Source: an uncultured Polaribacter sp.
Lineage (GTDB): Bacteria; Bacteroidota; Bacteroidia; Flavobacteriales; Flavobacteriaceae
Direction of reading: 5' to 3'
Length of the DNA stretch: 36,464 bases
NCBI GenBank assembly: GCA_937936695.1
Contig: CALHCK010000243.1
Location: forward strand, 1 to 36,464
The position numbers and the translations under genes were made by a program. The notes beneath the pieces were generated by a model. That model saw only the letters and a list, made by a program, of their open reading frames with translations, was not told the DNA's origin and made no database searches. Every line of letters starts with the position of its first letter. Within the stretch, counting starts at the first letter, position 1. Below, piece after piece: positions 1 to 36,464 of the stretch.

Positions 1-1
1 A

Positions 2-3000
2 CAAATTAGAACTTTAGATTTAGCTTATTTTCCTACAGAAAGGGGTTCTTACAACTTTGATACAGGAAATGATGTAGATGAAACAACTGGTAATTTTACA
101 GATCCAGAAAGTAGATGGGGTGGAGTTATGAGACCACTAAACACTAATAACTTTGATGTAGCCAATGTAGAATTTGTACAGTTTTGGGTAATGGATCCTT
201 ATGAAAACTATTCTATTACCAATGAAGAAGGTTTACCAGAAGGTATAGATCCTACAGATATTAATAATCAAATTGGAGATTTATACATAAATCTTGGTAA
301 CGTATCTGAAGACATTTTAAAAGATAATCGTAAAATGTACGAAAACGGATTACCTGAAGATGGGGTAAAAATTGAAGGTGTTAATATTAACAACAACGGT
401 GGAACAAGTTTTGCAGATGTACCTTCTAATCCATCTATCATATATTCTTTTAGTGAAGATGATTCTGCTAGAGCAAATCAAGATTTAGGTTTTGATGGAT
501 TAACAGATCAAGAAGAATTAGAAAGATTTAGTAATATCTCTGGTATTCCGTTAGCTAACATTCCTGATTACTTAAGAAATGACCCCGCTAGAGATAACTT
601 TCAGTTTTTTAGAGGTGGTGCATTAGATTCACAAAATGCTACAATTATATCTAGATATAAAGATTTTAATAATACTCAAGGAAATTCTCCTACTTTAAAC
701 CAATCTCCAGAGCCTTTTCCTACATCTTCCACTACATTTCCAGATGTTGAAGACATCAACAGAGACCAAACTATGAATACTGTTGAAAGTTATTTTGAAT
801 ATAAAATTTCTATGAACAAACGTGACTTGGTTAGAGGAAGAAACTTTATAGTTGATGAAAAAACGACACGTAGAAGGACAGAAAATGGAGACGAAATTAC
901 TGCAACATGGTATCAATTTAGAGTACCTATTAGAAGTGGTACTCCGGTAGGAGGTATTGATAATTTTAATAGTATTCGTTTTGTTAGAATGTATTTAACT
1001 AATTTTAGAATGCCAATAGTTATGCGTTTTGGAGAGCTAGATTTAGTAAGAGGTGATTGGAGAAGATATACTAGAACATTAGAAACTAATACACCAGAAG
1101 AATTAGAAAATTCAGAATTAAATAATTTTGAAGTTGGTGTTGTTAATATTGAACAAAATGAAGGTATTTATCGAACTCCTCCAGGTATAGAAAGAGAACA
1201 ATTACAAGGTAGTACTACTGTACAAGCACAGAATGAGCAATCTGTAACTTTAAAAGTAACAGACTTAGCTCCTAACACTACTAGAGCTATCTTTAAAAAT
1301 ATTAGTATAGATTTAAGAAGGTTTAAAAATTTACAAATGTTTTTGCACCTTCAACCAAATCAAGACCAAAATAATATAAACGATAATGACATGTCTGCCA
1401 TTATTCGTTTAGGAACAGATTTAGATGATAATTTTTATCAAATTGAAATGCCTTTAAGGGTAAGTAGTAGATCCTCTTCTTCGGCTATTGCTATTTGGCC
1501 AGAGGCCAATAATTTAGAAGCTATTTTAGAAGATTTTGGTCGTGTAAAAGTAGAAAGAGATATTTCTGGTACTTTACCAAATGAATTATATACTTCTTTA
1601 GATCAAAATCCAGATTTACCTTATACAATTAGCGTTAAAGGTAACCCTACTTTAGCGCAAATAAGAACTGTTATGCTAGGTTTAAAAAACAATACTTCTT
1701 TACCTAGTAGCGGAGAAGTTTGGTTTAATGAGCTACGTGCATCTGACTTTGATAACGAAGGTGGTTGGGCAGCAGTTTTAAATGCAGATGCTAACTTAGC
1801 AGATGTAGCAAATGTATCTTTAGCAGGAAGTATATCTACCATTGGTTTTGGTAATGTAGAAGACAAGGTAAATCAACGTAGTTTAGACGAAACAAGACAA
1901 TATGATGTTGCAACATCTGTAAATCTTGGTAAAATTTTAACTCCTAAAAAATGGGGAATTCAATTACCTATGACGTATAGTGTTGGAGAACAATTTATAG
2001 ATCCTAAATTTGACTTACAATACCAAGATGTTGAATTTGCTGAAGCAAAAAAGCTTATAGAAAGTGCTCCTGATAGTGAAAGAAAGACACAGGCTTTAGA
2101 AAACATAAGTAACTCGCAAGATTATACAAAAAGAACAAGTATTAGTTTTACAAACGTAAAAAAGAATAGAAACCCTAATTCTATTAAAAAACCACGTTTT
2201 TATGATGTAGAAAATTTAGCGGTGTCTTATTCGCATAATAAAGAATTCCATAAGAATTACAACATCGAGAAAAATATTAATGAAAACGTTAGAGCAACAG
2301 CTTCTTATAATCATACATTTAAATCTAAAGGATTAGAACCTTTTAAAAAATCTAATTTATTTAAGAACAAATATTTAAAATTAATTAAAGACATTAATTT
2401 TAACCCTATTCCTAAAACAATAGCGGTAAATTCTAGCGTTAACAGAAATTATAACGAGCAACAATCTAGAAACTTAATAGCAAACCTATCTCCTCAGCCA
2501 GAACTAATACAGAGAAGATTTTTATTTGATTGGGACTATACTGTTGGTTTTGACTTAACAAAATCGCTTCAATTAAACTTTAACGCAACCAATAGTTTTA
2601 TTTTTGATTCGTTTGGTGGTGATGAAGAATTAGAAATTTTTGATGATTTCTTTAATACAGGTAGACCCACTAATTATCATCAAAAATTAAATGCAACGTA
2701 TGATATCCCTATTGATAAAATTCCTTTTTTAAAGTTTATTAAAGCAGATTACGGGTATACAACAGATTTTGATTGGCAATCTGCACCCCAAGGAACTATT
2801 GATGTAGATGGAGTACAAGTACCATCTGTTAATTTAGTAGGAAACGTAATACAAAATGCAAATACACATAATTTAAATACTACTTTTAACTTAGAACGTT
2901 TTTACAAAAGTTTACACTTCGAAAAATTATTACTAAGCAAAAACCAACGTAAAAATGCAAAAGGTTTAAAAGGTGGCCCTAACTTACCAAAAACACCAGG

Positions 3001-4408
3001 TGGTATTAGAAGAAACAAAAAATTACCTTTAGGTAAAAAGATTTTAAAAGGTGCTTTTGATGTAATAACTTCTGTAAAACAAGCAAAAATTAGTTATTCT
3101 GAAAATAACGGACAACTATTACCTGGTTTTAGTGAAGATGCAAACTTTTTAGGAGGACCAACTACTTCTTTTGCCTTTGGTAGTCAGGTAGATATTAGAA
3201 ATAAAGCATTATTAAATGGTTGGTTAATAAGCCCAAGAGACCCAAATAATAGCGAATTTTTTAATAAAACTTACAGTAAAACTCACTACAATAAGTTAGA
3301 TTATACTTTTACTTTAAAACCATTTAAAGACTTAAATATTGATATAAGAGGTAATAAAATTGAAACTAGAGACATCTCTCAACAATTAGATATAATTGAT
3401 AACGGTACTGAATTTGGAGCTATAGATACTAATATTTCTACTTTTGAAACCGGAAACTTTAGCACAAGTTACTCTTTAGTTGCAACTGCATTTAAAAATA
3501 GCGATGTGTTGTTTCAAAATTTAAGAAATAATAGAGTTGAAGTATCAAGACGAATAGCAGCTAAAAATGGTGTTAATATAAATGCCGCTGAAAACATTAA
3601 TGATGATGGAACCATAAGAGGATATGGTGGTGATAGTCAAGATGTACTTTTACCTTCATTTCTTGCTGCATATTCTGGTCAAAGTGCAGGAAAAGTAAGT
3701 ACTAGTTTATTTAGAAATATACCAATACCTAACTGGACATTACGTTATGGAGGATTAATGAAATTTAAATTTTTTAAAGAAAACTTTAGCAGTTTTGTTG
3801 TTTCTCATGGGTACAGATCTTCTTATACTGTGGGTAATTACACAAATAATTTACAATTTAACGAAACTAACAATGCTTTAAATTCTGCAGGTAATTTTGA
3901 ATCAGAAAGATTAGTTTCTGCAGTTACTTTAGTTGATGAATTCTCTCCGCTTGTTAAATTAGACATGAAAATGAAAAATTCTTTTTCTTTAAGAGGAGAA
4001 GTTAAAAAAGACAGAGCCTTAAATTTAAACTTAAACAACAGTACACTAACAGATGTACAGGGTACAGAATTTATATTTGGTTTTGGATATCTTATAAAAG
4101 ATCTTAAAGTTAAGACTCGTTTTACAGGAAAAAAACAAACTTTAAAAGGAGATGTAAATTTAAGAGCAGATGTTTCTTTAAGAGATAACATAACTCAAAT
4201 TAGATCTATTATAGAAGATAATAATCAAATTAGTGGTGGTCAGAAATTATTTTCTATTAAATTTACAGCCGATTACAAATTACATAGAAACTTAACGGCT
4301 TCTTTTTATTACAATCACCAAACCTCTAGATATGCGATTTCTACGACATTTCCTAGACAATCTATTAATGGAGGATTTAATATTATATATAACTTAGGAG
4401 GAAATTAA
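2..4408 (+). CDS. sprA: Gliding motility / type IX secretion outer-membrane translocon SprA, 5'-truncated by the window edge
   Basis: The frame is open from base 2 ([18 protein letters not shown]...RWGGVMRPL), so ATG 128 is internal. SprA-typical motifs: [45 protein letters not shown]. Beta-strand-rich C-terminus. Followed by gcvH as is usual in Flavobacteriaceae. Confidence 0.95.
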
Positions 4409-4427
4409 CACTAAAAATAAAACAGAA

Positions 4428-4808
4428 ATGAATTTACCAGCAGACTTAAAATATACAAAAGATCATGAATGGGTTAAAATTGAAGGAGATACTGCCATTG
4501 TAGGTATTACTGATTTTGCTCAAGGAGAATTAGGAGACATTGTATATGTAGATGTAGATACACTAGACGATACAGTAGAAAAAGATGCCATTTTTGGGTC
4601 TGTTGAAGCTGTAAAAACAGTATCAGATTTATTTATGCCTTTAACAGGAGAGGTTGTAGAATTTAACGAAGAATTAGAAGATGACCCAGAATTGGTAAAC
4701 ACTGATCCTTATGGAAAAGGATGGATGATAAAAATAAGTATAGACGATAGTACACAAATAGATGAATTATTAGATAATGAAGCTTATAAGAAACTTATTG
4801 AGGCATAA
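4428..4808 (+). CDS. gcvH: Glycine cleavage system H protein
   Basis: [23 protein letters not shown], lipoyl-Lys motif [18 protein letters not shown]. Confidence 0.98.
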
Positions 4809-5154
4809 GTTTTTTATTACTAGTGCTATTTTTATTACATTTTTTATCGCTTATTTAAGCTTAATAAAAATACCTAGTTCTAAAGTATCTATAGCTAATA
4901 TTGACAAAATCTATCATCTAATAGCCTATTTTACACTGGCTATTTTTTGGCTTTTTTCTTTCTATAAAAGAAAAAAATTAAAAAATATAATAGTAACGTT
5001 ATGTGTGCTTTATGGCATAATTATTGAGATACTTCAAGATAAATTTACAGCATATAGAACTGGAGATTATAAAGATGTTATTGCAAACACCTTAGGAGTT
5101 CTATTGGCACTAGTGATGTTTAACCTTATTTTAAAAAAAAATGTCGTTAATTAA
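4777..5154 (+). CDS. VanZ-family membrane protein
   Basis: [33 protein letters not shown] motifs; several hydrophobic segments. Start uncertain: ATG 4777 overlaps gcvH, TTG 4798 is an alternative. Confidence 0.85.
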
Positions 5155-5218
5155 CAATAACTTGTGAATAAACCAATATTTTATTTAAATTAGCGAACTA
5201 TTATTAAAACTGACTACC

Positions 5219-5941
5219 ATGGAAATTAAAAAAAATCCGAAATCTAACTTAGAAAATTTTAGTAAGATTTTTATGCAAATAGGTTTAGTACTTGCCCTAT
5301 TTATTACATATGCTGCGATTGAAAATAAAACTTACGATAAAGTAGAAATAGAAGAATTAGAGGATGTTGTAATGACTGCTCAATTAGAAGAAGAAATTCC
5401 TATTACTCAAAGAGTACAACCTACACAACCAAAAACTCCACCGCCACCAGCTCCAGAAATTATTGAAGTTGTTGAAGATGATGAAGAAGTTGAAGAAACT
5501 GTAATTGAAACTACAGAAACTGACGAAACTGAAGAGGTTGTTATTGACGATATTGAAGAAGTTGAAGAGGTTGAAGAAGTTGTAGAGGATGTTAGTTTTT
5601 TAATTATTGAAGATGTACCTACATTCCCTGGCTGTAAAGGAAATAAAAAACAATTATCTGATTGTTTTAGTAAACAAGTTCAAAAACATTTTGGTAAAAA
5701 CTTTAATAGAGATTTACCTAACGAATTAGGTTTAGATTCAGGTAAAAAAAGAGTATTCATTGGTTTTAAAATAGACAAACAAGGTAATGTTGTTGATATT
5801 AGAGCTAGAGCACCACACCCTAGAATACAAAGTGAAGTTATTAAGGTGATGAAAAAATTACCTAAAATGAAACCAGGTAGACAAAGAGGTAAACCAGTTG
5901 GAGTAAAATATAGTATACCTTTTACGTTATTAGTTGAATAA
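5219..5941 (+). CDS. tonB: Energy transducer TonB family protein
   Basis: N-terminal TM anchor, Pro-rich (TPPPPAP) and acidic linker, C-terminal TonB domain (VPTFPGC...FKIDKQG...PGRQRGKPVGVKYSIP). Confidence 0.9.
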   Translation: MEIKKNPKSNLENFSKIFMQIGLVLALFITYAAIENKTYDKVEIEELEDVVMTAQLEEEIPITQRVQPTQPKTPPPPAPEIIEVVEDDEEVEETVIETTETDETEEVVIDDIEEVEEVEEVVEDVSFLIIEDVPTFPGCKGNKKQLSDCFSKQVQKHFGKNFNRDLPNELGLDSGKKRVFIGFKIDKQGNVVDIRARAPHPRIQSEVIKVMKKLPKMKPGRQRGKPVGVKYSIPFTLLVE

Positions 5942-5959
5942 TAACTATAAAGTAAAACA

Positions 5960-6003
5960 AAAAAAAGGGGATTAAAATATTAATATTTTAATCCCCTTTT
6001 TTT
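5960..6003. terminator. Intrinsic terminator after tonB; perfect 44-bp palindrome
   Basis: AAAAAAAGGGGATTAAAATATT|AATATTTTAATCCCCTTTTTTT, with A and T tracts at the ends. Confidence 0.85.
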
Positions 6004-6441
6004 GTTGATAAAACTTTCTTTCTTTTATAAACAAATCAATGAATGAATGCTGTTTAACTGTTGGTTTCTCTAATCCTACAATACATACTACTCATACAAA
6101 TAAATTTATAACTTACTAGATTATCCTTGATATATTAAAAATAATTGGAGAGCTTGTACAAAAACTCTTTAAAGATAGATATTCTTTTAATGAAATATCA
6201 CATCAAAAACTAAGATTATTGCTAAACAATAAGTTGCCAATAAGTTTAAGTAGCTACAGCATACAGTAATTCACAATCTATATTATTTATAGTGGTTAGT
6301 GATTCTATTTTTTAATCAAATTAAAACTAATAATATAACCTTTACATATTTAATGGTTAGGTTTATAATAATCTCGTCTTTGTAAAACTAATATTTTTGA
6401 TAATTCAAAAATTTTAATTCTCATCTATTTAAAAAAATACC

Positions 6442-6480
6442 AAAAAAAAGTCCAACTAAAATTTAGTTGGACTTTTTTTT
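6442..6480 (-). terminator. Intrinsic terminator of the 6502-6852 gene (symmetric)
   Basis: AAAAAAAAGTCCAACTAAA-A-TTTAGTTGGACTTTTTTTT. Confidence 0.85.
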
Positions 6481-6501
6481 TATAAAATGTATTTAATTGT
6501 A

Positions 6502-6852
6502 CTAGTCTGTTAAAGCAACTTTATTATCAGTACTTAAAGAATTTACATAAACAATTTGGTTGTTTTTGTAATTGATTTCTTTTACTGCATCTTTTGTCCA
6601 AATCATCCATTTACCATCTTTTTTTCCTTCTTTGTAATAAGCTACTTGTTTTTTGTTTCCTTGTTCATCATAAGCTACCCATTTACCAGTTAACTTATTA
6701 TTTTTAAAGAATCCTTGTGTTTTAATGTTACCATTTTCATAGTAATACGTTGCCTTTACTAAATCACCTGATTTTTTAAATGTTGGTTGTATATTTTGAG
6801 AAAACCCTAAAGATGTTACAAATAGAACTAATAATGTTAATAAATTTTTCAT
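6502..6852 (-). CDS. Secreted MORN-variant repeat protein (YwqK-like fold)
   Basis: Signal peptide (MKNLLTLLVLFVTSLGFS) and repeats YYENGNIKTQG, GKWVAYDEQG, YKEGKKDGKW. Confidence 0.8.
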   Translation of the reverse strand: MKNLLTLLVLFVTSLGFSQNIQPTFKKSGDLVKATYYYENGNIKTQGFFKNNKLTGKWVAYDEQGNKKQVAYYKEGKKDGKWMIWTKDAVKEINYKNNQIVYVNSLSTDNKVALTD

Positions 6853-6893
6853 GGTTATATTTTTTTAAATGTTGATATTTAATATTTACATTA

Positions 6894-6950
6894 CAAATAT
6901 AGTATAAATATTACATTTACACAACATTTGGTTAACATTAAGTTAACATT
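6894..6950 (-). promoter_or_regulatory. Bacteroidota -7 element plus four 11-bp-phased direct repeats
   Basis: Minus-strand TATATTTG at 6901-6894. ACATT starts at 6913, 6924, 6935 and 6946 on +; the last two are within GTTAACATT. Confidence 0.6.
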
Positions 6951-7011
6951 GGAGATTATTTAAATAAATTTTTAGTATATTTAATTGATATTAAATAAAT
7001 TAAAAAAAGTT

Positions 7012-7212
7012 ATGGCAATAATGAAAGTTATCGAAGTATTAGCTAATTCTGAAAAAAGTTGGGAAGACGCTACAAAAAAAGCAGTTAAACAAGCTTCTAA
7101 ATCTGTAAAAAATATTAAATCTGTTTTTGTACAGTCTCAAAGCGCTGTAGTTAATGATGGAGAAGTAACAGAGTTTAGAGTAAATTTAAAAATTACTTTT
7201 GAAGTTAATTAA
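7012..7212 (+). CDS. Dodecin-family small protein
   Basis: MAIMKVIEVLANSEKSWEDA...EFRVNLKITFEV. ATG 7012 is preferred over TTG 6985. Confidence 0.9.
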   Translation: MAIMKVIEVLANSEKSWEDATKKAVKQASKSVKNIKSVFVQSQSAVVNDGEVTEFRVNLKITFEVN

Positions 7213-7233
7213 CCAAACAATCTAACATTTATT

Positions 7234-7267
7234 AAAAACGACTTATTTAATTAAGTCGTTTTTTTTT
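7234..7267 (+). terminator. Intrinsic terminator after dodecin
   Basis: AAAAACGACTTA-tttaat-TAAGTCGTTTTT followed by more T. Confidence 0.8.
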
Positions 7268-7379
7268 AAAACTAAATTATGAGATTTGAATAATAGATAT
7301 ATTGTATAAAAAATATATAATTTTTGAAATAATCTATTAATTTTACAGACAGAATAAATAAATACAAAATCAAAAAAAA

Positions 7380-8180
7380 ATGGAAGATTACCCTGAATTA
7401 ATTCAAGGAGCTGTTATTGAATACGCTCCAAAAATTTTAACTGCTTTAGCAATTTTAATTGTTGGGCTTTTTGTTATCAAGTTTATTGTGAAAGCCGCTG
7501 TAGGCATCATGAAAAAAAGAAGCATAGATATTACGTTACAAAAATTTTTAGGTAACCTAATAGGTTGGGCTTTAAAAATATTACTTTTTATAACTGTTAT
7601 TGCAAAATTAGGTGTAGAAACAGCTTCTTTTGCTGCTATAATTGCCGCAGCTGGTTTAGCAGTTGGTATGGCATTACAAGGTTCTTTAGGTAATTTTGCC
7701 GGTGGTGTTTTAATAATGATCTTTAAACCTTTTAAAATTGGTGATTTAGTTGAAGCGCAAGGTGAAATAGGTGTTGTAAAAGAGATAGAAATTTTTACTA
7801 CTAAACTTACTGGTTTATCTAACAGAGAAATTATTATACCTAATGGTACATTATCTAATGGTAACATAATAAACTACACAACAGAAGGTACTAGACGAGT
7901 AGATTTAGTAATTGGTGTATCTTATGATGCGGATATTAAAGAAACAAAAGATGTTTTAATGAATGTATTAACATCTCATCCAAAGGTTTTAAAAGATCCT
8001 AAACCAGCAGTTACTGTTTTAGAATTAGCAGATAGTTCTGTAAATTTTGCCGTAAGACCATGGTGTAATACAGAACATTACTGGGATGTGTATTTTGAAG
8101 TTACCGAAAACGTGAAAATTGCATTAGACAAAGCAGGTATAGAAATTCCTTACCCACATTCTGTAGAAATTAAAAAGTAG
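7380..8180 (+). CDS. mscS: Small-conductance mechanosensitive channel
   Basis: GLAVGMALQGSLGNFAGG, PFKIGD, IIIPNG, GIEIPYP. Confidence 0.95.
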   Translation: MEDYPELIQGAVIEYAPKILTALAILIVGLFVIKFIVKAAVGIMKKRSIDITLQKFLGNLIGWALKILLFITVIAKLGVETASFAAIIAAAGLAVGMALQGSLGNFAGGVLIMIFKPFKIGDLVEAQGEIGVVKEIEIFTTKLTGLSNREIIIPNGTLSNGNIINYTTEGTRRVDLVIGVSYDADIKETKDVLMNVLTSHPKVLKDPKPAVTVLELADSSVNFAVRPWCNTEHYWDVYFEVTENVKIALDKAGIEIPYPHSVEIKK

Positions 8181-8856
8181 GTTTCTTTTTCTTTTCAGGA
8201 ATAACAACAAAATCTTTTAAATAAAAAGGTTCAAAATAAGCGACATCTTCGATGTCGTTTTTTTTGTACTTATTATATGATAATTCTGCCATTTCTTTTG
8301 CCGAAGGAAATTTATCATCTACAAAAATAGCATTAACATGCGTAATAACTTCTTTACACTTGGCAGCTCCATCACCTAAAAAATATACTTTGTCTTTTTC
8401 TAAAAATTCAGAAAAAGAATTACCATCTATAATTTCTGCTTTAATTTCTCTTATACTAGTATAGTCTGCATTTAAAATTGAAGAATATACTTCCATTCTT
8501 CTGGCATCTAACATTGGTACAATAAAACCTGTATCAATAACAATAGCATGCGCCAAAGAAGTTAATGTATTTACAGAAATTAAAGGCTTATCAAAAGCGA
8601 AACAAAGTCCTTTTGCGGCAGATACTCCAATTCTTAAGCCTGTATAAGAACCAGGACCTTTACTTACCGCTACAGCATCTATTTTGTCTGTGGTAAGGTT
8701 TACCTCTTTTAAAATTTCAACAATAAAAGGATGTAAAACTTCTGCGTGAGAGTAATTACCATTGTTAAGTTCTTTAATTATTAAAACCTCTCCGTCTTTT
8801 GCTAAAGATACAGAACAGTTTTTTGTAGCTGTTTCTATGTTAAGAATTATTGCCAA
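8170..8856 (-). CDS. tsaB: tRNA threonylcarbamoyladenosine biosynthesis protein TsaB
   Basis: ILNIETAT, GPGSYTGLRIG, LDARRMEVY, EPFYLK. TTG 8856 is preferred because the track start (8874) lies inside a TATCTTTG promoter element. Confidence 0.95.
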   Translation of the reverse strand: MAIILNIETATKNCSVSLAKDGEVLIIKELNNGNYSHAEVLHPFIVEILKEVNLTTDKIDAVAVSKGPGSYTGLRIGVSAAKGLCFAFDKPLISVNTLTSLAHAIVIDTGFIVPMLDARRMEVYSSILNADYTSIREIKAEIIDGNSFSEFLEKDKVYFLGDGAAKCKEVITHVNAIFVDDKFPSAKEMAELSYNKYKKNDIEDVAYFEPFYLKDFVVIPEKKKKPTF

Positions 8857-8871
8857 AATTGTAATTTTTAG

Positions 8872-8879
8872 CAAAGATA
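8872..8879 (-). promoter_or_regulatory. Bacteroidota -7 promoter element for tsaB
   Basis: TATCTTTG on the minus strand, 15 nt upstream of the TTG start. Confidence 0.6.
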
Positions 8880-8900
8880 GTATTTCAAAAAGAAAGAAAA

Positions 8901-10223
8901 TTAAAAAGTTAACTCACCAGAATAGAATTGTAAAACTTTAGTTTTAAAAACATAATCATATTTAGAGCGTATTAAAGAAGACTCTGCATTTACAAAACGT
9001 ATTCTCACTAAATCTAAATCAAACAATGTTATAACCCCATTGTTATATCTTTCTTGTGCATTTTTAAAAGCTTCTTTTTGAGCAGATAATGATATTTTTG
9101 AAGCTTCATAATTTTTTAAGGCTGCTTTAGCATCTAAAAAAGCTTGTTCTATAGTTTGTTTTAATTGTAATTTTTCGTTTTCTAATCTTGTTTTTGATAG
9201 CTCTTGATTTATTAAAGATTTTGCAACATTATTTTTGGTTTGAAAACGATTAAATATCGGAATATTAATACTAAAACCTGCTCCGTAACCAAAATTATCA
9301 TTCAGCTGTTCATAAAGATTGGTATTAGAAAAACCTTCTGGTAAATTTAAATTATACCTATAATTACTAGATAAACTTGCAGATGCTGTAATAGTTGGTA
9401 AAAAAGATGATTTAGAAATTTGTGTAGCTAATTTGGCATTTTCTAATGATAATTTAGCTCTTTCTATTTCAGGCAAACGCTCTAAAGATTTGTTATATAT
9501 TACTGAAGAATTTTTATATAATAAATTAGTTAATTGATTATCTACATTCACAGAGAGGATATCAAAATCGTTGGCTGGAATTTGTAGTGCCTGTGCTAAA
9601 TTTAACAACGCTAAATTTAAAGCATTTTCTTGTGCTACAACTCGTTGTAAATCTGCCGCTGCGGTAGATTGTGCATTAAGCAAATCTCCTTTAGGTATAA
9701 TACCAGATTCAAATCTACGCTCTGTTACCTTTATTTGATTACTGCTTATTTTATACTGTACATTAGCTATATTTAAGTTTTCTTTTGCAAAAAGAATATT
9801 TAAATATGCATTAACAATAAATAATGAAATATCGTTTTTTATCTTTTTTAAATCTAAAAGACTAGATTTTACACCTAATTGTGCTTGTTTATAAATGTAT
9901 GTATTTCTGTAACCGTTAAAAACAGTAATAGCAGAATTTGCCCTTATTCCACCTCCAAATAAACTTGTATTTACTCTGTCTTGAGAAACAGGATCAAAAC
10001 CAGTTCCAAAATTTAAATTTCCTCCTGTAGACGCGGTTAAATTTGGTAAGAAATTACCTTTTGCTATTGCTACATCTTTTTTTGCTAAATTTACGTTTAG
10101 TTGATTCTGTTGTACAGATATGTTTTTTTCTAAAGCTCTGTCTACACATTCTTTAAGAGACCACTTTTTTTGAGAAAAGGAAATAGCTGGTATTAGTAAA
10201 AGTAATAGTAACTTATTTTTCAC
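8901..10223 (-). CDS. TolC-family outer-membrane efflux protein
   Basis: GTG start, signal peptide, WSLKECVDRALEKN, two FLP(N/T) repeats, IPIFNRF, ERYNNG. Confidence 0.9.
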   Translation of the reverse strand: MKNKLLLLLLIPAISFSQKKWSLKECVDRALEKNISVQQNQLNVNLAKKDVAIAKGNFLPNLTASTGGNLNFGTGFDPVSQDRVNTSLFGGGIRANSAITVFNGYRNTYIYKQAQLGVKSSLLDLKKIKNDISLFIVNAYLNILFAKENLNIANVQYKISSNQIKVTERRFESGIIPKGDLLNAQSTAAADLQRVVAQENALNLALLNLAQALQIPANDFDILSVNVDNQLTNLLYKNSSVIYNKSLERLPEIERAKLSLENAKLATQISKSSFLPTITASASLSSNYRYNLNLPEGFSNTNLYEQLNDNFGYGAGFSINIPIFNRFQTKNNVAKSLINQELSKTRLENEKLQLKQTIEQAFLDAKAALKNYEASKISLSAQKEAFKNAQERYNNGVITLFDLDLVRIRFVNAESSLIRSKYDYVFKTKVLQFYSGELTF

Positions 10224-10273
10224 AACAATAATTTTTAGGTTTTATCTTAAAAAACAATTAACAGTTTATATAA

Positions 10274-10299
10274 GACGACTAAAAATAAAATTTGTTACA
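10274..10299 (-). promoter_or_regulatory. Candidate ECF-sigma promoter for the TolC gene
   Basis: TGTAAC-N16-CGTC on the minus strand, 50 nt upstream of the start. Confidence 0.55.
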
Positions 10300-10321
10300 C
10301 TATTTACATACTATAGATATG

Positions 10322-10543
10322 TTAATTTTTATCTTTCTTTTTATATCTGTAGATAACATAAAATAAAGCACCTATTAATAAATAAGGAAATACCATTAAA
10401 TAAGTAATTCCGTTATTTACACCTTCTGCCATAGAAACATCCCCATTTTCAACCACTGCTTTACACATAGCACACTGCGCCCAACCTTTAACAAAAGTGA
10501 TTAAAAAAAGCAATACAAAAAAATATGTTGATTTTTTATGCAT
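10322..10543 (-). CDS. Small membrane protein with CxxC, last gene of the oxidase assembly cluster
   Basis: Signal-like N-terminus, AQCAMCKA, C-terminal TM (GITYLMVFPY); start overlaps the DUF420 stop. Confidence 0.75.
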   Translation of the reverse strand: MHKKSTYFFVLLFLITFVKGWAQCAMCKAVVENGDVSMAEGVNNGITYLMVFPYLLIGALFYVIYRYKKKDKN

Positions 10544-11075
10544 AATAAGGAGATATCATTACATATACAACAACCCCAGTAACAGCAACATACAACCATA
10601 AAGGAAAAGTAATTTTTGCTATTTTTTTATGTGCAGGAAAATCACCTAATCTTGCTCTAATAAACGTAGTTAACACAAAAGGGATAACAACTACAGAAAG
10701 TATAATATGGGTAATCAATATAAAATAATATACATATTTTATAACACCTTCACCACCAAATTTAGTAGAATCTGATGTCATATGGTACGCAATATATAGT
10801 AATAAGAAAATTACGGAAAAGGTTATTGCCGTAACATTTAATTTTTCATGTAAACCTCTATTTCCTTTCTTAATTGCTATTACGGCTGCAACTAATAAAA
10901 CTGCAGTAAAACCATTTATGGCAGCGTAAATTGGAGGTAAAAAGGTTAATGGTTGCACATTAAAACCTAACTTTTTTAAATTAACACCAAATAAAGCAGC
11001 TACTGCTAATGGTATTACAATAGATAAAATAGTAATAATTTTTTTGTACTTTTTTTCTTGTGATAAATTACTCAT
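10536..11075 (-). CDS. DUF420 membrane protein (CtaM/YozB-like oxidase assembly factor)
   Basis: AAING, FLLLYIAYH, ILITHIIL, HKKIAKITFPLWLYVAVTG. Confidence 0.9.
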   Translation of the reverse strand: MSNLSQEKKYKKIITILSIVIPLAVAALFGVNLKKLGFNVQPLTFLPPIYAAINGFTAVLLVAAVIAIKKGNRGLHEKLNVTAITFSVIFLLLYIAYHMTSDSTKFGGEGVIKYVYYFILITHIILSVVVIPFVLTTFIRARLGDFPAHKKIAKITFPLWLYVAVTGVVVYVMISPYYA

Positions 11076-11715
11076 TCAACAAAATTTTAATATCCTCTTT
11101 TAATTCTTTTATTTGATCTGCAAAACCTTGCTCTTCTATCGCTCTATAAAATAAAATAGGATTGCCATGTTCATCTTTTCTAGATCTTATATATCCGTCT
11201 TTATCTACCAAAGCAAACAAACCAGAATGCTCAAAACCTGCATGATCTTCTCCTCCTTTTCCTGCAAATAGTTTAAAACCTTTATTAGATAACGCATAAA
11301 CAACCTCTTCAGATTTACCTGTTAATAAATGCCAATTGTTATGAGTAATACCATTATTTTTTGCAAACTCTAACAATTGTTTTGGTGTATCTATTTCAGG
11401 TGTAATAGATATTGATGCAATTCCGAAATTAGGATTTCCTAAAAAGCTATCTTGTAACGTTAACATTTTTTGGTTCATAAGAGGGCAAATCGTTGGGCAA
11501 GTAGTAAAAAAGAATTCTACAACATATACCTTACCCTCATAATCTTTATTTGTTATTGTTTTTCCTTTTTGATTTATAAATTCAAATTCAGGAACTTTAT
11601 TAAACTTGTGTAGGTTACCCGCAGCTTTAAAGTGATTAACCACTTTTGGAACCGTATAAATACCAAACAACAAAATAACAAATGCAATACCTACGTAAGA
11701 GTATTTTTTTCCCAT
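11068..11715 (-). CDS. SCO1/SenC family copper chaperone
   Basis: FFFTTCPTICP (CxxxC), HSGLFALVDKDG, N-terminal TM. Confidence 0.93.
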   Translation of the reverse strand: MGKKYSYVGIAFVILLFGIYTVPKVVNHFKAAGNLHKFNKVPEFEFINQKGKTITNKDYEGKVYVVEFFFTTCPTICPLMNQKMLTLQDSFLGNPNFGIASISITPEIDTPKQLLEFAKNNGITHNNWHLLTGKSEEVVYALSNKGFKLFAGKGGEDHAGFEHSGLFALVDKDGYIRSRKDEHGNPILFYRAIEEQGFADQIKELKEDIKILLNE

Positions 11716-11718
11716 AAA

Positions 11719-12378
11719 CTATTTCTGTATTCTATCTGCTTTATTTTTATTTCTCTCTTTAAAAGCAGCATAATATTCATAAAACAACACATTAACATCA
11801 TCTTTAAGTTTATTATTCAACTCTGCTACAGAGTTTAGATTATAACCGTAAAGTGTTGGCTCGTTATTTTCTATATTTTTTAACCTACCTCTTAAATTTA
11901 CTTTTTTATCAATTAAAAAAGCTTTAGATGAAGCTAAATCAACTAGAGGTTCTTTGTAAGAAAAACTACTATACAATGCATCTATTTCTTTTTCTGATGA
12001 AGATAAAAACACCCATTTTTGCATATCTGTAAAAGCAGCTATTTCTTGTTTTAAAGTATTTGCTTCTTTTTCTTTACCCGATGGATAAATGGCTATAATT
12101 TGAAACTTTTTGTAGTCAAAAAACTTCTTATATATCTTTTCATTTAAACTAAAAAGACCCGATTTATTTTCTGTTACATTATTTCCTAAAAAACATACGA
12201 TAGTAATATGATCTTTAAACTTATAATTAGTATCTATTTCATTTACATCTATTACGTTTTCTGTTATAATAGGTAGTTTTGTAAAATTATTTTCTCCGGT
12301 AGATAATATGAGAAAACATATTAACGGAAAAATAAAAAGCAGAAATAAAACAATTCTTTTTTTAGATAAAAACTTCAT
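11719..12378 (-). CDS. Membrane-anchored SCO/thioredoxin-like protein lacking CxxxC
   Basis: N-terminal TM; WVFL...AFLIDKKVNLRG...LKDDVNVL parallels the SCO C-terminal half. Confidence 0.65.
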   Translation of the reverse strand: MKFLSKKRIVLFLLFIFPLICFLILSTGENNFTKLPIITENVIDVNEIDTNYKFKDHITIVCFLGNNVTENKSGLFSLNEKIYKKFFDYKKFQIIAIYPSGKEKEANTLKQEIAAFTDMQKWVFLSSSEKEIDALYSSFSYKEPLVDLASSKAFLIDKKVNLRGRLKNIENNEPTLYGYNLNSVAELNNKLKDDVNVLFYEYYAAFKERNKNKADRIQK

Positions 12379-12407
12379 AAATAATTAAAATAAATACTGT
12401 TTTATGC

Positions 12408-12438
12408 AAAAAAAAGGTGGTTAAAACCACCACCTTTT
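12408..12438 (-). terminator. Intrinsic terminator inside the cox cluster, after subunit IV
   Basis: AAAAGGTGGT-N7-ACCACCTTTT with a long U tract on the minus strand. Confidence 0.7.
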
Positions 12439-12454
12439 ATATTGTACTATTTGA

Positions 12455-12796
12455 TTACCATCTTACAAGTGGAGACAATGTATCGTATAAATAACCACCT
12501 TCTATTAAAACTAAAGTTACTAAATAACAGATTAAGAAAATAGCACTCCAAACAATAGAGCGTCTAAACCATTTCTTTTCTCCTTCTAAGTGCATAAATG
12601 CCCATGCTATATAATAAGCTTTAACTAATGTTAAAATAATAAATATCCAGTTTAACGGACTTGTTCCTAAAACAGAACTTAAGTGTAAAGAAGCTGGTTT
12701 AATAATACCTAATACTACCTCTACAGTTGTTAAAAGAGATAAAATAACAAGTACTACCCAGATTCTTTTTGTATTTGATTCGTGTGCGTGTGCCAT
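12455..12796 (-). CDS. Cytochrome c oxidase subunit IV family protein
   Basis: Three TMs, LTLVKAYYIAWAFMHLEGE. Confidence 0.9.
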   Translation of the reverse strand: MAHAHESNTKRIWVVLVILSLLTTVEVVLGIIKPASLHLSSVLGTSPLNWIFIILTLVKAYYIAWAFMHLEGEKKWFRRSIVWSAIFLICYLVTLVLIEGGYLYDTLSPLVRW

Positions 12797-12818
12797 CTTT
12801 AAATAAATTTTAATGCAA

Positions 12819-13802
12819 TTATACTAAGTAGAAAAAAGTAAAAACAAATACCCAAACTAAATCTACAAAGTGCCAGTATAAACCAACTTTTTCTACCATT
12901 TCATAATGTCCTCTTCTTTCGTATGTTCCTAAAATAACATTAAAGAAAATAATAATATTTAAAATGATACCTGATAATACGTGAAATCCGTGGAAACCAG
13001 TAATAAAGAAAAAGAAATCAGCAAAAATAGTATTACCATATTCATTTACTTTAAGGTTAGCACCTTCTACAACCATTTTAGTTTTAGCCAATTGCTTTAA
13101 CCCTTCTTCTCTAGATAAAACAACTTTTGTTTTGGTTTTCATATCTATTAATTCTGAACGAACCAATATTGATGGATCTGCTTTGTATGCATTAACTACT
13201 TGCGCTACAGAATACTGAGATATTGTACCCTCTTTTTCAAACCACAATCCGTTTTTTCTTGTATGTTGCTCTCTGTGGTCTTGTCTTTCTCCATGAACAA
13301 AATCAGATAATGCAATCTGATGTCCATCTTTAGTAAACTGTAAAATTTTACCATCAGTAGTTTTTACAGCACCGTAAGAACCATTAATAAAATTTTTCCA
13401 TTCCCAAGCCTGAGAACCAACAAAAATAATTCCAAAAATAATTGTAGCAAACATATACCAAGCTACCTTTTTTTGTTTCATTTGATGACCAGCATCTACT
13501 GCCAATACCATTGTTACCGAAGAAACAATAAGTATAAATGTCATTAAAGCCACATAATACATTGGTGCATGTACACCATGTAAACCAGGGAAGTGAGTAA
13601 ACACTTCATCGGCTATAGGCCAAGAATCAATAAATTTAAAACGGGTTAAACCGTAAGCTGCCAAAAACCCCGAAAAGGTTAATGCATCTGAAACGATAAA
13701 AAACCACATCATCATTTTACCATAACTTGCACCAAATGGTTTTGCACCACCACCGCTCCAAGTGTCTTTACTATCAGTAGGTACAGCAATATTTGCTTCC
13801 AT
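12819..13802 (-). CDS. Cytochrome c oxidase subunit III (with large soluble insertion)
   Basis: MWFFIVSDALTF, LIVSSVTM, FFITGFHGFHV, GLYWHFVDLVW. Confidence 0.93.
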   Translation of the reverse strand: MEANIAVPTDSKDTWSGGGAKPFGASYGKMMMWFFIVSDALTFSGFLAAYGLTRFKFIDSWPIADEVFTHFPGLHGVHAPMYYVALMTFILIVSSVTMVLAVDAGHQMKQKKVAWYMFATIIFGIIFVGSQAWEWKNFINGSYGAVKTTDGKILQFTKDGHQIALSDFVHGERQDHREQHTRKNGLWFEKEGTISQYSVAQVVNAYKADPSILVRSELIDMKTKTKVVLSREEGLKQLAKTKMVVEGANLKVNEYGNTIFADFFFFITGFHGFHVLSGIILNIIIFFNVILGTYERRGHYEMVEKVGLYWHFVDLVWVFVFTFFYLV

Positions 13803-13837
13803 ATATATTCTCTGTTAATTAGTTTTAATTAATTCCG

Positions 13838-13845
13838 CAAAAATA
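13838..13845 (-). promoter_or_regulatory. Candidate internal -7 element before the second subunit III gene
   Basis: TATTTTTG on the minus strand in the 54-nt gap. Confidence 0.45.
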
Positions 13846-13856
13846 ACTATTTTTCA

Positions 13857-14444
13857 TCACCTAATAAAATAGAAAAAGAAAAATAGATAAATCCATAGTA
13901 TATCTACAAAATGCCAGAAGATTGCACCGAGTTCAAACCCAAGCATATTGTCTGATTTGTATTTATATTTAAAATGATTATAAATAACAACAAATAATAC
14001 AACTACCCCTGCTAACAGGTGTAAAACATGCATAAATGTTATTCCTATAATAAAAGATGTAGACACTGTACTGTTAGGTCCTGTAAAAAATAAACCAATA
14101 CTTTTTAACTGATTAAAGCCTACATATTGTTGCCAAATAAACCCTAAACCTAAAATTAGCGTAACTATTGTAAACAGTAATGATAATTGTCTGTTGTCTT
14201 TCTTTAAAAATCTTTGTGCCAAAATTAAAGTAACACTACTAAGAATAATTAAAATTGTACTTACATATAATGCTTGAGGCAATTCAAAAGAAACCCAATC
14301 ATCTCTCTTCATACTTATTACATAAGCACTTGTTAGTCCTGCAAAAAACATTACCATACTAATCATAGAAACCCACAACATAGGTTTTGCAGATTTTTTC
14401 TTAGCTACTTTTAATTCTTCTTGTACTCTTTGTTCTTGTATCAT
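13857..14444 (-). CDS. Cytochrome c oxidase subunit III family (short paralog)
   Basis: MFFAGLTSAY, LSSVT, HVLHLLAG, FWHFVDILWIYL. Confidence 0.92.
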   Translation of the reverse strand: MIQEQRVQEELKVAKKKSAKPMLWVSMISMVMFFAGLTSAYVISMKRDDWVSFELPQALYVSTILIILSSVTLILAQRFLKKDNRQLSLLFTIVTLILGLGFIWQQYVGFNQLKSIGLFFTGPNSTVSTSFIIGITFMHVLHLLAGVVVLFVVIYNHFKYKYKSDNMLGFELGAIFWHFVDILWIYLFFFFYFIR

Positions 14445-14445
14445 T

Positions 14446-15348
14446 CTAATGTAAAAATTTATCTACCACATATACAATAGGCACTACAGTTATATACAAA
14501 ATACTAGACAGCATTAGTTTTCTGGCATCTGTATTTTCTAAGCTTTTATGTAATTTAACCCCAAAATACAGCATGTAAGCACCTAATAAAGTTATAATAA
14601 CAGCCGTTATTGGATAAATGTAAAATGCCCCTGAAAGTTTTAATACTGGTGCAATAGACACTAAAATCATAATTATTGTATAAAAAATAATTTGTTTAAC
14701 AGCCCCTGTATCTTTTGTATTCATAGGTAACATATTAAATCCTGCTTTTTTATACTCTTCGTACTGCAACCAACCAATTGCCCAAAAGTGCGGAAATTGC
14801 CAAAAGAATTGTACCATAAACAAAAACCCTGCCTCTATACCAAAATTATTTGTTGCAGCTACCCAACCTAACATAAAAGGGATAGCACCTGGTATTGCTC
14901 CTACAAAAACAGCTAAAGGTGTTACTGGTTTTAAAGGAGTATACACACTAGTATATAAAAAGATAGAAATAGCACCAAATAATGCCGTTTTAGGGTTAAT
15001 ACTATATAAAATAGCAATTCCTAAAATTGTAAAAAGAATAGCAATTACCAAAGCAACATTTACAGACATTCTACCTGTAGGAATCGGCCTATTCTGAGTA
15101 CGTTTCATAATAGAATCTGTTTCTTTTTCTATTATTTGATTAAATGCATTTGATGCACCTACCATAAAAAAGCCTCCTAAACCTAATAAAAAAAGCACAA
15201 AATAATCTACATCTTCTATTGCTAATAAATAACCAGCAATAGAGGTAAAAACTACACTTAAAGACAAACCAACTTTGGTAAGCTGTTTAAAATCTGAAAT
15301 AATAATTTTCATTGATGTTTTATTGTCTGAAATTACTGTTGATTCCAT
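14446..15348 (-). CDS. cyoE: Heme o synthase (protoheme IX farnesyltransferase, CyoE/CtaB)
   Basis: NQIIEKETDSIMKRTQNRPIPTG, YTPLK, GAIPGAIP, WQFPHFWA. Confidence 0.97.
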   Translation of the reverse strand: MESTVISDNKTSMKIIISDFKQLTKVGLSLSVVFTSIAGYLLAIEDVDYFVLFLLGLGGFFMVGASNAFNQIIEKETDSIMKRTQNRPIPTGRMSVNVALVIAILFTILGIAILYSINPKTALFGAISIFLYTSVYTPLKPVTPLAVFVGAIPGAIPFMLGWVAATNNFGIEAGFLFMVQFFWQFPHFWAIGWLQYEEYKKAGFNMLPMNTKDTGAVKQIIFYTIIMILVSIAPVLKLSGAFYIYPITAVIITLLGAYMLYFGVKLHKSLENTDARKLMLSSILYITVVPIVYVVDKFLH

Positions 15349-15365
15349 TTTATTTAACTAGCCTA

Positions 15366-15373
15366 CAAAGATA
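15366..15373 (-). promoter_or_regulatory. -7 element for cyoE
   Basis: TATCTTTG on the minus strand, 17 nt upstream of the ATG. Confidence 0.6.
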
Positions 15374-15422
15374 TTTGATAATTATGACTTTACCATATTT
15401 TTAAGTAGGTTTTACTTTAAAT

Positions 15423-15450
15423 AAAAAACCCACTCAATAAATTGAGTGGG
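15423..15450 (-). terminator. Intrinsic terminator (ends the candidate sRNA and probably the remB-like operon)
   Basis: 10-bp arms CCCACTCAAT/ATTGAGTGGG followed by U6 on the minus strand. Confidence 0.85.
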
Positions 15451-15498
15451 AAAATTGCTATGAAAAAGAAAAAGTGTGACTTAATTAAAAATCACACT
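15423..15498 (-). ncRNA. Candidate small RNA (hairpin, single-stranded anti-start seed, terminator)
   Basis: TATATTTG at 15507-15500, then AGTGTGA-N12-TCACACT, TTTTCTTTTTCATAGCAATTTT, and CCCACTCAAT-TT-ATTGAGTGGG-TTTTTT. Confidence 0.6.
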
Positions 15499-15548
15499 GC
15501 AAATATACGAATAAATGTATTTAATATTAACATCAAATACAAAAAAAA

Positions 15549-17627
15549 TTAAAAATCTAGGTACCAATTAAACAAATCTGCCTTAATACCTATAGAAAAC
15601 CATGTAGTTGTTCCTTCAGGAAAACCATTTGCATTTATTGTAGGTGCAAAATCTCTATATGTAAAACTTGCAAATAAGCTTGTATTATTGGCTGCATTTA
15701 CTAAATAACGCGCCTGCAAATCTGCTATTAAAATATTTGCTGTATTACCTTGTGCTAATTCATTTCCTGTATCTCCTATTCTTCTATCATTAGATTGAAA
15801 AATGTCTCCACCAAAACTAGTAGTTGGTTGATCAATAAAATCAAAACCTTTTTTACCATAAATTAATTTAGCAAAAGCACTCCATCTTCCTTTTTTATAA
15901 TTTGCTATACCAACAGTTTCCCAAAAATTTGCTCCCCATAAGTGTGCTAATGGTTGACTATAATGTCCGAAATTTAAAAGTGGTGTTTTATGAGAAAAAG
16001 TATAAGGTCTTGCATAGTTATACTCTAATTGTAAAAATAAATTCTCAACATTAAAAGCATTAAAATATTTTGCTCCTAGTTGTAAACCAAATTTATTTCT
16101 CCAATCACTTAAATCCCCTAAATTACCAATAGAAAACTCATCTATAGCCAATTGAGAATATAATGCAACGTTATCTGTTAACTTATATTTACCTGTTAAA
16201 CCTAAAATTGCATTTCCAACATCTGCACCTCTGTTAAACTCTACAGATCTAAAAACTAATAATGGATTTAAGAAAGAAATATCAATTCCGTTTTCACCAG
16301 CAGATACTGCAGCTTCAAAGAAACCAAGATTCAATCTTTTGTTAAGGTTTATACTTAAATGATGTAAGGCTATATATTTTCTTAAATGCGCTCTGTTATT
16401 AGTATTTGCCAAATTTTCTCTTACATCTTGCCCCCACATCCAAATATTAGAATACCTAAACTTCCATAAATCTACATTCATTTTTAAGTAGGTTGTAGGT
16501 GATGACACATCTGAAAGCACAAAAGATCTGTACCCGTCTCCAATAAAGTTTTTACCATGACCAAATTGAAATAAAAAGAATTTATTTGGTTTGTATGAAA
16601 GATACCCTTCTGCTACTGGATAATCAAAAGAATCTTCTTTAAAACCTTTTGCTTTACCTCTACCAGGAACCAAGCCTTCTGAACTTATAGGTTTAAAATT
16701 TTCTTTATCTGGGTTAGATATAAAACTATTTACATAATCTGCAAACCTTCCCTGACTCTCGTAATATGTTGCAGAAAAAGCTATTTTTTTACCTAAAGAT
16801 CCGTTTGCTGTTAAAATTCTAGAATTATTATAGGTATAATCTACATCAGAATTATCTTTTCCTAACTGAGTATCTAACAGAAAATCTAAAGTTAACCAAT
16901 AATCTTCTTTTTTCACTTCTAACAAATGCTCATTCCAAACTTTTTTACCAACCCACGTTTCTTTATTAGGCTTTAAAAACTGCTTTTTAGCTGCTGTTAA
17001 ATTATAATATTCATTTACCTCTTTAAAAGTATATGGTTTAGATGCTGTATGCGTATCATCTGCTTTATGTAAAGCATACTCATAATCAATATATCTTTGG
17101 TGTGTAAACGGAATATTAAGGTAGCTGTTGTGTTCTACAAACAACGAATCTTCTGCTCTAGTTTTGTTTACTACCTCTTGTAAACTTGCTTTTTTCTTAG
17201 GTACAAATGTTTTTACAGCTGTTAACTTTGTTTTCTTTTTTCCGACAGGAAATTTAATAGGAAGCACAAATTTCATTTCTACAGGATGATTGTTATACCA
17301 ACCTGGTTTTATATTTGGAAATGTTTTAAATACTCTAGAAACTTCTTCTTTTAATTGATCGTATGGTGTATTTACATAAATCAGTTTAAAATCTCCTGTA
17401 TTAGTTACTACAAATAAAATATTTGCTGTTCCTTTAAAATTTTCTTGTTCTACAACTGTAGGTGTTTTAAATTCTTTAAAGAAATGTTTTTTAGATTCTT
17501 CTAAAAAACAATCTTCTAAGTTGTTAATTTCTGCTCCTTTACAGGCATCAAAAACAGGATATTTTTCTGATTGAGCAAATAGTAGTGAGGGGAATAATAA
17601 AACTAGTAATATGTATTTTTTTATCAT
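15549..17627 (-). CDS. remB: RemB-like outer-membrane protein with an N-terminal TonB C-terminal-like domain
   Basis: Signal peptide; YPVFDAC...CF...PVEMKFVLPIKF (TonB_C-like); barrel-like region with GHGKNFIGDGYRSFVLSD, EYNYARPYTFSH, PLAHLWGANF; terminal Phe; upstream of cyoE. Confidence 0.75.
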   Translation of the reverse strand: MIKKYILLVLLFPSLLFAQSEKYPVFDACKGAEINNLEDCFLEESKKHFFKEFKTPTVVEQENFKGTANILFVVTNTGDFKLIYVNTPYDQLKEEVSRVFKTFPNIKPGWYNNHPVEMKFVLPIKFPVGKKKTKLTAVKTFVPKKKASLQEVVNKTRAEDSLFVEHNSYLNIPFTHQRYIDYEYALHKADDTHTASKPYTFKEVNEYYNLTAAKKQFLKPNKETWVGKKVWNEHLLEVKKEDYWLTLDFLLDTQLGKDNSDVDYTYNNSRILTANGSLGKKIAFSATYYESQGRFADYVNSFISNPDKENFKPISSEGLVPGRGKAKGFKEDSFDYPVAEGYLSYKPNKFFLFQFGHGKNFIGDGYRSFVLSDVSSPTTYLKMNVDLWKFRYSNIWMWGQDVRENLANTNNRAHLRKYIALHHLSINLNKRLNLGFFEAAVSAGENGIDISFLNPLLVFRSVEFNRGADVGNAILGLTGKYKLTDNVALYSQLAIDEFSIGNLGDLSDWRNKFGLQLGAKYFNAFNVENLFLQLEYNYARPYTFSHKTPLLNFGHYSQPLAHLWGANFWETVGIANYKKGRWSAFAKLIYGKKGFDFIDQPTTSFGGDIFQSNDRRIGDTGNELAQGNTANILIADLQARYLVNAANNTSLFASFTYRDFAPTINANGFPEGTTTWFSIGIKADLFNWYLDF

Positions 17628-17628
17628 C

Positions 17629-18207
17629 TTATAATTTTAAAACCGAATTGTTTTTTAATTGATATTTTTGATTGCTTTCTTTACAAACAGCAAATCCGTC
17701 TTTATTAAATGTTAATGTGTGCCCATACTCGCTAACCCAACCTATTTGTTTAGACGGGTTACCTACTACCAAAGCATAAGGTAATACCTCTTTTGTTACT
17801 ACAGCTCCTGCACCAATAAGTGCATATTTACCTATTGTATTTCCACAAATAATTGTAGCATTTGCACCTATAGTTGCTCCTTTTTTTACCAAGGTTTTTT
17901 TGTACGCATCCTTTCTTACAATTGCACTTCTAGGATTAGTTATATTTGTAAAAACCATAGAAGGCCCTAAAAAAACATCATCTTCACAAATAACCCCTGT
18001 ATAAACAGATACGTTGTTTTGTACTTTTACATTTGTACCTAAAATTACATCAGGAGATATTACAACATTCTGACCGATATTGCATTTTTTACCTATAGTA
18101 CAATTAGACATAATATGGCTAAAGTGCCATATTTTGGTATCTTTACCAATACTGCAATTTTCATCAATTACGGCAGTTTCATGTGCAAAATAGTCTTTCA
18201 AAATCAA
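17629..18207 (-). CDS. Hexapeptide-repeat N-acetyltransferase, WbpD/WlbB-like
   Basis: [42 protein letters not shown]. Start is TTG 18207 or 18201; TACTTTTG at 18231-18224 upstream. Confidence 0.88.
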
Positions 18208-18311
18208 TTTATTTTTTCTGCATCAAAAGTAAAAAAAAATGTTTCTAATATCATTTACGAAACTACAATTATTTATTTACTTGTTGTTAATGCATTTACA
18301 CTCATCTAAAC

Positions 18312-18337
18312 AAAAAACTCAACCTTAAAGGTTGAGT
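18312..18337 (-). terminator. Intrinsic terminator after the second tonB
   Basis: ACTCAACCTT-A-AAGGTTGAGT with a U tract on the minus strand. Confidence 0.8.
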
Positions 18338-18343
18338 CTAATT

Positions 18344-19096
18344 TTAATCTAATTTAAAAGATATGGGCAGTGTGTATTTTACTTTTACTTTTTGATTGTG
18401 CTGTTTACCTGGTTTAAATTTGGGTAATTTATTTATAACCCTATTAGCTTCTTCTTTTAAAGCTTTATTTTTTGTTCCTATTTTTACATCTATCACTTCT
18501 CCTTTTTTATCAATTATAAATTGAGTATAAATTCTATGTATTCCTGAATTTAAACCCAGTTCATTTGCAATATCTACATCAAAATTACGCTGCACAAATT
18601 GCTTCATCTTTCTATCAAAACATTTTTTGTTTTCTAGTTTATTTAATCCTTCACACCCTTTAAATATTGGTGCACTTTGTATATTTATAAAAGGAACGTC
18701 CTCTTCGTAATTATCTTCAGGTTCATCTTCTTCATAAAGAGATTCAATATCTATTAAGTTTTCTGTAGATTCAAAACTGTCTTTACTAATCACTTTTTCT
18801 ATGATACTATTGTCGGTTTGTTCTATTTTTTCGTCTAAAAGTAACTTTTGTGTTTTTTGAATCTTTATTTTCTTAGGTTTTATAGCTTCTTCTTTTACAA
18901 AAACATAAACTTTGTTTTCTGCTATTTCATACAGTGTTCTATCGTCTTTATTATTAACAACAGCTACAGATTTTATTTCTGTTTTATATTCTAATGTTAC
19001 ATACACAATAAACAACACAAGCACTAGAGACAATTGTGTAAAAATGGTAGAAAACTTTTCTAGTTGTTGTTTCGGGATTTTTTTGATAATTTTCAT
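18344..19096 (-). CDS. tonB: Energy transducer TonB family protein (paralog of 5219-5941)
   Basis: N-terminal TM; PIFKGC...CF...FIIDKKG...PGKQHNQKVKVKYTLPI. Confidence 0.88.
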   Translation of the reverse strand: MKIIKKIPKQQLEKFSTIFTQLSLVLVLFIVYVTLEYKTEIKSVAVVNNKDDRTLYEIAENKVYVFVKEEAIKPKKIKIQKTQKLLLDEKIEQTDNSIIEKVISKDSFESTENLIDIESLYEEDEPEDNYEEDVPFINIQSAPIFKGCEGLNKLENKKCFDRKMKQFVQRNFDVDIANELGLNSGIHRIYTQFIIDKKGEVIDVKIGTKNKALKEEANRVINKLPKFKPGKQHNQKVKVKYTLPISFKLD

Positions 19097-19131
19097 GAGT
19101 ATAAGTTTTAAAATGTTAAAAACTTGTTAAA

Positions 19132-19147
19132 ACCAAATAACATGCCA
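19132..19147 (-). promoter_or_regulatory. Candidate sigma-54 (-24/-12) promoter
   Basis: TGGCATG-TTAT-TTGGT versus consensus TGGCACG-N4-TTGCW. Confidence 0.5.
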
Positions 19148-19151
19148 AAAT

Positions 19152-19183
19152 AAAAAAGCAGTATTAATTTAATAACACTGCTT
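19152..19183 (-). terminator. Intrinsic terminator after DUF3109
   Basis: Minus strand AAGCAGTGTTA-ttaaat-TAATACTGCTT-TTTT (one G-U pair). Confidence 0.7.
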
Positions 19184-19218
19184 AATTCTTTGATTACAAA
19201 CAACCTACTTTTAGTATG

Positions 19219-19788
19219 TTATTTGTTATGTTTTTGTGCAACCTTTTCTAACTCATCATACCAATCTTTACCAAATTTTCTTACCAAAGCCTGTTTTACA
19301 AATTTATAAATAGGCATCTGCAACTCTTTCCCTAAAGAGCAAGCATCATCACAAATATCCCATTTATGATAATTTACGGCCGCAAACTCGCTATAATCTT
19401 TAACTCTCACAGGGTATAAATGACAAGAAATAGGTTTTTTCCAATCAATTTCTCCTTGATTATAAGCTTCTTCTATAGCACAAAGTGCAGTATTTTTTTC
19501 ATCAAAAATTACATAAGCACAATCTGCTCCATTTATTAAAGGGGTTTCTAACTCTCCCCATTCACTTGTAATCCAAGTACCTTCTTTTTCTATAACCTCT
19601 ACACCCTCTTTTCTTAAATAAGGTTTAACCTTCGGGTAAATAGCTTCTAAAATTTTGGTTTCTTCTTTATCTAAAGGAGCTCCCGCTTCTCCATCTACGC
19701 AACAAGCACCCTTACAAGCAGATAAATTACACACAAAATCTTTTTCTATAATATCTTCAGATACTATTGTTTTTCCTAATTGAAACAT
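19219..19788 (-). CDS. DUF3109 family Cys-rich protein
   Basis: FVCNLSACKGACCVDGEAGAP, CAIE, KPISCHLYP. Confidence 0.9.
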   Translation of the reverse strand: MFQLGKTIVSEDIIEKDFVCNLSACKGACCVDGEAGAPLDKEETKILEAIYPKVKPYLRKEGVEVIEKEGTWITSEWGELETPLINGADCAYVIFDEKNTALCAIEEAYNQGEIDWKKPISCHLYPVRVKDYSEFAAVNYHKWDICDDACSLGKELQMPIYKFVKQALVRKFGKDWYDELEKVAQKHNK

Positions 19789-19870
19789 AACTCAAAAATA
19801 GTATTATTTTCCATAAATTTACTTGGCTATAAACATAGTAAGATAAATAAATATTTAAAACTTTTTTATA

Positions 19871-20479
19871 ATGAATTTTGATGTATTAATTGTTGGAGGT
19901 GGAGTATCTGGAATGCAATGCGCTTTAGTTTTAGGATCTGCAAAAGACAAAGAGTTTGCCAAAAACAAAAAAACGGGTATTATTATGCATCAAAGAGCTT
20001 CTCATTTACAAGACGCACTTTTTAATAATGTACTCGGTATAGCTCCTAAAACCTTAGGGAAAGATATTTTACAAGAAGGGAAAGAACAATTAACTAATTT
20101 ATACTCTGAAATAGAACAAATTGAAAAAGAAAAAGTGATTAGTATACATGATGATGTAAAAGGATTTAAAGTTAAAACTAATAAAAGCAGCTATACTGCT
20201 AAAATTATTGTAGTTGCTTTAAATTACGCAAAACCTTTTACAATTAAAGGATTGGAAGACTTTATAGAGCCACACAAAAGAGCAAACCCTACTAAAGATA
20301 GAATTCAACTTAAAAACAATCAATACTTAATAAAAAAAGATTTGTATTGTTGTGGTACTATTGCAGGCTGCAGAAGCCAATTTGCAATTGCTGCAGGAAG
20401 TGGAGCTAGTGTAGCAACAGATATTCTTACTTTATGGAATAATAACACACCAACAAAAGTGCATGATAAAGCCAAATAA
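19871..20479 (+). CDS. FAD-dependent oxidoreductase (short thioredoxin-reductase-like)
   Basis: DVLIVGGGVSG FAD motif; C-terminal SQFAIAAGSG. Confidence 0.8.
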   Translation: MNFDVLIVGGGVSGMQCALVLGSAKDKEFAKNKKTGIIMHQRASHLQDALFNNVLGIAPKTLGKDILQEGKEQLTNLYSEIEQIEKEKVISIHDDVKGFKVKTNKSSYTAKIIVVALNYAKPFTIKGLEDFIEPHKRANPTKDRIQLKNNQYLIKKDLYCCGTIAGCRSQFAIAAGSGASVATDILTLWNNNTPTKVHDKAK

Positions 20480-20506
20480 AAAAACCTTGCTACAAGCAAG
20501 GTTTTT
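20480..20506. terminator. Bidirectional terminator between the oxidoreductase and glmS
   Basis: AAAAACCTTGCT-ACA-AGCAAGGTTTTT. Confidence 0.85.
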
Positions 20507-20530
20507 AATAATATTATTTTTTACATCTAT

Positions 20531-22387
20531 TTACTCTACGGTGACAGATTTAGCTAAGTTTCTTGGCTGATCTACATTTTTATTTAGTAAAACAGCTATA
20601 TGATAAGATAGTAATTGTAAAGGTATTGTTGTTAACAAAGGTGTAAATGCTTCCTCTGTTTCAGGTATCTCAATATAATGATCTGCAATTTCTTTTACAG
20701 TAACATCTCCCTCTGTTACAATAGCTATAATTTTACCTGCTCTAGATTTAATTTCTTGAATATTACTTACTACTTTTTCGTAATGCCCTTTGTTTGTTGC
20801 AATTACAAAAATCGGCATATTCTCATCAATTAAAGCAATAGGCCCATGCTTCATTTCTGCAGCTGGATAACCTTCAGCATGTATATAAGATATCTCTTTT
20901 AATTTTAAAGCGCCTTCTAAAGCTACCGGAAAATTAAAACCTCTTCCTAAATACAAGCAGTTAGTGGCATCTTTATACACTTTAGCTATTTCTTTAACTT
21001 TTTCATCTAACTTTAAAAGTTCTTCTACTTTTTTAGGTATCAACTGCATTCTTTGTAAATAAGTTAATACAGCAGATTTAGAAAGTGTTCCTTTTTTTGA
21101 TGATAATTTTAAAGCTATTAAATTTAAAACTGTTATTTGAGTTGTAAAAGCTTTTGTAGAAGCAACACCTATTTCTGGTCCTGCATGTGTGTAAGCACCT
21201 GCATGTGTCTCTCTTGCAATAGAAGAACCAACTACATTACAAATACCAAAAACAAAAGCTCCTTTAGATTTTGCTAATTTTATTGCAGCTAATGTATCTG
21301 CAGTTTCTCCTGATTGAGAAATTGCTATAACAACATCTTTAGAAGTTATTATTGGGTTTCTATACCTAAATTCAGAAGCATACTCTACCTCTACAGGTAT
21401 ACGTGCAAATTCTTCTATAAGATATTCTCCTACTAAACCTGCATGCCATGACGTACCACAAGCAACAATAATAATTCTTTCAGCATTTAAGAATTTATTC
21501 ATGTGGTTATCAATACCAGCCATTCTAATAATTCCTTCATCAGCTAACATTCTACCTCTATAGGTATCTATAATTGCCTTAGGTTGTTCATGAATTTCTT
21601 TAAGCATAAAATGGTCGTAACCACCTTTTTCTATCTGCTCAAGATTCATTTTTAACTCTTGAATATTAGCATCTACTAAAGAATCATCTTTTATCTTGTA
21701 GATTTTAATACCCTTACCTAATTTAATAATAGCCATTTCTTCATCTTCTAAATAAATAGCCTCTTTTGTATATTCTATAAAAGGTGATGCATCCGATGCA
21801 ACAAAAAATTCTGAATTTTTCTCACCAACACCAATAGCAATAGGACTTCCTAACTTTGCTACTATAATTTCATTTGGTTTTGTCTTATCAAAAACAGCAA
21901 TAGCATAAGCACCTATAACACTATTTAATGCTAATTGTACTGCTTTCCCTAATTTACAACCTTCTTTCTTCTTTACTTCTTCAATTAAATTTACCAATAC
22001 TTCTGTATCAGTATCACTTTTAAAAGTATACCCTCTAGTTATAAGTTCTTTTTTTAAAGTATCATAATTTTCTATAATTCCGTTATGAACGATAGCTAAA
22101 TTTCCTGATTGTGAAAAATGAGGATGAGAGTTTGTATCGTTAGGCACACCATGTGTTGCCCAACGGGTATGCCCCATTCCTATAAGACCTTTTTTTCTTT
22201 CTTCTTCTTTATCTGTTATTACTTCTAAATCAGAAACCTTACCCTTAGTCTTAGATAGATGAATGTTACTACCATCATACATCATTATACCTGCGCTATC
22301 ATACCCTCTATATTCTAAGCGCTTAAGACCGTTTATAACTATTGGGTAGGCATCTCTATAACCTATATAACCAGTAATACCACACAT
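20531..22387 (-). CDS. glmS: Glutamine-fructose-6-phosphate transaminase (isomerizing)
   Basis: MCGI, LEYRGYDSAG, GHTRWATHG, SQSGETADT, PRNLAKSVTVE. Confidence 0.99.
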   Translation of the reverse strand: MCGITGYIGYRDAYPIVINGLKRLEYRGYDSAGIMMYDGSNIHLSKTKGKVSDLEVITDKEEERKKGLIGMGHTRWATHGVPNDTNSHPHFSQSGNLAIVHNGIIENYDTLKKELITRGYTFKSDTDTEVLVNLIEEVKKKEGCKLGKAVQLALNSVIGAYAIAVFDKTKPNEIIVAKLGSPIAIGVGEKNSEFFVASDASPFIEYTKEAIYLEDEEMAIIKLGKGIKIYKIKDDSLVDANIQELKMNLEQIEKGGYDHFMLKEIHEQPKAIIDTYRGRMLADEGIIRMAGIDNHMNKFLNAERIIIVACGTSWHAGLVGEYLIEEFARIPVEVEYASEFRYRNPIITSKDVVIAISQSGETADTLAAIKLAKSKGAFVFGICNVVGSSIARETHAGAYTHAGPEIGVASTKAFTTQITVLNLIALKLSSKKGTLSKSAVLTYLQRMQLIPKKVEELLKLDEKVKEIAKVYKDATNCLYLGRGFNFPVALEGALKLKEISYIHAEGYPAAEMKHGPIALIDENMPIFVIATNKGHYEKVVSNIQEIKSRAGKIIAIVTEGDVTVKEIADHYIEIPETEEAFTPLLTTIPLQLLSYHIAVLLNKNVDQPRNLAKSVTVE

Positions 22388-22413
22388 ATTAATTTTTTAT
22401 TTTTATTTTTTAA

Positions 22414-24063
22414 TTATTTTTTACTTGTAAAAGAAAGCTTTAACTGAGCTTTTCTTAATCCATTGTTATCATTTCCATTATGTAAAATAACAAATTTCGG
22501 ATCCCAGCTATAAGATGTTACACTATTTAAAGCTCCTACAATTCTTGGATTATCAGTAGGATTAAAAACTTTTAAAACTAAAGGAGAAAAATCTTCTGAA
22601 GAACCATTTAATAAGCTTGATACATAAGCTGTTACATTAAAAGTATAACCACTTTGCCCATCAGATAATTGTGAAATTACTCCAAAAGGATTTACATTTT
22701 GTTGAGATGATTCTGTTGGAAATGAGTTTGAAGAAAAAGAATCTGACAAATGCAATGGACTTCTTCCTTCATTATTATTCGAATAGATATACAACCTATT
22801 CGGAACATCTATTCCTGAACTTAGTTCTTCATTTATATTAAATAATATTGTAGCCTCGTTAGCCAGTAGTCCAAAATCATTATTTTCTATATCTCTTATA
22901 GATGCCAATTCTTTTAAATCAAGATAATTATTAACATCAACATCTTTATCCCTGTACAACAATAAAGGATCATCTTCATCTAAGCTAGATAAATTTACAC
23001 CTAAAATGCTAATTTCTGCAGAAACTCCTGCTAAACCTTGTACTAAAAAGTCATTATCAAAACTTGGTAATTTAGCATCTTCAATAACATCATATATATT
23101 ATTTTGTATATCTGTTTTAAAAGGAAAAGAATAACTACCTGTAATAACAGTATCTTTTTTCACTACTTTTGAATATAAAAAATCTAATGCAGCTTGTCCT
23201 TGAGATGCATCAGCAATATTAACAGGTACTAAAGCACCATCATCTCCTTCTACTTTAACAATTAATCCTCTAAAATAATTTTGAAAAGCTTGTTCTGATT
23301 TAAATTGAGAATTCTCAAATTCATTCCAAAATAAATTTTCCATTTTCTCTAAATCTAAAGGAATTGCTAAAAAAGCAACTGGTTCGTTTCTTGCATTCTC
23401 TAATTTTAAAACATCCTTAATACTATCTGTGCTTTGGGTGTTTTCACTTCTATCAGGTCTATAAAAGGTAATATTAATATCTTTTTGAATATCATTTGCT
23501 GTAAACGAAAAGTTTGAATTAGTTAATAAATCTTCATCTTTCTCATTATAATTAAAACCTGAAGAGTATGTATTACGTAAGGCTAAGTTATCGGGGTTTA
23601 ACTTATGTAAAAAAGTAGGATTTCTATACACTTTTACTTTTGTAAGAGCATTTTTATTACCTAACACAGAATCTAACTTATAAGGTATTTTTAAAAAAAC
23701 TTTATCTAAAGTAAAAATAGTATCACCATTTTGCTGTGTTCTCAAATTTTCTGAAGGAAGACTTAATTGTGTTACAAAACCGGAACGTATTGTTTTACTT
23801 TTAGCAGTAGTATAAACTCCTAGTCTATAATTAACAAGATTTATACCAACTCTCTCAACTTCTAAACCTGTTTTATCAGCATCAATACCCTGTAAATTTA
23901 TTGGTTTTATGTCTAAATCTAAAAAAACTTCGTTTTTAGAAAACTTATTATTTACAATAATACTAGTTCCAATATCTGTAAAATCTTCTTCACAAGAAAT
24001 AATACTTGCTAACACAATAATAAAAGCACTTATATAAATGCTTCCTTTAAAAAAATTTCTCAC
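22414..24063 (-). CDS. DUF4270 family lipoprotein
   Basis: GTG start, lipobox IISC-EEDF, FQNYFRGL, position between glgA-like and glmS. Confidence 0.8.
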   Translation of the reverse strand: MRNFFKGSIYISAFIIVLASIISCEEDFTDIGTSIIVNNKFSKNEVFLDLDIKPINLQGIDADKTGLEVERVGINLVNYRLGVYTTAKSKTIRSGFVTQLSLPSENLRTQQNGDTIFTLDKVFLKIPYKLDSVLGNKNALTKVKVYRNPTFLHKLNPDNLALRNTYSSGFNYNEKDEDLLTNSNFSFTANDIQKDINITFYRPDRSENTQSTDSIKDVLKLENARNEPVAFLAIPLDLEKMENLFWNEFENSQFKSEQAFQNYFRGLIVKVEGDDGALVPVNIADASQGQAALDFLYSKVVKKDTVITGSYSFPFKTDIQNNIYDVIEDAKLPSFDNDFLVQGLAGVSAEISILGVNLSSLDEDDPLLLYRDKDVDVNNYLDLKELASIRDIENNDFGLLANEATILFNINEELSSGIDVPNRLYIYSNNNEGRSPLHLSDSFSSNSFPTESSQQNVNPFGVISQLSDGQSGYTFNVTAYVSSLLNGSSEDFSPLVLKVFNPTDNPRIVGALNSVTSYSWDPKFVILHNGNDNNGLRKAQLKLSFTSKK

Positions 24064-24076
24064 GTAAAACGTTTAA

Positions 24077-24886
24077 TTAATTAGCCTTTAATAAATCGGC
24101 ATAAAAATCTAAATAACTTTCTTTAATATTTTCTGTTTGATGTGCTAAAACAGGAATCTCTTTACCTTCTAAAAAAGAAGCTAATTCATCATCTACAGTT
24201 TCACTACCATGAATAACTGCATCTGAGTTTTCTATAGCACTCTTTAAAATATTTGTATGGTTAGGTTTTACTATAGTTTCTACTTTTTCATCTACAATAC
24301 TATCAAATTTAACTTTGTTTGCAAGTTCAGTATTAAGCGTTCCCTCAAAACCACCATCATATAATGAAACCACAATTTTGCTTTCCGCAAAAAGAGGTTC
24401 TTCTTTATAAAATTCTTTTAGGTATAATGGTAATAAAGAAGCCATCCATCCATGTACATGAATAATATCCGGAGCCCAATTTAATTTTTTTACAGTTTCT
24501 ACAACTCCTTTTGCAAAGAAAATTGCACGCTCATCATTATCTCCAAACATTTCATTATCATCACCAGTAAAAACGGCTTTTCTTTTAAAATATTCTTCGT
24601 TGTCTATAAAATAAACTTGCATTCTTTCTTTAGGTATAGATGCTACTTTTATAATAAGCGGCATATCCATATCATTAACAACAAGGTTCATACCAGAAAG
24701 ACGAATAACTTCATGCAACTGATGTCTTCTTTCATTTATTACACCATATCTTGGCATAAAAATTCTTGTTTGTACTCCTTTAGAATGTGCGTTTTTTGCT
24801 GCATTAAATGCTGTTGACGATAATTCTGTTTCTGGTAAGTAAGGCACTACTTCCGATGAAACAAATAGTATTCTCTTGTCCTTCAT
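24077..24886 (-). CDS. Glycogen/starch synthase N-terminal (GT5) domain protein
   Basis: ILFVSSEVVPY, FMPRYG, DNDERAIFF, PDIIHVHGW; only 269 aa. Confidence 0.85.
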   Translation of the reverse strand: MKDKRILFVSSEVVPYLPETELSSTAFNAAKNAHSKGVQTRIFMPRYGVINERRHQLHEVIRLSGMNLVVNDMDMPLIIKVASIPKERMQVYFIDNEEYFKRKAVFTGDDNEMFGDNDERAIFFAKGVVETVKKLNWAPDIIHVHGWMASLLPLYLKEFYKEEPLFAESKIVVSLYDGGFEGTLNTELANKVKFDSIVDEKVETIVKPNHTNILKSAIENSDAVIHGSETVDDELASFLEGKEIPVLAHQTENIKESYLDFYADLLKAN

Positions 24887-24912
24887 TAAATCAAACTCTT
24901 TTATAAGATATG

Positions 24913-24960
24913 CAAAAATACAAATTATTATGCTAATATCGTGTTAAATTGGTAAGTTTG
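24913..24960. promoter_or_regulatory. Divergent -7 elements for the glgA-like operon and panC
   Basis: TATTTTTG (minus, 24920-24913) and TAAGTTTG (plus, 24953-24960). Confidence 0.6.
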
Positions 24961-24983
24961 CAGACTTTACTTAATTTTTAAAG

Positions 24984-25826
24984 ATGAAATTTTTCACAAA
25001 AAAACAAGATTTAAAAGCTTACATAAGCTCTAAAAAAGCCAAAAATAAAACAATTGGTTTTGTACCAACTATGGGGGCACTTCATAAAGGGCATTTATCT
25101 TTAATTAAAAAAGCAAAAAAGAAAAATGACATCGTGGTGGTTAGTATTTTTGTTAACCCCACCCAATTTGACAAACAAGAAGACCTAGTTAAATATCCAA
25201 AAACACTAGAAAACGACACTCTTTTACTTGAAAAAGTAGCATGCGATGTACTATTTAACCCTTCAGTAGAAGAAATTTATAACACAAATGTTACTGCCGA
25301 AAATTTTGACTTTGATGGATTAGAACATCAAATGGAAGGAAAATTTAGAGACGGTCATTTTAATGGTGTAGGAACTATAGTAAAAACACTTTTTAAAATT
25401 GTAACTCCCAACAAAGCTTATTTTGGCGAAAAAGACTTTCAGCAGTTACAAATCATCAAAAAAATGGTAAAACAAAACCATTTAAAAGTAAAAATAAAAG
25501 GGTGCCCTATTTTTAGAGAAGATGACGGTTTAGCCATGAGTTCTAGAAATACCCGTTTAACAGAAGCACAAAGAAAAGCTGCTCCGTTTATATACCAAAC
25601 ATTACAAAAAGCAAAACAAAAAAGCAGCACAACAACAATTACCAATATTACAAATTGGGTGCAAAATGAGTTTAAAAATCACCCTTTATTAACATTAGAA
25701 TACTTTACAATTGCAGAAGAAAAAACACTAAAAACTGTAAAAAACAAAGAATCTAATAAAAAATACCGTGCTTTTATTGCAGTATTTGCAGGTAAAATCC
25801 GATTAATTGATAACATTCAATTATAA
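24984..25826 (+). CDS. panC: Pantoate-beta-alanine ligase
   Basis: [40 protein letters not shown]. Confidence 0.98.
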
Positions 25827-25860
25827 TAGCTATTCAACCAAAAAAGAGTATTTTTGTAAA

Positions 25861-26211
25861 ATGTTAGTACAAGTAGTAAAATCTAAAATCCACCGTGTAA
25901 AAGTTACTGGTGCCGATTTAAATTATATAGGAAGCATTACCATAGACGAAGATTTAATGGACGCTGCCAACATTATAGAAGGAGAACGTGTTCAGATTGT
26001 AAACAACAACAATGGCGAACGTTTAGAAACTTACGCAATTCCAGGACCACGTGGTAGCGGAGAAATAACATTAAACGGTGCAGCTGCAAGAAGAGTTGCC
26101 GTAGGCGATGTTTTAATTTTAATTGTTTATGGTTTTATGGACTTTGAAGAGGCTAAAAACTTTAAACCATCATTAGTTTTTCCAAACGAAAAAGACAACA
26201 CACTTACTTAG
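25861..26211 (+). CDS. panD: Aspartate 1-decarboxylase
   Basis: [14 protein letters not shown] (G-S autocleavage site), RLETY, LNGAAAR. True start is ATG 25861. Confidence 0.98.
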
Positions 26212-26213
26212 TT

Positions 26214-27158
26214 TTGAATATCAAAAAAGTTTTAAAAATACTATTACCTCTCATTTTGGGAGGTTTTTTAGTTTGGTACTCTATTTCAAAAATATCTATA
26301 GACGTACTTGTTGGTTATTTTAAAGAAGCAAAATATAGTTGGATTGTCTTAGGTCTTTTCTTCGGTATCTTAAGTCATTTATCTAGAGCCTACAGATGGA
26401 AGTTTATGCTAGAACCACTAGGTTTTAAACCTAAATTTACCAATAGCGTTTTAGCAGTTTTAGTAGGCTATTTAGTAAACTTGGCACTACCCAGAGCTGG
26501 AGAAATTTCTAGAGCAACCGTAATGGCAAATTACGAAAAAATACCTTTCGAAAAAGGATTTGGAACCATTGTAGCAGAACGAATTGCAGACCTAATAATG
26601 ATGCTTTCCATTATTGCAATAACACTCTTTGTACAATACGATTTTATATACGAATTACTCACAAAAAATTTCAACCCCGTAAAAATAGGCATAGCTTTAG
26701 CCATATTAATTGTCGGTTTTTTCATTTTTTCATCCTTTGTTAAAAAAGCAAAATCTGGTTTTCTTTTAAAAATAAAAACTTTTATTACAGGCTTAATAGA
26801 AGGCGTAACAAGTATTTTTAAAATGAAAAGTAAGTGGGCATTTATTTTTCATACCGTATTTATTTGGCTTATGTATGTAGCCATGTTTTGGGCAACCATA
26901 CCCGCCATAGAAAACCTAAACGTGCCTTTTGGCGGAGTTTTAATTGGCTTTATTGCAGGTGGTTTTTCTATAGCCGCAACAAACGGAGGCATCGGCTTGT
27001 ACCCAATAGCCGTTGCAGGCGCACTAGCTCTATTTAACATACCAACAGAACCCGCAACCGCTTTTGGTTGGATCATGTGGACAGCACAAACAGCAATGAT
27101 TATTATTTTTGGAGGTTTAGCATTTTTACTGCTTCCAATATTAAACAAAAACAAATAA
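26214..27158 (+). CDS. Lysylphosphatidylglycerol synthase TM-domain / YbhN flippase-like protein
   Basis: RAYRW, GYLVNLALPRAGE, GTIVAERIAD, GGIG; TTG start. Confidence 0.88.
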   Translation: MNIKKVLKILLPLILGGFLVWYSISKISIDVLVGYFKEAKYSWIVLGLFFGILSHLSRAYRWKFMLEPLGFKPKFTNSVLAVLVGYLVNLALPRAGEISRATVMANYEKIPFEKGFGTIVAERIADLIMMLSIIAITLFVQYDFIYELLTKNFNPVKIGIALAILIVGFFIFSSFVKKAKSGFLLKIKTFITGLIEGVTSIFKMKSKWAFIFHTVFIWLMYVAMFWATIPAIENLNVPFGGVLIGFIAGGFSIAATNGGIGLYPIAVAGALALFNIPTEPATAFGWIMWTAQTAMIIIFGGLAFLLLPILNKNK

Positions 27159-27163
27159 AACAA

Positions 27164-27262
27164 GGGCGTTCCCTAAAGGTCGCGCTTTCATTACTCGCTT
27201 TTTTGTACCGTTTTTACAACGGTACAAAAAGAGCTCAAACACACCATTCAATCGCTAACGCA
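27164..27262 (+). ncRNA. Flavo-1-like structured intergenic element
   Basis: GGGCGTT-CCCTAAAGGTCGCGCT...ATCGCT-AACGC with closing pair GCGTT/AACGC and a 13-bp internal stem TTTTTGTACCGTT/AACGGTACAAAAA. The resemblance to the Flavo-1 motif is from memory. Confidence 0.65.
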
Positions 27263-27332
27263 ACCACTTGCCAACTTCAATAAAAAACAAACTACAAATT
27301 ACTTTTTAAACAACAATATCAACATTAGTTTG

Positions 27333-27340
27333 TAACTTTG
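27333..27340 (+). promoter_or_regulatory. -7 element for radA
   Basis: TAACTTTG, 29 nt before the ATG. Confidence 0.55.
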
Positions 27341-27369
27341 TTATTCTAAAATCGTTCGATATATTTTAA

Positions 27370-28731
27370 ATGGCAAAAACCAAAACAACTTTTTTCTGTC
27401 AAAATTGTGGCACCCAACACGCAAAATGGGTAGGCCAATGTGGTGCCTGTAAAGAATGGAACACCATTGTAGAAGAAATTATTCAGAAAGAAGAAAAACG
27501 AGTTTGGAAACAATCAACAACAGCAAAACAAACCGTAAACAAACCATTAAAAATAGCCGAAATACAACTAAACCCAGAAGAAAGAGTTGTAACTAACAAC
27601 AACGAATTAGACACTGTTTTAGGAGGCGGATTGGTAAAAGGTTCTGTAACACTTTTAGGAGGAGAACCCGGTATCGGAAAATCTACCCTATTATTGCAAG
27701 TTGCCCTAAATATCAATCAAAAGGTATTATACGTTTCAGGAGAAGAAAGTCAATCTCAAATTAAAATGAGAGCAGAACGATTAAATGCTAATAACTCTAA
27801 TTGTTTAATCTTAACAGAAACCAGTACACAACAAATTTTTAAAAATATAGAAACAATAGCTCCAGAAGTATTAGTTATAGATTCTATACAAACCCTACAT
27901 ACAAACAATATAGAAGCCTCTCCAGGAACAATTTCTCAAATTAGAGAAACCTCTGCAGAACTTATAAAGTTTGCCAAAGAAACCGCAACTCCTGTACTAT
28001 TAATAGGACACATTAATAAAGAAGGAAACATTGCAGGTCCTAAAATTTTAGAGCACATGGTAGATGTTGTACTACAATTTGAAGGAGACAGAAACCACAC
28101 TTACCGAATTTTAAGAAGTCAAAAAAACAGATTTGGATCAACCTCAGAATTGGGTATTTACGAAATGCTATCAAACGGATTAAGAGAAATCTCTAATCCA
28201 TCAGAAATACTCATCTCTAAAAAAGACGCAGATTTAAGCGGAACCGCAATTGCATCTACATTAGAAGGTATAAGACCTTTAATGATAGAAATTCAAGCAC
28301 TAGTATCTACTGCTGTATACGGTACACCACAAAGATCTACAACAGGCTATAATTTAAAACGCTTAAATATGATATTGGCTGTTTTAGAAAAAAGAGCCGG
28401 TTTTAAACTAGGTGCAAAAGATGTATTTTTAAACATAACAGGAGGTATTAACGTAGATGATCCTGCAATAGATTTAGCCGTTGTAGCAGCAATACTATCT
28501 TCTAATCAAGATGTTGCCATTAACCCAAACGTGTGCTTTGGTGCCGAGGTTGGTTTAGCAGGAGAAATAAGACCTGTATCTAAAATAGACCAACGTATTT
28601 TAGAAGCAGAAAAACTAGGCTACAAAACATTTGTCGCCTCTAAATACAACAAAATATCCTCTAAAAATCATACTATAAAATTAATACTAGTTGGTAAAAT
28701 AGAAGAAGCATTTGCCACCTTATTTGCTTAA
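27370..28731 (+). CDS. radA: DNA repair protein RadA/Sms
   Basis: C4 zinc finger CQNC...CGAC, GEPGIGKST, KNRFG, Lon-like C-terminus. Confidence 0.99.
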   Translation: MAKTKTTFFCQNCGTQHAKWVGQCGACKEWNTIVEEIIQKEEKRVWKQSTTAKQTVNKPLKIAEIQLNPEERVVTNNNELDTVLGGGLVKGSVTLLGGEPGIGKSTLLLQVALNINQKVLYVSGEESQSQIKMRAERLNANNSNCLILTETSTQQIFKNIETIAPEVLVIDSIQTLHTNNIEASPGTISQIRETSAELIKFAKETATPVLLIGHINKEGNIAGPKILEHMVDVVLQFEGDRNHTYRILRSQKNRFGSTSELGIYEMLSNGLREISNPSEILISKKDADLSGTAIASTLEGIRPLMIEIQALVSTAVYGTPQRSTTGYNLKRLNMILAVLEKRAGFKLGAKDVFLNITGGINVDDPAIDLAVVAAILSSNQDVAINPNVCFGAEVGLAGEIRPVSKIDQRILEAEKLGYKTFVASKYNKISSKNHTIKLILVGKIEEAFATLFA

Positions 28732-28764
28732 AAATTAAAAACACAAACACTAATGTTTTTAATT

Positions 28765-28797
28765 AAAAAAGACCAAGCATTTATTTGCTTGGTCTTT
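28765..28797. terminator. Terminator between convergent radA and hemD
   Basis: AAAGACCAAGCA-tttatt-TGCTTGGTCTTT; the longer U tract is on the minus strand. Confidence 0.8.
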
Positions 28798-28821
28798 GTA
28801 TATAATTAAGATTCTATAAAA

Positions 28822-29568
28822 TTATTTTTTATTAACCTCTTTAATATATTTTTCTAAAGCCATTGTCATAGAAGGTGTTTCTGGTGCAGGAGCTTTTATA
28901 TTACAATTAAAACCAGCATCTGTAACCGCTTTAACTGTAGAATTACCAAATGCAGCAATTCTAGTATTATTTTGTTTAAAGTTAGGAAAGTTTTTTAGTA
29001 AAGATTCTATTCCTGAAGGACTAAAGAACACCAATACATCATAAAAAACATTTTCTAAGTCAGACAAATCACTAACTACTGTTCTGTATAAATCTAAACG
29101 TTTCCAAGTAACTCCAATTTTATCTAACTCTTCAGGAATTAAAGGTTTTAACTTATCTGAACTTGGTAATAAAAACTTTTCTGTTTTGTATTTCTTAATC
29201 AATTTTATTAAGTCAGGAAAAGTTCTGTTACCTACATAAATTTTACGCTTTCTATACACTACATATTTTTGTAAGTAATAAGCTACAGCTTCTGACTGAC
29301 AGAAATACTTCATATCATCAGGAACTTTAAAACGCATTTCTTCAGCAATTTTAAAGAAGTAATCTACCGCATTTCTACTAGTTAAAATAATTGCAGAAAA
29401 ATCTTTTAAATCTACTTTCTGAGCTCTTACCTCTTTTACAGGTATTCCTTCTACATGAATAAAAGATCTAAAATCAATTTTAACTTTTTGTTTATCAGAC
29501 AAATCAAAATAAGGAGATGTTTCTGTCTTTGGTGCAGGTTGCGATACTAATATCGTTTTCACTTTCAT
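28822..29568 (-). CDS. hemD: Uroporphyrinogen-III synthase (Bacteroidota type)
   Basis: ILVSQPAP, IILTSRNAVD, LYRTV, FFSPSGI. Confidence 0.88.
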   Translation of the reverse strand: MKVKTILVSQPAPKTETSPYFDLSDKQKVKIDFRSFIHVEGIPVKEVRAQKVDLKDFSAIILTSRNAVDYFFKIAEEMRFKVPDDMKYFCQSEAVAYYLQKYVVYRKRKIYVGNRTFPDLIKLIKKYKTEKFLLPSSDKLKPLIPEELDKIGVTWKRLDLYRTVVSDLSDLENVFYDVLVFFSPSGIESLLKNFPNFKQNNTRIAAFGNSTVKAVTDAGFNCNIKAPAPETPSMTMALEKYIKEVNKK

Positions 29569-29586
29569 ACGCTTTCTATTTTTAAT

Positions 29587-30228
29587 TTAAAACATCAATT
29601 TAAATAATATAAATAGGGGGGCTATTTCAAACGCGCAAAGGTATAAAAAAAAGTAAAACAATTTATTAAAAACTAGTTTTTTATTGTTTCTAACATGTAA
29701 AACAAATCTAATAACAAACAATAACACAGCTAAGTATAATAAAAAAACCGTATTTAAAATTGAATACTCTGTAAGAATAACTCCTACATACAGTAAAAAA
29801 CATACAGAATACAAATAGCTAGATTTTGCTACTAAAAAAAACTTTATTTCTTTTTTAATTAAAAAAAGTACAGACAACAAATACTCTAACAATCTTTTTA
29901 AAACAAAGTAACTGAGAATAATTAAAAAAAAGAAAAGAAAACGATATCCTCCTTCATCTAAATCTAACGTTAACAGAAAAGATAATTTGTAAATTACACA
30001 TGTTAAAACAGTAACACTAAATAAAAAAACAACTGTTTTAAAAGGAGTTACAATGGTTATTGCATCTTCATTTTCTTCTTCTAAAACACCTCTTAAAAAT
30101 AAAGCAAGCGCACTTGTTTTTAACTTTTTTGCATTCATCATTTTTAAAAAAAACACACTTAATAATAAGCATACCAATAAAATGGTAAACCAATAATTAT
30201 TAATAGCTATTTTTTCTAACGCTTGCAC
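29587..30228 (-). CDS. DUF4271 family membrane protein
   Basis: Multiple TMs, FYFFLYLCAFEIAP; GTG start. Confidence 0.85.
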   Translation of the reverse strand: MQALEKIAINNYWFTILLVCLLLSVFFLKMMNAKKLKTSALALFLRGVLEEENEDAITIVTPFKTVVFLFSVTVLTCVIYKLSFLLTLDLDEGGYRFLFFFLIILSYFVLKRLLEYLLSVLFLIKKEIKFFLVAKSSYLYSVCFLLYVGVILTEYSILNTVFLLYLAVLLFVIRFVLHVRNNKKLVFNKLFYFFLYLCAFEIAPLFILFKLMF

Positions 30229-30250
30229 TTATACTTGTTTTAGATTAACA

Positions 30251-30280
30251 CAAAATTAGTAATTAATTAGTGTATATTTG
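30251..30280. promoter_or_regulatory. Back-to-back divergent -7 elements
   Basis: TAATTTTG (minus, 30258-30251) and TATATTTG (plus, 30273-30280). Confidence 0.6.
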
Positions 30281-30307
30281 TGTTTCTTACTACATGAAAT
30301 TTTATTT

Positions 30308-31030
30308 ATGTCAGACACGTTAGTCATTATTCCTACTTATAACGAAAAAGAAAACATAGAAGCTATTATTAAAGCTGTTTTTAATGAAGACAAAGTATTT
30401 CATGTTTTAGTAGTAGATGACAACTCTCCTGACGGTACAGCTACTATTGTAAAAAATTTAATGACTGTATTTCCTGAAAAACTTTTTTTAGAAAAAAGAC
30501 AAGGCAAAAATGGCTTAGGCACCGCATATATACATGGTTTTAAATGGGCATTAAAAAAACAATATAACTATGTAATAGAAATGGATGCTGATTTTTCTCA
30601 CAATCCAAAAGATTTGGTTCGTTTATACAATGCATGCGCTAAAGAGGGTGCAGATGTTTCTGTAGGTTCTAGATACGTAAACAATCAGGTAAATGTAGTT
30701 AACTGGGATATAAAAAGATTATTACTATCTTATTTTGCATCTAAATATGTTCGCTTAATAACTAGAATACCTCTTTTTGATACTACTGCGGGTTTCGTTT
30801 GTTGGAATAGTAAAGTTTTAAAAACAATAAAATTAGATAAAATTAGATTTATTGGTTACGCGTTTCAAATAGAAATGAAATTTAAAGCGTGGAAACATCA
30901 ATTTAAAATAAAAGAAGTGTCTGTAATTTTTACAGATAGAAGTTTAGGCGCTTCTAAAATGAGTGGCAACATAATATCTGAAGCACTTTTAGGTGTAATA
31001 AAAATGAAATTAAAAGGATTACCAAAATAA
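30308..31030 (+). CDS. Polyprenol monophosphomannose synthase (GT2, DPM1-like)
   Basis: IIPTYNEKEN, VDDNSPDGT, EMDADFSH, GSRY. ATG 30308 is preferred because the track start lies in the promoter. Confidence 0.93.
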   Translation: MSDTLVIIPTYNEKENIEAIIKAVFNEDKVFHVLVVDDNSPDGTATIVKNLMTVFPEKLFLEKRQGKNGLGTAYIHGFKWALKKQYNYVIEMDADFSHNPKDLVRLYNACAKEGADVSVGSRYVNNQVNVVNWDIKRLLLSYFASKYVRLITRIPLFDTTAGFVCWNSKVLKTIKLDKIRFIGYAFQIEMKFKAWKHQFKIKEVSVIFTDRSLGASKMSGNIISEALLGVIKMKLKGLPK

Positions 31031-31038
31031 ACAAATAG

Positions 31039-32376
31039 ATGAGCTCTTATTTAATAAAAAATGCAAAAATAGTTAACGAAAACAATGTTTTTTCGGGTGA
31101 CATTCTTATTGAAAATGAAATAATTACAAAAATTGCATCAGAAATAGAGGCAACAAATGCTACTGAGGTTATTAATGCTAATGGTAAATTTTTAATACCT
31201 GGTTTTATAGATGATCAGGTACATTTTAGAGAGCCTGGTTTAACGCATAAAGCAAATATTGCTACAGAAAGTAGAGCTGCTGCTGCTGGTGGTATTACTA
31301 CATTTATAGAAATGCCAAATACAGTACCGCAAGCAACAACTCAAGATTTATTAGAAGATAAATTTTCTATAGCTGCTAAAGATTCTTACGTAAACTACTC
31401 ATTTATGTTTGGGGGTACTAATGATAATTTGGAAGAATTACTAAAAACAGATCCTAAAAAAGTTGCCGGAATTAAATTGTTCTTGGGTTCTTCTACAGGT
31501 AACATGTTAGTAGATGACCAAGCTGTTTTAGAAAAGATTTTTTCTTCTACAGATATGATTATTTCTGTACATTGTGAAGATGAAGCTACTATCAGAAAAA
31601 ACACACAAGAATACAAAGACAAATACGGAGATGATATTCCTGTAAAATACCATCCTATTATTAGAAGTGAAGAAGCTTGTTATTTATCATCTTCTAAGGC
31701 TATTGAATTAGCTAAAAAAACAGGAGCTAGATTACACGTTTTTCATTTATCAACAGCAAAAGAAACTTCTCTTTTTAGAAATGACATTCCTTTAGAAGAA
31801 AAGAAAATTACTGCCGAAGTTTGTATACATCACCTATGGTTTTCTGATAAAGATTACGAAGAAAAAGGAACACATATTAAATGGAATCCGGCGGTAAAAA
31901 CAGAAAACGACAGATTGGGATTGTGGGAAGCTTTGTTAGATGATAGAATTGATGTGCTTGCTACAGACCATGCTCCTCATACAATAGAAGAAAAAGACAA
32001 CGTGTATACTAAAGCACCAAGTGGTGGCCCTTTAGTACAACATGCGGTTACAGCTATTTTAGAGAAAGTTAAAGAAGGTGTTATTTCTATTGAAAAAGCA
32101 GTAGAAAAAATGAGCCATAACCCTGCAAAGTTGTTCCAAATAGAAAAAAGAGGGTTTATAAAAGAAGGCTATTATGCAGATTTAGTTTTAATTGATGCAG
32201 AAAAACCTCAGATAGTATCTAAAGATAATATTTTATACAAATGTGGTTGGTCTCCTTTTGAAGGAACTACTTTTTCATCTACAATTACGCATACTTTTGT
32301 TAATGGAAACTTAGTATATAACAATGGTGTTTTTAATGAAAATATAAGAGGAAAACGCCTTACTTTTAATCGTTAA
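31039..32376 (+). CDS. pyrC: Dihydroorotase
   Basis: DDQVHFREPG, EMPNT, HCED, KWNP, ATDHAPH, KCGWSPF. Confidence 0.92.
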   Translation: MSSYLIKNAKIVNENNVFSGDILIENEIITKIASEIEATNATEVINANGKFLIPGFIDDQVHFREPGLTHKANIATESRAAAAGGITTFIEMPNTVPQATTQDLLEDKFSIAAKDSYVNYSFMFGGTNDNLEELLKTDPKKVAGIKLFLGSSTGNMLVDDQAVLEKIFSSTDMIISVHCEDEATIRKNTQEYKDKYGDDIPVKYHPIIRSEEACYLSSSKAIELAKKTGARLHVFHLSTAKETSLFRNDIPLEEKKITAEVCIHHLWFSDKDYEEKGTHIKWNPAVKTENDRLGLWEALLDDRIDVLATDHAPHTIEEKDNVYTKAPSGGPLVQHAVTAILEKVKEGVISIEKAVEKMSHNPAKLFQIEKRGFIKEGYYADLVLIDAEKPQIVSKDNILYKCGWSPFEGTTFSSTITHTFVNGNLVYNNGVFNENIRGKRLTFNR

Positions 32377-32377
32377 C

Positions 32378-32842
32378 ATGAAAAAAATAAGCTGCTTTTT
32401 AATTCTAATTGGTCTATTTTCTTGCACAAGTAATACCATTTTTGAAAAACCTAAAAATTTGATACCTAAAGACACTATGAGTCTTTTACTTGAAGATTTA
32501 ATGGTTGCTTCTGCAGCAAAATTTCATAACAACAAACTAAAGGAGTCTAATGTAAACTACGCTCCTTTAGTTTATAAAAAATATAAAATAGATAGTGTTC
32601 GTTTTAAAATAAGCAACGATTATTATGTAACGGTAATAGATACTTATAAAGAAATTTTAGAAGACACAAAAAAGAGTTTAGAAACTAAAGAAAGAAAATA
32701 CTCAAAAATTCAAATGAAATTAGACTCTATTAAAGATGAGATTTTTCAGGATTCTATTAAAAGAATGCTAGTATTAGATTCTATAAAGGCAGATTCTATT
32801 GAAAAACTAAGAATTAAAAAAGCTTCTATTCCAAAAATTTAG
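32378..32842 (+). CDS. DUF4296 family lipoprotein
   Basis: Lipobox LFSC, KPKNLIPKDTM, KYKIDSVRFKISNDYY. Confidence 0.85.
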   Translation: MKKISCFLILIGLFSCTSNTIFEKPKNLIPKDTMSLLLEDLMVASAAKFHNNKLKESNVNYAPLVYKKYKIDSVRFKISNDYYVTVIDTYKEILEDTKKSLETKERKYSKIQMKLDSIKDEIFQDSIKRMLVLDSIKADSIEKLRIKKASIPKI

Positions 32843-33833
32843 TATAATTTTTACAAGCTCTATTTACAACATCGTTTATAGTTTCAAACTTAAAACCTAA
32901 GCTTTCTTCTATTTTTTTTGAAGAATACTTAGACACAGAATGACCACTTTTTGCAGCATATTTACTAAAAACAGTAGCAGAATTTGTTATCTTAGATAAA
33001 AGCCAAGACACCCTCCATAAAATAGCAGTTTGATACGGTTTGATTTTAAAACTTGGTCTTTTTTTCTGAAAAGCGTCAGCAATTAAAAAGAACACATCTT
33101 TAAAAGATTTGTTTTCTGACACTAAAATAAATCGCTCATTTTTAATATCAGAATCCATTAATAAAATCATTGCTTTTACAACATCTTTTACCCCTACAAA
33201 ACCTGTAACCCCTTCTGTATAAAAATTAAATCCTTTATAGATTTTAGAAATTATTTTGCCAGAACCAGTAGCAAATAATCCACTACCTAAAATAACTCCT
33301 GGATTTACAACCACCACTTTTACACCTTCTTGACTCGCACGCCAAATTTCCATTTCGGCACCAAATTTAGTTATTGAATACCAGCTATTATCAGCCTCTT
33401 TATTCCATTCATTTTCTTCGGTAATCAAGTCTCCTTTTAAAGAATTTCCAATAGACGCAATAGAACTTACAAAACAAATTTTATCAATTTTAGCATCAAT
33501 AGCAAGGTTAACCACAATTGCTGTACCGTGTATATTTACCTTTCTCATTTCTTTATAATCCTTAGCATCAAAAGAAATTAGAGCTGCACAATGATACAGT
33601 TGTTTTATGCCTATAAATGCAGGAATCATAGCTGGCACATCTGTAATATCTGCTTTAAACCACTCTATTTTAGTTAGTAAAGATGCGTCTTTTGTGTAAT
33701 AAGAAAACACTTCTTCTGTTTTTTTTATAGATTTTTCATCTCTATAAATAGCTCGTATTTTTTTTTCTGACTTTGCTAAAAAATACAATAAATGTGCCCC
33801 TACTAAACCTGTACCACCTGTAACTAAAATCAT
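32826..33833 (-). CDS. NAD-dependent epimerase/dehydratase (extended SDR)
   Basis: TGGTGLVG, HCAA, YSITK, NPGVILG. Confidence 0.92.
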   Translation of the reverse strand: MILVTGGTGLVGAHLLYFLAKSEKKIRAIYRDEKSIKKTEEVFSYYTKDASLLTKIEWFKADITDVPAMIPAFIGIKQLYHCAALISFDAKDYKEMRKVNIHGTAIVVNLAIDAKIDKICFVSSIASIGNSLKGDLITEENEWNKEADNSWYSITKFGAEMEIWRASQEGVKVVVVNPGVILGSGLFATGSGKIISKIYKGFNFYTEGVTGFVGVKDVVKAMILLMDSDIKNERFILVSENKSFKDVFFLIADAFQKKRPSFKIKPYQTAILWRVSWLLSKITNSATVFSKYAAKSGHSVSKYSSKKIEESLGFKFETINDVVNRACKNYTKFLE

Positions 33834-33896
33834 ACTACGAATTTAGTATATTTTGCTTGATAAACTTATATTTGCCAACTGATAAACTTGACTATA

Positions 33897-35189
33897 ATGA
33901 AAAATTTTATTGAAGAATTAAAATGGAGGGGAATGCTACACGACAGCATGCCTACAACAGAAGAACACTTATTAGAAAGTATGAGAAGTGCTTATGTTGG
34001 CTTTGATCCTACTTCAGATTCTTTACATATTGGTAATTTAGTGCCTATTATGCTATTGGCTCATTTTCAAAGATGCGGACATCAACCTATTGCTTTAGTA
34101 GGTGGTGCTACAGGTATGATTGGAGATCCTTCAGGAAAATCGTCTGAACGTAATTTATTAGACGAAAAAACACTACGCCACAATCAAGAAGCTATAAAAG
34201 CACAATTAAGTCATTTTTTAGACTTTACTTCTAACGCAGACAATGCTGCTGTTTTAGTAAATAATTACGATTGGATGAAAGATTTTTCTTTCTTAGAATT
34301 TATTAGAGATATAGGTAAACACATTTCTGTAAATTACATGATGGCTAAAGATTCTGTAAAAAACAGAATTGGATCTGAGTCTAAAGAAGGAATGTCTTTT
34401 ACAGAGTTTACATATCAATTAGTACAAGGTTATGATTTTTTACACCTATACCAAAACAATAATGCATCTATACAAATGGGTGGTTCTGATCAGTGGGGAA
34501 ACATTACCACAGGTACAGAATTAATTAGAAGAATTGGTGGTGGTAAAGGGTATGCAATTACTTGCCCGTTAATTACAAAATCTGATGGTTCTAAATTTGG
34601 AAAATCTGAAGGAGGAAATGTATGGTTAGATGCTAAAAGAACTTCTCCTTATAAATTTTACCAATATTGGCTAAATGCTTCTGATGAAGATGCTGAAAAA
34701 TATATAAAAATATTTACTTTTTTAGAAAAAGCTACTGTTGACGCTTTAATTACAGAGCACAAAGAAGCACCGCATATGCGTTTGTTACAGAAAAGAATAG
34801 GAGAAGAAGTTACTTTGTTAGTACATGGTAAAGATGCTTATGAAAATGCAATTAAAGCATCTAATATTTTATTTGGAAAATCTACAGCATCTGATTTAAA
34901 ATCTTTAGACGAACAAACTTTTTTAGATGTATTTGATGGTGTGCCACAAGCAACTGTTACTACTACTGATATTGAAGAAGGATTAGATATGATTGGAGCT
35001 TTAGCAGCAAAAACTAATTTCTTAAAATCTAATGGTGATGCAAGAAGGGCTTTAAAAGAAAATGCCATTTCTGTTAATAAAGAAAAAGTAAAAGATGATT
35101 TTACAATTTCTAAAGAAGACTTAATTGCAGATAAATATGTACTACTACAACGTGGTAAAAAAACATACTACTTGTTAAAAGTTGAATAA
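33897..35189 (+). CDS. tyrS: Tyrosine-tRNA ligase
   Basis: [29 protein letters not shown]4-like C-terminus. ATG 33897; TATATTTG at 33867-33874. Confidence 0.99.
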
Positions 35190-35193
35190 AAAC

Positions 35194-35230
35194 AAAAAAG
35201 AGCCGAAAAACAAAATTCGGCTCTTTTTTT
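35194..35230. terminator. Bidirectional terminator between tyrS and the YHS genes
   Basis: AAAAAAGAGCCGAA-N8-TTCGGCTCTTTTTT. Confidence 0.88.
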
Positions 35231-35251
35231 ATCTAAAATCAAAAATATATT

Positions 35252-35689
35252 TTACTTTTTATTGGAAGCATTCCAATTTTCATCAGCTTTCTTTTTTAAA
35301 TCTTCTGCACCTTCACTTTTCCAAGATTTTAATGTATTTGTTCCCCAAGCATTGTAAAACAAATAAAGTTTATTGTCTCTAACTTCAAATGTTTTTGGGT
35401 TAATACCTACCTTTTTACCGCTTTTTCCAATGGCATACGCACAGTACCCTCCGTATTGAGGTAAATACTTTTCAGGATCTTTTTTAAACGTTTCTAAGTT
35501 TTTAGCCGATGTAAATTTTAATTTTAACCCTTCGTGTTCTAAAACAAACTTTTTACTACCTTCTTCTGCTTTATTATCAAAATAAGCAACAACATCATAA
35601 CCTTCTGCTACAAAACCTTTTTTTAAATTGTGTACCTGGGCATAGCCAGAAAACGCAACAATAAATATTATTAATACTATCTTTTTCAT
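35252..35689 (-). CDS. Secreted YHS-domain (seleno)protein family member, Cys form
   Basis: Signal peptide, GYDVVAYF, PEKYLPQYGGYCAYA, KLYLFYN. Confidence 0.88.
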   Translation of the reverse strand: MKKIVLIIFIVAFSGYAQVHNLKKGFVAEGYDVVAYFDNKAEEGSKKFVLEHEGLKLKFTSAKNLETFKKDPEKYLPQYGGYCAYAIGKSGKKVGINPKTFEVRDNKLYLFYNAWGTNTLKSWKSEGAEDLKKKADENWNASNKK

Positions 35690-35695
35690 AATTTA

Positions 35696-36151
35696 TTAGT
35701 CTTTTTTATGTTTTAATATTTCCCAATTTACATCTCCTTTTTTCTGTAAAGCAGGAGTATCTTCTTCTTTCCAATCTTCTAACTTATTCCAAAAAAAAGA
35801 ATTGAAAAACAAATATAATTTACCGTCTCTAATATCGTATGCCTCAGCATCTATATCCATTTTAGAATTTTTAGCAGCTATTGCGTAGGCACAATAACCA
35901 CCATATTGCGGCATATATTTTTCTGGATTTTTTTTAAAAATCGCTAAGTTTTCAGCAGATACAAATTTAAGTTTTACACCGTTTATAGTTGTCTCAAATT
36001 TCTTACTACCCTCTAAAGGTTTTTCTTGTGTAAAGTAAGTTACCAAATCATACCCTTCTGCTAAATAGCCTTCATCTGTATTGTAATCTATTTGCTGAGA
36101 AAAAATAGTAGCACTTACTATTAAAAATAAAAAAGTTGCAATATATTTCAT
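35696..36151 (-). CDS. Secreted YHS-domain (seleno)protein family member, Cys form (tandem paralog)
   Basis: Signal peptide, GYDLVTYF, PEKYMPQYGGYCAYA, GKLYLFFN. Confidence 0.88.
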   Translation of the reverse strand: MKYIATFLFLIVSATIFSQQIDYNTDEGYLAEGYDLVTYFTQEKPLEGSKKFETTINGVKLKFVSAENLAIFKKNPEKYMPQYGGYCAYAIAAKNSKMDIDAEAYDIRDGKLYLFFNSFFWNKLEDWKEEDTPALQKKGDVNWEILKHKKD

Positions 36152-36181
36152 GTATTAGAGTTTTTAACAGCCTTTTATTCT

Positions 36182-36207
36182 GTCGAAAAAAACCAATAGA
36201 CATTACA
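36182..36207 (-). promoter_or_regulatory. Candidate ECF-sigma promoter for the YHS pair
   Basis: TGTAAT-N16-CGAC on the minus strand; the -35 overlaps the upstream stop codon. Confidence 0.5.
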
Positions 36208-36463
36208 ACACCATTAAATTACAACCACGTATATCAGAATTATCAAAACGTCCTATAACCTCAAAAGTAGCATCTAAATTTACTTTCCCTAAATCTTGTG
36301 TTGCAATAAAAGAACAAGAATTATAGTTGGCTAAATCAATTACATTTATACCTCCTGTTTTGCCTTGTTGTTGAACTGTAAGCGCGTCTTCTGTATCTCT
36401 TGTTAAAATTTTCATCCAAGGAGGAGTGTTAAAAACACCATTTCCGTTAGAATACCCTTGACT
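36203..36463 (-). CDS. C-terminus of a LuxE-family acyl-protein synthetase / acyl transferase (truncated by the window edge)
   Basis: Frame open to the edge: SQGYSNGNGVFNTPPWMKILTRD...IDLANYNSCSFIATQDLG...GRFDNSDIRGCNL. Confidence 0.82.
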   Translation of the reverse strand, partial: SQGYSNGNGVFNTPPWMKILTRDTEDALTVQQQGKTGGINVIDLANYNSCSFIATQDLGKVNLDATFEVIGRFDNSDIRGCNLMVL

Positions 36464-36464
36464 C

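Follow-up and report, generated by a model that had tools for sequence, protein, structure and literature searches.

FopS, a small RNA of Bacteroides thetaiotaomicron, blocks translation by pairing adjacent to the start codons of outer-membrane protein mRNAs (PMC11697453). A second Bacteroides small RNA, GibS, contains the R1 seed that is common to FopS (PMC7366714). Small RNAs can in turn be inactivated by separate complementary RNAs, as described for Qrr1-4 and QrrX in Vibrio cholerae (PMC9732341) and for RoxS and RosA in Bacillus subtilis (PMC8216469). The Rfp small RNA catalogue of Flavobacterium psychrophilum (PMC9723704) is from a member of the bacterial family discussed here, and is the source of the promoter spacing and of the ECF-type promoter class that we use below.

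In this work we describe a locus in a contig of 36,464 nucleotides from an uncultured Polaribacter sp., the whole of which we call the window. From promoter and terminator conservation, the seed and the covarying stems, the locus is predicted to be a stand-alone small RNA gene. We think it probable, judging from patterns of complementarity, that its RNA covers, by pairing, the start codon and the first lysine codons of mRNAs, chiefly those for exported proteins, and so blocks initiation, and that RNAs carrying near-perfect complements serve as decoys. By analogy, this RNA is best read as a FopS-like repressor of translation initiation and not as a member of FopS. The subject bears on the control of translation in bacteria without Shine-Dalgarno sites and without Hfq.

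The locus in the window

The original prediction, made from this DNA alone, had placed a promoter box, a 5' hairpin, an unpaired stretch and a terminator on the minus strand, with cyoE and a promoter box of its own downstream. All of these were found where it had put them (Table 1). Its 'remB-like' label for the upstream gene was not confirmed, as the 692-aa product has no Pfam or NCBIfam match.

Table 1. Features of the window at the predicted small RNA gene, and a candidate target start
Feature	Positions	Strand	Remarks
TAnnTTTG box TATATTTG, Bacteroidota primary-sigma promoter box	15507-15500	minus	from the sequence
Predicted small RNA, about 73 nt	15423-15495	minus	start inferred from box at -12 to -5
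5' hairpin	15498-15473; arms 15498-15492 and 15479-15473	minus	sequence variable, pairing kept
Unpaired, pyrimidine-rich seed stretch	15472-15451	minus	22-mer (23 nt with 15473); from fold and conservation
Intrinsic terminator	15450-15423; stem 15450-15429	minus	9 bp, then U6
Separate promoter box of cyoE, TATCTTTG	15373-15366	minus	
cyoE, heme o synthase	14446-15348	minus	TIGR01473 above cut-off; context only
Upstream gene, 692 aa, signal-peptide-like N terminus	15549-17627	minus	context only
YHS-domain gene start, candidate target	35680-35690	minus	11-nt exact match

The placing of the RNA start, and with it the length, follows from the spacing of TAnnTTTG boxes relative to transcript starts (PMC9723704). 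The fold of the window unit has a z of -6.3, with none of 200 shuffles equally stable, and the seed bases are predicted to be unpaired with a probability of about 0.8-0.9 or more. The seed is complementary to an A-rich leader, an AUG and two lysine codons, and is invariant over 21 nt. Two terminator-like sites were found where 0.1 were expected, one of them the 5' hairpin itself. Because this hairpin and the U-rich seed behind it score as a terminator, a full-length RNA requires read-through. The distal terminator probably also ends the mRNA of the upstream gene. On the same strand, a 28-aa frame with a TTG start (15567-15481) overlaps the 5' end of the RNA unit.

A gene family in Flavobacteriaceae

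The locus had been taken for a single stand-alone unit. The box, seed and stems agree with the second half of that description but the first half fails, as this genome holds three full copies: the one in the window, one after dnaJ on contig C15 and one between carA and enolase on contig C34 (the names dnaJ, carA and enolase come from reading the translations). Every one of 24 same-genus genomes matches the window unit, mostly over the seed and terminator. Five relatives carry 13, 9, 5, 5 and 3 distinct copies, and the copy number in this genus is 3-13 per genome. In one genome five tandem copies lie within 950 bp (L016, G003:C18:1-950), and pairs are also found in another (G006). An exact scan of species genomes returned at least 120 loci from 3 of its 64 parts, or an estimated 2700 or so overall; among the 80 matches listed nearly all are from Flavobacteriaceae, and a few are named just to phylum or order. 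Two assembled metagenome records labelled Alteromonas and Dyadobacter may be mis-binned. Five 16-nt matches turned up in 89 genomes from other families of the order, none with the architecture.

As the scan loci had been selected by their seed, we measured conservation on copies anchored on DnaJ. A DnaJ match was found in 28 of 30 genomes, and the 21-nt seed lies downstream without mismatch in 26 of these 28 genera; the RNA unit is absent downstream of dnaJ in two small genomes. Among 25 dnaJ-anchored copies the mean pairwise identity is 1.00 in the seed, 0.97 in the box, 0.80 in the terminator, 0.65 in the hairpin and 0.61 and 0.53 in the two flanks. The original prediction had looked to an alignment across Flavobacteriaceae for covarying stems and for a seed better conserved than its surroundings, and both were found. 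Of the 15 consensus pairs in 69 rows picked by hand, 12 are compensatory, i.e. changed on both sides, and 93.4% of cells pair, versus 77.6% when shuffled and 37-48% when slid. Both-side changes occur at all seven consensus pairs of the 5' hairpin, which, in 114 of the 117 loci that have sufficient flanking sequence, folds at -3 kcal/mol or better.

These data bear on the idea that no separate RNA exists, and that the unit is a tandem terminator or the 3' untranslated region of whichever gene lies upstream (dnaJ, the 692-aa gene or carA). Both hairpins do score as terminators, the upstream gene is co-directional with the RNA in 74 of 81 family copies, and a similar terminator is still present after dnaJ in non-carrier genomes. 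This would leave unexplained an exact promoter box that precedes the seed by no more than 60 nt in 111 of 117 copies (versus 9 of 640 background windows), an invariant seed between variable stems, five-copy tandem arrays with no long ORF between the copies, a separate terminator after dnaJ and ahead of the box in at least 3 of 26 cases, and complements that track the presence of the RNA (see below). We judge it very improbable.

We give still less credit to a small MKK peptide encoded opposite the RNA, or to the unit being a selfish miniature repeat. On the plus strand of the window an AUG-AAA-AAG frame is indeed open for 30 codons, but conservation of this antisense frame is lacking (the median length is 9.5 aa, and 66 of 118 reach no more than 10 aa), and a promoter box stands on that side in only 5 of 118 copies. 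A selfish repeat would fit with up to 13 copies per genome and with carriage by phages; against it, most genera hold a copy at the fixed place after dnaJ, and paralogues differ by compensatory changes. Compared with either, a small RNA gene acting on start codons is by far the better account of the family.

The place after dnaJ is the ancestral one. A large and probably Flavobacterium-like genus of 121 genomes has kept the RNA in 50 of them, and the dnaJ-downstream copy was absent from all seven of its genomes checked. In the accessible tables for F. psychrophilum no short RNA contains the seed core, the 10-mer occurring only in the 519-nt Rfp50, and no start site is given directly after dnaJ (PMC9723704). 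Judged by its tables, this is consistent with loss of the RNA in that species, and the absence from these tables may be why the RNA is undescribed.

The novelty of the locus was checked in Rfam 15, where at the gathering score nothing in the window or in 20 further loci matched apart from RNase P next to two of the copies, and nothing in eight decoy or phage loci. The 22 weak Rfam matches (up to E 10) were set aside as terminator matches, and none is a Bacteroides small RNA. Plasmids gave terminator-level matches only. A covariance-model search of 101 genomes scored 42 candidates per genome, and absences were taken from exact patterns instead. No description of the RNA was found in the literature searched, whose coverage left out most subscription papers and figures; as text strings, the 13-nt seed was unmatched and the 10-nt RNA spelling gave an unrelated match only.

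In this genome and in Wenyingzhuangia, the gene next after the dnaJ-linked copy is that of the RNase P RNA (L032:1674-1981, L036:678-1023). Pairing between the two RNAs was considered and dropped, being weak (-8.7 kcal/mol). One further copy (L277) has a second seed-like stretch within its terminator loop.

Pairing at start codons

Enrichment of the pairing at the start codons of exported genes had been expected from the seed. We tabulated it with our own gene calls (1799 genes) and a crude hydrophobicity heuristic for signal peptides, and the outcome depends on how pairing is scored. In-register pairing of at least 10 nt agrees with the expectation: it occurs at 44 of 1486 ATG starts versus 39 of 8447 ATGs that are internal and in frame, and among starts predicted to lead signal peptides 31 of 284 have it, versus 7 of 923 cytoplasmic ones (p 2e-14), an enrichment that is not in itself proof of targeting because MKK starts are common. 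No 9-mer is more frequent at predicted signal-peptide starts than the 9-mer seed complement. A ranking by energy does not agree. Unconstrained duplexes are weaker at starts (mean -5.97 kcal/mol) than at internal ATGs (-6.67 kcal/mol), and among the strongest pairs (-10 kcal/mol or better) signal-peptide starts are not enriched (18/284 versus 48/923, p 0.46). A match of 10 nt is typically worth only -7 to -11 kcal/mol. In its 3' half the seed calls for a G at position -3, where starts have A in 56% and G in 10% of cases; A at this position boosts initiation in Flavobacterium johnsoniae (PMC7797042).

Four starts in the window had been put forward as matches. The 11-nt match at the YHS gene stands, at -11.9 kcal/mol, and is tied second-best among the in-register matches at the genome's called starts. 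As a signal the four do not count, because AUGAAAAA opens 163 of 1486 called ATG starts (11%) and four is thus the base rate. The starts at 6852, 32378 and 33897 pair with the seed at only -5.7 to -7.2 kcal/mol, and the gene at 33897 is tyrosyl-tRNA synthetase, a cytoplasmic enzyme.

Two other sites were seen in this genome. The GTG start of an outer-membrane efflux gene in the window (8901-10223, minus strand) pairs over 14 nt with G:U at -13.9 kcal/mol, which is better than the YHS gene. On another contig (G000:C241:1491, minus strand) a complement of -20.2 kcal/mol lies at the AUG of a 27-codon signal-peptide-like frame that then meets a stop, possibly a broken exported-protein gene.

Carrier and non-carrier genomes

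The genus of 121 genomes allows carriers of the RNA to be compared with non-carriers. We examined all 86 exact 14-nt complement sites in these genomes. A script called 52 of them as RNA genes; two of these (L337 and L356) have neither the box nor dnaJ and were, on inspection by eye, put with the other sites, leaving 50 RNA-gene copies and 36 other sites. Of the latter, 31 lie in the 50 carriers (160.7 Mb) and five in the 71 non-carriers (281.9 Mb). A control word, the same but for a base at -3 that does not pair, is present at 2.04 per Mb in carriers and 2.12 per Mb in non-carriers. Fisher's test gives p 1e-9 with genomes taken as independent, which overstates the contrast because kin are not independent.

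By eye, 13 of the 31 carrier sites are start codons of signal-peptide-like proteins, as are two sites in non-carriers. Homology among the 13 proteins is confined to one pair, i.e. they come from twelve unrelated families. Ten other carrier sites were examined, of which eight directly precede a terminator; three carrier sites fall inside coding frames, and the rest belong to no clear class. Exact complements, including those at start codons, co-occur with the predicted RNA across genomes. In the five multicopy relatives only three extra exact sites were found. At two loci (L362 and L367) the seed complement lies between the stop codon and the terminator of a fasciclin-like gene, so named from its sequence, and is a possible 3' UTR sponge.

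The same contrast weighs on the proposal that the U-rich single strand titrates a protein, such as a chaperone, ribosomal protein or nuclease, with the complementary units merely neutralising the RNA. Invariance over 21 nt goes beyond the usual seed, the copies have expanded in the manner of a dose, and FopS binds the RRM protein RbpB (PMC11697453). However, the invariant stretch has an anti-AUG at its exact centre, in the MKK register, the occurrence of exact complements at true start codons goes with that of the RNA, and no RRM_1 (RbpB-like) gene was found in this genome, an incomplete assembly (81% complete). We consider titration improbable, and continue with pairing over start codons as the preferred reading.

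Decoy-like RNAs

Searching metagenomes for tandem complements, we obtained 24 loci, 19 of which read as intergenic multi-site units; they are not independent, because several are near-identical. Eight, near gcvH, vanZ and deoC, share a conserved GCAACCTTT...TCT box, two sites and a terminator. Six lie beside a DUF2797 gene with 2-4 sites, two lie between recA and a rhodanese-family gene behind the same GCAACCTTT...TCT box, and three are further multi-site units. One of the remaining loci is the RNA gene itself and four are unrelated or unclear. Units of the gcvH/vanZ/deoC type and of the recA type have a predicted promoter of their own, complementary sites and a terminator.

Anchoring on RecA, we found the box on the recA-divergent strand in 14 of 30 genomes, and a site of -15 kcal/mol or better on that strand in 12 of 30, versus 1 of 30 on the recA strand. 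The recA-divergent unit also holds a conserved ORF of about 30 aa (nine loci). This ORF (L412, L414-L418, L421, L422, L426) starts with MKF, ends in Cys-x-x-Asp-Gly-Gly, and stands behind the ECF-type box and ahead of a hairpin and terminator, upstream of the rhodanese-family gene. For the most part the box stands before lipoprotein genes, whether or not the genome carries the RNA. In the form GCAACC[A/T]TT-N-[A/G]C[A/G]TCT it occurs 20-50 nt before lipoprotein genes at L433-L456 and L389, and in this genome at G000:C173:9190 (minus strand). The GCAACC[A/T]TT-type box probably marks a Flavobacteriaceae ECF regulon; in layout it is similar to the F. psychrophilum SM6 promoters but not the same.

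In this genome a cluster of three sites (26158-26232 of contig C249, minus strand, L031) follows an RNase H gene and is itself followed by a long hairpin and U8. At -20.6 to -24.4 kcal/mol these are the three best complements in this genome outside the RNA genes. The cluster is a candidate sponge on the strength of this complementarity, its direction being deduced; no promoter or terminator there passed the scan, and the three-site unit as a whole was not found in relatives, where BLAST gave seed matches only.

Decoys are patchy across genomes. Strict tandem sites occur in 2 of 200 family genomes, one of them an unrelated repeat array, and a looser tandem pattern in 4 of 200, with control matches in eight genomes. 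Decoys were found in 1 of 80 genomes of this genus and at none of 14 ECF-like loci (10 carrier genomes). The tandem arrays of one genome (G154) were rejected as decoys, being an unrelated 23-nt repeat; arrays of this dispersed repeat, with GCTATGAAAC, are found at several loci (L179-L200). Elsewhere a metagenome contig has an intergenic array of four to six seed-complement-like repeats (L281, L292).

The near-perfect sites admit a narrower reading, with antitoxin-like or threshold logic, in which the RNA silences or thresholds a few transcripts, above all the recA-divergent ECF-type one with its peptide of about 30 aa, and the 'decoys' are the actual targets. The full-length seed matches decoy-type transcripts and not average starts, ordinary starts pair at weak energies, and in several genera the site's AUG either opens a short ORF abutting a small conserved ORF or is the start of that ORF. 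Nevertheless, neither this genome nor any of three same-genus genomes, which are the richest in RNA copies, was found to have the recA-divergent unit. Of the units with sites, many have 2-4 of them and lack an ORF, exact sites occur in twelve unrelated families of exported proteins in carriers, and phages carry the RNA. We regard so narrow a role as unlikely. A type I toxin-antitoxin pair was rejected, since the antisense ORF is not conserved and the recA-divergent small ORF is not at recA in this and the three same-genus genomes. The broad reading, in which start codons of exported-protein mRNAs are the targets and multi-site transcripts the decoys, remains the one that we prefer.

Phage copies

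An intergenic match to the seed and terminator is found in 19 records of the Polaribacter phages Leef_1, Danklef_1-5 and Freya_1-10, and Tenacibaculum phage Gundel_1 has the box, seed and terminator. Leef, Danklef and Freya encode integrases and Gundel is without one, according to the accessible text of PMC8776804. Strict-pattern scans of viral sequences gave nothing, and these copies came with a shorter pattern and BLAST. In viral contigs a 15-mer gave 121 matches in the 19 of 64 parts scanned; about eight have the architecture by eye, and a script flagged one of the 121 as having both box and terminator. For the decoy unit, nothing convincing was found in the cultured phages. One further copy (L595, G012:C1:2758077) has a phage-type terminator, lies beside short ORFs and is possibly in a prophage.

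Proposed mechanism

Transcription by the primary sigma factor from about 15495 would give a hairpin-capped RNA, and extra gene copies would raise its dose. The seed core would pair with [C/U]UAUGAAAAA, of which a 9-nt part is the commonest 9-mer at signal-peptide starts, giving weak and broad repression, while mRNAs whose match takes in the seed's 3' half as well, a minority, would be repressed strongly. Transcripts with one to four near-perfect sites would titrate the RNA when envelope proteins are needed, several of them made from an ECF-type promoter that otherwise precedes lipoprotein genes. Phages would borrow the gene, and host surface proteins would be turned down.

A bolder version is that the RNA is part of a Flavobacteriaceae-wide rheostat for export, in which a single invariant anti-MKK RNA damps exported proteins as a class by reading the opening codons of their signal peptides, fake-start RNAs under a stress sigma factor release them, and phage copies shut host receptors. 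This is speculative, and we hold it as a tentative idea that is rather more doubtful than true.

Flavobacteriaceae are among the main degraders of algal polysaccharides, which they attack via exported enzymes and transporters. Natural loss of the RNA (71 of 121 genomes), amplification to 13 copies, the candidate sponges and the cultured phages make the question testable in culturable marine strains. New in this work are the comparison of carriers with non-carriers, the start-codon sites whose occurrence goes with that of the RNA, and the copies in phages. The original prediction did not have the multicopy family, the ancestral place after dnaJ, the decoy-like RNAs, the phage copies or the FopS and GibS precedents. 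If our reading is true, the FopS principle extends far beyond gut Bacteroides and gains both a sponge layer and a phage angle.

Comparison with known systems

The closest likeness is with FopS, which shares a length of about 65-75 nt, a canonical TAnnTTTG promoter, a single-stranded seed, an intrinsic terminator and multiple copies, and for which one phage occurrence is known (PMC11697453). A 10-nt core, UUUUUCAUAG, is common to our seed and the printed 35-nt FopS consensus (PMC11697453), and may reflect either homology or convergence on the same start context. The sequences on both flanks of this core differ. Furthermore, FopS has a single-stranded 5' end without the hairpin that covaries here, is reported in the accessible text from Bacteroidaceae only, whereas our RNA is from Flavobacteriaceae, and has RbpB as a protein partner; the same text describes no sponge RNA for FopS (PMC11697453). 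No curated covariance model matched our RNA in Rfam 15, which may hold no FopS model.

GibS, from the same phylum, which does without Shine-Dalgarno sites, likewise has a long AU-rich single-stranded seed that pairs across start codons, but it is about 145 nt long with two seeds, a single copy, a non-canonical promoter and metabolic targets (PMC7366714). With Qrr1-4/QrrX (PMC9732341) our system would share a multicopy small RNA, and with RoxS/RosA (PMC8216469) a conserved one, that is inactivated by a separate complementary RNA. The sequences and phyla are unrelated, and Qrr depends on Hfq (PMC9732341). Unlike QrrX and RosA, the candidate decoys described here mimic start codons, have up to four or more sites, and vary from lineage to lineage.
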